Source: an uncultured Armatimonadetes bacterium | GTDB lineage: Bacteria > Armatimonadota > UBA5829 > DTJY01 | Direction of reading: 5' to 3' | Assembly (NCBI GenBank): GCA_963717145.1 | Contig: OY970325.1 | Span: 2,368,001 to 2,432,000, forward strand | Length of the DNA stretch: 64,000 nucleotides | Shown here: piece by piece, positions 1-64,000 of the stretch | Numbering within the stretch: position 1 is the stretch's first letter | How the letters are laid out: the number at the start of each line of letters is the position of its first letter | Program-made: the position numbers and the translations under genes | Notes under the pieces: model-generated | Told to the model about the DNA's origin: nothing | The model's input: only the letters and a program-made list of their open reading frames with translations | The model's database searches: none

Positions 1-944
1 GGCTTCCCGCTGGTGACGGCGGTCTGGTTGTAGCGGTTGATCTCGGCGAAGATCTCCTGCATCCAGCCGGGCTCGTAGTGGCTGGCCCCGTTCTCCGGAT
101 GCCCGCCTTTCCAGTAGTAGACGCCGTTGCACTCGGTCGCATAGAGCGGCAGGTGATAGAGGTCGCTCGGGATGCCGTAGTCGATCCAGTCCTTGTAGAC
201 GTAGAAGCTGAAATACAGGTCTCTGCCGCCCGCATTGACCTTCCAGTTGCTGTGGATGTCGTTGTACGTGTAGCCCCTGGAGTTGATGTGCAGGGCCATG
301 CCGTCGATGCCGCCGCTCGTCTTGATGGCGGTGAGCATCTGGTTGAGGTAATCGACCCAGTTGAGCGGGCAGCCGTCGTGGGTCCATTGGTCGAACACGC
401 CGGGACCGTACGGGCCGCCGAACGGTCCGAGCGCCTGAGAGACGACCTTGTGGGACGGCCTTACCGCTTTGATCGCGTTGTAGACGAGCCGGAAGCAGTT
501 GGCGTAGTCCTGAGGCGAAACGTAGGGCTTGTTGCCACCGTCGGGAGGCCACTCGACCGCCAGATTGGTCTCGTTGCCGATCACCCATATCTCGCAGCCG
601 GGTGAGTTCTGCACGAAATTGGCGCATCTCTGGGCGAAATCGGCGTAATATGCGCGGAGAGGGATCGTGCCGACATCGCTGTATCCGTTGTTGATCCGGC
701 AGACGACGGTGTGGCCCTGGTTCGAGAAGCCGGTGAAGTTGACGCCGCTCTGGTCGCCCGGATTGTGTCCGACCGCGACCGTGGAGGTGAGCCATCCGCC
801 GGTGACGGTGCCCTGCTTGACGTGATTCAGCCACTCGGTTGGCGCAGGATCGGTGTCGTGGATGCCGTATATGAACGGGCTCTCGGCGGCGGATGCGCCG
901 GAAGCGATCAACAGCAGGATTGCCAGGATGTAACGAACTCGCAT
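1..944 (-). CDS. Secreted glycoside-hydrolase-like protein (clan GH-A-type TIM barrel); C-terminus runs off the window edge
   Basis: Not in the ORF track because it is open at the edge. Manual translation from ATG 944 gives signal peptide MRVRYILAILLLIASGASAA, then WVIGNETN (acid/base-like NE) and LYATECN (nucleophile-like E). GGAG RBS at 951-954. Confidence 0.7.
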   Translation of the reverse strand, partial: MRVRYILAILLLIASGASAAESPFIYGIHDTDPAPTEWLNHVKQGTVTGGWLTSTVAVGHNPGDQSGVNFTGFSNQGHTVVCRINNGYSDVGTIPLRAYYADFAQRCANFVQNSPGCEIWVIGNETNLAVEWPPDGGNKPYVSPQDYANCFRLVYNAIKAVRPSHKVVSQALGPFGGPYGPGVFDQWTHDGCPLNWVDYLNQMLTAIKTSGGIDGMALHINSRGYTYNDIHSNWKVNAGGRDLYFSFYVYKDWIDYGIPSDLYHLPLYATECNGVYYWKGGHPENGASHYEPGWMQEIFAEINRYNQTAVTSGK

Positions 945-1034
945 GTATTACTCCAAGAAGGTTTCCCCACCCCTTAGACTATCACACGAGCGCCGGGATG
1001 ACAATCGGTAAATATACCTGGAGTTGCGTGGACC

Positions 1035-1129
1035 GACCCCTCCCCAGCCCTCCCCGCAACGGAGAGGGAGCGCCCCCGCCGGCAAGAGAGGTGCTCCCTC
1101 TCCGTTGCGGGGAGGGGCGGGGAGGGGTC
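1035..1129. repeat. Intergenic palindrome of the CCCTC(T/C)CC...GGAGAGGG family
   Basis: gacccctccccagccctccccgcaacggagagggagc...gctccctctccgttgcggggaggggcggggaggggtc near-perfect inverted repeat; same architecture as 52362-52448. Confidence 0.85.
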
Positions 1130-1138
1130 TTCCGGTCG

Positions 1139-2923
1139 TCAGTGGGTCGGAGTATGTGGTGACAGCTCGACCTTGTCGGCGGCGAGTTCGGCGGCGCGCT
1201 CCCTCGCGAGGGTACGGCGATCCTCCTCGGAGAGGCGCTTGAGTTGCGCGGTCAGGGGCACACTGCGGGGAGTGCCGTCCGAGAGCACGAGATTGAACTG
1301 AAGGCTGTTCACGGGGTCGCCCTTCTTCGCGATGCGGATCGTGCACTTCCGCAGACCCGCCTCGTCTTCCTTTACCGCCATGACGTTCGCCCAGTCGGTG
1401 AGCCGTGCGAACTGGTCGGCATCCAGCTTCGAGACGGACAGGCCTTCCGGGGTGCACGCCTGATCCTCGAACGCCGAGCCGAGCATCCGCACCATCCGCC
1501 CGGTCCGGGGGAACCACCTCGCCTGCCATGCTTGAGGGATGAACCGGAATCCTCCCCAGTACGTCTGCCGGTCGCGAAGGCATGCGATGTCGAGCAGATC
1601 GTCGAGCGAGAGTCCGCCGGTCTCCGTCACCCTTCGCCACCAGTGCTCCTGGAGAGTCATCGGCGGCTCCTCCGGCAGCGGTCGGAGGAACCATTTGTTC
1701 GCGCGGAACCGGAGCGTGCCCTCCTCTACCTGGCAGGAGTAGTCCATCCTGACACATACATCGCGGACGAGCTTGTCAAGCGGTTCGTCCGTGTATTCCG
1801 GCAGCGGGTCCTCCTGGAAATACCAGTTGGCGATGACATTCACCTTCCCCCGCCGGGCGACAGCCTCCAGGGCGTGACCGAGCAGGATATCGCCGCCGTG
1901 GTACAACTCCTTGCGGTCGCTCTTGACGGTGACGAGGGTCTCGGAAGTGAGCGGATCGCCCTCTACTCTCCCCGGCGGCGCTTCCGGCAGGTTGAGGAAA
2001 TCGGACTCGCCCTCGGTGTAGTGGGGCCAGCCGTTCATGCATCTCCACGCGGGTTCGTCTCCCCGGGCGGGCAGCGACAGGTACAGAGTGAGGTGAGGCG
2101 CGCCGAAGACGCTGGGCCGCCAGTGCTTGAACCGCACCATCGACTTCTCGATCTCGGCCAGGGTGTAGGGCACAAACGCCGGATCTTGTGTGACATACGC
2201 GTTGAGGGTCTTGAGGACTCCCGTCTTCATCTCCGCCGACAGCTCGGCATAGCTCCATCCCATGCCGACGTCGTTGATGCAGCCGCGAATGGTCTCCTTG
2301 TCCATGAGGTTGATCAGCCGGAGCAACTCCTGCTTCGACGGGTCCGATGCGGTCTTGTACAGGCGCGGGTTGGTCTGAGCCATCCGCGCGAGTTCGGCCG
2401 GATTGTCGAGCGTTTTCGTGGCCTGGTCAATCGCATCGAGGAGCGCCTCGACCTTCGCTGCTTCCTGGTCGCTGCGAACCTGCTCCCTGCGCTTGGCGTG
2501 GACCAGGTCTTCGAAGAGTTCGTAGGTCCACGCGTCCTTCTGACCCTTCGCCAGCCAGAAGTAACCGTAGAGCGCGGAGATCTCCGACATGACATCGCGG
2601 AGGGGCGTCTGTTGGAAATAGACGATTGGCCGTTCGCCCGAGATTTCCTTCGCCACGACGAGACTGACGCCGGTCGCCTTCCGGAGGTCCGCGAACAGGT
2701 CCTTCATGTTCGTGCTCTTGACGGCGATGTCCACCTTCACATCGAGGCGCTTGTCCTGGTCGAACTCCGCCGGCATCTTCGGCGACGTCTCGTCGAACGG
2801 CGAGTAGAGCTTCGGCGCCTCGGCGGATGCCTGCTCGGTCGCCGCGTAACATGCGGCGGTCAGGAGCACGAGGCATGCTGCGGCGTGGAGAACGGACCGG
2901 AATGACTTCGAAACGCTGAACAT
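1139..2923 (-). CDS. Secreted hypothetical protein with STN-like (secretin/TonB N-terminal-like) segments, paralog A
   Basis: 594-aa ORF, signal peptide, AAGGGG RBS; long blocks near-identical to the 2968-4743 protein. STN-like call is by resemblance only. Confidence 0.75.
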   Translation of the reverse strand: MFSVSKSFRSVLHAAACLVLLTAACYAATEQASAEAPKLYSPFDETSPKMPAEFDQDKRLDVKVDIAVKSTNMKDLFADLRKATGVSLVVAKEISGERPIVYFQQTPLRDVMSEISALYGYFWLAKGQKDAWTYELFEDLVHAKRREQVRSDQEAAKVEALLDAIDQATKTLDNPAELARMAQTNPRLYKTASDPSKQELLRLINLMDKETIRGCINDVGMGWSYAELSAEMKTGVLKTLNAYVTQDPAFVPYTLAEIEKSMVRFKHWRPSVFGAPHLTLYLSLPARGDEPAWRCMNGWPHYTEGESDFLNLPEAPPGRVEGDPLTSETLVTVKSDRKELYHGGDILLGHALEAVARRGKVNVIANWYFQEDPLPEYTDEPLDKLVRDVCVRMDYSCQVEEGTLRFRANKWFLRPLPEEPPMTLQEHWWRRVTETGGLSLDDLLDIACLRDRQTYWGGFRFIPQAWQARWFPRTGRMVRMLGSAFEDQACTPEGLSVSKLDADQFARLTDWANVMAVKEDEAGLRKCTIRIAKKGDPVNSLQFNLVLSDGTPRSVPLTAQLKRLSEEDRRTLARERAAELAADKVELSPHTPTH

Positions 2924-2967
2924 AATGGCTGACCCCTTTCACACAAGAGAGAACACGGCTTGGCTTG

Positions 2968-4743
2968 TTACTTTCCCTCCGCTGACAGCTCGACCTTGTC
3001 GGCAGCGAGTTCGGCTGCCCGCTCCTCCGCAAGGGTGCGGCGGTCCTCCTCGGAGAGGGTCGCGACTCGCGCGGTCATGGTTATGGTGCGGATCTTGCCG
3101 TCAGGGAGCGTGAGCATGAAGCGGATGAGGTCTACCGGAACACCGCTCTTCTCGATACGGATCACGGACCCCATCAGCACTTCCTTCTCCCTGACCCCCA
3201 TGACGCGCCCCCACTCTTCGAGCTTGGCGAGCTGCTCGGAGCTCAGCCTCGAGACTGCCAGGCCTTCGGGGGTACCCGCCTGATCCTCCAGAGCCGGGCC
3301 GAGCGTCCGCACGATCCTCGCGGTCGTTGGGAACAGCCGGGCCTGGTATGCCTGCGGAATGAACCGGAAGCCGCCCCAGAACGTCTGCCGGCCGCGGAGA
3401 TTCGCGATGTCCACCAGGTCCTCCAGCGAGAGCCCGCCGGTCTCGAAGATCCTGCGCCACCAGTGCTCCTGGAGCGTCATCGGCGGCTCCTCCTGAAGCG
3501 GCTGGAGGAACCACTTGTTGCATCGGAACCGGATCGTATTCCCCTCAACCTGGCAGGAGTAGTCCATCTTGAGGCACGCGTCCCTGACGAACTTGTCCAG
3601 CGGCTCATCCTCGCAGAGGGGGAACGGTGTCTCCTGGTAGTAGTAGTCGGCGATAACATTCAGGTTCGCCTGCTTCGCGATCGCCTCCAGCACGTCTTGG
3701 GCAAGGATCGCACCGTAGTGGAACACCTCGTACTTCTTCTCGACGGTGATCTTCACGTCCTTCGAAAGCGGATCGCCGGTCACTTTCCCCGCGGGCTGTT
3801 CGGCCATGCTCAGCAGATCGGGCTCTCCATCCTGGTAAGCGGGCCAGTCTTCGTACAGCTTCATCCCGCCGGTCCCGTCCGCCTTCGCCGGGAAATGCAC
3901 TATGAGAATGAGGTGCGGAGGAGTGAAGACGCTTGCCCGCCACCGCTTGATCTGCACCCGGGACGAACCCAGGCTGTCGGCGGTCACCGGCGGGAAGTTC
4001 TCCGGAGTGCCCCCAGGCCCCATGTTGACGAAATCGACGACTCCGGCCTGCATCTCGGGCGAAAGCTTGGGGAAATCCCACCCCATTCCCAGGTCGTTGA
4101 CCAGAGTGCGAAGGAATCCCCTGTCTATCTGCCTGACGACGTTGAGGACTGCTCTCTTTCGAGTCACCGTCGCCGATGCATAGAGGCGCGGGTTGGTCTG
4201 CCGCAGCCGTTCAAGGGCCGCATCGTTTCCCAGGACCTCCGTACACATGTCGATGCACTTCATTAGCGCATCGACCTGCGCCGCTTCCTGGTCATTGCGC
4301 ACCTGCTCCCGTCGCTTGGCGTGGACCAGGTCCTCGAATAGCTCGTAGGTCCAGGCATCTTTCTGACCCTTCGCGAGCCAGAAGTAGCCGTATAGGACGG
4401 ATATCTCCGTCATCACATCGCGCAGGGGAGCGCCATGGAAGAAGACGATCGGACGCTCGCCTGAGAGTTCCTTGGCGACGACAACGTTCACGCCGGTCGC
4501 CTTCCGAAGGTCGGCGAAGAGGTCCTTCATGTTCTTGCTCTTGACGGCGATGTCGACCTTCACGTCAAGGCGCTTGTCCCCGGCGAACTCCGCCGGCATC
4601 TTCGGCGACTTCTCATCGAACGGCGAGTAGAGCTTCGACTGTTCCGCTGCTGCCGGCTCATCGGCGGAGAAACAGGCGACCTGAGACAGTAGGATGATCG
4701 CAAAGAGAATCAGACGGCATGAGTTTCGAGCACCGAGGAACAT
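2968..4743 (-). CDS. Secreted hypothetical protein with STN-like segments, paralog B
   Basis: Start ATG 4743 behind AAGGGG; signal peptide; tandem paralog of 1139-2923. Confidence 0.75.
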   Translation of the reverse strand: MFLGARNSCRLILFAIILLSQVACFSADEPAAAEQSKLYSPFDEKSPKMPAEFAGDKRLDVKVDIAVKSKNMKDLFADLRKATGVNVVVAKELSGERPIVFFHGAPLRDVMTEISVLYGYFWLAKGQKDAWTYELFEDLVHAKRREQVRNDQEAAQVDALMKCIDMCTEVLGNDAALERLRQTNPRLYASATVTRKRAVLNVVRQIDRGFLRTLVNDLGMGWDFPKLSPEMQAGVVDFVNMGPGGTPENFPPVTADSLGSSRVQIKRWRASVFTPPHLILIVHFPAKADGTGGMKLYEDWPAYQDGEPDLLSMAEQPAGKVTGDPLSKDVKITVEKKYEVFHYGAILAQDVLEAIAKQANLNVIADYYYQETPFPLCEDEPLDKFVRDACLKMDYSCQVEGNTIRFRCNKWFLQPLQEEPPMTLQEHWWRRIFETGGLSLEDLVDIANLRGRQTFWGGFRFIPQAYQARLFPTTARIVRTLGPALEDQAGTPEGLAVSRLSSEQLAKLEEWGRVMGVREKEVLMGSVIRIEKSGVPVDLIRFMLTLPDGKIRTITMTARVATLSEEDRRTLAEERAAELAADKVELSAEGK

Positions 4744-4889
4744 GACACTTACCCCTTTCATCGGAGTCCGTGGATCGACGATAGAGCGACCGCCGGTATG
4801 ATAGCAGTTCGACGTTCACGTGGAGTATCCTCTCAGACTGGCGCGCAGGAATACGGGGCGCGGTCGCAGAAGGTAAAGGCAATGGTTTT

Positions 4890-4922
4890 GAGTAGGAGTA
4901 TGAGTAGGAGTATGAGTAGGAG
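4890..4922. repeat. Hexamer micro-repeat GAGTA(G/T) x5.5 overlapping the glmU RBS
   Basis: gagtaggagtatgagtaggagtatgagtaggag ends 6 nt before ATG 4929. Confidence 0.85.
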
Positions 4923-4928
4923 CGGAAA

Positions 4929-6305
4929 ATGCCGGATATGATTGGGATCATCCTCGCCGCCGGGAAGGGCACGCGCATGAAGTCGAAGCTGCCGAAAGCC
5001 CTCCATCCGATATGCGGCAAACCGATCACCCGCTGGGTGATCGACGCGTGCAGAGACGCCGGGGTCGCGGACTGCGTGGTCGTGATCGGTCATGGCGCAG
5101 ACCAGGTCCGTGAGGGACTCGGCAGCGATGTCAGATATGCGGTCCAGGAACCGCAGCTTGGGACGGGTCATGCGTGCATGATGGCCCTCAAGGAGATCGA
5201 TGCCACAGAGGGCAATGTCCTGGTGGCGACCGGCGACACCGCTCTCCTGCGAATGGAAGTCCTCAGGCAACTGGCGGATGAGCACCTGAAGAGCGGCGCC
5301 GATGCTACCGTCCTCACCACCGTACTCGCCGATGCGAGTCACTACGGCCGAGTCATACGCGCTTCGGATGGCTCCGTGCAGGGCATAGTCGAGGCGAAGG
5401 ATTGCAGCCCGGAGCAGTTGGCGATTCGTGAGATGAACTCCGGGATCTTCTGCTTCAACCTGCCGCTGCTCCGAGAAGCCCTGACGCGAATCGAGCCGGC
5501 CAACGCTCAAGGAGAGTATTACCTGACCGACGTGATCGCCCTGATGGCAAACGATGGTCGCAGGGTCGGCGCGGTGATCTCCGATGACACGGATATCGCG
5601 CTCGGCGTCAACAATCGAGTCGATCTGGCGCACTTCAACGGCGTCATCCGGCGGCGCATCCTCGAGCGGCTGATGCTCGACGGCGTGACGATCATCGATC
5701 CGACCTCGACGTATCCCGACTATGACGTGCAAGTTGGGCCTGATACGGTGATCCACCCGATGACCGTCCTGGAGAAGGGCTGCAGGATCGGCGAGGGATG
5801 CGTAATCGGGCCGTCGACCCGCATGGTGAACGTGACTCTGGGGAACGAGGTGACGGTGCTCTCCTCGAATCTCGTCGACAGCACGGTCGGCGATGGGACG
5901 CACATCGGACCGTTCGCCAATATCAGGCCGGGATGCCGGATCGGGAGGAACGTCAAGATCGGCGATTTCGTCGAGGCGAAGAACTCTGAGATCGGCGATT
6001 CGGTATCCCTGGCGCACCTGGCCTACGTGGGCGACTCGACTGTCGGCGATCACGCGAATATCGGCGCGGGCACGATCACCTGCAACTACGACGGCCGCGT
6101 TAAGAACCGGACCACTATCGGCCGGAATGCGTTCGTCGGCTCGAACTCCACCCTGGTCGCCCCGGTCGAGATCGGCGAGGGCGCGTATGTGGCCGCCGGA
6201 TCGGTCATCACGGAGAACGTGCCGGCGGATGCCCTCGGGCTTGGCAGGAGCCATCAGACAGTCAAAGAGGGCTGGGCGAAACGGCGTCGAGAGGAATCAC
6301 CGTGA
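4929..6305 (+). CDS. glmU: Bifunctional UDP-GlcNAc pyrophosphorylase / glucosamine-1-P acetyltransferase
   Basis: ILAAGKGTRMKS..PK, QEPQLGTGHA, GEYYLTD, hexapeptide repeats, NIGAGTITCNYDG. Confidence 0.97.
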   Translation: MPDMIGIILAAGKGTRMKSKLPKALHPICGKPITRWVIDACRDAGVADCVVVIGHGADQVREGLGSDVRYAVQEPQLGTGHACMMALKEIDATEGNVLVATGDTALLRMEVLRQLADEHLKSGADATVLTTVLADASHYGRVIRASDGSVQGIVEAKDCSPEQLAIREMNSGIFCFNLPLLREALTRIEPANAQGEYYLTDVIALMANDGRRVGAVISDDTDIALGVNNRVDLAHFNGVIRRRILERLMLDGVTIIDPTSTYPDYDVQVGPDTVIHPMTVLEKGCRIGEGCVIGPSTRMVNVTLGNEVTVLSSNLVDSTVGDGTHIGPFANIRPGCRIGRNVKIGDFVEAKNSEIGDSVSLAHLAYVGDSTVGDHANIGAGTITCNYDGRVKNRTTIGRNAFVGSNSTLVAPVEIGEGAYVAAGSVITENVPADALGLGRSHQTVKEGWAKRRREESP

Positions 6306-6877
6306 AGCTGATCGTCGGTTTGGGCAACCCGGGCAGGCAGTACCACGGCACTCGACATAACGTAGGCTTCGAGGTGTTGGAAGTCCTGTCGAAGGCGCAC
6401 CGCATCCCGATCAAGGCGCGTCGGAGCAGAGCGGTCGTCGGCGAGGGAACGATCGGCGGACAAGAAGTCGTCCTTGCCAAGCCGCAGACGTTCATGAACC
6501 TGAGCGGCGAGGCGGTCGGCGCGCTTGCCCGACGGTATCGGATCGCCCCTGAGAACATTCTGGTCATCTACGACGACAGCAATCTCCCGCTCGGGAAGCT
6601 GAGAATCCGCACGAAGGGTTCGGCGGGCGGCCACAACGGAATGAAGTCGATCATCCACAGCCTCGGGAGCGATGAGTTCCCCCGAATCAGGCTGGGGATC
6701 GGATCGCCGGACCGACGCGAGATGATCGATCACGTGCTCAGCAAGTTCAAGCGGGCGGAGATTCCTGTCGTGCGAGATGCGATCCAGCACGCGGCGGAGG
6801 CGGTGGAGATGTATCTCTCCGAGGGCCCCGAGCCGACGATGAATCGGTTCAATACGGGGGTCGGGAGTGAGGTGTAG
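6302..6877 (+). CDS. pth: Peptidyl-tRNA hydrolase
   Basis: KLIVGLGNPG, TRHNVGF, KPQTFMNLSG, GSAGGHNG, RIRLGI; GTGA overlap with glmU. Confidence 0.97.
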   Translation: MKLIVGLGNPGRQYHGTRHNVGFEVLEVLSKAHRIPIKARRSRAVVGEGTIGGQEVVLAKPQTFMNLSGEAVGALARRYRIAPENILVIYDDSNLPLGKLRIRTKGSAGGHNGMKSIIHSLGSDEFPRIRLGIGSPDRREMIDHVLSKFKRAEIPVVRDAIQHAAEAVEMYLSEGPEPTMNRFNTGVGSEV

Positions 6878-6931
6878 ATCTGAACCCGGAGCGTGTGCGA
6901 CTGTCGCTGAGCATGCTATAGGCGATGACAT

Positions 6932-7834
6932 ATGACTGACAGACCGGAAGATAACCAGCTTTGTGTGCTAGTATACGGTGGATGCTTCATTCCCAACTAT
7001 CTGGCGATGGAGTTGTTCTTGCGGGCCTGCAAGATTCCGTTCAGGGTACTGTCAGACGACGATATGGAGAGTTTCACTTTCCAGTCGAATCACAGGCTTT
7101 TCGTTTTTCCCACAGGACACTGTTTCGTCGATACCCCTGAGAATGCAATGGGTGGAAAGAAGGGAAGAGAGAATCTGAAACGCGCAGTGGCCAATGGCAT
7201 GAGCTACATGGGAATATGTGCTGGAGCGTTTGCAGCCACACAGAGATCCTATGCCCCGATTGACGTTGCCCTGGGCCTGGTTGGAATGCGCCACCGTTGG
7301 CCGAACGAGATGGGAGTTGGAGTGCAGTTCTTGACTGTCAAGGTTGCCCCGGACCTGGCGCGGGCAGCCGGCCTGGACCGGGATCTACTGCGCATGTGGT
7401 ATCATAACGGTCCGATCCTATCTGCCGGCACGACGACTGATCATCAGGTTCTGGCTGCGTTCCAGCCTAGCAGAGCAGAAAGGAAGATGGCAGGAGCGTT
7501 CTTCTTGAAAGGGAAGCATCTCTTGCACACACCTGCGGTTGTTGCCGTGAGATACGGAAACGGTCGGGTTGTTCTGTGTAGTCCCCACCCGGAACTCGGC
7601 GATATGGGAGTTCGTGATTATCAGAGCCTTATCAGGCAGTGGCTTGCAGATAACGGCTTCACTGATACCGAAGATGATCCGTTGCAGCCAGGAATGCCGG
7701 CTCATCGCAGATTCATGGATAGCCTTGGGGGGAAGCTGATGGAACCTGTCAGAAGAAGTCAGAACTGGAAATTCCTACTAGCCATCGTCGCTGACTTGGT
7801 GGAGACTCAGGGTGGTGGCCGCATGATTCTGTAA
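6932..7834 (+). CDS. Stand-alone BPL_N / class I glutamine-amidotransferase-like protein
   Basis: G.SYMGICAGAF nucleophile elbow, YHNGP, YGNGRVVLCSPHPE (C...HPE triad). Confidence 0.7.
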   Translation: MTDRPEDNQLCVLVYGGCFIPNYLAMELFLRACKIPFRVLSDDDMESFTFQSNHRLFVFPTGHCFVDTPENAMGGKKGRENLKRAVANGMSYMGICAGAFAATQRSYAPIDVALGLVGMRHRWPNEMGVGVQFLTVKVAPDLARAAGLDRDLLRMWYHNGPILSAGTTTDHQVLAAFQPSRAERKMAGAFFLKGKHLLHTPAVVAVRYGNGRVVLCSPHPELGDMGVRDYQSLIRQWLADNGFTDTEDDPLQPGMPAHRRFMDSLGGKLMEPVRRSQNWKFLLAIVADLVETQGGGRMIL

Positions 7835-7938
7835 GGGTTGGAGGGCACGGTACCCAGGTTGGTTGCTTAGCCAGTGGCGGGGTATTAGGTTCCCAGCACT
7901 CCGATACTCCAATACTCCATTTTTCGTTTCTCGCTTGC

Positions 7939-7967
7939 TTGACAATCAGGAGACGCCGTGGTATATT
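7939..7967 (+). promoter_or_regulatory. Sigma70-type promoter
   Basis: TTGACA-17 nt-TATATT with a TG extension. Confidence 0.65.
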
Positions 7968-8079
7968 CGCTGAGAGTTTCGGAGACACAGTCCCGACTCC
8001 CACCCGAGGATTCGGGACACCACCCGCATTGACCGGCAAGTCATGGATGATGCGACCCATAATCCGGGAGGTGAATCCG

Positions 8080-8337
8080 ATGGAGAAAGCACAAGCACGG
8101 GCCGAAATCAGCCCGGCAGTCGCGATGCTTGTCGTGATTCTGGTTCTGTCCATGGCGATCGGGATGGTGCTGTATTGTCTGCAGCACAACTCGGTTGGAA
8201 TCGCGGCGACAGGGTCGAGTCTGATCAGGGGACGGGCGATCAGCCCGCTGTCCCGAGGAGCGACAGGCATGGAGGCGCGGTCCAATCCCGATGCGCAGCA
8301 GAAGGCCGGGTCTCAAGCGGCGACACAGAAAGATTGA
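8080..8337 (+). CDS. Small single-pass membrane protein (85 aa)
   Basis: Strong GGAGGTGA RBS; hydrophobic AVAMLVVILVLSMAIGMVLYCL; own promoter and terminator. Confidence 0.6.
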   Translation: MEKAQARAEISPAVAMLVVILVLSMAIGMVLYCLQHNSVGIAATGSSLIRGRAISPLSRGATGMEARSNPDAQQKAGSQAATQKD

Positions 8338-8364
8338 TTTTCGCAGAGTTCTGAGGTATGACTG

Positions 8365-8394
8365 AGGGTGCAGACACGTGCTGCACCCTTTTTT
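8365..8394 (+). terminator. Rho-independent terminator
   Basis: agggtgcag-loop-ctgcaccct followed by a T run. Confidence 0.75.
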
Positions 8395-8419
8395 CATCTC
8401 ATGGCATGTAGGAGGGGGA

Positions 8420-9052
8420 ATGCAGTATTCTCAGCCGATCAGGGGAGTATACGTCATCACCGACTCGGTGCTTCGACCCGATCGGTCGCACATTGAAGTC
8501 GCCCGCGCGGCCATCGAAGGCGGCTCGAAGATCATCCAGTTGAGAGACAAGAACGCCTCCGACGCCGAACTGATACCGATCGCCAGGGAGATCCGCCGGA
8601 TCGCTTCCGAGGCAGGCGCGATCTTCATCGTTAACGACCGCATCGAGGTCGCGCTCGCGTCCGAGGCTGACGGGCTGCACATCGGCCAGGAGGATATGCC
8701 GCTTGTGGAGGCGCGAAAGCGTTGGCCCGACCGCCTCCTGGGCGTCTCGGTCACGACTTTCGAGCAGGCGATCGAGGCTGTGCGTGACGGCGCGGACCAC
8801 CTCGGAGTCGGCCCGATCTACTCGACCTCGACCAAGCTGGATGCGGCCGAGGTCACCGGGCTCGATCTCATAGGACGCATACGTCGCATATCTCCTATAC
8901 CCATCGTGGCGATCGGTGGGATCGGGCTCTCGAACATCGTGGAGGTCGCCCGAGCGGGCGCGGATTCTGCGGCGGTGATCTCGGCGGTGGTGTGCGCGGA
9001 TGACATGGTGGCGGCAACGCGGGCGCTGGTCGAGGCGTGGAATGCGAAATGA
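8420..9052 (+). CDS. thiE: Thiamine-phosphate synthase
   Basis: YVITD, IQLRDK, IVNDR, ADGLHIGQED, GPIYSTSTK, VAIGGI, AVISA. Confidence 0.95.
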   Translation: MQYSQPIRGVYVITDSVLRPDRSHIEVARAAIEGGSKIIQLRDKNASDAELIPIAREIRRIASEAGAIFIVNDRIEVALASEADGLHIGQEDMPLVEARKRWPDRLLGVSVTTFEQAIEAVRDGADHLGVGPIYSTSTKLDAAEVTGLDLIGRIRRISPIPIVAIGGIGLSNIVEVARAGADSAAVISAVVCADDMVAATRALVEAWNAK

Positions 9053-9058
9053 CCGGTT

Positions 9059-9925
9059 CTACCCCGCGCGGCGGGCGATGACGGTGCGCCATTCGCCTTC
9101 CGAGGTGGTCTCGGCGATATCGAAGCCCGCATTCCTGAGCGCCTGCTCGACATCAAGAACCAGTTCCTCGATGATCCCTGACGCGATCAGTATGCCTCCG
9201 GTCCGGAGCACGCCGGCCATGACATCGACATTCTCGATGATCGTCCGCCCGATCAGATTCGCGGTCATCAGGTCGATCGACTGCCCGACGAACCGCAGGT
9301 TGTCGGTCTGATGGACTTCGATCCTGTCATCGACTCCGTTGGCCACCACGTTTTCCCTGGCGACCCGGACGGCAGTCTCATCGACATCGAAGGCGATCAC
9401 GAGGCCGGCCCCGAGCATGGCAGCCGCGATGGCCAGGATGCCTGAGCCGGTACCGAAGTCCACGACCCTGCTGCGCGGCCTGAGGTATTTCTCGAGCGCG
9501 ATGATGCAGAGCCTGGTCGTCGGGTGGAGGCCGGTGCCGAAAGCCATTCCGGGATCGAGCACGATCACCCGCTCGCCCTGCTTCGGGGCATATTCCTCCC
9601 ACGGCGGCCTGATCACGATCCGGCTGCCGGGCTTCGTGGCATGATAGAACGCCTTCCACGCCTCCGCCCAGTCCTCATCCTCCGCGTACTTGACGGTGAT
9701 CTCGCCGGGCCCTGAATCGAGGCCGAAATCGGGCAGTTCGCGAACCCTGCTGCGGATGACGAGCAGACGCTGCTCCAATTGGTCGTCCACGGGCAGGTAG
9801 CACTTGACGACGACAGGGGCTTCGCCTTCGATGGCAACGCCCCCGCATCCGGTCTCCATCATTATGTTCGACACCGCGTCTTCTGCCTGCGGTGTGGTGG
9901 TCACTTCGATATCAGCCCAACGCAT
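9059..9925 (-). CDS. prmA: 50S ribosomal protein L11 methyltransferase
   Basis: DWAEAWK, LDPGMAFGTGLHPTT, DFGTGSGILA; downstream of dnaJ. Confidence 0.95.
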   Translation of the reverse strand: MRWADIEVTTTPQAEDAVSNIMMETGCGGVAIEGEAPVVVKCYLPVDDQLEQRLLVIRSRVRELPDFGLDSGPGEITVKYAEDEDWAEAWKAFYHATKPGSRIVIRPPWEEYAPKQGERVIVLDPGMAFGTGLHPTTRLCIIALEKYLRPRSRVVDFGTGSGILAIAAAMLGAGLVIAFDVDETAVRVARENVVANGVDDRIEVHQTDNLRFVGQSIDLMTANLIGRTIIENVDVMAGVLRTGGILIASGIIEELVLDVEQALRNAGFDIAETTSEGEWRTVIARRAG

Positions 9926-10011
9926 GGCGGCCTCCGGCCGAGTACAAAGAATCGGAAGTACAAAGTACAAAGACAGCAAGAGCCGATCCTGTCGTCGGGG
10001 GATCGGTAGAG

Positions 10012-10071
10012 CCGTAGGGGAGGCCCTCAACGGCCTCCCGCTGGGCGGGCGTAGAAGCACCGCCCCTACGG
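10012..10071. repeat. GTAG-type REP doublet
   Basis: ccgtaggggaggcc..ggcctccc ... cgcccctacgg. Confidence 0.65.
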
Positions 10072-10073
10072 TG

Positions 10074-11219
10074 TCATTTTCCCAGCAGCTTGTCGATGAA
10101 GCCGCGTCCGCCGTCGGGATTGACCTCGATGCCGCTGGCCTTGGCGTATTCGGCGAGGAGCTTCTTCTGCTCGGCGCTCAGCTTCTTAGGCACTTCCAGA
10201 CGCACGGTCACATGCTGATCGCCCCTGCGACCATTGTGCAGGTTCGGCAGACCCTGGCCGTCGAGCCTGAACGACTCGCCCGGCTGCGTCCCATGAGGAA
10301 TATGGAGATTCTCGACTCCCCCGCCGATCGTCGGTACCTCGATCCGGTCGCCAAGTGTCGCCTGCACCAGGTTGATCGGAATCTCGGAGAAGAGGTCGTC
10401 GCCGTTACGCTGAAAGACATCGTGCGGCTTCACATACGTGACAACGTACAGGTCGCCGGCCGGACCGCCTCTCGCGCCGGAGTCTCCCTCGCCTCGAAGA
10501 CGCATCCGACTGCCATCCTCTATGCCTCCGGGAATGCGGATGGCCCGCTCGCTCGATTTGCGCGCCCTGCCCTCTCCGCCACAGACCTGACAGGGATCCT
10601 TGATCATGAAGCCTCGTCCCCGGCAGACGGGACATGGGACAACTGAGGAGATCGATCCGAGGATCGTGTGCTGGCTGTGTCTGACCTGACCGGCGCCCTG
10701 ACAGTGAGCGCAAGTCTCGGGCGCGGTTCCGGGGCGGACCCCGGAGCCGTCGCAGCTCTCGCAGCGCTCGTACTTCGCCAGCCGAAGGGTCTTCTCGACG
10801 CCCGTCGCGACCTCTTCCAGCGTAAGGGTCAAGTCGTAGCGGAGGTCCGCGCCGGCCTCTCCCACGCTTCTCCTGCCGGACGCACCACGCCCCTGGCCGC
10901 CGAAGAACATCTCGAAGATGTCGCCGAACCCACCGACGTCAGCGAAGCCGCCCTCGAACCCGAAGCCCGAGCCGGGACTGCGTCCGTTGGTATTAAGACC
11001 CTCGTGGCCGAAGCGGTCGTACGTCCCTCGTTTCTCGGGATCGCTGAGGACTCCATACGCCTCGTTGATCTCCTTGAAGTGGTTTTCGGCTTCGATATTG
11101 CTCTGATTGACGTCCGGGTGGTGCTTTCGAGCCAATCGGCGGTAGGCTTTCTTGATGTCCTCCGCCGATGCGCCCCTCTCCACGCCCAGAATCTCGTAAT
11201 AATCGCGCTTCACATGCAT
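10074..11219 (-). CDS. dnaJ: Molecular chaperone DnaJ
   Basis: J domain with HPD, G/F region, four CxxCxGxG zinc motifs. Confidence 0.98.
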
Positions 11220-11245
11220 GTCTTGCTATCAGCAGTCGAGGAAAA

Positions 11246-11738
11246 CTACTCCTCCACCCCCCGGTCGCCATTCTCAGGAATCGACAGCAGATCCTCGGGG
11301 TTCAGTTCGCCCTCGCCTTCCTCGTCCTCTTCCTCTTCTTCTTCCTCTACCTCATCGTCGCCGAGTTCCTGGAGTTCCTCGATGCCCAACTCGAGGATGC
11401 CGGCTTCGGCCTCTTCCTCTTCCGGCTCGATCTTCAACAACTCAGAGACAGGAGACGGTTGAGGTCGCTCGATCGGCCCGAGTCCGCGTCTCTCCCGCTC
11501 GGCGGCCTCGACCTGCTCGGCGGAGGGCAGGATGACGTTTACCTTGCCCGCTGCGATCTCTTCCATCGCGATCACGATGGGGTTGGTGGACTCGCTGTCC
11601 ACCATTATAGGCGAGCCCTCTCTGATCTGCTTCGCACGCTTAGCAACCGCGATAACTAATGAATATTTGCTGCCCACTTTTGTTCTCCACTCCGTCAGCC
11701 GACAGATTGAACGGCGTCGGCGAAATATGACCTTTCAC
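11246..11738 (-). CDS. rpoZ: RNA polymerase omega subunit with long acidic tail; probable +1 frameshift at 11678-11681 (ORF track start 11677)
   Basis: SKYSLVIAVAKRAKQI...NPIVIAMEEIAAGKV; upstream alternative frame reads ...LSADGVENK. Start position is uncertain. Confidence 0.85.
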
Positions 11739-11799
11739 CTGAGTGACACAACGAAAGCCTGTTACCTGCGCCACGAACCAGATGTCTCGGCAATATTAC

Positions 11800-11829
11800 A
11801 TTATAGTTCCCAAGATCGTCTGATGTCAA
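11800..11829 (-). promoter_or_regulatory. Sigma70 promoter for rpoZ-dnaJ-prmA
   Basis: TTGACA-18 nt-TATAAT on the minus strand. Confidence 0.7.
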
Positions 11830-12052
11830 TGGCTACACGATGAATGGGTGCATTTCCGCAGAGTGGGTCAGCCTCTCGTTATGCCACCAGAGTGGCTACT
11901 CGAGGAGAACGGTTGGGTGGTCTGCCGGACTCCACAGTCCCCAGCCCCCGTCTGGTCTCGAGTAGGTTTCTCTGGAAACCATAACGAGAGACGGTCGCCA
12001 CCCACTCAACTCCAATACACCCAGAGAAATCGCACGGCAAGCAAACTTTCAC

Positions 12053-12082
12053 TTGACATCATCGGCGGGCGGGCGTTAGAAT
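12053..12082 (+). promoter_or_regulatory. Sigma70 promoter of the cobalamin operon
   Basis: TTGACA-18 nt-TAGAAT directly upstream of the riboswitch. Confidence 0.65.
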
Positions 12083-12087
12083 ACGGT

Positions 12088-12278
12088 GGTTCACAACCTA
12101 ATATGTGCCAGTCGGGTATTTTGGGAAGCCGGTGAGAATCCGGCGCTGCCCCGCAACTGTAACCGCCGACGACGCGCGCAATACGCCACTGTCCTTCAAA
12201 AGGCCTCGAAACAATCATTCGAGGCCGGGATGGGAAGGCGCGCGCTGAGGATGACGCGGAAGCCAGGAGACCGGACCC
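12088..12278 (+). promoter_or_regulatory. Cobalamin (AdoCbl) riboswitch
   Basis: GGGAAGCCGGTGAGAATCCGGCGCTGCCCCGCAACTGT, GCCACTG, GGGAAGG, B12 box AGCCAGGAGACC; upstream of B12 genes. Confidence 0.95.
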
Positions 12279-12431
12279 GTGCTGGATCACGACACCACTT
12301 CGCGGGAAATGTGGTGCGGGTCAGTCGGCTTATCGACCATACTCTGCACCTCTGTCACGCAACGTGGCAGAGGTGTTGTCGTTTATGGAGCAGGTCCGAT
12401 CCCCGTGCCACGGAAAAAGGAGGGTCGGACA

Positions 12432-12998
12432 ATGCTATTCACCGGTCAAGGCGATGCAGGCTACACCAGCGTTATCGGCGGCGCGTCGCTCCTCAAATGC
12501 GACGTGCGCCTGGAAGCCCTCGGCGCCCTCGACGAAGCCCAGGCACACCTCGGTCTGGCGCGCGCCCTGGCGAGCACTCCAGCGGCGGACAGCCTCAAAC
12601 GCGTGCAGTCGGATCTGCGTCTCCTCATGGCAGACTGCGCCACTGTTCACAGCGAGGACACCGTTGTGGGAGACATCTCCAGGCTGCCATCCGCGCCCCG
12701 ATCGTATCTGACCGAGCAGCATGTGATGCGTCTCGAGGATGAGTTGGCATCCTGGGAGAAGAGCTTGGGCGGATTCCATCAACTCACGATCCCCGGCGAC
12801 ACACTGCTTGGCGCCCATCTGCATGTGGCGCGGACCGCGATTCGGCGGGCTGAACGTCAGGCGGTCGCCCTCGATCAGACCGGCGGCATCGACGGCCCGA
12901 CCGTCCTCACCTATCTCAACCGGCTGTCGTCGTGGGTCTATGCGCTGGCCACGATTGCGGAGTCCGAGAACGCCCTCCCTGCGGAGGTCGTGACATGA
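12432..12998 (+). CDS. PduO-type ATP:cob(I)alamin adenosyltransferase
   Basis: TGQGDAGYT, ALGALDEAQAHLG, HVARTAIRRAER, YLNRLSS. Confidence 0.85.
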   Translation: MLFTGQGDAGYTSVIGGASLLKCDVRLEALGALDEAQAHLGLARALASTPAADSLKRVQSDLRLLMADCATVHSEDTVVGDISRLPSAPRSYLTEQHVMRLEDELASWEKSLGGFHQLTIPGDTLLGAHLHVARTAIRRAERQAVALDQTGGIDGPTVLTYLNRLSSWVYALATIAESENALPAEVVT

Positions 12999-13066
12999 GA
13001 TCGGACCGGGCTGCCTGTGAACGTCTTCCGAACAACACAACGCAAAGGAGTATGACAGAAGCAACC

Positions 13067-14962
13067 ATGTTCAAGTTCCACCACTGGGGCGCCCTGATCG
13101 CCCTTGGAGCACTGCTGATCCTGCCCGTGAAGGCACAGGTCGAAACGACCGAACCGGCGGACATACCCGAGGAAGTAGTCGTCGTCACCGCTGAGAAGAC
13201 TGCTCAGCCGGCAAGCGAATCCATTGCATCCACCACCGTGGTCACCGCCAAGCAGATAAGAGAGCAGGGGGCACAGACCGTCGCCGATGTGCTGCGGCTC
13301 GTTCCGGGAGTTACTCTGCGACAATCGGGACCGATGGGATCCAACGCCGCCGCATCAGTTCGCGGAACCGGCGCCAACCAGGTCCTTGTATTGATGGATG
13401 GACAGCGAATCAGCAGCCCGGCCTTTGCAAACGCGGACATGTCGAAATTCCCAATTGCGAACGCAGCCCGAGTCGAAGTGATCCGCGGCCCGGTATCGAG
13501 TCTCTACGGTTCGCAGGCCACCGGCGGAGTCATCAACATCATTACGAGAAAGCCGACCGGCTCAGGGGGGAACGCGACGTTTTCGCTCGGCGCGAATGAT
13601 CGGGCAGACCGATCGCTTTCCTTGAACGGAGACGATGGGCGGATCTCGTGGCAGTTGGCAGGCGATTTCCCCGAATACTCCGGCCAGCGACCGAACAGCG
13701 ATTACTCTGCAACCAACGTGTCCGCAAGCGTCGGACTCCCGGCCGCAGAGGGATGGGAGATGTCACTCAGGGGCGAGAGCTACCGAGATTCGCTGGGACT
13801 GCCGGGCGCAGATCCAAGCCATAATGGCCGTGCTGACCTGGACGATCATATGTGGTGGGATAGGACGAATGTCGGCCTCTCACTGGAGAAAGAGATCGGC
13901 AGCGGTCGCTTTGAACTGCAGGCATACCGAATCGACCAGAAGCTTCACAACGAGGCGCCCGGACTGGACTTCTTCACAGGCGATCCAGTGGTGTTCGATT
14001 CGCGGATCAGCGGAGTCGCGGATGCTGTGGATCTTTCCTACCATGCGGCCAGGGGCGCACATGAACTGGTCTTCGGCGGGGAATACAGGAAGGACAAGTA
14101 CAGGGATATCGAAACCGGTCCCTATGGGGACACTGATCAGCAAGAGCACGTTTCGAACAACGCGCTGTTCGTGCAGGACCGCTGGAATATCAGTGAGAAG
14201 ACTGATGTTGTGTTCGGGGCTCGCATGGACTACCACTCGACGGCGGGGAGCAAGATCACCCCGCGCATGGGCGTCAACTACGCCATTGCCTCCGGTACCC
14301 GCATCAGGGCTTCGTATGCCGAGGGCTTCCGGGCGCCGAACTTCGTGGAGTTGTACTATCCGGCCACTTTCGGGCCAGGGTACAGCGGAAACCCGGACCT
14401 CAAGCCGGAAAAGAGTCGCCAGTATGAGATCGGCCTGAATATGCAGCATGGGAGCGATGCCCTTGACTTCACCATCTTCAACACAGCGGTAAGAGACTTG
14501 ATCCAGGCGACTTCCAGCACGCCACATGAGAACATCGGCCGGGCTCGCCAGCGCGGATTCGAGTTATCATGGGCGCGTCGGCTCACCGATTCCTCGAGCC
14601 TCAGCATGTCCTACACCTACGTCGATGCGAGTGATCTCGCAAAGGACGCGCGACTCCTGAGAGTGCCTCACAACCACGTAGCGGTGGCGATTTCAGGTCT
14701 CGTGAAGTCATGGAGGGTCGGCTTGACGGGCCGGTGGACAGACGACAGGCCGGACACGTCCTTCGACCCCGACACGTTTGCCTCGTCCAGCGTGATGGTC
14801 CCCGGGCGGGCGATCCTCGACCTTACGCTCACCAAGCAGGGTACCGGACGGACCAATCCGTACATTGTCATCCGCAACCTGTTCAATACATCATATGAGG
14901 AAGTGTACGGCTACCCGGCGGAAGGGATCAGCATCGAAGCCGGCATGCGCACGGGGTGGTAA
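13067..14962 (+). CDS. btuB: TonB-dependent cobalamin/cobinamide receptor (BtuB-like)
   Basis: Signal peptide, EEVVVVTA TonB box, plug motif RVEVIRGPVSSLYG..ATGGVINIIT, GNPDLKPEKS, C-terminal Trp; riboswitch context. Confidence 0.88.
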   Translation: MFKFHHWGALIALGALLILPVKAQVETTEPADIPEEVVVVTAEKTAQPASESIASTTVVTAKQIREQGAQTVADVLRLVPGVTLRQSGPMGSNAAASVRGTGANQVLVLMDGQRISSPAFANADMSKFPIANAARVEVIRGPVSSLYGSQATGGVINIITRKPTGSGGNATFSLGANDRADRSLSLNGDDGRISWQLAGDFPEYSGQRPNSDYSATNVSASVGLPAAEGWEMSLRGESYRDSLGLPGADPSHNGRADLDDHMWWDRTNVGLSLEKEIGSGRFELQAYRIDQKLHNEAPGLDFFTGDPVVFDSRISGVADAVDLSYHAARGAHELVFGGEYRKDKYRDIETGPYGDTDQQEHVSNNALFVQDRWNISEKTDVVFGARMDYHSTAGSKITPRMGVNYAIASGTRIRASYAEGFRAPNFVELYYPATFGPGYSGNPDLKPEKSRQYEIGLNMQHGSDALDFTIFNTAVRDLIQATSSTPHENIGRARQRGFELSWARRLTDSSSLSMSYTYVDASDLAKDARLLRVPHNHVAVAISGLVKSWRVGLTGRWTDDRPDTSFDPDTFASSSVMVPGRAILDLTLTKQGTGRTNPYIVIRNLFNTSYEEVYGYPAEGISIEAGMRTGW

Positions 14963-14988
14963 CTCCCCTGCTCGCAGAGGAGAGTCTG

Positions 14989-15015
14989 CTTGGCGTTCTT
15001 GGCATCTTGGCGGTT
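14989..15015 (-). repeat. CGCCAAG-type micro-repeat
   Basis: Reverse complement aaccgccaagatgccaagaacgccaag matches 25551-25577 at 25 of 27 nt. Confidence 0.8.
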
Positions 15016-15107
15016 CCATTGCGGATGTCGCCGCCGTGCAGAAAAACCCCCTCGGCCCGGAGGCCGGTCCCCCTTCGTAAGGGGGACATCTTGAAAGACA
15101 GGCACTC

Positions 15108-15650
15108 ATGGCGGATATCACTCTCATAACCGGAGGATGCAGGAGCGGGAAGAGCAGTCACGCCCAGAAGATGGCTGAGGATCTGCCCGGCCCGAGGGTG
15201 TACGTCGCCACATGCCCGCCGGTCGATGACGAGATAGAGTCACGCATCAGAAAGCATCGGGAGGGCCGCGACCCCATGAAGTGGAACACGGTCGAGGAGA
15301 CGCTCGACATTCCGTCAGTCCTGCGGAGCGAATCGGGACGGAGGGTGTTTCTCGTTGACTGCCTGGCGTTGTGGGTGAGCAACCTCATGTACGCCGCTCA
15401 GGTCGAGGGGCGCGACCTCACCGAGGAGGATATGGCGAACCGATGCGGAGAGTTGCTCGATGCCTGCGCCGAGATTGATGCCCGCGTCATCTTCGTCACC
15501 AACGAGGTCGGCGGGGGTATCGTGCCGGAGAACGCGGTGGCCCGACGCTATCGAGACCTGCTCGGACGGTGCAACCAGATTCTGGCACAAGAAGCGCGCA
15601 CGGCGATCATGATGGCGTGCGGCATACCGATCATCTTGAAAGAAGGTTAG
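15108..15650 (+). CDS. cobU: Adenosylcobinamide kinase / adenosylcobinamide-phosphate guanylyltransferase
   Basis: LITGGCRSGKS, YVAT, RIRKHR, LVDCLALWVSN, VTNEVGGGIVP. Confidence 0.95.
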   Translation: MADITLITGGCRSGKSSHAQKMAEDLPGPRVYVATCPPVDDEIESRIRKHREGRDPMKWNTVEETLDIPSVLRSESGRRVFLVDCLALWVSNLMYAAQVEGRDLTEEDMANRCGELLDACAEIDARVIFVTNEVGGGIVPENAVARRYRDLLGRCNQILAQEARTAIMMACGIPIILKEG

Positions 15651-15655
15651 ACAGC

Positions 15656-16720
15656 ATGTCCCTGCTACGGAAGACTATCGATTCGATAACACCACAGGAC
15701 GCGGAATGGCGCGCAAAGGCCGAGGAGCGGCTCTGCAAGCTGACGATGCCGCAGTGGGCGCTCGGGCGGCTGATGGACCTGGCGATCGATCTCGCCGGGA
15801 TCACACGCTCGCTCAACCCGCCGGTCCGGGAGCGGACCATCGTCGTCATGGCGGGCGACCACGGCGTGGCCGCCGAGGGTGTCAGCAAATACCCGCAGGA
15901 GGTGACGCTCCAGATGCTCGCCAACTTCGCGGCGGGCGGCGCGGGTGTGAATGCGCTGTGCCGAACCTGCGGCGACCGGGTGGTCGTCGTAGATATGGGG
16001 GTTGCCGGCGACACGTCCGAGATGGTGGCCTCAGGACAAGTGCTGGCGAGGCGGATCGGTTCGGGGACGGACAACATGGCGGTCGGGCCGGCAATGAGCA
16101 GAGAGGATGCCGTTCGCTCGATCGAGGCCGGCATCGAGATCGCGTATGAACTGGCCTCATCGACCGACATTTTCGGCGCGGGCGAGATGGGGATTGCCAA
16201 CACGACGCCGAGCAGTGCAATCATCGCCACTCTAGACAGCTCGAACGCCGTCGCGGTCGCCGGTCGTGGCACGGGTCTCGACGACGATCAGTTGAGGCGC
16301 AAGATCGAAGTCATCGAGAGAAGTCTGGCGACAAACCGCCCCGACCGCGAGGATGGGCTCGACATCCTGTCGAAGGTCGGCGGGTTCGAGATCGGCGGGA
16401 TCGCGGGCCTGATGCTCGGCGCGGCATCGCTCAGGAAGCCGATGCTCGTAGACGGCTTCATCTCGACCGCGGGCGCATTGATCGCGTGCAAGCTGGCTCC
16501 GTCGGCGGCGGACTATCTGATCGCCGCGCACTCCAGCGCCGAGCAGGGGCATCAAATCGCGCTCCGTCTGCTCGGCAAGGAGCCGCTGCTCGATCTGGGA
16601 TTGCGGCTCGGCGAAGGCACGGGGGCCGCGCTCGCGATGAACCTGGTCGACGCCGCCGCTCGGGTGCTCACTGAGGTCGCCACGTTCGAGGACGCGCAGG
16701 TTTCAGAGGCTGTGAGGTGA
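15656..16720 (+). CDS. cobT: Nicotinate-nucleotide--dimethylbenzimidazole phosphoribosyltransferase
   Basis: AGDHGVAAEGVS, GEMGIANTT, GRGTG, GGFEIGG, DGFIS, LRLGEGTGA. Confidence 0.96.
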   Translation: MSLLRKTIDSITPQDAEWRAKAEERLCKLTMPQWALGRLMDLAIDLAGITRSLNPPVRERTIVVMAGDHGVAAEGVSKYPQEVTLQMLANFAAGGAGVNALCRTCGDRVVVVDMGVAGDTSEMVASGQVLARRIGSGTDNMAVGPAMSREDAVRSIEAGIEIAYELASSTDIFGAGEMGIANTTPSSAIIATLDSSNAVAVAGRGTGLDDDQLRRKIEVIERSLATNRPDREDGLDILSKVGGFEIGGIAGLMLGAASLRKPMLVDGFISTAGALIACKLAPSAADYLIAAHSSAEQGHQIALRLLGKEPLLDLGLRLGEGTGAALAMNLVDAAARVLTEVATFEDAQVSEAVR

Positions 16721-17472
16721 GACCATTCTTCGCAGCGATCCGATTCCTGACGGTCATGCCGATACCGGAGTCATGGGCCGGCGGGGAAAAGGACCTCGCC
16801 CGAAGCACGCCGTTCTTCCCGGCGGTCGGATTGCTGATCGGAGCAATGATGGCGTTGGCGGACTACGGATTGCGCTGGGTGCTGCCGACGTTTCCTGCGA
16901 GTGTGATCGTGGTCATCGGCATGATCGCGATCTCGGGAGGCCTGCACCTCGACGGTCTGGCGGACACGGCGGACGGCGCGCTGAGTTCGCGGCCAAGGGA
17001 GCGGATTCTGGAGATCATGAAGGACAGCCGCACAGGGCCGATGGGCGTCGCGGCGGTGGTCTGCGTGGTCAGCCTGAAGATTGCGACATTGAGCGCCGTC
17101 CCTGCGCCGTTTCGGTCTGCGGCCATCCTGCTGATGCCGGTTGCCGGGCGGTTTGCCATAGTGATGATGATGTCCGTGCTCACCATCGCCAGGCACGAGG
17201 GGAGTCTTTCGTCGGTCTTCCTTCGAGATCGGTCAGCGCTGCAGATTGTGGTGGCAGTGGGGGTGCTTCTTGTGGTAGGCTGGATCGGCGCGAGTTGGAT
17301 GGGACTGACTGCGGGCGCGTTCTCGATCGCTGCGGGCCTTGTGTTCGCGGGCTACGTCCGAGGGAAGATCGGCGGGTTCACGGGCGATACCCTGGGAGCG
17401 GCTTGCGAGTTGGCGGAGATCGTTCCGGCGCTCGTGGCGGCAGCGTGGGCGCATGGGTTTGTCTCACCGTAG
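16717..17472 (+). CDS. cobS: Adenosylcobinamide-GDP ribazoletransferase (cobalamin synthase)
   Basis: GGLHLDGLADTADG, LEIMKDSRTG, GGFTGDTLGA; multi-TM. Confidence 0.96.
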   Translation: MRPFFAAIRFLTVMPIPESWAGGEKDLARSTPFFPAVGLLIGAMMALADYGLRWVLPTFPASVIVVIGMIAISGGLHLDGLADTADGALSSRPRERILEIMKDSRTGPMGVAAVVCVVSLKIATLSAVPAPFRSAAILLMPVAGRFAIVMMMSVLTIARHEGSLSSVFLRDRSALQIVVAVGVLLVVGWIGASWMGLTAGAFSIAAGLVFAGYVRGKIGGFTGDTLGAACELAEIVPALVAAAWAHGFVSP

Positions 17473-17495
17473 GCGGGTGCGAGTATAGGCAGGAT

Positions 17496-17574
17496 CCCTG
17501 ACGACTCCCGACGTCGGGGCCGGCCCGACGACGGGAGTCGTCAGGGGAGCAGGAGTATGAGTATGAGTATGAGT
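17496..17574. repeat. 23-bp-arm palindrome followed by GAGTAT hexamer repeat overlapping the exbB start
   Basis: ccctgacgactcccgacgtcggg / cccgacgacgggagtcgtcaggg, then gagcaggagtatgagtatgagtatgagt. Confidence 0.8.
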
Positions 17575-18135
17575 CTTGGGCAGATGGTGCATGATCCGGT
17601 GCTGATCGTCCTGGCGCTTGGGTCGCTGGTATCGTGGGCTTTGATCGCCGATTCCCTGATCGCGCTGATCCGCTCGGCACGGGCGGACATGCGATTCGCG
17701 CATGGCGACCGAACCTCGACCTCGCCTCTGTGCTGCCTCCACAGCGAGGTGCAGAGGCACGACGGTACCCCTCGCGATCACTTGCTGACAGTGCTCGATA
17801 CCTCTATGGTCCTCCAGCGACAGAAGCTGGAGCGCGGGCTTCCCCTTCTCGGCGCGATAGGCAGCACGGCTCCGTACGTCGGGCTGCTCGGGACGGTCAT
17901 CGGGATCATTCAGGCATTCCAGGCCATCCAGGCGCAGAACAACATGAGCCCGTCGATCGTAGCGGGAGGAATCGCAACGGCGCTCATCGCAACGGCGATG
18001 GGCCTCGCGGTGGCGATCCCGGCGGTGGCGGCGCACCATCTGCTATCGTCTGCGATCAGCCGGCGGACAGCACAATGGGAGGCAATCGCGGCGGAGTGGC
18101 TGGCCGTCCTTCGGCGGGAAGGAGGCCGAACGTGA
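17557..18135 (+). CDS. exbB: MotA/TolQ/ExbB proton channel protein (short form)
   Basis: LGAIGSTAPYVGLLGTVIGII, GIATALIATAMGLAVAIPA. Confidence 0.9.
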   Translation: MSMSMSLGQMVHDPVLIVLALGSLVSWALIADSLIALIRSARADMRFAHGDRTSTSPLCCLHSEVQRHDGTPRDHLLTVLDTSMVLQRQKLERGLPLLGAIGSTAPYVGLLGTVIGIIQAFQAIQAQNNMSPSIVAGGIATALIATAMGLAVAIPAVAAHHLLSSAISRRTAQWEAIAAEWLAVLRREGGRT

Positions 18136-18602
18136 GTCTCTCCCGCTCGCGTAGGACCGAATCAGCGCCGAGGGTCGAGATCAACGTCGTCCCGCTGGTG
18201 GACGTATCGCTCGTGCTTCTGATCATCTTCATGGTCACAGCGACCTTCATCAAGGGCGCGGGCATGAGCATCCAGCTACCATCTTCGTCGGCGGCGCACG
18301 TTTCACAGCAGGCAAAGCGGGAACTGGTGATCGGCATCGATGCGACCGGCGGCTTCCTTTGGGACGGAGCACCGGTCAGCGACTCCGAACTCGCCGGCCT
18401 GCTCGGAAACGATGCACGGGAGAGCGGTATCGAGAGCAGAATCACCATTCGAGGCGACTCCCGGGCGGAGCACGGTCGGGTGGTTCGAGCGATGACTTTG
18501 GCACAGGAAGCCGGGTTCTCGCATCTTGTCATCGCGGTACGTCCTTCGATACACGCCCAGAGGCGCACTCAGGAGGAGGCAAGTGGGGATGCACTCCGCT
18601 AG
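18132..18602 (+). CDS. exbD: ExbD/TolR biopolymer transport protein
   Basis: EINVVPLVDVSLVLLIIFMVT, IRGDSRA; GTGA coupling to exbB. Confidence 0.92.
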   Translation: MSLSRSRRTESAPRVEINVVPLVDVSLVLLIIFMVTATFIKGAGMSIQLPSSSAAHVSQQAKRELVIGIDATGGFLWDGAPVSDSELAGLLGNDARESGIESRITIRGDSRAEHGRVVRAMTLAQEAGFSHLVIAVRPSIHAQRRTQEEASGDALR

Positions 18603-19461
18603 TCGCTGGAACAGCCGAATGCTGAGCATCGGGATGTCCCTGGCGATCAACTGTGCGATCGTCGGCATCCTGGCACGCGTACTTGCCGCTCCCTCAGGGC
18701 CGGCCGAGACGCGAATCGAAGTCGAACTGGAGCACGTCTCCGTGGCTCAGGTCAGGCGGGATGAGCCTCCGAAGCTCATGATCGCGCGGGTCAGTTCCGC
18801 TCCTCAACCGCGGCAGACGAGTACGACTGCTCCACCGCCTCCGAGGGAGCAGCGCCCACAATCGCGTCTATCCCTGCCCAGGCTCGATCTCTCCGCGTTC
18901 TTCGGCGCTCATCCACCCGATCCCGGACCGGCGACGAGCCGCTCGGACAGCGAGACATCCACAGGCGGCTCCATCGAGGGCGGGACGGGGCCCGGCGTCA
19001 CCGGGGGCACGACCGGCTCAGGCCCGGGCGCTGCTTCTTCGCATGGTGACGGCACCGGCACGACTCTCGCCGGCCCGAGCGGTTCCGGCGGGACAAAGGA
19101 TCCACCGACCGCCGTCGCGGGCAATCGCGAGGAGGTCCGGAAGGGCGAACCGACCCCGGTGAAGCCGGAGAAACCTGCTCCCAGAGGTGAGAGCCGCGAC
19201 GTGAAACCGGCAAAACAACCCCGGCCGGCGTACCCGAGTGACGCAAGAGATGAGGAAATCGAGGGCGCCGTGACGCTGATCGCGGTGGTCGGCGCGGACG
19301 GCAAGGTCTCGGAGGTGAGACTGGAGAAGGGCTTGGGCGACCGACGGCTCGATCGGGCCGCGGAGAATGGGGTCAAGCAGTGGACCTACAGTCCGGCGCT
19401 CAGAGACGGAGTTCCGGTGAAGTCAAATGTACGCGTGCGAGTGGAGTTCCGACTGGAGTAG
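18589..19461 (+). CDS. tonB: Energy transducer TonB
   Basis: N-terminal TM, Pro/Gly-rich linker, C-terminal PAYPSDAR..IEG.V...LDRAA..VKQW.YSPA...VEFRL. Confidence 0.9.
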   Translation: MHSASRWNSRMLSIGMSLAINCAIVGILARVLAAPSGPAETRIEVELEHVSVAQVRRDEPPKLMIARVSSAPQPRQTSTTAPPPPREQRPQSRLSLPRLDLSAFFGAHPPDPGPATSRSDSETSTGGSIEGGTGPGVTGGTTGSGPGAASSHGDGTGTTLAGPSGSGGTKDPPTAVAGNREEVRKGEPTPVKPEKPAPRGESRDVKPAKQPRPAYPSDARDEEIEGAVTLIAVVGADGKVSEVRLEKGLGDRRLDRAAENGVKQWTYSPALRDGVPVKSNVRVRVEFRLE

Positions 19462-19471
19462 CGGCCGAAGG

Positions 19472-22102
19472 TCAGCTTTGTGCATATGGAACGATCATGG
19501 CCAGGTTCGGCTTCAGCGACTGTACCCAGTAGCCGTGCCATGGACTGAACTGAGCGGCGTCATCCCACTGAGTATCGATATAGCACAGCGACCCACTGCT
19601 GCTTTCCCAGTAATACAGCCCCCCATCAAGCCAGCCGCGACTGGCAGCCTCGGCCATGGACAGCATCTCGATCCCATCGGTGATACAGCAGCCACTTACC
19701 GCGGTGGGAGAAGCAAACGGATGCCCCACGATAGCATAGCCCGCGACCGGCAGGCTGATCCACACGTCGGTGTCAGGATCGTCCCTTATGACCTGCGTGA
19801 CGATATTGTGGGGCTGAGTCACCTGCAGCCAAAACCCGATGCCGACGCAGAGAGCGGGGAAGGCCTCAGGTATCCATGCGCTGTATGTATACATGCTCTG
19901 CGTCAACGGATCCCATGCGTGCAATCTGCCCTCGATCTGGGTGTACGGAAGCGCAGAAGCCGCCGTGGGATTGGTTGGGATGCCCGGTATGGAGAGGAGA
20001 TTCCACTCGGGCATAACGGTCCCGGGGGATGTGCTGAGCTGAGTGAATGGCAGGTTGTAACTGATATCAGCTGGGGTCCGGGGCCTGAGTACCGGCCTCA
20101 GGTTGGCGACCTCCAACTCGAGGGCACTGATGCCGGTGACCTCGACCCAGCTTCCAAGGCCGGGCATGCTCGGTGTCTCCGTCATGCCGGCGAAGGACAC
20201 CTTGAGACGTCCGACGACCGCTCCTGTCGGCGGCTTGATGCTGCGATCGGCGATGTAGAACGCACCGGTGGCGAGCTGCTGCACCTGACCCCATGTCCTG
20301 ACCAGAAGACCTGTGCTCGAGGGCCCTACCCCCAAGCTCGATGACCCAGGCCCCGCGTATTTGCCGCGATTCCCCATATCCCGGTTGATGAGCCCGATCG
20401 GCATCGGGACCTCGCCGGTTCCCACATGTGCGAGGTAGGTACCCTGTATGACCTGCTGGCCGTCGATGAGTCGTCTCTCTCCCTCGATATCGACGAGTTC
20501 ACCGGCTTGGGCAGTCGTCGTACCGGTGACCTTGACCCCGGCCGCTCGATCGAGTTCGGAAACGTAGATGCAGTCAGTGAATGCGGCCGTCACTATCTTG
20601 GACGTCAGCCTGATGAGTCTTTCCTCTTCGGTTCCGCTCAAATCGCCGATCCTGGATACATCCTGCGGCGTATTGAGGACGCGCGCCTGTATCCTCGCCG
20701 CGCCCTGAGTGTAAACAGGGCTGTCCTCCCATGCGATGGCCTCGATCGTATACGCGCCATCAGGATAGCCGCTCGTGTCCCACTCAAACTCATACGGCGC
20801 TGAGGCGCAAACCGCGACCGGCTCATCGTCGATGTAGAACTCGACCTTCTGCACCCCAGAGGCGTCCGTCGCATTAACGAAGACATGGATCGCACCATGC
20901 AGCGGCGGGTCACCCTGAGGATCAGTGAACGTCACGACCGGCGGCGTGGCATACGGGGCCATCAGCGGGTCGCCGATGGTTACCGCCTTCCAGTACAACT
21001 CGGGGGTCGCAGCCATGAAGCTCTCGGCAAGGTTGTAGCCTTTCAGGTAGCGGTCGAACAACACGCCGGGATAGGTGACCAAGTTGACATTCGGCTCGGA
21101 GACATAGCCGTTGCCCCCACTGAGGCCCTGTGGAATGAGGTCGGCAATGAGTGACTGACCGGCGGATGGCGGATACGTGAAGGTGCGACCACTGTAGGAC
21201 ACGAAGGAGTCGGCTATGGACCCGGGCACAAAGTGGTTCGACGTGTATGCCGCCTGCGTGAAGGAGTAGCTCTCGTTGCTGCCCCAACTGAAGTATCCCA
21301 TGACTCCCTGCTGGCCACCCGCGAATTCTCGGATTCGCGCGTCGAAATCGGCACTGCTGTAGTACGTCTGGTGTCCCCCGGATATGACCGCATTGTTCGC
21401 CTGACGCAAGCGATTGTTGATGTGAGCATAAACCGAACTCATGTCCGCACCGTCGAGCACGAACAATCCCTCCAGGGGCTGAACGATGAGAGCATCGTCT
21501 ATCATGCGATAGACATCCGTTTCGGAGTACGCGTCGAGGCGGGTCACAGCATAGAAGCTGCGACCCGAAAAATCCAGCCCATGGGTGAAGTACTGCTCGG
21601 GAGCGACGGGCAAAGCGGTCGGTCCATAGGGATTGACCAGCGGCGGACGGGTACCAAGGTCGAAAATGTTCACGGGTGGGTAGGTAATTGACGGCTCGCC
21701 GACACACGTCAGGATGCTGGCCACCGAAACAGGTCCTAAAAAGTAGGAGTTGTCGTAAGTCGCTTTGAGAGGGATGCCCTTGGTCAGCACGATGTAGTCT
21801 ATCCGCTCAGGCAAGGGATGGTTCGCGAGGAAACTGCGGACGGGCGCAACTATATTGGTTTCGCATTCAGTAAGAGATACCTGTTCGGCAGTGGAACACC
21901 TGATGCGGCAGACATTGGATGCCGGAATTGCCCGTCTCTGCTGATAATACGTCCCTATGGCCTGCGAGACCGGGCTGTTATCGTTGATGACGACCACGAC
22001 GTTCTTCGGGCCACCTCCTGCCAGGCAAATGCCGAGGCAGCACAGAGTAAGGGCAGTCGCCAGTGCCGGTATATGCATTGTGCAACGCGCGCGGCTACGC
22101 AT
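19472..22102 (-). CDS. TIGR03790-family secreted protein with Ig-like (Big) and C-terminal accessory domains
   Basis: NVVVVIN..S..IG.YY..R.IP, YIVLTKGIP, VTRLD, GYFSWGSN, PGSIA, QSLIADLI, GYVSEP, GYNLAESF, IGDPL; adjacent PEP-CTERM genes. Confidence 0.85.
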   Translation of the reverse strand: MRSRARCTMHIPALATALTLCCLGICLAGGGPKNVVVVINDNSPVSQAIGTYYQQRRAIPASNVCRIRCSTAEQVSLTECETNIVAPVRSFLANHPLPERIDYIVLTKGIPLKATYDNSYFLGPVSVASILTCVGEPSITYPPVNIFDLGTRPPLVNPYGPTALPVAPEQYFTHGLDFSGRSFYAVTRLDAYSETDVYRMIDDALIVQPLEGLFVLDGADMSSVYAHINNRLRQANNAVISGGHQTYYSSADFDARIREFAGGQQGVMGYFSWGSNESYSFTQAAYTSNHFVPGSIADSFVSYSGRTFTYPPSAGQSLIADLIPQGLSGGNGYVSEPNVNLVTYPGVLFDRYLKGYNLAESFMAATPELYWKAVTIGDPLMAPYATPPVVTFTDPQGDPPLHGAIHVFVNATDASGVQKVEFYIDDEPVAVCASAPYEFEWDTSGYPDGAYTIEAIAWEDSPVYTQGAARIQARVLNTPQDVSRIGDLSGTEEERLIRLTSKIVTAAFTDCIYVSELDRAAGVKVTGTTTAQAGELVDIEGERRLIDGQQVIQGTYLAHVGTGEVPMPIGLINRDMGNRGKYAGPGSSSLGVGPSSTGLLVRTWGQVQQLATGAFYIADRSIKPPTGAVVGRLKVSFAGMTETPSMPGLGSWVEVTGISALELEVANLRPVLRPRTPADISYNLPFTQLSTSPGTVMPEWNLLSIPGIPTNPTAASALPYTQIEGRLHAWDPLTQSMYTYSAWIPEAFPALCVGIGFWLQVTQPHNIVTQVIRDDPDTDVWISLPVAGYAIVGHPFASPTAVSGCCITDGIEMLSMAEAASRGWLDGGLYYWESSSGSLCYIDTQWDDAAQFSPWHGYWVQSLKPNLAMIVPYAQS

Positions 22103-22435
22103 CGGTAGACTACTTCCTCGCTCAGAATTGTGGGACTCTCATCCCCTGAGCGTGACCGACCGGATGACGCGCACTACGCGACTCTCGAATGGGCACTGAA
22201 GTATGAAGAGCTGGCTGGACGCCGCGATTGAGTACGCTTACCTGGCAAGACCTGTCGCCCGACGGCGGCTGTGTGACGGGGGGATAGCACACCGGTGTAT
22301 TCGGAGCGTCTGTTCTCCATCTCCAGACAGCAATGTATGGAATATGAAGAACAGACGCTCCATTGCAAAACGCGGATTTCTCTTTCCTTACGTTTGCGGA
22401 CAGCTTTCTGCTGTCTCTATCTTACCGTGGCTGGG

Positions 22436-23008
22436 CTATTTCTTGCGTCGCCTCACCAGAGGCATGAGTCCGCCGACCAAGCCACCCAGAGCGAGGAGCG
22501 AACTCGGCTCGGGAATCATCGCCGGACCAGGAACCACTCTCTCATGTATCGCTGTGCTGATCGGACCGCCATCCATGGTCACCACAAGCCCTTGTTCGAT
22601 CGGCGCGCTATTCGGCACACGTAGGGTGAACCGGCCCGTCCACACCGTATTGGAAGGCACTACGTCGGCGGTAGTAGGCGCCCGCCAAATGGCGTTGTCC
22701 ATGCGGGTAGGCACCCACTGCCTAGCCTGGGTGGACTTGCCCCACAGAGCGGTGTTGTACAATGGTGACAAAGAGCCACCATCCGCTCCGAGCGTCCAAG
22801 GGAAGTACACCCCGAAGTTAGGCACCTTAGCCTGAACAATCAACTGTCCGAATGGGAAAGTGCTGTCGACCGTGCAATCTATCCGGTAGGTGTATGTAAA
22901 AGTAGTGGGGTTGAAGCCCTCATACGTCACTTCCGGGAAAACCGAAGTAGCAGACGCAACACTACCGCACATCATCACGCAGATAGCCAGAAATACTAGT
23001 CTTCTCAT
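22436..23008 (-). CDS. PEP-CTERM sorting-signal protein
   Basis: Signal peptide; C-terminal IPEPSSLLALGGLVGGLMPLVRRRKK; GGAGGTG RBS. Confidence 0.9.
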   Translation of the reverse strand: MRRLVFLAICVMMCGSVASATSVFPEVTYEGFNPTTFTYTYRIDCTVDSTFPFGQLIVQAKVPNFGVYFPWTLGADGGSLSPLYNTALWGKSTQARQWVPTRMDNAIWRAPTTADVVPSNTVWTGRFTLRVPNSAPIEQGLVVTMDGGPISTAIHERVVPGPAMIPEPSSLLALGGLVGGLMPLVRRRKK

Positions 23009-23062
23009 ATCTTGTCTCACCTCCTAGTTCCTTCGTAATCACTCTCAAATAAGCCCACGACT

Positions 23063-23617
23063 CTACTGCCTCATGCGCCTGAGCGTCGCCACGGCTCCAA
23101 ACAAGCCGGTCGCCAGTACCAGGAGTCCGGACGGCTCAGGTACTGCCGGCACCTGAAGGTCGTAGGTCCAAGCGGGTGCGCCATAGTCGGTAGGTCTGGC
23201 TATTACCGTACCCATAACAGGGTGCGTATTCGGCACGGTAAGGTTGAAGGTTCCCACCCACGCCGGCATCTCGTACATCTGGAGCACCGGACCGGGCGGG
23301 ATCCCAGGCGAGATCCACTTGTACGCAACGTATGTCGGCTCACTCCACCAAGGCTGGGCGTTGGTCCAAGGACCGAACGAGAAATTCTCGATCGGATCGT
23401 GGATCGTGTACGGCGAGGTGGCGCCTACGAATGCATCCACCTCCAGTTCGCCGAAACCATACTCCACATCGTATCCCTGTGTCACCTGATACGTGTAGGT
23501 AAACGTTCCGGGATCGAAGCCCAGATACGCGACGAGCGGCGGAGCGCCAAGCGCGGCTGTAGCGCACAGCAACACGAGAACAAACGAGGCGACCGTGAAT
23601 CTGAGATAATTGGACAT
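23063..23617 (-). CDS. PEP-CTERM sorting-signal protein (paralog of 22436-23008)
   Basis: C-terminal VPEPSGLLVLATGLFGAVATLRRMRQ; shares Y.GF.P.TFTYTY and W.G.F.L.VPN with its neighbour. Confidence 0.9.
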   Translation of the reverse strand: MSNYLRFTVASFVLVLLCATAALGAPPLVAYLGFDPGTFTYTYQVTQGYDVEYGFGELEVDAFVGATSPYTIHDPIENFSFGPWTNAQPWWSEPTYVAYKWISPGIPPGPVLQMYEMPAWVGTFNLTVPNTHPVMGTVIARPTDYGAPAWTYDLQVPAVPEPSGLLVLATGLFGAVATLRRMRQ

Positions 23618-23961
23618 GCTGTACTCACCTCCTTGTGGAGCGGACGTGTACACACACCATTCCTTACCTGACAGGCTATGCCCGATAGGCCAGGGACGGC
23701 ATCTGGAACAAACCAACAACGACCGTGATAAAAGGGGATGAGGAGTTGAGGGAATGCTGCGAGTAAAGGCTGGATGCCTTTCCCTCTTCTTCTCCTTCCC
23801 AAAGCCGGACCTTTTCCGTCGGTAGCCATCACGCCGAAACATTTCGTGCGCACAGCCTTATCGCGGAAGGTCCCATCCTGTCAGCAGGTAGACAACACCT
23901 GGGAGCATCGGGCGAGCAGGTTCATATCTAGGGAAACCTGTTCTCCCATGCCACCATGTGC

Positions 23962-23990
23962 AGTATAAGCCCGGAACGGCTTCCTGTCAA
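23962..23990 (-). promoter_or_regulatory. Sigma70 promoter of the PEP-CTERM locus
   Basis: TTGACA-17 nt-TATACT on the minus strand. Confidence 0.7.
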
Positions 23991-24083
23991 GCAAAATGAC
24001 TGGAATTCCCGAAAAACTGGTAATAATACCGGGTATTGCATGGTTGACAAACTGGAGAGCGGGGATCCCTACGAGCCGCGCGG

Positions 24084-24112
24084 TTGACTTTCATTGGTAG
24101 ATTCCATATACT
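24084..24112 (+). promoter_or_regulatory. Sigma70 promoter
   Basis: TTGACT-17 nt-TATACT. Confidence 0.65.
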
Positions 24113-24165
24113 TTCACTGGTTCGCCCTTTGCGCGTTCCTGCTGTAATAGTCCCGGAGGTTAGCG

Positions 24166-24792
24166 ATGCAGGCTCAGATAGACATACGGACGGTTTGGAA
24201 TAGGGTAGTGGATGAAGTCAAGCACCAGGTCATCCATCCGACACTATGGAAGGCGCTCGAGGCGGGGGTCGCGGTTACCGTCGAGAACGGGCAGTTCATC
24301 GTCGGCTTCCCCATGGGCACCTTTCATCTGAGCGGCAATCTGATGTCGCTGGACCATAGGAACGTCATCGAAGCCTCCATCGCCAAGCACGCGGGCCAGC
24401 GTCTGTTGCTGCGGATCATCGAAGGCGGGACACTGGATGACTGGGACGCCGTAAAGGTCAAGGAAGCCCATGCCGCCTCCCTCCGCGAGGCCGCAGCCCT
24501 CAAGTCGCTGGACGAAACAAGTGCCGTCAGGGTTTGGGATCAACTGCTCGATCAGATCGGCCGCAAGTATGCAACTCTGCCCCTCCGTCAGCTTCCGCAG
24601 TCACGTGCGGCCTACATCGCGGAGGCCCTGCGGATGATCTCGGATGCGATGGACAAGGTCATCGCACCGGGCAAGGAGCCTGACGAACTGACCCAGAGGG
24701 CCATCGGCCGAGTCATCGAGAAGGTGGCGAACCTCGTTGAGGTGCCCTCCACTCTCCTCGCTTTTGAATTGATCCGGGCGAGGCGCAAGTAA
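24166..24792 (+). CDS. Hypothetical protein; N-terminus resembles DnaA domain I (KH-like)
   Basis: GGAGG RBS; VWNRVVDEVK...LW..L....V.VENGQFIVG pattern. Domain call is resemblance only. Confidence 0.65.
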   Translation: MQAQIDIRTVWNRVVDEVKHQVIHPTLWKALEAGVAVTVENGQFIVGFPMGTFHLSGNLMSLDHRNVIEASIAKHAGQRLLLRIIEGGTLDDWDAVKVKEAHAASLREAAALKSLDETSAVRVWDQLLDQIGRKYATLPLRQLPQSRAAYIAEALRMISDAMDKVIAPGKEPDELTQRAIGRVIEKVANLVEVPSTLLAFELIRARRK

Positions 24793-24795
24793 CCC

Positions 24796-25542
24796 ATGGG
24801 TAGACGGCTCAATCGGAAGGCACTCCCATGTAGTGGCCGCACCTCAGTACCGGCTTCCCCCGGATTCACCCTGATCGAGCTTCTCGTAGTGATTGCCATC
24901 ATCTCACTGCTTGCCGGTATCCTCATGCCCATACTCGCCGCTGCAAGGGAAAAGGGCCGTGGAGCATCATGCCAGTCCAATCTGAAGCAGATCGGCCTGG
25001 CATTCGATCTCTATCTGGACGACGACCACGACAACTACCCATGCAACGGCGACCCGTTCCTCTGGATGGGCCGCAAGTGGCGCTGGCCGCTCAAACCATA
25101 CCTGGCGCTGATGGGGGAGCAGGACGGCACTCCGATGAAGTCCAAGGGCGGAGGCAGGAACGTTCTGCTCTGCCCGAGCGACCGGCTGGCGGCTCAGAAG
25201 TGGGACGGCACTTCCTACTCGTACTCCATGGCTTTCTATCACTCGCCGGACCAGATCAACTCGCTCACCAAGATCGAGGACACGTGGACGAACGCCCTGC
25301 CCTGCCAGACTCAGAACCAGTCGTCCGTGAAGTTTCCATCCTACAAGGCGCTGGTCACGGAATGGCTGAGCAACCATGAGCCGCCTCACGTGGCGTGGAA
25401 CAGTTGGCATGGTGGCCGGGTCTACCTGTTCGCTGACGGTCACTGCAAGTACCTGAAGGCGACCGAGATCAAGCCCGGCAACGACAACTGGCCCGATATC
25501 AACCTGACGCGCAATGGAATTCGAGGGAGGGATGTGGAATGA
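24796..25542 (+). CDS. Prepilin-type N-terminal cleavage/methylation protein with H-X9-DG-like C-terminal motif
   Basis: [56 protein letters not shown]. Confidence 0.92.
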
Positions 25543-27689
25543 GGATTGGGAACCGCCAAGACGCCAAGATCGCCAAGGGGATGGGTCAGAGGCTCATACT
25601 CGTACTCCTAATCGTAATCGTACTCGGAACGTCAGCCATCGGAGGTGCAAGCGTGGAACAGTCTATCGCGGATCTGTCGAAGATCATGGGAGTGCCCGCA
25701 GACTCCATCACGATCAACCATCGCCCGGATCAGCCGCATACTTCATTCCAGACTCCGACCGGCTACATGCCCGAGAACGACATCCGCACGGACGCGGTGA
25801 TCGTCTACTCGGCGGGGAAGGATCAGATCGCCACATGGAAGGAGAAGGGCTACTCGATCCAGACGATGTACGGCTTCCGGACCGGCGACGACTACATCAA
25901 GGATCACAAGGACGAGGGACAGACGGCGGCGGACGGCACGATCCTGACCTGCGGGCCGGGAAGCTACTATATGGTCCCGACGCAGAGCCGGATCGACGCC
26001 GCGATCGCGTTCTATCGCGAGGCAATCAAGAACGGCACGCAACTCGCAGTCCCGGAAGAGCCGGAGTTCTTCGCCCGCGCGGGATACTCCGACTCGTTCA
26101 AGCGCGAGTGGCAGGACTACTACAACACGCCGTGGGTCGATCCGACATCATCCATCGAGGCGCGATACAAGTCCGAGCGGCTGAAGGCCTACATGGAGTG
26201 GCGCATGGTGAAGTCGATCCTCCAGGACTCCAAGGCGCAGAACCCGGCGGTCGTCGGCGCGGTCGCGGCTCACAGCCCGGTCAGCTACTTCATGTGGGAC
26301 ATCGTCTATCCGCATTTCCAAGTCATGCAGTTGCCGGAACTCCAGGAGATGATCGGCCAAGTGTGGACCGGCACTGCGAGAAGTGGCTGCAAGTACGAGG
26401 GTGTCGTCGCCGAGCGGACCTTCGAGAACGGCTTCCTGGAGTACTCCTCGCTCTACAACCTCATGCGCGGGACCGGCAAGCGGCTCTGGTTCCTGATGGA
26501 CCCGCTGGAAGACAACCCCGACCGCAGCATGGAGGACTACCAGTCGAACTACGTCAAGACGCTCGTCGGCTCGCTGATGTTCCCCGGCGTCGATGAGTTC
26601 GAGGTCATGCCCTGGCCGACACGGATCTTCGGCCGCGTGCCTCAGGAATTTGCGACCGAGATCATGTCGATCGTGACGATGCTCGGCGACGTCCACAACC
26701 AGAAGGAGTTCGACCTCGACGCCGGAACCGAGGGCATCGCGACCTTCGTGGCGGACTCGATGGGCTGGCAGCGCGGCGAGCCGAGCAAGAGCAACTACGA
26801 CTGCTTCTACGGCCTGACTCTCCCGCTCATCATGAAGGGCATCCCGGTCCAGGTGGCGCAACTCGAACGGACGCCTCAGCCGAAATACCTCGATCCCTAC
26901 AAGGTTCTGCTGCTCTCCTACGACATCATGAAGCCGATGGACAAGCGGTACAACGAGTCGATCGCGAAGTGGGTCAAAGGCGGCGGGGCGCTCATTCTCT
27001 TTGGCGGCAAGGATGCGTACAACGATCTCCCCATGTGGTGGAAGGAAGGAGGCTTGGACTCGCCACACGATCAGCTTCTTTCGCTGGTGAAATGCCCTGC
27101 TCAGGATGGGACGTACAAAGTCGGTAAGGGAACCGTGATCGTCGAGACCAGGCCGGGAAGCTACTTCGCCGAGTCGAAGGGATCGGCGGAGGAGCTTCGG
27201 GCGATCGTGGCCCAGGCGTGCGGAAAGGCGGGCGTTCCGTACAAGGAACAGCACTACATGATGGTCCGGCGCGGGCGATATATCGCCGCCCGGTCGTTCG
27301 ACAGGCCGGCGACAATCCGTGGAAAGTACCTCAACGTCCTCGATCCGGCGCTCGGATTCGTGACGAACCCAGAAGTCGCCGCCGGGGACCTGGCGGTCTA
27401 TGCCGACGTGAGTGAGATGCTCGCGGACGACAAGCCGCGGGTGATGCTCTCGTCGTCGCGCGTCGAGGCGAAGTCGGAATCGTCGGCCCTGACCTCGGTC
27501 CTTCTCTCCGGCCCGCTCGGTACGCGCGGAGTCGTCCGCTTCTCGACCTCAGGCAAGACCCCGAGGCTGATACAGGTGCTCGACACCGCCGGAAAGCCGC
27601 TACCATTCGAGCAAGCATTCGAGACGGAGACGCTACTCATCACCCACGACGGCCTCCCGGATGGCGTCGTCGTGAAGGTGCGCTGGTAG
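25539..27689 (+). CDS. Secreted hypothetical protein, putative glycoside hydrolase (TIM barrel plus trimerisation-like domain)
   Basis: 716 aa, ATGA-coupled, signal peptide, EEPEF acidic motif, [15 protein letters not shown] trimerisation-like segment; carbohydrate context. Confidence 0.6.
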
Positions 27690-27786
27690 GGAACGTGGCG
27701 CTGTCCCGTTCCGCTCTCTGTCGCTCATCGGTTCAGTGGGTGCAGCTTTCCACCAGAGCGGAACGGCACGGCGGCACGTTCCCTAC
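27686..27786. repeat. GTAG REP doublet (GTAGGGAACG family)
   Basis: gtagggaacgtggcgctgtcccgttccgctct...agagcggaacggcacggcggcacgttccctac. Confidence 0.85.
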
Positions 27787-27880
27787 CCGTTTATCCGTTC
27801 TCCATTGCGCGCCCGCAGGAAAGCCCCCTGCCTCCGATGAACACTCCAATGACCGATCTCACTCCGGAGGCACGATCCCT

Positions 27881-30800
27881 ATGCGCAGAGTCGCGCTCAC
27901 CACACTGATCCTCATCCTGGCATGCGGCATGGCGACAGGACACACATTCTTCGGCGGCTATGACGCAGGGTCACAGGCAGTCCACGTGGCGAAGGGCCCG
28001 GCGCTGACGGGCGACCTGAGCGATCCTCTGTGGCACAAGGGCGGCCTCTGCAGGATCACGTACAAGTATGACGGCTCCGGCAACGCCAAGGAGCAGACCG
28101 AGGCCCGATTTCTGTTTGACTCCGAGAACCTCTACATCGGCGCCAAGTGCGATGAGCCCCTCCTCTCGGCGCTGAACCCGCAGATCAAGGACCGTGACGG
28201 CCTGGTCTGGACGGACGACAGCATCGAGATCCTGTTCGACACTGCAGACGCCCACCATGCATGCTACCACTTCATCGTGAACTCGATCGGCACTCTGTAT
28301 GACGAGAAGTGCCTCGCCGATGAGCGGACCGACCGCGCGTGGAACAGCAATGCCAGGGTGAAGGCCGGACGCGTCGACGGCGCATGGGTCGTCGAGATGG
28401 CAATCCCGTTCAAGGACCTCGGCATCACCCCCACCCCGGGACTCATCTGGGGAGTCAACGTCTGCCGGTCGAGATTCGTCGGCGAGAAGGAGCTGACCTC
28501 ATGGTCGTGGACTCCAGATGGCTTCGTCCAGCCGAAGAACTTTGAGCATCTGTTCTTCGTAGATGCGAACAATCAGACCACCTCGGGATTCATGCTGATG
28601 TCCTGGGGCAATCTGGACGCCGATGGATCATTCGGCGGCGATAACATCCTCAGGTGTAAGGCATGGACGCCGGGCGACCCGGTGGACCTCAACATCGCAT
28701 TCAGCTCGATGGTCGACGGCAAGATCAACGTCAACGAACGGCGGAAGATCAACGTGACGAGCCAGGCATCGACAGACGTGGATATTCCTTACTCGCCCTC
28801 GGATTCGCCGAACGAGACCTTCGATGTCAAGGTCACCTCGGGGACGGAGATCGTCTTCCATGCGACCCATCCCTCGACGGCCATGCCTCCGAAGCCCAGG
28901 GTCTGGCAGATCACTGATCCTCTGTTCACCGAATTGCTCTCGAAGAACCCTCCCGGCCTGCAGAAGGACGGATCGATCTACTGGTTCCACAGCGGAAATG
29001 CGTCCGAACTGCGCCCGTTCGCGAAGGAATACGGCCTCCGGTACTCGCTCGACGAGGCGTTCAAGGAACTCGCGGACAACAAGCTGATGCCGATCGTAAT
29101 GACCGCCCAACTGGCGAACCCCGAATGGACGCAGATGGCCGACAAGTATGGCGTGAAGGTGCTCCTCGAGCCGGATTACCGGCCTTCGTCCGCGAAGGGC
29201 GTGCCGGCGGTCGACGGACTGCCGTACATCCTCGATCCCCGGAGCAGAGAGGTCTACCTGGAGAACCTGGCGGACACGATCGCCATGTCCCGCCCGCGCA
29301 TCTGGGGCATCTATACCTACGATGAACTGAACGACTATGCGACTATGCAGGGAGTGCGGTTCTTCTCCGAACAGAAGGATTCCTACCCGTTCATACTGGA
29401 GGCGGATGCGGAAGTCAAGGAGACCTTTGGCTACGGGAAGTACGGATTCCCGGAATCGCCGACGGACGAGAACCCGTTCCGCTGGATCGCATATCACAAG
29501 TGGGTGAACAGCAAGCTCCTCGACTGGCAGAAGGTGGTCTACGAGACCGTCCGGAAGCTCGCGCCGGAGATCAAGGTCATCTCGATGGACCCGGTCGCGG
29601 GCCACAAGCCGTATGACCTCGACCGCATCGGCCCATACGTGGACATCGTGACCCATCAGCTTTATCCGTCCTCCAACCCGAACCGCCAGGAGTTCGGATT
29701 CGTGACCAAATTCGTCGCCGACCTGACCGGGAAGCCCGTGTGGCCCTGCGCGCACGTCGAGAACTACGCCTACGCGACGACCGCCGAGGAGACCCGCGAG
29801 CTGATGAGCCAGGTGATGCGGAACGGCGGCAAGGGATTCCACCTCTACATCCCGGACGTTCGCGGCGGAAGCGTCACATCAGGCGACACCAAGCTGACGA
29901 AGTACGGCAGCCCGGAGCGCTACCGGGCGATCACCGAGATACTGAAGACCACTCGAAGCATGAACGAGGTCGCGATGCCGACCGCCGACTGCGCGATCAT
30001 GTACTCCGAGGACCACTACCAGTCGTTCCCGGGCAAGCACTACGTCTTCCCGAATGAGCCGGAGTTCGCTTACACACTGCTCGGGCCGGTCGCGGGGACG
30101 TGGTTCGACTTCATCAGCGACAACATGGTGGCCGATGGGAAGGACCTCTCGAAGTACAAGGCGATCTTCGTCCCGGCGGCGAAATACGAGCGCCGGTCGG
30201 TCGTCGAGAAGCTGCTGAAGTACCTGGAGAACGGGGGGCAACTCATCCTGGGCAGCCCGGACTGCTTCACCTATGCGCCTGATGGATCGAGCCTCGAGGA
30301 TCTGAGACAGGAGTTGAGTCCCAGGAAGAACATGATTATCTTTCAAGCGAACCCATTCACCGAGGCGAACGTCGGCGACGAGAAGGTGAAGTCCGAGTTC
30401 AAGGAGCTAGTGAAGGGCTTTGGGGTCAAGACCGACCGGGATATCTGGCGATTCAAGTTCCCAGAGTTCAAGACCGTCTACCAGCCCGACCCAGGCGGCA
30501 AGTGCCTCACGGGCAACTTCATCAAGTGGCAGCAGGAGCGCCCACTGGACGTCCTGAATATCTCCACCAGCTCCTATACGTATTCGGTGGGCCCGGTTGC
30601 GGTCGCGGACCAGGGCGGCGATGCATTGACCGACCGGAAGCTCGCGCCGACTGTGAAGAAGACAGACTTGAGGCCGGAGGACTTCGTCGCCTCGTGGAAA
30701 ACCGAGCAGCCGACGAGCGTGACGTTCGATTTCAAGAAGCCCTACCCCATCAGCAGGGTGCACCTCTGGTATTCGGACCAGCTCCCGGCGCTGACCATCG

Positions 30801-30985
30801 AGGGGAGCATGGACGGCAAGACGTGGACGACTCTCGCGGACAATCCGAAGCAGTCGCCGACGCAGGACGTGCTCGACGTGGAACTGCCCTGCAAGGGCAC
30901 CTACCGCTATGTGCGGTTCTCCTTCGGCCCACGTGATCCGGGGCAGATGATGACCCTCGTCGAGTGTGAGGTGTGGGCAAAGTGA
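27881..30985 (+). CDS. Secreted multidomain carbohydrate-active protein (CBM9/DOMON-like, GH-like barrel, C-terminal discoidin/F5-8-like)
   Basis: LTGDLSDPLW, WTDDSIEILFD, WVVEMAIPFKDL, WGVNVCR; YTYDE; C-terminal EGSMDGKTW, YRYVRF, ECEVW. Confidence 0.75.
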   Translation: MRRVALTTLILILACGMATGHTFFGGYDAGSQAVHVAKGPALTGDLSDPLWHKGGLCRITYKYDGSGNAKEQTEARFLFDSENLYIGAKCDEPLLSALNPQIKDRDGLVWTDDSIEILFDTADAHHACYHFIVNSIGTLYDEKCLADERTDRAWNSNARVKAGRVDGAWVVEMAIPFKDLGITPTPGLIWGVNVCRSRFVGEKELTSWSWTPDGFVQPKNFEHLFFVDANNQTTSGFMLMSWGNLDADGSFGGDNILRCKAWTPGDPVDLNIAFSSMVDGKINVNERRKINVTSQASTDVDIPYSPSDSPNETFDVKVTSGTEIVFHATHPSTAMPPKPRVWQITDPLFTELLSKNPPGLQKDGSIYWFHSGNASELRPFAKEYGLRYSLDEAFKELADNKLMPIVMTAQLANPEWTQMADKYGVKVLLEPDYRPSSAKGVPAVDGLPYILDPRSREVYLENLADTIAMSRPRIWGIYTYDELNDYATMQGVRFFSEQKDSYPFILEADAEVKETFGYGKYGFPESPTDENPFRWIAYHKWVNSKLLDWQKVVYETVRKLAPEIKVISMDPVAGHKPYDLDRIGPYVDIVTHQLYPSSNPNRQEFGFVTKFVADLTGKPVWPCAHVENYAYATTAEETRELMSQVMRNGGKGFHLYIPDVRGGSVTSGDTKLTKYGSPERYRAITEILKTTRSMNEVAMPTADCAIMYSEDHYQSFPGKHYVFPNEPEFAYTLLGPVAGTWFDFISDNMVADGKDLSKYKAIFVPAAKYERRSVVEKLLKYLENGGQLILGSPDCFTYAPDGSSLEDLRQELSPRKNMIIFQANPFTEANVGDEKVKSEFKELVKGFGVKTDRDIWRFKFPEFKTVYQPDPGGKCLTGNFIKWQQERPLDVLNISTSSYTYSVGPVAVADQGGDALTDRKLAPTVKKTDLRPEDFVASWKTEQPTSVTFDFKKPYPISRVHLWYSDQLPALTIEGSMDGKTWTTLADNPKQSPTQDVLDVELPCKGTYRYVRFSFGPRDPGQMMTLVECEVWAK

Positions 30986-32400
30986 GCTTAAGTCGACCGA
31001 CAACGAATATCAAACGAATGAACGTATACCATCAGCGACGGGTTCATTCGTTTATTCGTTTGATATTCGTTGTCGGTGCTCTGGCGGTCTGCCTCCTCCT
31101 GGCCGGATGCTCGACCCATAGGAAGCCCGCGGAGACCCGCATCAAGTGGTGGGTCTTCCCGATGTGGAACGGCATCACCGGCACGGAAAAGAACGCCACC
31201 GCCGAGGACTGGCCGCGCCTTAAGATCAAGGAGTTCGAGAAGACGCACCCCGGCGTGAAGATCGACCTCGAAGTGCTCACCTGGCAGGGAGGCAGCCAGA
31301 AGCTCGACCTCTCCGTCCTGTCGGAGACCTATCCCGACATCTGCTACCTCGCCGCCGTCAACCTGCGCAAATACGCCGACCAGGGCGTCCTCGAGCCGAT
31401 CGATCCGTACCTGACCGACGCCGACCGCGCGGATGTCTACCCCAACGTCATGGACCTCTGCCGCTATCAGGACAACACCTACCTCTGGCCGTGGCTCTGC
31501 AACGCGCTCGTCATGGCGATCAACGTCGACATCTTCAAGGAGCGACACGTCGAGCATCTCATCCCCAAGCCGCCTGAGCGCTCGTGGACCTACGACCAGT
31601 TCATCGAGGCCGCGAAGGCATGCACCTTCGACCGGAACGGCGACGGCAAGACCGACGTCTACGGCTATGCGCTGTACGGCATCCCGCTGAGCGTCGAGTA
31701 CCAGATGCTCACCCTCGTACAGGGCTTCGGCGGGCAACTCTACAGCGCGGACGGGACGCAGTTCACGCTCAATTCTCCGGAGGGCGTCCAGGGGATGCAG
31801 TTCCTCGTCGATCTGCTCGATAAGCACAAGGTCGTGCCGCCCGGACCGGCGGGGACTCAATCCGGGCAGGTCGGCCAGATGTTCATGAACCAGGAGACCG
31901 CCACGATTTCGTCCGTCTCGGGTGTCATCAAGTCGATCAAGAACTCGGCGGCGCGCGGGGAGTTCCCGCTCTTCAATGCGATCCTCGTGCAGCCGCCTCA
32001 TCTGCCCGGGAAGAAGCCCGCGAGCCTGCTGTCGGTCGGCGGATACGTCGTCTTCAAGCAGGAGGACAAGCGCAGGCGGGACATGACCATGGAGTTCGCG
32101 CGATTCCTGACGAACAAGGAGAACGGGCGGGCGCTGTCCGTGATCGGGCAGCTTCCGGCGCGGAAGTCGGCGGGCGACATCTATCCCGGCGACGTGGACA
32201 TGGCCGTCGTGGCGGGACTGCTCCCGGTCGCACACGAGTATTTCACCGCCGCCGGGCCCGAGCTTGGCCAGGTGCTGAACAACATCTATCAGCAGATCTT
32301 CACTCACTCGAAGACGCCCGTTGAGGCGCTGAGTGATGCCGAGAAGCGAGCCAACGAGATCATCGCCCGCGAGCGCCTGGACAGAGGGTTGAAGCCATGA
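30982..32400 (+). CDS. Sugar ABC transporter substrate-binding lipoprotein
   Basis: Lipobox LLAGC, FEKTHPGVKI, YPDI, WTYDQF; upstream of two CUT1 permeases; GTGA-coupled start (ATG 31018 is an alternative). Confidence 0.9.
   Translation: MSLSRPTTNIKRMNVYHQRRVHSFIRLIFVVGALAVCLLLAGCSTHRKPAETRIKWWVFPMWNGITGTEKNATAEDWPRLKIKEFEKTHPGVKIDLEVLTWQGGSQKLDLSVLSETYPDICYLAAVNLRKYADQGVLEPIDPYLTDADRADVYPNVMDLCRYQDNTYLWPWLCNALVMAINVDIFKERHVEHLIPKPPERSWTYDQFIEAAKACTFDRNGDGKTDVYGYALYGIPLSVEYQMLTLVQGFGGQLYSADGTQFTLNSPEGVQGMQFLVDLLDKHKVVPPGPAGTQSGQVGQMFMNQETATISSVSGVIKSIKNSAARGEFPLFNAILVQPPHLPGKKPASLLSVGGYVVFKQEDKRRRDMTMEFARFLTNKENGRALSVIGQLPARKSAGDIYPGDVDMAVVAGLLPVAHEYFTAAGPELGQVLNNIYQQIFTHSKTPVEALSDAEKRANEIIARERLDRGLKP
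30996..31077. repeat. ACGAAT-motif inverted repeat (29-bp arms) inside the SBP signal-peptide region
   Basis: accgacaacgaatatcaaacgaatgaacg / cgtttattcgtttgatattcgttgtcggt. Confidence 0.85.
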
Positions 32401-33284
32401 ACCGCAACTCTCTCATTCGAAGAATCATCCGGGCGCGATGGGCATACATCTTCATCGCCCCCGCGGTCCTGCACTTCCTCATATTCAACGTATATCCGAT
32501 CGTCTCGACGGTCTATCTCAGCTTCGTCCGGTTCAACCTCCAGGGGAACACATTCGTCGGCCTGCAGAACTACCAGATCACGATGGCCGACGCGGTCTTC
32601 TGGAAGTCGATGGCGAACACGGCGCTCTATGCGATGGTCGTCGTGCCGGTTGGGATCGGCATCTCGCTCTTCCTATCGGCGCTGATCTTCCCGCTCCGCA
32701 CGTCGGCGCAGAACTTCTACAAGGGCGCATTCTACCTGCCCGGAATCGTGTCGGCGGTCGTGGTCTCGATGATCTGGCTCTGGATGTTCGACTCGGCGCA
32801 CGGCCTGCTGAACTACATGCTCTCCGTCGGCGGGCTGAACCCGATCTCGTGGCTCGGCGAATCGCGGACCGCCCTGCCCTCGCTGATGTTCATGGCGGTG
32901 GCGGGCGGCGGCGGATCGGCGATCATCCTCTACCTCGCGGCGATGGGCGGCATCCCGGCGACCCTCTATGAGGCCGCGCAGATCGACGGCGCGACGAGGT
33001 GGACCGAGTTCTGGAAGATCACGCTCCCGCTCCTGAAGCCGACGACGCTCTATCTGGCTGTGATGGGCACGATCGGCTCGTTCCAGGTGTTCACCAGCAT
33101 CTACATGATGACGCGCGGCGGCCCGAACTACGCGACCTCGACCATCGTATACTCGATCTACCAAACCGCGTTCGAGTTCCTGAAGCTCGGCCGGGCGTCG
33201 GCGATGGCGCTCATCCTGGCGGTGATCATCATCGCGGCGAGCGCGATTCAGTTCAAGCTCCTCGGCACGGAGGTCGAATACTGA
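32397..33284 (+). CDS. Carbohydrate ABC transporter permease (MalF-like)
   Basis: FVGLQNY, LYEAAQIDGA...ITLPLLKP EAA loop. Confidence 0.95.
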   Translation: MNRNSLIRRIIRARWAYIFIAPAVLHFLIFNVYPIVSTVYLSFVRFNLQGNTFVGLQNYQITMADAVFWKSMANTALYAMVVVPVGIGISLFLSALIFPLRTSAQNFYKGAFYLPGIVSAVVVSMIWLWMFDSAHGLLNYMLSVGGLNPISWLGESRTALPSLMFMAVAGGGGSAIILYLAAMGGIPATLYEAAQIDGATRWTEFWKITLPLLKPTTLYLAVMGTIGSFQVFTSIYMMTRGGPNYATSTIVYSIYQTAFEFLKLGRASAMALILAVIIIAASAIQFKLLGTEVEY

Positions 33285-34150
33285 TGGGCAGTCCGACTCG
33301 TCTGACAAGTCCGACCGGTCTGACACGTCCGCGGGTATCCCCGTTCACGGTGGCGGCTTATGTCATCCTGACGCTGTGGGCTTTGTGGGCGCTCCTGCCG
33401 CTGTTCTGGATGATCTCGACCTCGTTCAAGGAGGTCCGGGCGGCGATCAAGATCCCGCCCGAGTGGCTTCCGGCTCATCCGACTTTGATCAACTACGAGC
33501 ACCTCTTCGCACGCGCGCCGGCGTTCAGATGGTTCGCGAACAGCGCCATCGTGGCGGTCGCACACACGCTCACGATGCTCTTCTTCTGCTCGATGGCGGG
33601 CTACGCGTTCGCCAAGAAGGAGTTCCCCGGCAAGACCGCGATCTTCTGGAGCCTGCTCAGCACGATGATGATCCCCGGCATGGTGCTGCTTGTGCCGCTG
33701 TTCCTGCTGGTCTCGCGCATGGGGCTGATCAACAACTTCGGCGGGCTGATCCTGCCGGGGATGGTCGGCGCGTTCGGCGTATTCCTGATGAAGCAGTTCA
33801 TGGGGACGCTGCCGAACGAGCTGATCGACGCCGCGCGGATCGACGGCGCGGGCGAATTCGGGGTCTACTCGCGGGTGATCCTGCCGCTCTCGAAGCCGGC
33901 GCTGGCGGTGCTCGGGATCTTCAGCTTCATGGGCGCGTGGAACGACTTCCTCTGGCCGCTGCTGATCACTCAGTCGAAGGAGATGCGCACGCTCGCGGTC
34001 GGGCTCGCGACGCTCCAGCAGGAGTCGATGACCGACTTCGGCCTCCTGATGGCGGGCTCGGCGTTCGCGGCGGTCCCGATGATCATCGTCTTCTTCGCAT
34101 TCCAGAAGCACTTCCTCAAGGGCCTCACCATCGGCGCGCTCAAGGGATGA
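33284..34150 (+). CDS. Carbohydrate ABC transporter permease (MalG-like)
   Basis: TGATG coupling; ELIDAARIDGA, WNDFLWPL, FQKHFLKGLTIGALKG. Confidence 0.95.
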   Translation: MGSPTRLTSPTGLTRPRVSPFTVAAYVILTLWALWALLPLFWMISTSFKEVRAAIKIPPEWLPAHPTLINYEHLFARAPAFRWFANSAIVAVAHTLTMLFFCSMAGYAFAKKEFPGKTAIFWSLLSTMMIPGMVLLVPLFLLVSRMGLINNFGGLILPGMVGAFGVFLMKQFMGTLPNELIDAARIDGAGEFGVYSRVILPLSKPALAVLGIFSFMGAWNDFLWPLLITQSKEMRTLAVGLATLQQESMTDFGLLMAGSAFAAVPMIIVFFAFQKHFLKGLTIGALKG

Positions 34151-34176
34151 GTGCAGGTAACGAGTGAAGGCTGAGC

Positions 34177-34224
34177 CGTGGTGTTTCGGGGTCTCGTCTG
34201 CGAAGGAAAGCCCGAAACACCACG
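34177..34224. terminator. Hairpin between convergent genes
   Basis: cgtggtgtttcggg / cccgaaacaccacg 14-bp stem. Confidence 0.55.
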
Positions 34225-34240
34225 CCAACTATGGTCGACA

Positions 34241-35176
34241 TCACGCATCGGGCGATTCCGATGGTTCTTCCGGCGAGACTGGCTGGCTGTCGCTGGTTCC
34301 AGCCTCCAGAGCTTCAATAACCTGTTGATCCAGCATCTCGCGGGCCTCCTCATTGGAGAGCACTACCCTGAGTGCCGGTACCTCGGTGCCCTTCTGGCCA
34401 TCGTGAACCTGATACCTCTCCAGTAGATTGTCAGCAAGTGCAAAATCGATGAGCCCGTTGGTGTCGATACCAGGCGCCGAGTTGAAATTGCGAATCACGT
34501 TCCCAACACCGACGTAGGGCAGTTTCGTCTGCCCACGACCGACGAAAGTGACCAGATTGGTCATAGCTGAGTCCATTGGTCCCGCCATTGGCAGCTCAGC
34601 TACCTGCTCGTCTGAGGGAGTCTTGCTGAGATCAAGTACCCTGGTGAACGACAGACCGGCATCGTCCAGATCTTCGGCCAAGGCCTTCAGCAAGTGCCCC
34701 TGGATGGATCTCACCTCGCGGATGACATCATTCCACCGGTTCGGGCCCTCTGTCTGGCTGATCTCGCCATCCTTGGCCATGCGAAAGACCCTGTCAAAGA
34801 AGCTGCTCGCCTTGCGCACACAGCCGTGCACGCGGATGGAGAACAGCGGGCGATTGTCCCAATACGCGTTCTTCAGCGCATCAAGTGTGTTTTCGGCCTC
34901 GTCCCAAGTCATCTCCTTTCTGGGGTTAGCAGCGCTCATGACATCCCGGATCAAGTCCTGAGTCATCTTCCAGATGCTCAGATAGGTCTCGAGTCTTCTC
35001 TTGTAGTAGTCGGAAGCCAACCCGAGTTCAACCTTCTGAACCTCAATGTCCCCTGCAAACTTACTTTTCACCCACTCGTTAATCATGGGCACGAAGAGCG
35101 CTCCTAGCACGAGCACAGCGATGGCAAACAAGGACAGATTGCCAGCATACTCCAGCAGACTAACCACTTCCGCCAT
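34241..35176 (-). CDS. Membrane-anchored hypothetical protein (lower GC, accessory)
   Basis: AGGAGG RBS, one N-terminal TM, helical region, possible winged-helix-like C-terminus. Confidence 0.7.
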   Translation of the reverse strand: MAEVVSLLEYAGNLSLFAIAVLVLGALFVPMINEWVKSKFAGDIEVQKVELGLASDYYKRRLETYLSIWKMTQDLIRDVMSAANPRKEMTWDEAENTLDALKNAYWDNRPLFSIRVHGCVRKASSFFDRVFRMAKDGEISQTEGPNRWNDVIREVRSIQGHLLKALAEDLDDAGLSFTRVLDLSKTPSDEQVAELPMAGPMDSAMTNLVTFVGRGQTKLPYVGVGNVIRNFNSAPGIDTNGLIDFALADNLLERYQVHDGQKGTEVPALRVVLSNEEAREMLDQQVIEALEAGTSDSQPVSPEEPSESPDA

Positions 35177-35381
35177 CAACAACACCTCCTGGGATGGTGA
35201 TTGTCCCGCTTGTGGTAGCCGGTGACTCGCAGGCATTGTAAGCTCATACTTCTTCTTTGTCAACCCGTATCATTAATCGGCGATACCCTCGCAATTGTAC
35301 CTGCAGAACCTCTGGTGGAGCGCCGATAATGAGGATAGTAGTGCGTCCCACGAGGGAAACCCCGTCCCCGACGCCGTGGGG

Positions 35382-35510
35382 GACGTCCTGATCGGCGGGG
35401 TGGACGGCCTGATCGCCGGGATGGACGGCCCTTTCAATGGGGTCGATGGCCTTCTCGCCGATGTGGACATCCATCCCCGTGAGAGGGACGCAGCGATTGC
35501 CGAGAGGGAC
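35382..35510. repeat. Degenerate 21-nt periodic tract
   Basis: GAC/GAT at 35382, 35403, 35424, 35445, 35466, 35487 and 35508. Confidence 0.75.
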
Positions 35511-35540
35511 ATCCCAATCTGAAAACAGGAGGTAGTAAGC

Positions 35541-36197
35541 ATGGCTGGAGGTTATGATTATATTCCGCGAGTCGATGCCACATTCGTGGACTGGATGGAG
35601 AATTTCGTCAGCATGTTGACCAGCAACATGGGGATGGTGGGCCTGTTGGCCGCAGATATCACGCCGGTCGAGAGCGCGAAGGACATCTTCGCGGACGCCC
35701 TCAACAACCAGACTACGCAACAGGCCATGGCGAAATCCGCCGTCGAGAACAAACAGACCCGGCGCGGCGAACTCGAGCATGTGCTTCGCCCGCTGGTCCA
35801 GCGCATCCAGAATCATCCCGGCATGACGAACCAGCTCAGGGGCCTTCTGGGGATCACCGTCATGGGCCAAGGCGGTCAGCAGGTCACGGGCGCGGGACCG
35901 GATGTTCCGAGCGTCTTCCTGGAGATGAAGCCGGGCCAGGTGATCGTTCACTTCGGCACGGATGCGTCGAACGAGATGCACAACGGCAAGCCGGGTTGGG
36001 CACGCGGGTGCCTGATCTATCGCAAGAAATCGGGCGAGTCGAACTTCAGCATGATCGCCTACGACACCGCTTCGCCGTATGTGGACACGGTGTCGGGCAC
36101 GGCGGTCGATGCGACGTACAAGGTCGCGTACCGAGGCACGGATGAGAACGACATCGGCGCGTCTTCCCCCGAGCAGACGGTGGCGGCGGGAGGATAG
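35541..36197 (+). CDS. Hypothetical protein: helical N-domain plus Fn3-like C-domain
   Basis: AGGAGG RBS; DYIP..D..F..W..NF, LGI, KP..A.GC.IY, T.SPYVD, IG..S pattern. Confidence 0.75.
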   Translation: MAGGYDYIPRVDATFVDWMENFVSMLTSNMGMVGLLAADITPVESAKDIFADALNNQTTQQAMAKSAVENKQTRRGELEHVLRPLVQRIQNHPGMTNQLRGLLGITVMGQGGQQVTGAGPDVPSVFLEMKPGQVIVHFGTDASNEMHNGKPGWARGCLIYRKKSGESNFSMIAYDTASPYVDTVSGTAVDATYKVAYRGTDENDIGASSPEQTVAAGG

Positions 36198-36235
36198 GCG
36201 GGAAGTGTAGAGTTGGGAGTGTAGAGTGTAGAGTT

Positions 36236-36264
36236 GGGGCGGGAGGAGACTCCCGCCCCTTTTT
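36236..36264 (+). terminator. Rho-independent terminator
   Basis: ggggcgggag-gaga-ctcccgcccc-ttttt. Confidence 0.85.
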
Positions 36265-36268
36265 CGTG

Positions 36269-39200
36269 CTACTTCACCCAGACCGTCGCCAGGCCGTGGG
36301 CCGGGACGGTGACCGTCACCTGGTCGCCGGAGAGCTTCAGACGGGAGAGCATGTCCTCGACGAGAGTGCACGACCAGGCCTCTTTGAACTTGCCCTTCGG
36401 AAGCGTGAGGGTCGCCTCGGTCTGCTTGCCGGAGAGTTCGCGGAGGCGGATGATCAGCCCCTCGCCGGATTCGGCCTGCTTCACCGCCTGGACGCTGACG
36501 TTCTCCGCCGAGACCGACAGCAGGCTCTTCGGGATGCCCGCCGATGCGCCCCTGCCCGCCATGCGCCATGCCACGAGCGGCTGCCTGACCGACTGACCGA
36601 ACCGCGAGGCCGCGACCGGGTCGTACTGGCGCATCGAGGTAAGCGAGAAGCTGAACTCCATGTCGCCCTGGGACGCCTTGTAGTTCGTGAACCAGTAGTT
36701 GTTGAACGCGTAGGCGTAGAGATGCCCGTTGTCGATCGGGAGCGGCGACTTGAAGGTGTCGCGGTTGATGTCGCCGATCGTGATCAGCGGGCTCTCGACG
36801 GCGCTCCAGACGACCGCGCACTTGTCGTCGGCGGCGGCGACGAAGTCCTGAGCGCAGTACCACTGCATGCACGCGCCGGGGAGCATCTGCGACTTCGGCT
36901 TGACCACTCCATCCGGCAGCTCGACGTAGAACTCCGGCTTGTCGAGGTTGAACGGGAAGGCGAAGTATCCGGCCTCCTTGTCGTAGGTCTCCTTCTTGTG
37001 CAGGCGGTTGATGAAATCGATGCGCTTGACGTTGTCGTGGAGAACGATGTCGGTCGTCCAGGTCGGCGTGTTGTAGGCCGAACCGGTGATCCGAACCGTA
37101 TCGCCGATCTCTGAGATCGTCACCGGCGGAGTCGAGGCATCGCGGGTGACATCGGCGGAACTCCCGCCCTGGCCCTTGACGTAGACGTACTGGTTGATGC
37201 CGTACGGCGCGGCCTGGTCGACCAGCTCAATCCTGAGTTCCTTGTCGAAGAGGCTTTCGATCGCGCCGGTGACCGGATCGATCTTCAGCGCGTAGTAAGT
37301 GTTCTCAAAGAAGCCACCATTCTCCAGCGACCTTCGCTGACTGTTTGTCGCAGGCGTGACGACGGCGTATCCCATCGGCGGGACGTTCTCGGCCCAGACG
37401 GGTTCCATCTCGTTCTTCGGGTTCATCGGCCGGACCCAGCCGCTGACGGGCCATCCGAGTGGGTTGTAGACCACCACCGAGCCGGCCCTCGCTCCGGCGA
37501 TCGCGGACAGGCGTGACAGCCCATCCTCGAGCAGCTTCTCGGCCAGACCATCGGCGCGCTGGGCGAACCGGCGCTTGTATATCCATTGGTGCTTCGTCTG
37601 ATCGTTCTCGGGCTCGCTGATGCTGCAGTGAGCGCCCCAGGTGTGCTCGTCGTAGAGGATCGCGTTCTTCCACGCCTCGTTGATGTCGGCCTTCGGGTAA
37701 TCGGCGATCTTGAAGGTCGAGAGCAGCGAGTAGATCTTCTCGGCGGTGGCGAGCTGCTCCTTGGCGATCCGCACCTCGGCCGACTCTTTGGCGGATGACC
37801 CCGCGCCGTCCTCCCAGTAAACGCCCCCATCGCCGGAAATCGTCGGGATGTCCTTCGCGAAGTTCTTCTCGATGTGCTGGAAGAACGATGGCCCGCGGGT
37901 GAATATGATCTGCGGGTATGCGTAGCGCCCGTTCCACTCATCAACGACCGACGCCAGGTTCGGCTGGAACGGCTGGTTGTCGCTAACTCCCCCGAACGCC
38001 AGGACCGCGTCATACGGATAGTCCGCCCGGTCGAAGCCCGACAGCAGCCCGAGGACTCGGGGAACCGCCGTCTCTACGCTCGCCTGCAGTCCGAGGTTCG
38101 CCGCGTGGGCATATCCGGGCGCGAACCAGGTCAGGACTTTGCCGCCGTCCGGTCCCTGCCAGTAGAACGGCTTGTTGAAGAGCTGGTTGAACGAATCGCC
38201 CCTCGTAAGGTTGAGTCCGGCGCTGAAGTACTTGATCCCCGCGCCAGAGAGCACCGTCGGGAGCGTCCAGACCTGGGTCGGCACGTCGCTGCTCACGGCC
38301 ATGTCGAACGGGATTCCGAGCTCCTTTGCGATACCGTGGGCGTAATAGAGGTCGCGGATGAACGACTCGTGGGAGCAGATGCCCGTGAGCATGTTCCCGT
38401 AGATCGCCTGGCAGCCGATCTGACCGGACTTCGCGCGAGCGATGAACTCGTCTCGTCGGTCCTTCGGCATCATCGAGAGGTAGTTGTCCTCGGGCCACGC
38501 GACCTCGGTGTTCCAGACGAAATCGGGGTACTGCTTGCAGAGGTCGAGGGCTAGGGACATGTTCCGGTTGTGTAGATCGATCACGCGCTCCTGCCAGTCG
38601 GTGTAGCCGACATCGATGTGCGAACTCGGCTGCACATACAGCCGCCAGTGTCTCTGAGGCTTCAACTCGCAGGAGGCGGACACCAGACTGCTCCCGCACG
38701 AGACGGTAACTTCGAGAGGCGCGGGCGACTTGACCTCATCGACTTCGAGATCGGATTCGGCGATTCCGAGGAGGTTCGGCTTGAGGCTGATGGTCTGGCC
38801 GGTGGACTTGACCACCGCCGAGGCCTCGGTCACGCCGGCGGAGAACTCGGCGTTAAGCTTGACGACTTGCTTGATCTTCCCATCCCTCTTGACGAGGAAC
38901 ATCGTCGGGGTGAGCGATACCTTGTTCACTCCATACGGAGGCATCAATCCGTTCGGGTCATTCGTGACGCTGAGCGCGTCGTAGAGCATCCACGAGCCCT
39001 CGACAACCTTGAGTGCGATCGTGTTCTCTCCCTTGCGGAACATCGTCGGCGGGAGGGTGAGCTTGATGACGTGCTCCTTGCCCTGCGCGCAGTCTGAGAG
39101 AACGTTGTCGCCCGATCCCTGAGGCAGGGGGAACCGGCCGCTCTGGCCGTTGACGGACAGATCGAGGACCGGGGCGTCTCCCCCGTGCGTGCTCACCAGG

Positions 39201-39520
39201 TCGATCGTCAGGCCGAATACGCCTGTGGGCTCGCCTGAGAGATCGAAGAGCACCTGGAACGGATGGGCGCGACTCCCCGCCCACGCGTCGGTCGGACCGG
39301 GATGGATGAACGGCCAGTCCTTCGCAGGATCGCTCTTGCCCACGATGAAGGCGACATCCTTCGGATAGGTCCCATTGTAAGCGCCGTAGTCGTGCGGAAT
39401 GGCGAGGTCCTCGTAGCAGTTGTCGAACTGGCCGATCTGCCAGAGGGTTGTCTCAGCCGCGCAGAGCCCGGTCGCCAGGATCAGTATTGCGCACAGAATC
39501 AGTAGAGCACGGGGAATCAT
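36269..39520 (-). CDS. Secreted GH38 alpha-mannosidase-like protein with N-terminal polysaccharide-lyase-4 domain III-like module
   Basis: SHIDVGYTD, SDVP, FYWQGPDG, YWEDG, YDEHTWG, NNYWFTNY, IIRLRE. Confidence 0.85.
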   Translation of the reverse strand: MIPRALLILCAILILATGLCAAETTLWQIGQFDNCYEDLAIPHDYGAYNGTYPKDVAFIVGKSDPAKDWPFIHPGPTDAWAGSRAHPFQVLFDLSGEPTGVFGLTIDLVSTHGGDAPVLDLSVNGQSGRFPLPQGSGDNVLSDCAQGKEHVIKLTLPPTMFRKGENTIALKVVEGSWMLYDALSVTNDPNGLMPPYGVNKVSLTPTMFLVKRDGKIKQVVKLNAEFSAGVTEASAVVKSTGQTISLKPNLLGIAESDLEVDEVKSPAPLEVTVSCGSSLVSASCELKPQRHWRLYVQPSSHIDVGYTDWQERVIDLHNRNMSLALDLCKQYPDFVWNTEVAWPEDNYLSMMPKDRRDEFIARAKSGQIGCQAIYGNMLTGICSHESFIRDLYYAHGIAKELGIPFDMAVSSDVPTQVWTLPTVLSGAGIKYFSAGLNLTRGDSFNQLFNKPFYWQGPDGGKVLTWFAPGYAHAANLGLQASVETAVPRVLGLLSGFDRADYPYDAVLAFGGVSDNQPFQPNLASVVDEWNGRYAYPQIIFTRGPSFFQHIEKNFAKDIPTISGDGGVYWEDGAGSSAKESAEVRIAKEQLATAEKIYSLLSTFKIADYPKADINEAWKNAILYDEHTWGAHCSISEPENDQTKHQWIYKRRFAQRADGLAEKLLEDGLSRLSAIAGARAGSVVVYNPLGWPVSGWVRPMNPKNEMEPVWAENVPPMGYAVVTPATNSQRRSLENGGFFENTYYALKIDPVTGAIESLFDKELRIELVDQAAPYGINQYVYVKGQGGSSADVTRDASTPPVTISEIGDTVRITGSAYNTPTWTTDIVLHDNVKRIDFINRLHKKETYDKEAGYFAFPFNLDKPEFYVELPDGVVKPKSQMLPGACMQWYCAQDFVAAADDKCAVVWSAVESPLITIGDINRDTFKSPLPIDNGHLYAYAFNNYWFTNYKASQGDMEFSFSLTSMRQYDPVAASRFGQSVRQPLVAWRMAGRGASAGIPKSLLSVSAENVSVQAVKQAESGEGLIIRLRELSGKQTEATLTLPKGKFKEAWSCTLVEDMLSRLKLSGDQVTVTVPAHGLATVWVK

Positions 39521-39593
39521 GGTATCGCCTCCCGAGGGATTGCTGGTTTGATTGAGGTTTAGACAGCGGACGGTGGTTGTCCTGCGCGCTATT

Positions 39594-39735
39594 GTAGGGA
39601 ACGGCCGCCGTCCCGTTCCGTTTCGTGACGCATGCGAACGGTGGGTGCTGGTTTCCGACAGAGCGGAACGGGACGGCGGCCGTTCCCTACGTGGATGGCG
39701 TTACGTGGCGGAACGGAACAGCGGCCGTTCCCTAC
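39594..39735. repeat. GTAG REP cluster (three GTAGGGAACGGCCG units)
   Basis: One forward and two reverse copies of gtagggaacggccgccgtcccgttccg. Confidence 0.88.
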
Positions 39736-41987
39736 GCGTGGAGGTGTCCGAGGAGGAGGATCGCGGCCTTTTTGTCGAGTGGCGTGTTGTTGCTCCCACA
39801 CTTGGAGGACTGTATGCACGACGGGCAGCCCTCTTCGCAGGGGCACTCCTGAAGGACCCTAAGCGTCGATTCCAGCAGTTCGCCCGAGCGATCGAACGCC
39901 GCCTCGCTGATGCCGACTCCCCCGGCGTGCGCATCGTAGATGAAGATGGTCGCGCCGCCGGTGTCGGGGTGGATCGGGCATGACGACCCGCCGATGTCCT
40001 GTCGGTCGCACATCGAGTACAGCGGCATCAGGCCGATCAACGCGTGCTCCAGCCCGTGGATTCCGCCCTCGGGGTCGAGCCCCTGACTCCTGACCGCTTC
40101 GATGACCGCATCATCGAGCACGAACCAGACCGCCTCCGTGTGAAACGACTGCGGTGGGAGGTCGAGGTCCCACACCTCGAGCACTTCGCCGGTGAGCAGG
40201 CGCTTCTTCCGGTAGCCGGTGACGTGATCGGTGACGACGATCTCGCCGTATGTGAGCCGGGACGCGCCCTGACGGCGCTCGGAGTGCGACTTCTTGACGG
40301 CGGTAACGGTCGTGCTCCTGGGCGTCGTGTAGTGATCAACTTCGCGCGGGATGACAACGGCCGACCGATCGTCGCGATCGAGCTTCGAGACGACGTACGA
40401 TTCGCCCTGGTGGAGGTAGACCGCCCCCTCGTGGAGGACCTGGAACGCGCTCGCCTCCTCGACGCTCCCCAGGGGACGGCTCTTGTCCGCCGAGTCGTAC
40501 ACCTGATACGCTTGGCCGCCCGTCGAGCGGATGTTGACCTTCGCGGCGGGATACCCGTCGCCGATCCAGTACCACTTGTCCAGATGGGTCACGCACCGGG
40601 CCTCTCGGAGCACATCGAGCGTCTCATCCATTCCGTCGCCGAAGAGATTGCGATCCCACTCGGTGATCGGCAGCTCGTACGCGGCGCATTGGAGATGCTC
40701 GACGGCCACATACGGGTTGAACGGATCGACGACCGCGCGCTCGCTCGTCTTGCCGAAGAAGTACTCGGGATGGCGCATCAGGAACTGATCGAGCGGATTA
40801 TCGAGTCCGATGAGCACCGCGAGCGATGATCGGACTCCCCTGCCCGCCCGTCCGGCCTGCTGCCAGGTGCTCGCGACCGTGCCCGGGTAGCCGGTGATGA
40901 CGCACCCTTCGAGATCGCCGACATCGACGCCGAGTTCGAGCGCGTTGGTGGCAGTCACGCCGATCAGCCGCCCATCGAACAGGCCCTGCTCGATCTCCCT
41001 GCGCTGAGCCGGAGTGTATCCCCCTCGGTACGACATGATCTTGTCCGCGAGCGAAGCCTGCTCCAACTGAACCTTCGCGTATCGGTAGATCAACTCCGCC
41101 ACGACACGCGCCTTCGCGAAGGTGATATTCCTGATCCCGTGCCTGACCATCTCGGCGAACAGCCACGCAGCCTCGAAGTTCGCGCTCTTCCGCTCGCCCT
41201 CACCGATGTACGGCGGGTTCCAGAAGGCGAACCACTTCTCACCCGAGGGCGAGCCGTCGTCGTCGATGATCTCGGCCTTGACGCCGGTGAGCAGCGTCAT
41301 CAGCTCGCCCGGATTCGCGATGGTCGCCGAGCAGGAGATGAACTGGGGCGCGCACCCGTAGTGCCGGCAGATGCGCCTGAGCCGCCTCATGACGTTCGAC
41401 ACATTGGCACCGAAGACTCCACGGTAGGTGTGCATCTCGTCGATGACGACATAGGCCAGGTTATGGAAGAAATCGGCCCAGTTGGTATGGTAAGGCATGA
41501 TGCCGAGGTGCAGCATATCGGGATTCGTCGACACGATGTGGCTGTTCCGCCTGATCGCTCGGCGCTCGGCTTGCGGAGTGTCGCCGTCGTAGATGCCGAA
41601 GCGGATCCCGTCGAGCCCGAAGTCGCGCAGTTTCCTCAACTGGTCCTGTGCGAGCGCCTTGGTTGGGAAGAGATAGAGTGCGCGCTTCGAACGGTCGCCG
41701 AGCAGCTTGTGCAGGACGGGCAGGTTGTAGCAGAGCGTCTTCCCGCTGGCGGTCGAGGTCACGATGGTGGTGTGCGCACCCGCCAGGCTCTTGTTGACAG
41801 CCTGAGCCTGATGGAGGTAGAGGCGGCCGATCCCCATCCCGGCGAGCGACTCGCTCAGCCTGGGGTGCAAATCGGCGGCAAGGTCGGCATGGCGCGCGTC
41901 CCGGGCGGGGATTCGCTCGATGTGGACGAGCTGGCCGCGGTATTCGCGGGATTGTCTGAGCTGATCGAGGAACTCTTGGGGAGACAT
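39732..41987 (-). CDS. DEAD/DEAH-box helicase with DUF1998 zinc domain (MrfA/Hrq1-like)
   Basis: TASGKT, FPTKALAQDQ, IDEMH, SATIANP, TNALELGVDVG, QQAGRAGR, CPCEEGCPSC. Confidence 0.93.
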   Translation of the reverse strand: MSPQEFLDQLRQSREYRGQLVHIERIPARDARHADLAADLHPRLSESLAGMGIGRLYLHQAQAVNKSLAGAHTTIVTSTASGKTLCYNLPVLHKLLGDRSKRALYLFPTKALAQDQLRKLRDFGLDGIRFGIYDGDTPQAERRAIRRNSHIVSTNPDMLHLGIMPYHTNWADFFHNLAYVVIDEMHTYRGVFGANVSNVMRRLRRICRHYGCAPQFISCSATIANPGELMTLLTGVKAEIIDDDGSPSGEKWFAFWNPPYIGEGERKSANFEAAWLFAEMVRHGIRNITFAKARVVAELIYRYAKVQLEQASLADKIMSYRGGYTPAQRREIEQGLFDGRLIGVTATNALELGVDVGDLEGCVITGYPGTVASTWQQAGRAGRGVRSSLAVLIGLDNPLDQFLMRHPEYFFGKTSERAVVDPFNPYVAVEHLQCAAYELPITEWDRNLFGDGMDETLDVLREARCVTHLDKWYWIGDGYPAAKVNIRSTGGQAYQVYDSADKSRPLGSVEEASAFQVLHEGAVYLHQGESYVVSKLDRDDRSAVVIPREVDHYTTPRSTTVTAVKKSHSERRQGASRLTYGEIVVTDHVTGYRKKRLLTGEVLEVWDLDLPPQSFHTEAVWFVLDDAVIEAVRSQGLDPEGGIHGLEHALIGLMPLYSMCDRQDIGGSSCPIHPDTGGATIFIYDAHAGGVGISEAAFDRSGELLESTLRVLQECPCEEGCPSCIQSSKCGSNNTPLDKKAAILLLGHLHA

Positions 41988-41993
41988 TAACGT

Positions 41994-42028
41994 GTCCGAC
42001 TCATCCGACCTGTCTGACCTGTCGGAAC
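41994..42028. repeat. 9-nt GTCYGAC micro-repeat
   Basis: gtccgactc atccgacct gtctgacct gtcggaac; same family as 33291-33324. Confidence 0.7.
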
Positions 42029-42086
42029 ATGACCTAGCCCGCATTATTCATGACGTGCTCAAGTCAGCGCAGGCTGTCATTGCGGG

Positions 42087-42839
42087 CTAGCGTTCGACCA
42101 TGCGCACGAGCCCGATGCTCAGCACGTAGAGAACGATCATCGGCCCGCACATCATCATCATCGTCATCGCATCGCCGGATGGAGTCGCAGCGGCGGCCAC
42201 GACGCCGATGACAACAATGGCCTGACGCCAATTCCGTACCAGGAAGGCGGAACTGACGATTCCGATCTTGCCGAGGAACATGAGCACCACGGGCATCTGG
42301 AAGATCACGCCGAACGCCAGATACATCTTCACCAGGAAGAGAAGGCTCTGCTGCACGTTGGGCATGAACTTCGCGTTCGGCGGGTTCTGGGCGATGAGCC
42401 ATCTGATCCCCATCGGCATGACGTAGTATGCGGTCACGAGACCCACAAGGAACAGAATGACTGAGAGCGGTGCGATGAGTTTCACCGACCGTCGCTCCTT
42501 GCGCGTCATGCCGGGGGCGATGAACCTCCAGCCCTCCATCGTGATCAACGGGAGCGACAGGATGACGCCGATCAGGACTGAAATCTGCATCTTGATCGTG
42601 AACGCTTCGGTGATGCCGGTGAGCAGGAACTCGCTCTTGGTCTTCTCAAGCAGCGGAACGATCGGGGACGTCAGGAAGCTGAAGAAACGCTGGTAGAAGA
42701 CCCATCCGGCGACCATGCCCACGCTGATGTAGACCGCGCACCGAATCAGACGTGTTCGCAGTTCGACCAGATGCTCCATCAGTTCGAGCTGTCTGCCCGG
42801 CGCCTCGTCTTCTGTCTCTACGATCGCAGTATCTGTCAT
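42087..42839 (-). CDS. tatC: Twin-arginine translocase subunit TatC
   Basis: LMEHLVELRTRL, EAF, WRFIAPG..E, FGVIFQMP, TPSGD. Confidence 0.95.
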   Translation of the reverse strand: MTDTAIVETEDEAPGRQLELMEHLVELRTRLIRCAVYISVGMVAGWVFYQRFFSFLTSPIVPLLEKTKSEFLLTGITEAFTIKMQISVLIGVILSLPLITMEGWRFIAPGMTRKERRSVKLIAPLSVILFLVGLVTAYYVMPMGIRWLIAQNPPNAKFMPNVQQSLLFLVKMYLAFGVIFQMPVVLMFLGKIGIVSSAFLVRNWRQAIVVIGVVAAAATPSGDAMTMMMMCGPMIVLYVLSIGLVRMVER

Positions 42840-42866
42840 GCCTGCTGCCCCATTCGCGTGACCCAT

Positions 42867-42930
42867 GTAGTGGCCGTGCCTCTGTGCCGGCCTACGTCGT
42901 TGCTGGCCGGCACGGAGGCACGGTCACTGC
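42867..42930. repeat. GTAG REP doublet (GTAGTGGCCGTGCC family)
   Basis: gtagtggccgtgcctctgtgccggcc...ggccggcacggaggcacggtcactgc. Confidence 0.85.
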
Positions 42931-43025
42931 GGGGATTGAAGGACGTTTCCCACACAAGCAACGAGAGGCGGGAGATTGACTTCCCGCCCTCGTCACCAAC
43001 TCTTATCTATGTTGGAGATAAGCGC

Positions 43026-44357
43026 TCAGTGCACCAACTCCACCTTCTGCTTGATCTCGAAGGTCACCTTGGCCGTATCGCTCGTACTGCCGGAGTTCCC
43101 GAACGAACTCGATTGCCCGGAGTTGAACATACCGCCCGGAGGCGCCTCGTCCGGCATGTTGAAGCCCGAATCGCTGGGAGGGCCGCCGGAACCGGAAGAC
43201 GACAACGACGGGAACTTCGTGGTGTACGAACTCATCAGCTTCTCGCTGAGCGATTCGACCGTAGCATTCGGTACCTGCGCGGTGATCATTGCTGTTGTTT
43301 CGGACGAGATCACCTTGCCGACCTGGAATGCGAAATACGTGATCCTCTCGCCTCTGATCGGAACCGGATCCGTGAGAACCGGGGAGTTGGGGAGCTTCTT
43401 CGTGCCGGAGTAGGTGCTCCTGATCTTGGCGCACGGATAGCCGCCTTGCCACTCCACGCCTTCCAGCGTACTCGTGACATTCATGGCCAGATTGCTCCCG
43501 GATGTCCAATCCTGAAAGATGTTGTCGAGGTCGGTCCACGAGTCGCCAATTCGCACGCGCTGGACTGGAAGATTGGGCATCTCGACGACGACTTTGTCAC
43601 CAGCGGCTCGCGACTCGATGTTGCCGACTGTCCGACCGCATCCATCCTCGATCCGATAGGCCGCCTTCGCCTTGACATTCGGTATCGGCGCCATCCGGCC
43701 GCCGCTGCCGAGCTTGATGTCGCCATCGAGCTTCTGTCGGACAAGGGCGGTCCCATCGGGGCGGATGTCTTCCGTGCTCTGGGCGACCACCATCTCAACG
43801 GCCTCGATCGCCTGACCAACCGTGTCGGCAAGCTCCTTGGCGCCGCTGATGTCAGACAGATTTGTCTCCGTATAGAATTTGTACTTGCTTACCGGCCCCA
43901 CCTTGTGGTCGAAACGGAGCAACAGACCGGAAGCGGGCATCAACTCGGATGCTTTGTTCTTGACTGTTACCGATATCTGCTTTGGATCGCCAAATATCTT
44001 GCCGCTAGCATCGAACGCCTGCACCGCAAGGGCATGTGATCCTTCTCTTGCTTGACGCTGGGCCAGCGGGAGCTTCGTATCCGGATCGAGGGCCTTGGTA
44101 TCCCACACGAAAACGAAGGCATCCGACTTGACGTCCAGCGCAAGCGCACTCCTTCGGTGACCGTCGATCATTATCGAGACATAGCCGCCACTGGGAACCG
44201 ACGAGGCCGGGACTACGACCCTCACCGTCTCGCGAACGGTCGCTCCATTCAGCGGCCGGGATATCTCGATCTGTGACTGAGCATATAGCGATCCAGACAC
44301 GCCGATGATGAGGGTCATCAACAGCGTCAATGTCAGGACCGACCAACCTTTGGACAT
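43026..44357 (-). CDS. Secreted hypothetical protein with N-terminal Ig-like domain
   Basis: Signal peptide, I.RPLNGATV, FVWDT, LP...V.IGDSW beta-rich C-domain. Confidence 0.7.
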   Translation of the reverse strand: MSKGWSVLTLTLLMTLIIGVSGSLYAQSQIEISRPLNGATVRETVRVVVPASSVPSGGYVSIMIDGHRRSALALDVKSDAFVFVWDTKALDPDTKLPLAQRQAREGSHALAVQAFDASGKIFGDPKQISVTVKNKASELMPASGLLLRFDHKVGPVSKYKFYTETNLSDISGAKELADTVGQAIEAVEMVVAQSTEDIRPDGTALVRQKLDGDIKLGSGGRMAPIPNVKAKAAYRIEDGCGRTVGNIESRAAGDKVVVEMPNLPVQRVRIGDSWTDLDNIFQDWTSGSNLAMNVTSTLEGVEWQGGYPCAKIRSTYSGTKKLPNSPVLTDPVPIRGERITYFAFQVGKVISSETTAMITAQVPNATVESLSEKLMSSYTTKFPSLSSSGSGGPPSDSGFNMPDEAPPGGMFNSGQSSSFGNSGSTSDTAKVTFEIKQKVELVH

Positions 44358-44557
44358 ACTGAAGTCCTCCGAAACCTTATTGTAGAGTCGCGTCGCACAA
44401 GCGCCGCGTCCAATGCCGCAGGAAGTGCAAACTTCGAGGGTCCGCTCACGCATTTAATGGTAACATACGCCCCAGGCAAAGTCAATCCGGCGAGCGGCCC
44501 TGGACACGGCGCACACGAGTTCCCACTTTATGACTTCGCGCAGGCATGAACTGTTCC

Positions 44558-44635
44558 CCTTGGAGTGCGGTGGCTCGACACCGCTTTTCTCTGCGGTACA
44601 GATGCAAAGCGGTGTCGAGCCACCGCACTCCAAGG
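44558..44635. repeat. GGAG-type REP doublet (30-bp perfect inverted repeat)
   Basis: ccttggagtgcggtggctcgacaccgcttt / aaagcggtgtcgagccaccgcactccaagg. Confidence 0.88.
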
Positions 44636-44639
44636 CGGC

Positions 44640-45803
44640 CTAGTCCACCTTCACCCACGATTCGGTCTCTGCGGACTTCTCGACGGCTTCGAGGATCATC
44701 TGGCACTTCAGGCCGTCGTAGAAGTTCGGCGCCGGGTTCTTCCCGGCGGCGATGCCGTTCATCAGGTTGTAGACCTGGTGCACGAAGGTCTGCTGCCAGC
44801 CGATGATGTGCCCCGCCGGCCACCATCCCTTGAGGTAGGGATGGGAGCCATCGGTCACCATTATGGTCTTCCAGCCCTGATAGGAAGCACTGTCCCTGCG
44901 GTTGAAGTACTCGATCTCGTTGTACCGCTCCAGGTTGAACCGGATGCTCCCCTCGCTGCCGTTGATCTCGATGTGAATGCCATTCTTGTTGCCGCCCGCG
45001 AACCTGGTGGCTTCGAACGTGCCGACCGCGCCGTTCTTGAACCGGGTCATGAACAGTGTGGCGTCGTCGACTGTGACCTCGCCCATCTCGCTCGATCCCT
45101 TGGCGCCTGCGAGGCCGACGACATTGGCCGACAGGAGCGGGCGCTTCTTGATGAACGTCTTCATCATGCCGCAGACGGAGTCGAACTCGCCGCAGAGGAA
45201 GCGCGCCATGTCGATGATGTGGGCGTCGAGGTCGCCGTGCGCGCCCGAGCCGGCGATCTCCTTCTGAAGTCGCCAGACGAGCGGGAAATCCGGTTCCATG
45301 ATCCAGTCCTGCAGATAGACTGCGCGGAAGTGGTACGGCGTGCCGATCATCCCGTCCTCGACCATCTGCCTGGCGAGCGCCATCGCGGGAACAGTGCGGT
45401 AGTTGAAGTCGATCATGTGGATGACGCCGGCCTTCTCGACCGCCTCGATCATCTCCCTGCACTCCGCGACGTTCATCGCCATCGGCTTCTCGCAGAAGAT
45501 GTGCTTGCCGTTCTTCGCGGCGGCGAGGGCGATCTCCTTGTGCGTATCGTTGCCGGTGGAGATGTCCACCAGTTCGATGTCATCGGCCTCGACAACGCGC
45601 TTGTAGCCCTCACTCGACCGCTCCCAGCCGTACTGGTCGCCATACTTCCGCGCATCGGCCGCGTCCAGGCCGCAGATCTCCTTCATGACCGGCTCGGCTT
45701 CGACATCGGGGAATGCGAATGCGCAGTCCCGATACCCGACGCTGTGTGCCTTGCCCATAAACATATAGCCAACCAATCCTACGTTGACTTTTCTCTTCGC
45801 CAT
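44640..45803 (-). CDS. Gfo/Idh/MocA-family oxidoreductase
   Basis: VGLVGYMFMGKAHS, HIFCEKP, FNYR, GAHGDLDAHIID. Confidence 0.93.
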   Translation of the reverse strand: MAKRKVNVGLVGYMFMGKAHSVGYRDCAFAFPDVEAEPVMKEICGLDAADARKYGDQYGWERSSEGYKRVVEADDIELVDISTGNDTHKEIALAAAKNGKHIFCEKPMAMNVAECREMIEAVEKAGVIHMIDFNYRTVPAMALARQMVEDGMIGTPYHFRAVYLQDWIMEPDFPLVWRLQKEIAGSGAHGDLDAHIIDMARFLCGEFDSVCGMMKTFIKKRPLLSANVVGLAGAKGSSEMGEVTVDDATLFMTRFKNGAVGTFEATRFAGGNKNGIHIEINGSEGSIRFNLERYNEIEYFNRRDSASYQGWKTIMVTDGSHPYLKGWWPAGHIIGWQQTFVHQVYNLMNGIAAGKNPAPNFYDGLKCQMILEAVEKSAETESWVKVD

Positions 45804-45824
45804 GTTGCTCCTCCTTATGCTGAT

Positions 45825-45921
45825 GTAGGAGGGGTTTTCCGGGATGATCGTGCCCGGTAACCCCGAATCCGAGGTAACATCGGGGTTACCGGGCACGATC
45901 ATCCCGGAAAACCCCTCCTAC
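45825..45921. repeat. GTAG REP doublet with 42-bp perfect arms
   Basis: gtaggaggggttttccgggatgatcgtgcccggtaaccccga and its exact reverse complement. Confidence 0.9.
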
Positions 45922-46066
45922 GCCTGGAACCATAAACATCCACATTCCCGCCATATAGAAAGAAGGTCCGGGCCGGCCCTCACAGTGCTGCGGGGCGGAC
46001 GCCGGACCTGTCTACATCCTTCATATGGAGGTTCCGCTCGCGCGGAACCTATGTCGATCGCCGATG

Positions 46067-47047
46067 TTACTCGTCGCCCGGCGGTGTAGGAGGCGCCTGA
46101 TCAGAAACCGGAGGCGGCGGACCTTCATCGCTCGGAGGAGTGATCACGGGCATCGGCATCTCGGGCTTCTTAGGGTCGATCTTATTGTCGATCTTGGCGG
46201 CATTCTTCACGCCAAGCAGCCAGTCCTGCCACTTCTCGCCGCGCTTCTGAACCATGATCTTGTCGACGAGTTCCTTGCGATCGGCGCCGGTAGCATCCTT
46301 GCCAAGCGCAGTCAACTTGATCAGGTGATAGCCATGGCTCGACTGCACTACGCCGCTCATCTCGCCGACTTTCAGCTTGAAGGCGGCTTCTTCGAACTTG
46401 GGATCCATGTAGTTCTTGCCGAAGAACCCGAGATCGCCACCCTTCTCCTTGTTTCCGGTGTCGTCGGAATACTTCTTTGCGGCCTCACCGAAGTCCAGGC
46501 CACCCTGAATCTCCTTGGCGATCTGCTCGATCTTGGCCTTGGATTCCTCTTCCTTCTTGGTCTTGTCAGCGGGGTCCTGCGTGTAGGGCACGCGGATCAG
46601 AATGTGGCTTGCCTTGATGAAGCCCGACAGGTCCTCGTCGGTCACCTTGATCTGCTTATCCAGAATGCCTTCCATCTGAAGCTGGAACTTCACTCTCGCG
46701 AAGTAGTGACTCGGAGTCATGCCGATACCACGGAGCGCCTCCTCGAAGGTCTGCCCCGGCGGTATTCGCGTCTTGATCTCGTCAAGCTTGGCGTTGATCT
46801 CTGCAACGGTGACCACGACGCCGGCTTTCCTGGCTTCCTGGCCCACGAGGCGCTGATCGAGCAGTTCCTCGAGTACCATCGAGGCGTTCCAGTCGAACAG
46901 GGTGTCTGCAAGCATCTGCTTGGTCACCTTCTCCCCATTAACTGTAGCCACGACGTCGGGTGTACCCTTCATCGTCGCTGCGAAAACAGGCAGAGCTGAA
47001 ATCAGTACTACGGTTAGTGCGAAGATAATAAGTCTTCTTGCGAGCAT
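46067..47047 (-). CDS. Parvulin-type peptidyl-prolyl isomerase / PrsA-SurA-like foldase
   Basis: VATVNGEKVT, ASHILI, FGEAAKKYSDD, GGDLGFF, FEEAAF, GYHLIK. Confidence 0.92.
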   Translation of the reverse strand: MLARRLIIFALTVVLISALPVFAATMKGTPDVVATVNGEKVTKQMLADTLFDWNASMVLEELLDQRLVGQEARKAGVVVTVAEINAKLDEIKTRIPPGQTFEEALRGIGMTPSHYFARVKFQLQMEGILDKQIKVTDEDLSGFIKASHILIRVPYTQDPADKTKKEEESKAKIEQIAKEIQGGLDFGEAAKKYSDDTGNKEKGGDLGFFGKNYMDPKFEEAAFKLKVGEMSGVVQSSHGYHLIKLTALGKDATGADRKELVDKIMVQKRGEKWQDWLLGVKNAAKIDNKIDPKKPEMPMPVITPPSDEGPPPPVSDQAPPTPPGDE

Positions 47048-47099
47048 ACGGTGTCTCCTTTCGAAGCGGAATCCCACATATATTACAACAATCGCCCTT

Positions 47100-48026
47100 T
47101 CAGGTCAATAACCCTTTTTCTTGCAGGCGCTCGACCTCCTCTCGTGTCGGCATGGAACGCTGCGCGCCGAGCCTGGTGACCGAGATCGCCGCCGCGCTGC
47201 AGGCAAACCCTGAAGCGGCCCGGATATCCATCCCGGATGAAAGTGCTACTCCCAACGCCCCGGTGAAGGCATCGCCCGCTGCGGTGGTATCGACGGCCTG
47301 GACCTTCGGCGCGGGTATGAACGTGTGCTCGCCCGCATCCACGACCAGAACACCCTTCGCTCCGAGCGTAAGTATGACGCTCTTCACGCCCATATCCACA
47401 AATCGCCTCACAACCGCCGGATCATCGGCCGGCTCATCGGCCTGCAGCCCGAGCAGATGCCTTGCCTCGGATTCATTGGGAAGCAGGACGTCCACCATCG
47501 CAAGCATATCCTTCGGAAGAGGACATGCCGGAGCGGGATTCAGGATCACTCGAACTCCCCGGTCGAATGCGAGCCGAACGGCGTGTTTCACCGTATCAAG
47601 CGGGACCTCGAGCTGGACGATGAGCGCATCGCACTCCGGGAGCACGTTCGCCGCACGGTCTACATCCCCCGGCGAGAGCGCTCCATTCGATCCGGGGGCG
47701 ACGGCGATCATGTTCTCCCCGCTGGAATCCACGAAAATCAGCGCCACTCCGGACGGCCTCTCGGGGTCTCGGACCACATATTCTGTTACGAGTCCTTCAC
47801 ATTCAAAGTTCCTGAGGGACGCGTCGCCGAAAACGTCGGATCCCACCCGAGCGACGAACACGACATCCGCGCCGAGCCGGGCCGCCGCGACGGCCTGGTT
47901 CGCGCCTTTCCCGCCGGGAACGGTGACGAACTCCCCGCCGATGACGGTCTCGCCCGGCATGGGCAGACGCCCGGTCTGCACCACCATATCGGTATTGCTC
48001 GACCCGACAACCATTATCTTGGACAC
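47100..48026 (-). CDS. rbsK: Ribokinase
   Basis: VVGSSNTD, PGGKGANQAVAAARLG, LNPAP, PNESE, VDTTAAGDAF. Confidence 0.95.
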   Translation of the reverse strand: MSKIMVVGSSNTDMVVQTGRLPMPGETVIGGEFVTVPGGKGANQAVAAARLGADVVFVARVGSDVFGDASLRNFECEGLVTEYVVRDPERPSGVALIFVDSSGENMIAVAPGSNGALSPGDVDRAANVLPECDALIVQLEVPLDTVKHAVRLAFDRGVRVILNPAPACPLPKDMLAMVDVLLPNESEARHLLGLQADEPADDPAVVRRFVDMGVKSVILTLGAKGVLVVDAGEHTFIPAPKVQAVDTTAAGDAFTGALGVALSSGMDIRAASGFACSAAAISVTRLGAQRSMPTREEVERLQEKGLLT

Positions 48027-48040
48027 TAGCTAACCCCTCC

Positions 48041-48445
48041 GGGAAACACGAATCTCACGAATAAACGAATATCGGGAAAAACCCCGGAACCAGCCTGTAC
48101 TCGGCCGCAGGCTTGGTGCAGCAACGATAGCTCATACTCACAAGTACACGTTACACGAATGCAGAGCGAATCCTCGGGAAACACGAATCTCACGAATAAA
48201 CGAATATCGGGAAAAACCCCGGAACCAGCCTGTACTCGGCCGCAGGCTTGGTGCAGCAACGATAGCTCATACTCACAAGTACACGTTACACGAATGCAGA
48301 GCGAATCCTCGGGAAGACCCAAAAACCAGCTCGTGCTCATCGGCAAGCTCCGTTCAACAGCGATAGCTCATACTCACAAGTTGACGGTACACGAATGCAG
48401 AGCAGATCCCTCTTGATTCGTCCGTTCGTGTGATTCGTGTTTCCC
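48041..48445 (+). repeat. 135-bp tandem units (two exact, one degenerate) plus one inverted ACGAAT-triplet motif
   Basis: Units start at 48041, 48176 and 48311; inverted motif at 48416-48445. Confidence 0.92.
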
Positions 48446-48451
48446 TCGCCT

Positions 48452-48862
48452 TTACAGGACGATGCGCTTGTATTCGACCCTCTTCTTGCCGAAGTTGACT
48501 AGGATTCCCAGGCGCAGGCCGCTGGCTTTCAGATAGGAGAAGACCTGTGCCTCAAACAGGTCACTCAGTTCAGAAACAGCTTTCAACTCGACGATGATCG
48601 TTCCATCCACCACTATGTCGAGGCGGTAGTCGCCAACCTTGTCTCCCCTGTAATGGATTTCGATCGGCTTCTGACATTCGAAAGGGATTCCCAGATCCTC
48701 AAGCTCCCTGCATAGAACTCGCTCATAGACACTCTCCCCAAAGCCGGGACCCAATTCGTTGTGAACCGCAAACACAGCCGACATGAGTCGGTAAGACAGC
48801 TCAGCGTACAAGACGCGGTTCCCCAACTCAGATTGTTCCGTCTCCAGTCCCATTCGTGTCAT
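48452..48862 (-). CDS. GxxExxY protein (PD-(D/E)XK nuclease superfamily)
   Basis: VHNELGPGFGESVYE, RLDIVVDG.IIVELK, QVFSYLKASG...GILVNFG; GGAGAGG RBS supplied by the last repeat unit. Confidence 0.95.
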   Translation of the reverse strand: MTRMGLETEQSELGNRVLYAELSYRLMSAVFAVHNELGPGFGESVYERVLCRELEDLGIPFECQKPIEIHYRGDKVGDYRLDIVVDGTIIVELKAVSELSDLFEAQVFSYLKASGLRLGILVNFGKKRVEYKRIVL

Positions 48863-49181
48863 TCCCTCTCCATTCGTGTGCCGGTACCTTGAGAGCATGA
48901 GTTCCCGCAGCCGCAACGCCGGTTTTCCCCATACATTCGTCCATTCGTCTGATTCGTGTTTCCCTCTCCATTCGTGTGCCGGTACCTTGAGAGCATGAGT
49001 TCCCGCAGCCGCAACGCCGGTTTTCCCCATACATTCGTCCATTCGTCCGATTCGTGTTTCCCTCTCAATTCGTGTGCCGGTACCTTGAGAGCATGAGCCA
49101 TCGCCTGATAGCATGAGTTCCCGCGGTCCACAACGCCGGTTTTCCCCATACATTCGTCCATTCGTCTGATTCGTGTTTCCC
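48862..49181 (-). repeat. Three tandem ~98-bp units (outermost has a ~20-nt insertion)
   Basis: Period 98 (48870, 48968, 49066); on the minus strand each unit starts gggaaacacgaatc.gacgaatggacgaat. Confidence 0.92.
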
Positions 49182-49186
49182 CGGGT

Positions 49187-51559
49187 CTACGGCCAGGCTT
49201 CGTCCTCGCCGGCCAGTTCCTCGATGCGCGCCTCCCGCGAATAGACTCGTACCCGTGTCTGATCGGAGGCCGGGACCGTCACCTCGCCCACCATCCCGAG
49301 CTTCGAATGTCGCACCGTGAGCGTCTGATCCCGCATCGACGGGTTCACGAGCGTAAGCACCAGGTCGTCGTCCACCTCCTCGGTCGACTCGATCCATGAG
49401 CTGTCGAACACGTAGACCTCGCGGCTGTCCGCATCTATGACGATGTCACCGAACCCGTGGGTATACATGTCCGCGTAGAGTATCAGCCCGGCGCACCACG
49501 AATGTGCGAGCTGGAGCATCGAGCCCTTCGCGTGCGTCCAGTCGGTGTGGAACCACTGCTCCGTGATCATTCCCTTCCGCGCGTTGAAATCGCCGTCCGA
49601 GCGCGCGATGAACTGGTGGAAGCAAGCGAGATGATCCGCCGCGCGGCTGAGATAGTATGTGTCGCCCGTGTACTGCCACAAGCGGAGAAGCTCCGGGTGG
49701 CAGATCAGCCCGTAGTTGTGCAGGTGATTGTTCGATGGAGACGCAATGTCGGCGCCGAGCGTGCGGAAGTCGTACTTCCCGAGGATCGTGTCGTCCGCGA
49801 ACTGGGTGTTGTAGGTCCAGCGGAACGTCGCCACAAGGTCCGCCGCGTACTGCGCGAGTTCGAGCCACTTCTCATCCTGAGTCGCCTCGTAGAGATGAAC
49901 GCAGGCGATCAGCGCATTGTACGCGTCCTCAGAAGTCGGTGTGAGGTGGACATCCTCCGGTGCGCCATAGATGTACTCGTCCTCGATGAACCGCTTGTAG
50001 TACTCTCCCGCCTTGATCGCCGCGTCCCGATACGCGGTGTTGCCGGAATACTTCGCGCCCGCCAGGAGCGCCGGGATCCACATGATGCCGCCCGCGCCGT
50101 CCCATTCCTCGCACTGCCCGCTGTTGATGTTGTAGTACGAGCCGAAGTTCCCATCCTCGCGCTGGACCTTCAGGGCGAACTCGAGGTTCTTCTTCGCCGC
50201 CTCGGCCCAGTTGGGATGTGCCGCCGCTCCACCACCCTGTAGGGGCGTGCCTTGTGCCGCCTGAGACACCTCTGCGGGCGGCACAAGGCGCGCCCCTACA
50301 GGTGTCCCCTTCGCATATTCGAGCGCCTGGAAGTAGAACCAAGTCGCCTCGCTGACCGTCCGCGCCTGAATCCACTCCGGCTTGGGGTTCCAGCCGGTGC
50401 CCCAGCCGTTCTCCTGCGTCCACTCCGGATAGAAGAGCCCGCACGGAGAGATCCCCTCGTCCGCGATCTTGTTGAGCACCATCAATCCGGCTTCCGTGTA
50501 ATCTGTGTTCTGTACCCTCTCCCCGTACTTCCAGAGCGCGAAGGCATACGGAGCGCCGCTCACCCACGCGACGTGCATATGCGGGCGATCGACCTGCCCG
50601 GCCCCCTTGCCGAAGTACTTGTCGAACGCGCAGGTCTCGTAGAGCGCCTTCTGCTCCGGGTCATAGTGCCAGCGATGGAGTCCGTACGCCAGAAGCTCCT
50701 CGGCCTCCTCCATCGACACCCACGGGTTCGTCTCGTCCTCGGATGCATTGTAGATGTCGCGGATCAGGCCGTCGTACGCGTGGATGTCGCGCTCGTCGAC
50801 CATCGTGCTGAACGCGATCTGGACCGCTTCCCTGGGCATGACCGTCACGTCGAGGGCCTCGGGCGCGTTGGCATCCTCGCGGATAAAGCTGTATTTGACG
50901 GGCTCCTCCACGTAGGGGTAGTTGAGCATCAGGAACGTGCCGCTCGAATCGCCCCGGAATCCGACGCCGCTGTCGCCGTGGCTGAAGGGTTCGCGCGTCG
51001 CCAGACAAGTGGTCAGGTTGTCCGTCCAGCAGAAGACCGACGGGCAGGACGAGCGATCGGACCGGAACGCCCAGTAGTTCGAGACGAACTCATTGGGGTT
51101 GCCGCCCTCGAATGCGTATCGAGGATAACGTCGGACGCAACTCTCCGGGCGATTGTGCTTGTAGAACATCGCCGGCACCATCCACCTCGGGACGCCGGAA
51201 TCCGGCACGCGGAAGGCGATATGGAATCCGCACTCGATCGGATCCTCGCCGAGGTACGCGATCTGGATGCGCCATTCGAGCCGCTCGGCCATGTCTCCAG
51301 CGGGAACGATCCGCCCCTGGATCTGCCAGTCGTCCATCCCGGGGAACTCGCCGGTGAACTCCGCCATATCACCGGCGGACGCGCGCTTAATCGCCGCAGG
51401 TACCCGCTGGTCGCCGATGCGGATTGAGAGGAAGCTCTCCCCGCGCAACGCCGGGACCTCGCCCGTCTCGCGCTGATGGTAAATATTCGGGATGAGGGAA
51501 TCGCCCGGACCGGACTCGAAAGCAAGCTTGGTGTTACCGTGGATGAGGGTGGAATCCAT
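49187..51559 (-). CDS. Hypothetical protein, putative (alpha/alpha)6-barrel carbohydrate-processing enzyme
   Basis: 790 aa; beta-rich N-part; helical C-part (YGAPED, SEDAY, LYEATQDEKWL..A, LWQYTGD.YYL.RA); co-oriented with rbsK. Confidence 0.65.
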   Translation of the reverse strand: MDSTLIHGNTKLAFESGPGDSLIPNIYHQRETGEVPALRGESFLSIRIGDQRVPAAIKRASAGDMAEFTGEFPGMDDWQIQGRIVPAGDMAERLEWRIQIAYLGEDPIECGFHIAFRVPDSGVPRWMVPAMFYKHNRPESCVRRYPRYAFEGGNPNEFVSNYWAFRSDRSSCPSVFCWTDNLTTCLATREPFSHGDSGVGFRGDSSGTFLMLNYPYVEEPVKYSFIREDANAPEALDVTVMPREAVQIAFSTMVDERDIHAYDGLIRDIYNASEDETNPWVSMEEAEELLAYGLHRWHYDPEQKALYETCAFDKYFGKGAGQVDRPHMHVAWVSGAPYAFALWKYGERVQNTDYTEAGLMVLNKIADEGISPCGLFYPEWTQENGWGTGWNPKPEWIQARTVSEATWFYFQALEYAKGTPVGARLVPPAEVSQAAQGTPLQGGGAAAHPNWAEAAKKNLEFALKVQREDGNFGSYYNINSGQCEEWDGAGGIMWIPALLAGAKYSGNTAYRDAAIKAGEYYKRFIEDEYIYGAPEDVHLTPTSEDAYNALIACVHLYEATQDEKWLELAQYAADLVATFRWTYNTQFADDTILGKYDFRTLGADIASPSNNHLHNYGLICHPELLRLWQYTGDTYYLSRAADHLACFHQFIARSDGDFNARKGMITEQWFHTDWTHAKGSMLQLAHSWCAGLILYADMYTHGFGDIVIDADSREVYVFDSSWIESTEEVDDDLVLTLVNPSMRDQTLTVRHSKLGMVGEVTVPASDQTRVRVYSREARIEELAGEDEAWP
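50236..50302. repeat. GTAG REP doublet inserted in frame in the CDS
   Basis: cctgtaggggcgtgccttgtgccgcc / ggcggcacaaggcgcgcccctacagg (26-bp arms, 1 mismatch). Confidence 0.88.
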
Positions 51560-51584
51560 GAAAAGGCCTCCTTGCTGCTTGAGG

Positions 51585-51613
51585 ATTATACCGCCGGGAG
51601 TACCCTCTGTCAA
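51585..51613 (-). promoter_or_regulatory. Consensus sigma70 promoter
   Basis: TTGACA-17 nt-TATAAT on the minus strand. Confidence 0.75.
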
Positions 51614-51679
51614 ACCAGCCCGTCACGTCCGGCCTTGCGGTGGGATTGCCGGTGGAGTACAATGTGGCGGGGGGACGCT

Positions 51680-53321
51680 ATGAATGCGGTCAGGGCATGG
51701 ATCGAGCGACATGGGTATCCGTTCGCGGTGGTGTGCATCGCGGCGGCGACGACGATCTTCTACCCCGGTCGCGCCTACTTCGCGAAGGGGCAGTGGGCTC
51801 TTCTCTATCTGCCGGTGATCGTACTGGTGGCGAGCGCGAGTGGCGTAACACCGGCCCTTGTGGCCGCGATACTCGCGTTCCTGTCGTGGAACTTCTTCTT
51901 CCTACCCCCGTACCACACGTTTATCATCGCAGATCCCAAGGACCTGATCTCGCTCTTCGTCTTCCTGCTCGTCGGGGTCGCGATGGGCCTGCAGACGGGA
52001 CGCATGAGGGCGCGCGAGACCCAGGCGCTGATCGGCGAGCGGGAGGCCACGCTGCTGAACCGATTCAGTTCCCACCTGGTCACGGAGATGAACACCGCCG
52101 GCTTGACGGACATGCTCCTCGGCGAGATCGCCTCCACGATAGGCGCCGATAAGGCGGCCCTCTATCTCTCGGACGACGAAGGGGAGTTCGCCTGCGCAGG
52201 GAAGTCGCCGGCGCTGATCGCCGAACCGGACGAGACGATCGACGATCTGGCGGCATGGGTCTACGAGCGCGCCAAGGCGATCGGTCTGCCTGCCGATAAG
52301 AGCGCGATGGGAGAGGACGCTTGGCCGATATCCGTGAGCCACGACGAGGTGTCACCCGGGATGACCCTCACCCCAACCCTCTCCCTCGAAGGGAGAGGGG
52401 GCGCAGAACTCCCTCTCCCTTCGAGGGAGAGGGTTGGGGTGAGGGTCAACCGGAGGGACATCCTGCTCCCCCTGCAGTCAGCATCGCGCGTGGAGGGAGT
52501 GCTCTACGTCGGCCCGAAGCGGAACGCGGCGCAGTACGATCCCCATGATGCAAGGCTGCTCGTCTCGATTGTGAACCAGGCGGCGGCGTTCCGGGAGCGA
52601 CGGCGGCTTCAACACGTCGCGAGCCGGGCCGAGGCGCTCCACGAGGCGGATCGGCTGAAGTCGGCGTTCCTCTCCTCCATCTCACACGAGTTGAAGACTC
52701 CCCTCGCCTCGGTAACGGCGACAATCACAGGCTTGCTCGAAGAAGACGTGGGCTGGGATACTGAGATGATACGCCAGGAACTCGGCGCTATCAGCGAGGA
52801 CCTGGATCGCCTGAACGACAGCATCAGCGCACTGCTCGATCTCTCCCGGCTGGAATCGGACGCGTGGTCTCCTCAAAGGGAGTGGTACGAGATCGGAGAC
52901 ATAGTCGGCTCGGCGGTCTCGAAGGTGCCTCAAAAGCAGCGGGACCGGATCAGCTTCCTGGTGCCCAGCGATCTTCCACCAATCCATGTCGACTTCCGAC
53001 AATGGGCTCGGGCGCTCCAGAATCTGCTCGAGAATGCGCTGGCCTACAGCGACCCCGACCGAGCCGGTGTTGATCGGAGCATCGGCGGATGACCGAGAGG
53101 TGCGCATCTGGGTCGAAGATCGCGGTCCCGGGATCGCCACGGAGGAGCGGACGAGGATCTTCGAGAAGTTCTACCGTGGCGCGGCCTCCGAGAAGGTGCC
53201 TTCGGGCACGGGTCTCGGGCTGGCGATTGCTCGGGAGATAGTCGACTCGCACGGCGGAAGCATCTTCGTCGAGGATGCCGAGCCGCACGGGTCGCGGTTT
53301 GTGATCGTGCTGCCGGCGTAG
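51680..53321 (+). pseudogene. KdpD-like sensor kinase (DUF4118, GAF, HisKA, HATPase) split by a +1 frameshift at 53053-53056; possibly a sequencing error
   Basis: NFFFLPPYHTF, ISHELKTPLA, NLLENA in one frame; VEDRGPGI, IFEKFYR, GTGLGLAI in the next frame. Confidence 0.8.
52362..52448. repeat. 87-bp palindrome (38-bp perfect arms) in frame within the kinase GAF region
   Basis: tgaccctcaccccaaccctctccctcgaagggagaggg and its exact reverse complement; encodes TLTPTLSLEGRGGAELPLPSRERVGVRV. Confidence 0.92.
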
Positions 53322-53494
53322 TGGCCGTGCCTCAGTGCCGGCCCACCACGTGTCGCGACATGGCCGGCACTGAGGCACGGCCACTGCAGTGAGGAACGAT
53401 GGGGATACCCGAGAAACGGCTGAAGACATGGCCGGCACAGAGGCACGGCCACTACAGTGAGGAACGATGGGAATACCAGAGAAGCGGCTGAAGA
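53318..53494. repeat. GTAGTGGCCGTGCC REP doublet plus a 68-bp tandem duplication including the kdpE RBS and first codons
   Basis: Units start at 53357 and 53425. Confidence 0.88.
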
Positions 53495-54165
53495 TCCTGG
53501 TGATCGACGATGAGGAGCAGATCCGGCGGGCGCTGAAGTCCATCCTCAGCGTACGGCACTACGACGTGATCCTCGCCACAAACGGGGACGAAGGCCTCGA
53601 CCTGGCCATCGACCATACGCCGGACCTGGTGATCCTGGACATATCGATGCCGGGGATGAGCGGGCTGGAGGTCTGCCGGGAATTGCGCGCCTGGTACAAC
53701 GGGCCGATCCTGGTGCTCTCGGTCCGCTCCGATGACGCAGACAAGATAAGCGCCCTCGACCTGGGAGCGGACGACTACCTCACGAAACCGTTCTCGGCGG
53801 GCGAACTGCTGGCTCGGATCCGGGCACTCCTGCGTCGGGCTTCCGGAGTCCCCGCGTCGCCGCCGGTGATATCCGCAGGGGACCTGGAGATCGACATCGC
53901 CACCCGCCGCGTGACCCGGGCGGGAGACGAGATCGAACTGACCCGGACCGAGTTCGACATCCTCGCCTACCTCGCACAGAATGCGGACCGAGTCGTGACC
54001 TCGAAGATGATCCTGGAGCACGTCTGGGGGCCCGAATACGGCGAGGACACCCAGACGCTGCGGGTACACGTCAGCCATCTGCGCAAGAAGATCGAGCCCC
54101 ACTCCGCAGTCCCGAAGTACATCCTCACCGAACCGGGCGTCGGCTTCCGGTTCTCCCTGTCCTGA
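53467..54165 (+). CDS. kdpE: KdpE-like OmpR-family response regulator
   Basis: ILVIDDEEQIRRAL, DLVILD, GADDYLTKPF, VWGPEY..DTQTLRVHVS.LRKKIE, TEPGVGFRF. Confidence 0.85.
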   Translation: MGIPEKRLKILVIDDEEQIRRALKSILSVRHYDVILATNGDEGLDLAIDHTPDLVILDISMPGMSGLEVCRELRAWYNGPILVLSVRSDDADKISALDLGADDYLTKPFSAGELLARIRALLRRASGVPASPPVISAGDLEIDIATRRVTRAGDEIELTRTEFDILAYLAQNADRVVTSKMILEHVWGPEYGEDTQTLRVHVSHLRKKIEPHSAVPKYILTEPGVGFRFSLS

Positions 54166-54332
54166 CAAGTCCACTCAGGAATAACAGCGGACGGGGAATA
54201 CACAGAATCTTAACACTTCCGAAGCTTTCTTCACGGTAAATGAACAGCCCGTCTTGGTAAAATGTTTGTTATGCGCCCGGATGCGGGACACAACCATCGT
54301 TCATCTGTGCAGCAGAGCTGTTGGAGGTTTCT

Positions 54333-56213
54333 GTGCTCAACTGGATCAGGCGATTGCTTATCGGCAGCCCGATACCATCATCGCGCGCCCTGCACGAGCG
54401 GCTGGTAAAGCTACTGGCTCTTCCTGTCTTCGCGTCCGACGCGATCTCTTCTGTGGCATATGCAACCGAGGAGATACTTCTGGCACTCGTCCTCGTCGGC
54501 ACGGCATTGGTGACCGGCACGAACATCTCGATCTACCTCTGCATTGCAATCGTTGTGCTGCTGGTGATCGTGGCGACCTCTTACCGGCAGACGATCTTCT
54601 CGTATCCATCCGGCGGCGGCGCGTACATAGTCGCCAAAGACAATCTCGGCACGATCCCCGGACTCACCGCGGGTTCGGCTCTGATGATCGATTACGTGCT
54701 CACCGTCTCTGTAAGCGTATCGGCGGGAGTCGCCGCGATCCTCTCATTCGTCCCGGACTACCAGCCTTATAGAGTCGCCATCGCCATCGCGGTCGTCGGC
54801 CTCATCGCTCTGGCCAACATGAGAGGCGTTCGAGAATCCGGCATGCTGTTTGCCACGCCGACCTATGCGTTCATCGGGAGCGCCCTGATCCTCATTGGCA
54901 CGGGGATATTCCGCATCATCACACATCCCGAGTTCGCCATTCCCGCGCCTCCTCCCGCGACGATTCCCGAGCCAACGCACGCAGGGGCGACCGGCATTCT
55001 CTTTGCCTTCTTCATCCTGCGGGCCTTCTCCAGTGGGTGTTCCGCCATGACCGGCACTGAGGCCGTGAGCAACGGAATCCCTGCCTTCCGGCCGCCGGAA
55101 TCGAAGAACGCCGCAACCACGCTCGTCTGGATGGCGGTAATCCTCGGCACGCTCTTCCTGGGGATCACCTACATCGCTTGGAAGGTCCACGTCATTCCGA
55201 TGGACCAAAATGCACCCGGATACCAGACTGTTCCATCGCAGATCGCATCGGCGCTCTTCGGCAGGAACTGGTTCTACTACCTGTTCCAGGGCGCAACCGC
55301 CGGGATACTCGTACTTGCGGCGAATACGAGTTTCGCCGACTTCCCGAGGCTCGGCTCAATCATGGCGCGCGATCGATTCCTGCCGAGACAGCTCTACAAT
55401 CTCGGGGACCGACTGGTCTTTTCGAATGGGATAATAGTACTCTCACTGCTGGCGTCGGGGTTGATCTACTTCTTCCACGGCGAGGTCAACGCCCTGATCC
55501 CGCTCTATGCGATCGGTGTGTTTCTGTCATTCACACTATCGCAGGCAGGGATGGTGAAGCACTTCCAGCGCTTCAGGGAACGTGGATGGAAGCGTGGGGC
55601 GATCGTAAGCGGCATCGGGGCGACCGCCACCGCGATTGTCTGTATCGTCCAGGCAGTGACGAAGGCCTCCGAGGGCGCATGGATCGTGCTGATCCTCATC
55701 CCGACGCTGGTATATGTGTTCTCAAGTATCCACAAGCACTACGTCACGCTCGGGAACGAACTACGGCTCACTCCTGAGGATGAGTTCGTGCCGATGGACA
55801 ACACGACTCTCGTACTTACCCCGTCGCTTCACAAGGGCGTTCTCCCCGCGCTCGAGTATGCGAAGACGCAGTCGTCGAGCGTGCGCGCGATCCACGTCGA
55901 AACCGATCCGATGGACACCGAGCTTCTCATCGAACGCTGGGACAAGTGGAGCGGCGGCATCCCGCTCATCATCCTCGAATCGCCGTACCGATCGCTCGTC
56001 GGGCCGCTGATGGAGTACCTGGACGAGGTCAGGGGGGAGAACGGAAATCAGATGGTCACGGTGGTGATCCCCGAGTTTGTGACCGGCAAGTGGTGGCACA
56101 GGGTACTGCACAACCAGTCGGGACTGATGCTCAAGTTTGCGCTGCTCTTCAAGGAAGGCGTCGTCACGACGAACATCCGATACCACGTCGGAAAGAAGCC
56201 GTCACGCAACTAG
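54333..56213 (+). CDS. APC-family permease, KimA/YdaO-like potassium transporter
   Basis: ALPVFASDAISSVAYATEE, YPSGGGAY, DYVLTVSVS, TGTEAVSNG, ANTSFADFPRL, SPYRSL, WW..LHNQS. Confidence 0.88.
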   Translation: MLNWIRRLLIGSPIPSSRALHERLVKLLALPVFASDAISSVAYATEEILLALVLVGTALVTGTNISIYLCIAIVVLLVIVATSYRQTIFSYPSGGGAYIVAKDNLGTIPGLTAGSALMIDYVLTVSVSVSAGVAAILSFVPDYQPYRVAIAIAVVGLIALANMRGVRESGMLFATPTYAFIGSALILIGTGIFRIITHPEFAIPAPPPATIPEPTHAGATGILFAFFILRAFSSGCSAMTGTEAVSNGIPAFRPPESKNAATTLVWMAVILGTLFLGITYIAWKVHVIPMDQNAPGYQTVPSQIASALFGRNWFYYLFQGATAGILVLAANTSFADFPRLGSIMARDRFLPRQLYNLGDRLVFSNGIIVLSLLASGLIYFFHGEVNALIPLYAIGVFLSFTLSQAGMVKHFQRFRERGWKRGAIVSGIGATATAIVCIVQAVTKASEGAWIVLILIPTLVYVFSSIHKHYVTLGNELRLTPEDEFVPMDNTTLVLTPSLHKGVLPALEYAKTQSSSVRAIHVETDPMDTELLIERWDKWSGGIPLIILESPYRSLVGPLMEYLDEVRGENGNQMVTVVIPEFVTGKWWHRVLHNQSGLMLKFALLFKEGVVTTNIRYHVGKKPSRN

Positions 56214-56254
56214 AGGTCTCAACCGCCCGGCAGTCCCCGACCATGCTGATCGAC

Positions 56255-57352
56255 CTACTTGGCAAGGTGTGTATCACACCGTTTGAGCGCCTGCTGCCTG
56301 TTGTATCCGTCCGGGAGCTTCTCGTAGACCGCGCGGGCTTCCGCGTACTTGCCGTCGTTGTATAACTCGCTGCCGAGGGACGAGATCGCCTTCTGATAGT
56401 AGTACGGCTCGGCCTTGTGCTTCTCCGCATACTCCTGAAGCGTCTTCAGAGAAGCAGCTTTGTCCCCGGTCTTCTTCAGCGCCTCGACCTCCATGTAGCC
56501 GGCCTCCAAAGCGAAGACTCCTCCCCAGGCAGGATCGGAGAGCGCGTGCAGGATGGCGGCCCTCTTGTAGGGCGACGGCTCATCCCAGAGGTAGATGCTA
56601 TCGACAAATAGCTCATACGCGGCCTGCTCCATGTCGTTCCGCGGGGACACGATCTGCAGGACCAGGTCGGGCAATGTGATCTTCCCCTTCCATTCGATCC
56701 GAGTGTTCCCGACGGTGTCCGGATCTTCGCAGCGGTACACCGACTTGAGGATGTATGGCTCCAAAGGGAGTGACCTGCCGTACTGCCAGGTAAGGTCATG
56801 GTAGGCCGTCTGCGACTCACCGGGGCGGAACACGCGCCCGAAGTCCTTCGGCATGCCAGGCATCAGGAACTCGATCCCGCCGGGCATCTCCGCGCCGGAC
56901 TTGCGCACTAGGCCGGACCCTCCGGTCCAATACGCGAGTTCGCCGAGCACGATCTCCTTCTTGGAGGTGTTCGTCAGGGTGAGGATGGCGACGATCGGCT
57001 CGCCGTCCACGAAAACGCTCTTCGCAAGGGATACGCCAAAGCGCACGCCCCTCAGCGTCTTGTGCGCCGAGATGGGCACGTCCTTCGCCGGCGGCATCTT
57101 CGGGATCGTGGGCGGAACAGCCGACTTGGCGCGTTCGGCGAAACTCCCTCCATACGCAGAATCGGAGATGGCGCGCATCATGATCGCGGCCTTGCAGGAC
57201 TCGACGGGCGACCAGTCCCGGACGCGCAGGGCCCTGGCGTAGACCTCGCCCATCGCTTTCTCCTTCGGATCCGATGGCGGGGCATCGGCATCCGGGCGCG
57301 CGACGCCCATGGACAGTATGATGATCGCCAGAAGCGGGAAGAGTCTTCTCAT
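56255..57352 (-). CDS. Secreted hypothetical protein with Ig-like domain and C-terminal TPR-like helices
   Basis: Signal peptide, GEPI...LTLTN, LGSELYNDGKYAEARAVYEK. Confidence 0.65.
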   Translation of the reverse strand: MRRLFPLLAIIILSMGVARPDADAPPSDPKEKAMGEVYARALRVRDWSPVESCKAAIMMRAISDSAYGGSFAERAKSAVPPTIPKMPPAKDVPISAHKTLRGVRFGVSLAKSVFVDGEPIVAILTLTNTSKKEIVLGELAYWTGGSGLVRKSGAEMPGGIEFLMPGMPKDFGRVFRPGESQTAYHDLTWQYGRSLPLEPYILKSVYRCEDPDTVGNTRIEWKGKITLPDLVLQIVSPRNDMEQAAYELFVDSIYLWDEPSPYKRAAILHALSDPAWGGVFALEAGYMEVEALKKTGDKAASLKTLQEYAEKHKAEPYYYQKAISSLGSELYNDGKYAEARAVYEKLPDGYNRQQALKRCDTHLAK

Positions 57353-57505
57353 GATCGCCTCAGTGTGGGACAGAGTATGCTCCTACTATTCGACGTCTCG
57401 GGCCTGGATTCCGTTACAGTTTCATTTCTTCATCGATCGTCCGCTTGACTTTCATCGTTCGCGCGACTATTCTTGTACCGGTACCAACCAAGGAGGATAT
57501 CGGAC

Positions 57506-59533
57506 TTGGCAAGTGTTACTACCAGATCACTACTCATCTCCCTCATCGCCGCGCTTTTGCTCGTCACGTGCGCCGCGTCGGCCGTCGTGGACAGCACGCG
57601 CAAAGAAGTGGAAGCCGCCGTCGCCGCAGTCAAGCCGGCGCTCGTCAAGATCACCGTCGTCGCCGTCGAATACGATCAGGGGCGCGAGGTGAAACTGGAG
57701 GCCTCCGGGAGCGGGGTCATCATCTCCAAAGAGGGGCACATCGTCACCAACCACCATGTCGCGGGCGATGCCAAGCAGATCACCTGCACCCTGGCCAATA
57801 AGTCCGAGATCGACGCCGTGCTCGTGGGCACGGATCCACTCTCCGACATCGCCGTCATCAAGCTCAAGCCGGCGAAACCACAGGTGTTCCCGGTCGCGAA
57901 GTTCGGCGATTCATCCGCGCTCAGGGTCGGCGACCGAGTCTTCGCGATGGGCAGTCCCCTCGCCTTCTCGCAGTCGGTCACGATGGGCGTGGTCAGCAAC
58001 ACCGAGTTGGTGATCCCCGAGCAGCTCTGGTGGTTCGACCTGACCCTCGACGGCGAGAACGTCGGCTCGATCGTGCGCTGGATCGCTCATGACGCTGCGA
58101 TCTACGGGGGCAACTCAGGCGGCCCGCTGGTCAACAGCGCCGGGCAGATCGTGGGGATCAATGAGATCGACATCGGGCTGAGCGGCGCGATCCCCGGAAA
58201 CCTTGCGAAGGAAGTCGCCGACCAGATCATCAAGTTCGGCAAGGTGAAGCGGAGTTGGATGGGCCTGATGACTCAGCCGCTCCTGAAGTCGTCCGACCGC
58301 AAAACCGGCGTGCTGATCGGCGGAACGGTCGAGGGATCGCCGGCGGAGAAGGCCGGATTCCAGCCGGGCGACATCCTCGTCAAGCTTGCGGGCAAGCCGT
58401 GTACCGTCCGATTCGGCGAGGAAGTGCCGATCTTCAACCACTTCCTCATGGGACTGGCGGCCGGGAAGACGATCGACGCGATCGTCGTCCGCGGCGGCAA
58501 GGACGTGTCGCTCAAGGTCACACCGATCGACCGGGAGAACGCGATCTCGAAGCCCCAAGAGTTCAAGCAGTGGGGAATCTGTGCGAGCAACATCACATTC
58601 TTCGAGGCCAAGGAGAAAAAGCGCCCGAACAAGGACGGAGTGCTCGTCACCAGCGTCGGGCCGGGCGGACCGGCGGGGAATGCGAAGCCCGGCATCCAGG
58701 AAGAGGATGTCATCGTGCGGGTGGCCGATAAGCCGGTCAAGAACGTGGGCGACCTGCGCAGGATCACCCTCGAAGTCACCACTGGGAAGACGGACCCCGT
58801 CCCCACGATCGTCGCTTTCGAGCGCGGATCGAGTCAGTTCCTCACGGTTGTCAAGATCGGGAAGCAGGACCTCAAGGATCCCGGCCTGGAGGTACGCAAG
58901 GCGTGGCTTCCGGCGGCGGTCCAGGTGCTCACGCGGGACATCGCGGAGGCGCTGGGGATGAAGGGACGGACGGGTGTGCGGGTGACTCAGGTCTACCCCA
59001 ACACGTCCGCCGACAAAGCCGGCCTGAAGGTCGGTGACATCATCGTTAGCCTCGACGGAACGCCGGTGGCCGCCTCTGAGCCGGAGGACGTGGAGGTGCT
59101 GCCCGCCATGATCCGCCAGTATAGGATCGGGACGGTCGCCGAGCTTGGTGTTGTCCGCAATGGCGCGGAGATGAAGATCCCGGTCGAACTTGTAGCGTCT
59201 CAGAAACTCGTCCGCGAGATGAAGAAGTACCGGGACGACGGCTTCGAGTTCACTGTGCGGGACATCAGCTTCTTCGATCGGGTAACGAATCATTGGACCG
59301 AGAAGCAGGCAGGCGTCCTCGTGGATTCGGTCACGGAGGGCGGATGGGCGTCGCTCGGCGGCCTCCTCACCGGTGACCTGATCGTCGGCCTGGACGGGCA
59401 GGATGTCGCGGACACGGCGAGCTTCGAGGCGATGATGAAGAAGCTGGCGGCGTCGAAGCCGAAAACCACGATCTTCCGCGTGAAGACGGACATTTCCGAG
59501 GCGTATGTGGAGTTGAAACCGAGTTGGAACTAG
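57506..59533 (+). CDS. HtrA/DegP-like serine protease with multiple PDZ domains
   Basis: GSGVII, TNHHV, DIAV, GGNSGGPL; about four GD-type PDZ motifs; AGGAGG RBS before TTG 57506. Confidence 0.92.
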   Translation: MASVTTRSLLISLIAALLLVTCAASAVVDSTRKEVEAAVAAVKPALVKITVVAVEYDQGREVKLEASGSGVIISKEGHIVTNHHVAGDAKQITCTLANKSEIDAVLVGTDPLSDIAVIKLKPAKPQVFPVAKFGDSSALRVGDRVFAMGSPLAFSQSVTMGVVSNTELVIPEQLWWFDLTLDGENVGSIVRWIAHDAAIYGGNSGGPLVNSAGQIVGINEIDIGLSGAIPGNLAKEVADQIIKFGKVKRSWMGLMTQPLLKSSDRKTGVLIGGTVEGSPAEKAGFQPGDILVKLAGKPCTVRFGEEVPIFNHFLMGLAAGKTIDAIVVRGGKDVSLKVTPIDRENAISKPQEFKQWGICASNITFFEAKEKKRPNKDGVLVTSVGPGGPAGNAKPGIQEEDVIVRVADKPVKNVGDLRRITLEVTTGKTDPVPTIVAFERGSSQFLTVVKIGKQDLKDPGLEVRKAWLPAAVQVLTRDIAEALGMKGRTGVRVTQVYPNTSADKAGLKVGDIIVSLDGTPVAASEPEDVEVLPAMIRQYRIGTVAELGVVRNGAEMKIPVELVASQKLVREMKKYRDDGFEFTVRDISFFDRVTNHWTEKQAGVLVDSVTEGGWASLGGLLTGDLIVGLDGQDVADTASFEAMMKKLAASKPKTTIFRVKTDISEAYVELKPSWN

Positions 59534-59564
59534 GAGCAGGGAATAAGGAGTCAAGGAGCAGAGA

Positions 59565-60341
59565 ATGAAGAAGATGAGAATCGTTCTTGCGGTGTTGTGT
59601 CTGGCGGCGGTATGCGTTATGGTCGTCCCGGCGTCCGCCGATGAACTGGCTACGACGGGAAGACAGATCATTGCCAAGTGGCAGGATGCGATCGTCAGCG
59701 TTCAGCTTGTCGTGAAGACGACCGTCACCTATGAGGGCGAGCAGTCGCCTCCGGAGGAGCAGAAAGTCGAGGCCAATGCGGTGGTGATCGATCCATCGGG
59801 GCTCGTGGTCACGGCGCTCTCGGGGATCAGCCCGGATGAGTCGATCGCGGACTACATGGGCGAAGAGGCCGACAAGTATAAGATCTCGACCGAGGTCGCA
59901 GATGTCAAGATACTGATGGGCGGTGGGCAGGAGATTCCCGCGACGGTAGTGCTGCGGGACAAGGAACTCGACCTGGCGTTCATCCGTCCGACGACGAAGC
60001 CCGAAAAGCCGATGACCGCCGTCGACCTCGCGAAGGGGTCGAAGCCTGGTGTGCTCGATCAGGTACTCGGGCTCGCACGTCAGGGCATGGTGGCAAGCCG
60101 CGCGATATCCGCATCGTTCGACCGGATCGAGACCGTGGTGGAAAAGCCCCGGTTCTTCAGCATCCCGGACCAGGGCCTCGACATGGGCGCGAGCGTATTC
60201 ACGCTGGACGCCGGGTTCGCCGGCCTGGTGGTCCTTCGCCAACTCCCGGCCGCCGCGGGGAACACCGACTGGTACAGCAACTCGGTGCAGATCATCATTC
60301 CCGCCGCCGACATCCAGGAGGCCGCCAAGCAGGCGCCATAG
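59565..60341 (+). CDS. Secreted trypsin-fold protein lacking the catalytic His and Ser (pseudo-protease)
   Basis: AVVIDPSGLVVTA (no His), RDKELDLAFIR, DMGASVF in place of GNSGG. Confidence 0.7.
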   Translation: MKKMRIVLAVLCLAAVCVMVVPASADELATTGRQIIAKWQDAIVSVQLVVKTTVTYEGEQSPPEEQKVEANAVVIDPSGLVVTALSGISPDESIADYMGEEADKYKISTEVADVKILMGGGQEIPATVVLRDKELDLAFIRPTTKPEKPMTAVDLAKGSKPGVLDQVLGLARQGMVASRAISASFDRIETVVEKPRFFSIPDQGLDMGASVFTLDAGFAGLVVLRQLPAAAGNTDWYSNSVQIIIPAADIQEAAKQAP

Positions 60342-60366
60342 ATTCGCCCGGCGGGATACATGATTA

Positions 60367-60397
60367 CAGCAGGAGTGACATATGGTCACTCCTGCTG
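60367..60397 (+). terminator. Hairpin after the protease pair
   Basis: cagcaggagtgac / gtcactcctgctg 13-bp stem; no clear U tract. Confidence 0.5.
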
Positions 60398-60608
60398 CTC
60401 CGGCATGACCCACTGACTGGGAAATAAATGCATCCAAAAAATGTATCGAACTGCTTGACAACTCCTTAGGGTTGTGCGACAATCGAATTGGCATGCACAC
60501 TTGTAGTTGTCCTGCCTCACATAGCCCACACCCGCCGCTTACTCCACGGGCATAGTGACCGCATGCCACCGACTCAACAAGCGCAGCACGAGTAATGGAG
60601 TACCAGAC

Positions 60609-60974
60609 ATGGAAGTAGCAGTGAAGTTGAGCAGCCGTCTTGTGGACGGCACCCCAGTTATTGACGCAGAAGGCGAGCTGGACTACGTGGCGATACCGGC
60701 GTTCAGAGATGAGGTATCGGGCCTGATCGAGCAGGGACATACGAACATAGTGGTTGATATGTCTCAGGTCTGCTTCATGGACAGTGGCGGAATCACCGGC
60801 ATCATCTACACCATGAAGCGACTGGCCGGTTTGCATGGCCGCGTAACCCTTGCCGGCTGCAACGAGATGATCTTCCACAAGCTCGAGATAGCCGGGCTGA
60901 CCAGGATTTCCACTGCACTCAGATTTGCCCCAGATGTGGAGCAAGCTGTGCGGGAGCTTAGAAAAGCTTCATAG
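60609..60974 (+). CDS. STAS-domain anti-sigma-factor antagonist (RsbV/SpoIIAA-like)
   Basis: GELD, IVVDMSQVCFMDSGG, IAGL. Confidence 0.9.
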   Translation: MEVAVKLSSRLVDGTPVIDAEGELDYVAIPAFRDEVSGLIEQGHTNIVVDMSQVCFMDSGGITGIIYTMKRLAGLHGRVTLAGCNEMIFHKLEIAGLTRISTALRFAPDVEQAVRELRKAS

Positions 60975-61022
60975 ACATCGTTCCCGTCCGACTTCAGCTT
61001 TTGTGAGTACGGAGCGCTGTTG

Positions 61023-63242
61023 ATGGACAACCGGCAAGCGCAAAGGGTCACAGGCGGAACTCGATCCGCGGGCAGCGCCCTCGAGGCGATGGGACATCTG
61101 CATCGTCTATCGTCGCTGATTGCGTCCGGGCGACTTGACGAGGCCGTCAGCACGGCTGTCGAGATTCCAATCCAATGCCTCGGCATTAGCGCCTCCGCTC
61201 TGCTCCTTCCCTCATCGAATCCCGACAGACTGCGCCTCATTACCAGTCGCAACCTGAGCGCCGACCTGCAGAGAGACGTGATCACGTTCTGCAGCGATGA
61301 TCTCATCGATTGGGTCATCAAGAACGGAGCGCCGAAGGCGATCAATGATTTCGCCGCGCTCCTTCCCGAGGCATCATCCCGCTATCTGCAATACGGCATG
61401 AGGGCCGCCGTTTGCGCACCGGTCGACATTGCCGGGGCATCACCCGGTGCGCTGCTGTGCGTTTCCCGGTCACCGAAGGCATTCGCGGTCTGGGAGGTAG
61501 AGCTGATCTCCCTGCTGGCCAACCAGATCACGTCGGTTCTCCGACAGCAACAGACGACGACCCCGGTCCCGAGCCCGCCCCCCGACGATCCAACTCCGGA
61601 GGTCGAGAGCGCCGGCGACATAGTTCAACGGGTGCTCACCGAAGCACTCTCTTCCGTTCATGCGGACGGTGGCTCGATCATGGCCAAACACGGCAACCGT
61701 CTGCGGATCATCGCCTCTCAGGGCCTTCATGCGGACGCGCCTCGATCCTCGAGCCTCTCGGACAAGACGATCACATCCTGGGTCGCTCTGCACGGCAAGC
61801 CCGTAACGCTGAACGGCAAAGTGCAGGACGAGCGATTCGCGCCCGCGGTAGCGCGCCCTGAGATCGTCTCCGCGATGTCCGTGCCTCTGACGAGCGGCAA
61901 CAGCATCGTCGGGGTTCTCAATGTGCACAGCACGCAAGCCTGGCGGTCATACACGCCTCGGGATCTGGGCACTCTCGGCAAGGTCGCCGGGCGTGTGGCT
62001 CTCGGCATCGAATACGCCAGGCTCTTCGAGGAGTCCAAGAGCCAGACTCGTTACCTGCGAAGCCTCTATAGGATCGCGCGCGCCATCACGTCCACCCTCG
62101 ACCTCGATAGTGTCGTGCAGGTGATCATCAAGTACATGTGCGAGCACTTGTCCTCGGACGTGTGCGCGTTGCTCATGTACGATCGCTCATACGACGAGAT
62201 CCAGCTCGCGGGGGGTTACTCGGCGTCCGGCGGTCCGGATGAGCAGTACATGCAGCTAATGAGGCCGGCAGTCAAGGCCGTGCGCCGTTCGAAGCGACCG
62301 TTGGAGTACCACGACCTGCTGAAGGCTCCGGAATACGCGAATGTCGAGGCCGTACACAGGCTCGGGCTCCGATCGGGAGTCGTGGCCGCACTCTCGGTCA
62401 AGGGACACATTGTCGGTTTCGTGGCCGCATTCCGCCGTCAACCGGGGGGATTCGCGCGCCAGGTGGTGAAGGTGCTGCCCGGCCTCGCGGAACTCGCGGC
62501 TATCGCGATCGAGAATGCCAGGCTGTATCAGCGGCAGGTCGATATCGCGCATCTGACGCAGAAGACCCTTGTGCCGATGTCCCTGCAAGACATCCCCGGC
62601 TTCGATATCGGCTACAAATACGCACCCGCTTACCAGGTCGGCGGTGACTATTGCGATATAATCAGACTGCAGGACGGGCGGTACGGGATCGCGATCGCGG
62701 ATGTGGCGGGCAAGGATATCAAGGCGGCGGCGCACATCGGGATGTGCCGGCACTCGCTCCGCGCCGTTGCTGATGAGATCAAATCGCCCGCCGTTCTGAT
62801 GAAGAAGATGAACCAGTGCGTGTGCGATCAGACCGAGCCCGAGGCGTTCATCAGCATGATCTACGCGATCCTCGATCCGGCAACAAGGAAGCTCACGCTC
62901 TGCTCTGCAGGCCACGAACCAGCCGTCGTTTTCCGCAAGAAATCCGTATGCCTGGAGGAACTGTCAACATTCAACCTGCTGCTCGGCATACGACCGCATG
63001 AGACTTACGGCCAACGAAGGACCTCGATACGACCTGGGGATATTCTCACACTGTACACAGACGGCTTGGTCGAGGCTCTCGCGAGCGGGGAGACTCCGGG
63101 TGTGGAGAAGCTCAAGAGCCTGCTCGTCGACTGCCACATGCAGCCGATGCAGGAGATAGCCGACACTCTCCACGATCAGGCGTCTGATCACACGACAAGG
63201 AACCCGGATGATATCGCGCTGATTCTGCTGAAGGCATTGTGA
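61023..63242 (+). CDS. Triple-GAF PP2C/SpoIIE (RsbU-like) phosphatase
   Basis: Three GAF repeats; VGGDY, IADVAGK, SAGHEP, LYTDGL, DDI. Confidence 0.9.
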   Translation: MDNRQAQRVTGGTRSAGSALEAMGHLHRLSSLIASGRLDEAVSTAVEIPIQCLGISASALLLPSSNPDRLRLITSRNLSADLQRDVITFCSDDLIDWVIKNGAPKAINDFAALLPEASSRYLQYGMRAAVCAPVDIAGASPGALLCVSRSPKAFAVWEVELISLLANQITSVLRQQQTTTPVPSPPPDDPTPEVESAGDIVQRVLTEALSSVHADGGSIMAKHGNRLRIIASQGLHADAPRSSSLSDKTITSWVALHGKPVTLNGKVQDERFAPAVARPEIVSAMSVPLTSGNSIVGVLNVHSTQAWRSYTPRDLGTLGKVAGRVALGIEYARLFEESKSQTRYLRSLYRIARAITSTLDLDSVVQVIIKYMCEHLSSDVCALLMYDRSYDEIQLAGGYSASGGPDEQYMQLMRPAVKAVRRSKRPLEYHDLLKAPEYANVEAVHRLGLRSGVVAALSVKGHIVGFVAAFRRQPGGFARQVVKVLPGLAELAAIAIENARLYQRQVDIAHLTQKTLVPMSLQDIPGFDIGYKYAPAYQVGGDYCDIIRLQDGRYGIAIADVAGKDIKAAAHIGMCRHSLRAVADEIKSPAVLMKKMNQCVCDQTEPEAFISMIYAILDPATRKLTLCSAGHEPAVVFRKKSVCLEELSTFNLLLGIRPHETYGQRRTSIRPGDILTLYTDGLVEALASGETPGVEKLKSLLVDCHMQPMQEIADTLHDQASDHTTRNPDDIALILLKAL

Positions 63243-63256
63243 GTAACAACGCGAAT

Positions 63257-63359
63257 CTTCGGCCCGGCAAGTAGGGAACGGTCGCTGTCCCGTTCCGCTG
63301 GTGTCGTCTCCAACGATGCGGAAAGGGACGGCGACCGTTCCCTACTTGCTGGGCCGAAG
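63257..63359. repeat. GTAGGGAACG REP doublet nested in an outer inverted repeat
   Basis: cttcggcccggcaa-gtagggaacgg...ccgttccctac-ttgctgggccgaag. Confidence 0.85.
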
Positions 63360-63364
63360 GTTCG

Positions 63365-64000
<636 letters not shown>

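What the first reader, a model, noticed from the sequence alone, without database searches (positions are those of the whole stretch)
48039..49185. Candidate new mobile system: lone GxxExxY nuclease between inverted, homologous repeat arrays, inserted in an operon junction
Seen: (1) a 136-aa GxxExxY PD-(D/E)XK gene is the only cargo. (2) Upstream are 3 units of ~98 bp, downstream 2 exact 135-bp units plus 1 degenerate unit, and both arrays point inward. (3) Units of both arrays share the block order GGGAAACACGAAT-N3-ACGAAT-N2-ACGAAT, GGGRAAAACC, a variable middle, CTCATRCTCWCAAG(G)TAC and ACACGAATGSAGA. (4) CCGGG is directly repeated at both ends. Removing the element leaves TAG-acccGGAGGGGttagcta-GTG, a tidy stop-RBS-start junction between the upstream gene and rbsK. 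(5) A gene-less relative occurs at 30996. Established: GxxExxY (TIGR04256) has no function known to me. Inference: a transposase-free element in which the nuclease mobilises or amplifies its cognate repeats, analogous to RAYT/REP.
Basis: partly seen in the sequence, partly recalled or inferred. Interest (0 to 1): 0.88.

Follow-up and report, generated by a model that had tools for sequence, protein, structure and literature searches.

The report
Nuclease gene boxed in repeat arrays
A small nuclease gene of unknown function sits between two inward-facing arrays of its own repeat, wedged into an operon junction that is empty in related bacteria, and it belongs to a widespread gene-plus-repeat pairing that I could not find described in print.

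Summary
A 136-aa GxxExxY (PF13366/TIGR04256) gene lies between three 98-119-bp units and three 101-135-bp units facing inward. The element runs from 48041 to 49181, between a glycosidase-like gene and rbsK.

New here:
- The junction is empty in three related genera. A fourth carries the same element and gene.
- The genome holds 41 such units at about 20 loci, mostly gene-less inverted pairs.
- The genome's two other GxxExxY genes each sit between different inverted word arrays, which are also dispersed gene-less.
- Of 103 GxxExxY genes across many phyla, 60 have flanking inverted arms, against 2 of 187 displaced controls.
- Arms are words phased every 8-10 nt, and arm content tracks protein similarity.
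- Words are conserved while spacers are not matched between arms, with no G-U strand bias. This favours protein-binding DNA words over a hairpin RNA.

Not supported: CCGGG as a target duplication, and any sign of recent movement. Copies are at most 80% alike, and 7 of 12 loci in the sister genus map where this genome also has a unit. One relative has such words but no gene was found there.

That the nuclease acts on the repeats is inferred. This scan noted the same class before on other DNA (561 notes). My literature searches found no description.

The parts
49187..51613 (-). Upstream flanking gene, 808 aa, weak GH127-like match; its stop TAG lies 5 nt before the element end
   Evidence: PF07944 at 21.7 bits, below the 24.9 cut-off. 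Orthologues in G001, G007, G009 and G010.
49063..49181 (-). Outer upstream unit (119 bp). The head GGGAAACACGAATCAGACGAATGGACGAAT forms the element's end at 49181
48965..49062 (-). Middle upstream unit (98 bp)
48867..48964 (-). Inner upstream unit (98 bp). Its tail ACACGAATGGAGAGGGA runs into the ribosome-binding region and the ATG of the nuclease gene
48452..48862 (-). GxxExxY / PDDEXK_3 nuclease-fold gene, 136 aa, the only cargo
   Evidence: Pfam E 9.2e-40. TIGR04256 E 8e-42. E43, E92 and K94 invariant and D82 nearly invariant in 19 sequences. Model pLDDT 93.2 with Cas4, lambda-exonuclease and Hjc-like matches. pN 0.22 against pS 0.80 versus the G001 orthologue.
48416..48445 (-). Lone head (three words) directly after the gene's stop codon. 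It has the same orientation as the upstream array and is inverted relative to the downstream heads
   Evidence: (D3, I13, I14)
48310..48410 (+). Degenerate inner downstream unit. It lacks the three-word head but keeps the tail blocks
48175..48309 (+). Downstream unit 2 (135 bp), an exact copy of unit 1
48040..48174 (+). Downstream unit 1 (135 bp). The element end is at 48041, followed outward by GGAGG and the GTG start of rbsK
47100..48026 (-). Downstream flanking gene rbsK (PfkB ribokinase family), 308 aa
   Evidence: PF00294, E 2.2e-67. It is adjacent to the glycosidase-like gene in G007, G009 and G010.
30994..31078 (.). Short palindrome with three ACGAAT-type words per arm. It belongs to a second, shorter family seen at 6 loci in the genome

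Best explanation
SHOWN
- The block 48041-49181 is one inserted element. A GxxExxY (PF13366) PD-(D/E)XK-fold gene sits at the centre of two inverted arms.
- It entered a tight glycosidase-rbsK operon junction in the common ancestor of this genus and one sister genus.
- Each arm here is a tandem array of long units. A unit has a head of three ACGAAT words spaced 8-9 nt apart, a free middle, and a conserved tail that ends in a fourth ACACGAAT word.
- The same units occur gene-less elsewhere in the genome, mostly as head-out inverted pairs of 246-421 bp.
- This is one case of a general pairing. GxxExxY genes across many phyla sit between inverted arrays of words phased every 8-10 nt, each protein lineage with its own words, usually in sense orientation inside operons.

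INFERRED
- The protein binds the phased words of its own family as sequence-specific DNA sites, several copies per arm. It does not recognise a hairpin.
- It acts as the single-copy, trans-acting nuclease of that repeat family, in the way a RAYT relates to its REPINs. It would cut at or beside the arms, with host repair or replication doing the joining.
- In this lineage the family is old and nearly static. Synonymous sites between the two genera are close to saturation and unit middles are about random, yet the heads are conserved. So the words are kept by selection or by nuclease-driven copy correction, not by recent spread.
- The exact 135-bp duplicate shows that the arrays still change by local duplication.
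For: Anatomy.

Insertion:
- The junction is empty in G007, G009 and G010 and occupied by the same element with a 67%-identical gene in G001.
- The element ends are sharp and at the same place in both genomes.

Cognate dispersed repeats:
- nhmmer finds 41 unit hits at about 20 loci.
- Heads number 18 in G001, 1 in G006 and 0 in G007, G009 and G010.

Generality:
- All 3 of 3 GxxExxY genes in this genome sit between their own inverted word arrays, and those words are also dispersed.
- Of 103 genes, 60 have a flanking inverted-repeat score of 30 or more, against 2 of 187 controls displaced by 850 bp.
- Word spacing peaks at 8, 9 and 10 nt, with 48, 61 and 27 intervals.

Specificity: protein identity correlates with arm 6-mer sharing. 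Mantel r is 0.63 (n=60, 0 of 2000 permutations as high) and 0.28 among relatives only (n=18, 2 of 2000).

DNA words rather than a hairpin:
- Partner arms are identical at 265 of 275 word positions but only 31 of 55 spacer positions, the same as non-partners at 0.58.
- Arm mismatches are 305 transversions against 164 transitions.
- There is no strand bias of G-T-type mismatches (93 v 71, p=0.10; per locus 23 v 22).
- Single units are no more stable than shuffles (mean z +0.7 and +0.5).

Constraint:
- Between-locus identity is 0.86 for the head, 0.39 for the middle and 0.68 for the tail.
- The gene has pN 0.22 and pS 0.80; rbsK has pS 0.53.

Nuclease: catalytic residues are conserved and the model matches Cas4, lambda exonuclease, MGME1 and Hjc.

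Expression by read-through: the gene is co-oriented with its upstream neighbour in 83 of 90 loci and its downstream neighbour in 70 of 83.
Against: - No biochemical or expression data exist for any family member. The literature I could search gives the family function as unknown.
- There are no target-site duplications.
- No two units at different loci are more than 80% alike.
- 7 of 12 G001 loci map where G000 also has a unit, so nothing shows movement since the two genera split.
- G004 (97% complete) has 8 C-type and 6 B-type word matches but no GxxExxY gene was found there. Repeats can therefore persist without the gene, unless the gene is unassembled.
- The G001 orthologue carries a frameshift while 18 heads persist.
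- A PD-(D/E)XK nuclease cuts but is not known to join DNA (my own knowledge of the fold), so it cannot be a complete transposase.
- 43 of 103 surveyed genes scored below 30 for flanking repeats.
- The Mantel r of 0.63 mixes two differently sampled sets.
Confidence: 0.5

Rival explanations
1. Homing or capture. The palindromic repeats came first, and the GxxExxY gene is a selfish passenger that lands in their centres. The nuclease (or another activity) breaks the centre of an element, and repair copies in the gene from a gene-bearing copy, using the arms as homology. Other DNA can be captured at the same break.
For: - The gene always sits at the exact centre of the arms.
- Gene-less elements of this genome are nested, with B-type arms inside C-type or other outer arms and further word arrays inside B. 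This fits centres being preferred entry points.
- At 3409598-3413209 two ordinary genes lie between a + and a - unit, where G001 has one unit and no such genes.
- PD-(D/E)XK homing endonucleases exist (my own knowledge, for example I-Ssp6803I).
Against: - Each of the three word families in this genome has exactly one gene-bearing copy, and the gene is at the same locus in G001. No spread of the gene among copies is seen.
- This reading does not explain how the arms themselves reached new sites such as the empty junction.
- It does not by itself predict that the words co-vary with the protein.
Confidence: 0.2
2. RNA-level cassette, like a 23S rRNA intervening sequence. The arms pair in the operon transcript into a long stem around the ORF. 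Host RNase III or the encoded protein processes the stem, and the dispersed gene-less copies act as mRNA hairpins.
For: - The gene is co-oriented with both neighbours in 55 of 70 loci, and elements sit in operon junctions just after stop codons.
- The inverted arms could pair in principle.
- Earlier notes of this scan proposed this reading (e1-3767527 and e1-5088045).
Against: - There is no excess of G-U-compatible mismatches on the sense strand (93 v 71, p=0.10; 23 v 22 loci), and transversions dominate (305).
- Spacers between words are no more alike in partner arms than in non-partners.
- In this element the arms' middles are only 13-42% identical.
- Units have no excess folding energy, alifold finds no consensus fold, and Rfam finds nothing.
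Confidence: 0.1
3. Host-level function. The protein is a domesticated DNA-binding or cutting factor, and the word arrays are its chromosomal sites, serving for example in operon insulation, nucleoid organisation or defence. Mobility would be ancestral or irrelevant.
For: - Heads are conserved at orthologous loci across two genera while neutral sites are near saturation.
- The gene is under purifying selection.
- There is no sign of recent transposition.
Against: - The gene's distribution is patchy: 14 of 31 related genomes have a match.
- Copy number varies from 0 to 6 per genome.
- The junction works without the element in three genera.
- The orthologue in G001 is frameshifted.
- These patterns fit dispensable selfish DNA better.
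Confidence: 0.15
4. Assembly artefact or chance repeat.
For: Exact 135-bp tandem copies are the kind of feature that assemblers can miscount. No reads could be laid.
Against: - The genome is one 5.37-Mb contig.
- The same element with its units lies at the same site in an independent genome.
- 41 units occur genome-wide.
- The head pattern has 0 chance expectation.
Confidence: 0.02

Closest known systems
REP/REPIN elements with their single-copy RAYT genes (Bertels & Rainey 2011, PMC3116915; I saw only the search listing and the start of the abstract, the rest is recalled)
   Same: - A single-copy gene is flanked by inverted copies of its own repeat.
- Far more gene-less inverted doublets lie in intergenic and operon-junction space.
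- There is one repeat family per gene lineage.
- No target duplication is evident.
- Inheritance is largely vertical.
   Different: - The enzyme is a PD-(D/E)XK-fold GxxExxY protein, not an HUH Y1 (IS200/IS605-type) transposase.
- The repeats are arrays of phased 6-8-nt words (here inside 98-135-bp units), not about 25-nt GTAG-headed hairpins.
- Arm-to-arm pairing is not maintained.
- There is no population of near-identical copies.
MITEs and their parent insertion sequences
   Same: - The elements are short and non-coding with terminal inverted repeats.
- They are dispersed, and one longer copy carries a gene.
   Different: - There is no target-site duplication in 11 pairs.
- There is no transposase of any known family in or beside any copy examined.
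- The ends are multi-word arrays.
BOX elements of Streptococcus pneumoniae and BIME mosaics of enterobacteria (recalled, not checked in a paper)
   Same: They have a modular build with a tandemly repeated middle or unit module, variable copy number, an intergenic location and an unknown mobilising enzyme (BOX).
   Different: There is no sequence relation. Here a cognate gene is present inside one copy, and the modules are phased short words.
23S rRNA intervening sequences carrying an S23p / four-helix-bundle ORF (recalled; lead from earlier notes)
   Same: A small ORF of unknown function is enclosed by inverted repeats and inserted in a transcribed region in sense orientation.
   Different: - The host site is a protein-gene junction, not rRNA.
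- The protein fold is different.
- No evidence for a maintained RNA stem was found.
Cyanobacterial STRR short tandemly repeated repetitive sequences (recalled; lead from note e1-1158704; my searches gave only fingerprinting uses)
   Same: Short (about 7-nt) words repeated in tandem in intergenic DNA, sometimes as hairpins, with unknown function.
   Different: STRR have not been tied to a gene in what I could search. Here the words are spaced 8-10 nt apart, arranged as inverted arms, and tied to GxxExxY.
Cas4, lambda exonuclease, MGME1 and Hjc nucleases (closest solved folds)
   Same: They share the PD-(D/E)XK core. The best Foldseek hit is 4ic1 (SSO0001 Cas4) at E 4.3e-4, TM 0.52-0.55.
   Different: - The protein is only 136 aa.
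- No sequence-level match to any solved chain.
- The genomic context is unrelated to CRISPR or recombination operons.

Membership tests
GxxExxY protein family (TIGR04256 / Pfam PF13366 PDDEXK_3) | Score above the curated HMM cut-offs over the full domain | tested here: met
   PF13366 scores 136.1 bits against a cut-off of 22, covering model positions 2-117 of 117. TIGR04256 scores 142.3 bits against a cut-off of 35, covering positions 1-116 of 116.
GxxExxY protein family (TIGR04256 / Pfam PF13366 PDDEXK_3) | GxxExxY motif and the PD-(D/E)XK catalytic residues | tested here: met
   G40, E43, Y46, E92 and K94 are invariant, and D82 is conserved in at least 90% of 19 aligned sequences.
GxxExxY protein family (TIGR04256 / Pfam PF13366 PDDEXK_3) | Restriction-endonuclease-like alpha/beta fold | tested here: met
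   AlphaFold model with pLDDT 93.2. Foldseek hits to Cas4 SSO0001, lambda exonuclease, MGME1 and Hjc.
GxxExxY cassettes with phased inverted arms (class noted by this scan, not found in print) | Gene lies between inverted arrays of a short word repeated every 8-10 nt | tested here: met
   Three ACGAAT words spaced 9 and 8 nt apart in every head, with the arms inverted. The same holds in 60 of 103 homologues against 2 of 187 controls. Word period.
GxxExxY cassettes with phased inverted arms (class noted by this scan, not found in print) | More numerous gene-less copies of the same arms in the same genome | tested here: met
   41 unit hits at about 20 loci, and only one of those loci encloses a GxxExxY gene.
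REP/REPIN-RAYT systems | Associated gene is an HUH Y1 transposase of the IS200/IS605 TnpA type | tested here: not met
   The only Pfam family hit is PF13366.
REP/REPIN-RAYT systems | Repeat is a short imperfect palindrome (hairpin) with a conserved GTAG-type head (definition recalled) | tested here: not met
   Units have no consensus fold and no excess stability. The head is three direct words, not a hairpin.
REP/REPIN-RAYT systems | Single-copy gene flanked by inverted cognate repeats, with gene-less inverted doublets dispersed | tested here: met
REP/REPIN-RAYT systems | Populations of identical or near-identical copies indicating recent replication | tested here: not met
   The best between-locus unit identity is 0.80 and the mean identity of the middle is 0.39.
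MITE / IS with terminal inverted repeats | Target-site duplication flanking the ends | tested here: not met
   None is evident at 11 inverted pairs. CCGGG at this element is built from the element's own GGG/CCC.
MITE / IS with terminal inverted repeats | A full-length copy encoding a transposase (DDE, HUH or serine/tyrosine recombinase) | tested here: not met
   The only gene-bearing copy encodes GxxExxY. The 3.6-kb pair at 3409598-3413209 holds a 246-aa and a 711-aa ORF. I did not run these against family libraries, and they did not look like a transposase by eye.
23S rRNA intervening sequence (IVS) | Inserted in an rRNA helix and removed from the rRNA via a stem formed by its inverted ends | tested here: not met
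   The site is between two protein genes. Arm pairing is not maintained. RNA processing itself could not be tested, since no RNA run was listed.
Homing endonuclease gene | Enzyme cleaves the gene-less allele, and the gene is copied in by repair | not testable with these tools
   This needs cleavage assays or strain-level presence/absence data. Only one gene-bearing copy per family was seen.

The most novel reading that the evidence does not exclude
GxxExxY proteins are the trans-acting enzymes of a large, cross-phylum and so far undescribed superfamily of prokaryotic repeat elements. Each protein lineage reads its own phased DNA word, as a simple protein-to-word recognition code, and cuts beside the arrays. 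This creates, maintains or corrects hundreds of intergenic palindromic elements, and occasionally brings genes into their centres. It would explain long-known orphan repeats of the STRR and mosaic type, and give a function to a family present in many phyla.
Probability: 0.35. Interest if true: 0.9.

Novelty: categorically new. Interest (0 to 1): 0.78.

Why it matters
Short dispersed palindromic and tandem-word repeats fill intergenic space in many bacteria. Outside the REP/RAYT case they have no known enzyme. GxxExxY is a widespread protein family with no known function.

A specific, co-varying pairing of the two would have several consequences:
- It would name the enzyme behind a large class of orphan repeats.
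- It would define a mobile or self-maintaining element built on a nuclease instead of a transposase.
- It would offer a natural set of small proteins that recognise different 6-8-nt words, which is of interest for DNA-recognition rules.

This window is a good test case for four reasons:
- It comes from a closed genome.
- Its heads are unusually sharply defined.
- An orthologous occupied site and three empty sites are available.
- Its arms are long structured units, not bare words, so head, tail and middle can be tested separately.

Tried and rejected
- Rfam scan of 47000-50000 at E up to 1: no match.
- Consensus RNA fold of 36 units on either strand: only scattered pairs. Single-unit folding against shuffles: no excess stability. 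I therefore dropped the idea that each unit is a structured RNA.
- CsrA-sponge idea (AUGGA motifs): dropped because the downstream units lack GGA in those positions.
- Target-site duplication: looked for at 12 loci, none found.
- An outward promoter-like ATTATAGCA/ATTATATCA about 9 nt outside the head: present at only 3 of 41 heads, so it is not a feature of the element. The consensus promoter/terminator scan of 47800-49400 gave 2 and 3 sites against 0.6 and 1.3 in shuffles, none placed tellingly.
- RNA evidence: no RNA holder was listed for 47900-49300.
- Homodimer prediction of the protein: no verdict.
- Sequence search of solved structures with the 19-sequence profile: only one chance-level hit at E 0.56.
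- The search for related loci with the 19-sequence alignment was rejected as too divergent. I repeated it with a 5-sequence sub-alignment. The broad sample of 80 loci is therefore drawn from one protein subfamily (GPGFEEVF-type), not from the whole family.
- Rows dropped: for I left out the fragmentary relatives L028, L029 and L035 and merged L042 with L044. A further 2 of 105 loci were dropped for short flanks.
- Strict gene-repeat co-occurrence was rejected as a rule, because G004 has B- and C-type words without a GxxExxY match.
- Literature: searches for GxxExxY, PDDEXK_3, PF13366, TIGR04256, STRR with nuclease, STRR in cyanobacteria, small dispersed repeats, and restriction-endonuclease-like with REP-associated found no paper describing the pairing.
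Full report
**1. What is there**

All genes in 44.6-51.6 kb of the window run on the minus strand. Read in that direction, the order is:
- An 808-aa protein with a weak GH127-like match (49187-51613; 21.7 bits, below Pfam's cut-off).
- Three repeat units of 119, 98 and 98 bp (49181-48867).
- A 136-aa ORF (48862-48452).
- A lone 30-nt "head" (48445-48416).
- Three units in the opposite orientation: a degenerate one at 48410-48310, then two exact 135-bp copies at 48309-48040.
- rbsK (48026-47100; PfkB, E 2.2e-67).

Tandem Repeats Finder and the repeat finder give the same picture.

The ORF matches PF13366 (E 9.2e-40) and TIGR04256 "GxxExxY" (E 8e-42). The GxxExxY motif, E92 and K94 are invariant and D82 nearly invariant in 19 aligned homologues. 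A model with pLDDT 93.2 finds Cas4 SSO0001, lambda exonuclease, MGME1 and Hjc as nearest solved folds. It is therefore a small, probably active PD-(D/E)XK nuclease. No sequence-level relative has a solved structure.

Each unit has four parts:
- a head, GGGAAACACGAAT-N3-ACGAAT-N2-ACGAAT
- a G-rich stretch
- a variable middle
- a tail, ..TCATGCTCTCAAGGTACCGG-ACACGAATGG

The head pattern occurs 6 times in the window against 0 expected by chance.

- CCGGG at both ends consists largely of the element's own terminal GGG/CCC. None of the other inverted pairs has a flanking direct repeat, so it is not a target duplication.
- The "relative" at about 30996 is a different, short palindrome family that shares only the ACGAAT words.

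**2. It is an insertion, and an old one**

I searched 30 related genomes with the flanking glycosidase-like protein. I then mapped all four local proteins on the loci that came back.

- In G007, G009 and G010 (three other genera of the same family) the glycosidase-like gene is followed at once by rbsK. The stop and start overlap in G010 and are 10-40 nt apart in the other two. There is no trace of the heads.
- In G001 (flanking proteins about 81% identical) the same site holds the same element. It starts 3 nt after the stop codon with GGGGAAACACGAAC... and ends ...GTGTTCCC just before AGGAG and the GTG of rbsK. It has fewer units and a GxxExxY gene 67% identical to this one, split by a frameshift.

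The element therefore entered a translationally tight operon junction before these two genera split. The unit arrays have since changed in number.

Between the two genomes the gene shows pN 0.22 against pS 0.80 (rbsK: 0.11 and 0.53). It has been under purifying selection while synonymous sites came close to saturation.

**3. The repeats are a genome-wide family tied to this gene**

A profile of the six units finds 41 hits at about 20 loci in the closed 5.37-Mb genome.
- Ten loci besides this one are head-out, tail-in inverted pairs or small arrays, with sharp GGGAAAC ends. Nine of them span 246-421 bp, and one is a head-only pair of 69 bp.
- Only the window's copy encloses a GxxExxY gene.
- One pair 3.6 kb apart encloses two ordinary genes.

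Between loci the head is 86% identical, the tail 68% and the middle 39%. No two units at different loci exceed 80%.

The head pattern is found 18 times in G001, once in G006, and not at all in G007, G009 and G010. For 7 of 12 G001 loci, the flanks map to places where this genome also has a unit, and orthologous elements align.

The family is thus ancient and largely static here. Even so, its words are conserved far beyond the neutral expectation.

**4. The layout is general**

The genome has two more GxxExxY genes.
- One lies between perfect 17-nt inverted repeats made of CAGGAAG-type words.
- The other lies between 22-nt inverted repeats made of ACACAGAA-type words.
- Both word types are also dispersed as gene-less palindromes, often nested one inside the other.

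TIGR04256 matches 14 of 31 related genomes, with 0-6 copies each. I added 80 loci from many phyla. They were found with a sub-alignment of one protein subfamily, because the full alignment was too divergent for the tool.

The survey results were:
- 60 of 103 genes have a flanking inverted repeat scoring 30 or more, against 2 of 187 control positions displaced by 850 bp in the same loci.
- In 89 of the 120 arms, a 5-mer recurs at least three times. The intervals peak at 8, 9 and 10 nt.
- Protein identity correlates with shared arm 6-mers. Mantel r is 0.63 for n=60 (0 of 2000 permutations as high). Within the relatives alone, where paralogues in one genome carry different words, r is 0.28 for n=18 (2 of 2000).
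- The gene is co-oriented with its upstream neighbour in 83 of 90 loci and with its downstream neighbour in 70 of 83. This fits expression by operon read-through.

**5. DNA words or RNA/ssDNA hairpin?**

If the arms worked by pairing, mismatches should be compensated or be G-U type on the functional strand. They are not.
- Over the 60 loci there are 305 transversion against 164 transition mismatches. G-T-type mismatches on the sense strand number 93, against 71 on the antisense strand (p=0.10; per locus 23 against 22).
- In the 11 family-A pairs, partner heads agree at 265 of 275 word positions but only 31 of 55 spacer positions. That is no better than non-partner heads, at 0.58.
- In this element the middles of opposite arms are 13-42% identical.
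- Units are no more stable than shuffled sequence, there is no consensus fold, and Rfam has no match.

I therefore read the arms as arrays of protein-binding DNA words in inverted orientation. They resemble the multi-site ends of complex transposons more than hairpins.

**6. Mechanism**

Shown:
- an inserted, transposase-free element
- one nuclease gene per word family
- dispersed gene-less copies
- co-variation of words with the protein
- conserved words despite neutral saturation

Inferred:
- The GxxExxY protein binds its cognate phased words, several copies per arm, and cuts at or near the arrays.
- Host repair or replication does the joining. As far as I know, a PD-(D/E)XK nuclease cannot join DNA.
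- The outcome could be spread, copy correction, or both. In this lineage only maintenance and local array duplication are visible.

Evidence against a simple mobilisation reading:
- There are no target duplications and no young copies, and most loci are shared between the two genera.
- The G001 gene is frameshifted.
- G004 (97% complete) has 8 C-type and 6 B-type word matches, but no GxxExxY gene was found there.

I put 0.5 on the trans-acting-nuclease reading. The rivals are homing or capture at element centres (0.2; suggested by the nested elements and the two-gene cargo at 3409598-3413209), a host-level function (0.15) and an RNA-level cassette (0.1).

**7. Comparison and novelty**

The closest known system in logic is REP/REPIN with RAYT. 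Membership fails on three counts:
- the enzyme is PF13366, not HUH Y1
- the repeat is phased words, not a GTAG hairpin
- there are no near-identical copy populations

MITE/IS membership fails on target duplication and transposase. IVS membership fails on host site and on stem maintenance.

In the searchable literature the family appears only as "unknown" in a 2012 survey of PD-(D/E)XK families, plus three incidental mentions. Searches on STRR and related terms found no link to a gene. Supplements and subscription journals could not be checked.

This scan has noted the same class on other DNA (561 notes in at least 476 genomes), and on hexamer-repeat hairpins in this same genome. I used those notes as leads and re-tested the layout, its generality and the RNA reading myself.

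This window adds four things:
- an orthologous occupied site together with three empty sites
- arms made of long tripartite units in tandem arrays
- a words-against-spacers test and a wobble test
- a counter-example genome

**8. Not obtained**

- No RNA run was listed.
- The dimer prediction gave no verdict.
- Read-level confirmation of the 2 x 135-bp copy number was not possible.

Noticed in passing
window 30994-31078: An 85-bp palindrome between two genes, with three ACGAAT-type words per arm in a CCGACAACGAAT... frame. The same short family is seen at 6 loci in the genome: three arm pairs (3271711, 3854209, 4041185) and single arms at 1767080, 2399046 and 3321805. It shares the word, but not the unit body, with the main family.
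   Followed up: partly
G000:C1:3409598-3413209 (outside the window) and L139: A + unit and a - unit 3.6 kb apart enclose a 246-aa and a 711-aa gene. At the orthologous site in G001 there is a single unit and the two flanking genes are adjacent. DNA has therefore been gained or lost at the element centre.
   Followed up: partly
G000:C1, e.g. 425590-425840, 427080-427310, 1352490-1352730, 4874680-4874970: Gene-less palindromes are mosaics of nested word arrays. Outer ACACAGAA-type or ACGGAT-type words enclose inner CAGGAAG-type words, sometimes with a third array (AATGGG-type or TTAGAC-type) at the centre.
   Followed up: partly
L005:4222-4580 (G001): The orthologous GxxExxY gene is split by a frameshift near residue 108. 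It may be a pseudogene or an assembly error in a 100-contig genome.
   Followed up: no
G004 (unnamed relative): It has 8 matches to the C-type word pattern and 6 to the B-type pattern, but no TIGR04256 match in a 97%-complete assembly.
   Followed up: no
G000:C1 heads at 2091911, 3178069, 3466488: The outer flank ends in TA, so flank plus the element's first G reads TAG. Many other heads lie within 10 nt of a stop-like triplet. Reading frames were not checked.
   Followed up: no
G000:C1 flanks of heads 2891873, 3466203, 4871564: ATTATAGCA or ATTATATCA lies about 9 nt outside the head, at only 3 of 41 heads. GGAGTG and GTGTCAAT motifs recur beside three others. These may be neighbouring repeats.
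   Followed up: no
window 53357-53494: Two tandem copies of a 68-bp unit, 92% alike. Not examined.
   Followed up: no
L045-L124 (many phyla): In the GPGFEEVF-type protein subfamily, the arms almost always begin with GTCTGAAC followed by (A/C)TGATT-type words. In the GC-rich relatives the same position reads TGAAC/TGAAT followed by CGCTGA- or CGCGGA-type words. The terminal TGAAC is thus conserved while the words shift.
   Followed up: partly
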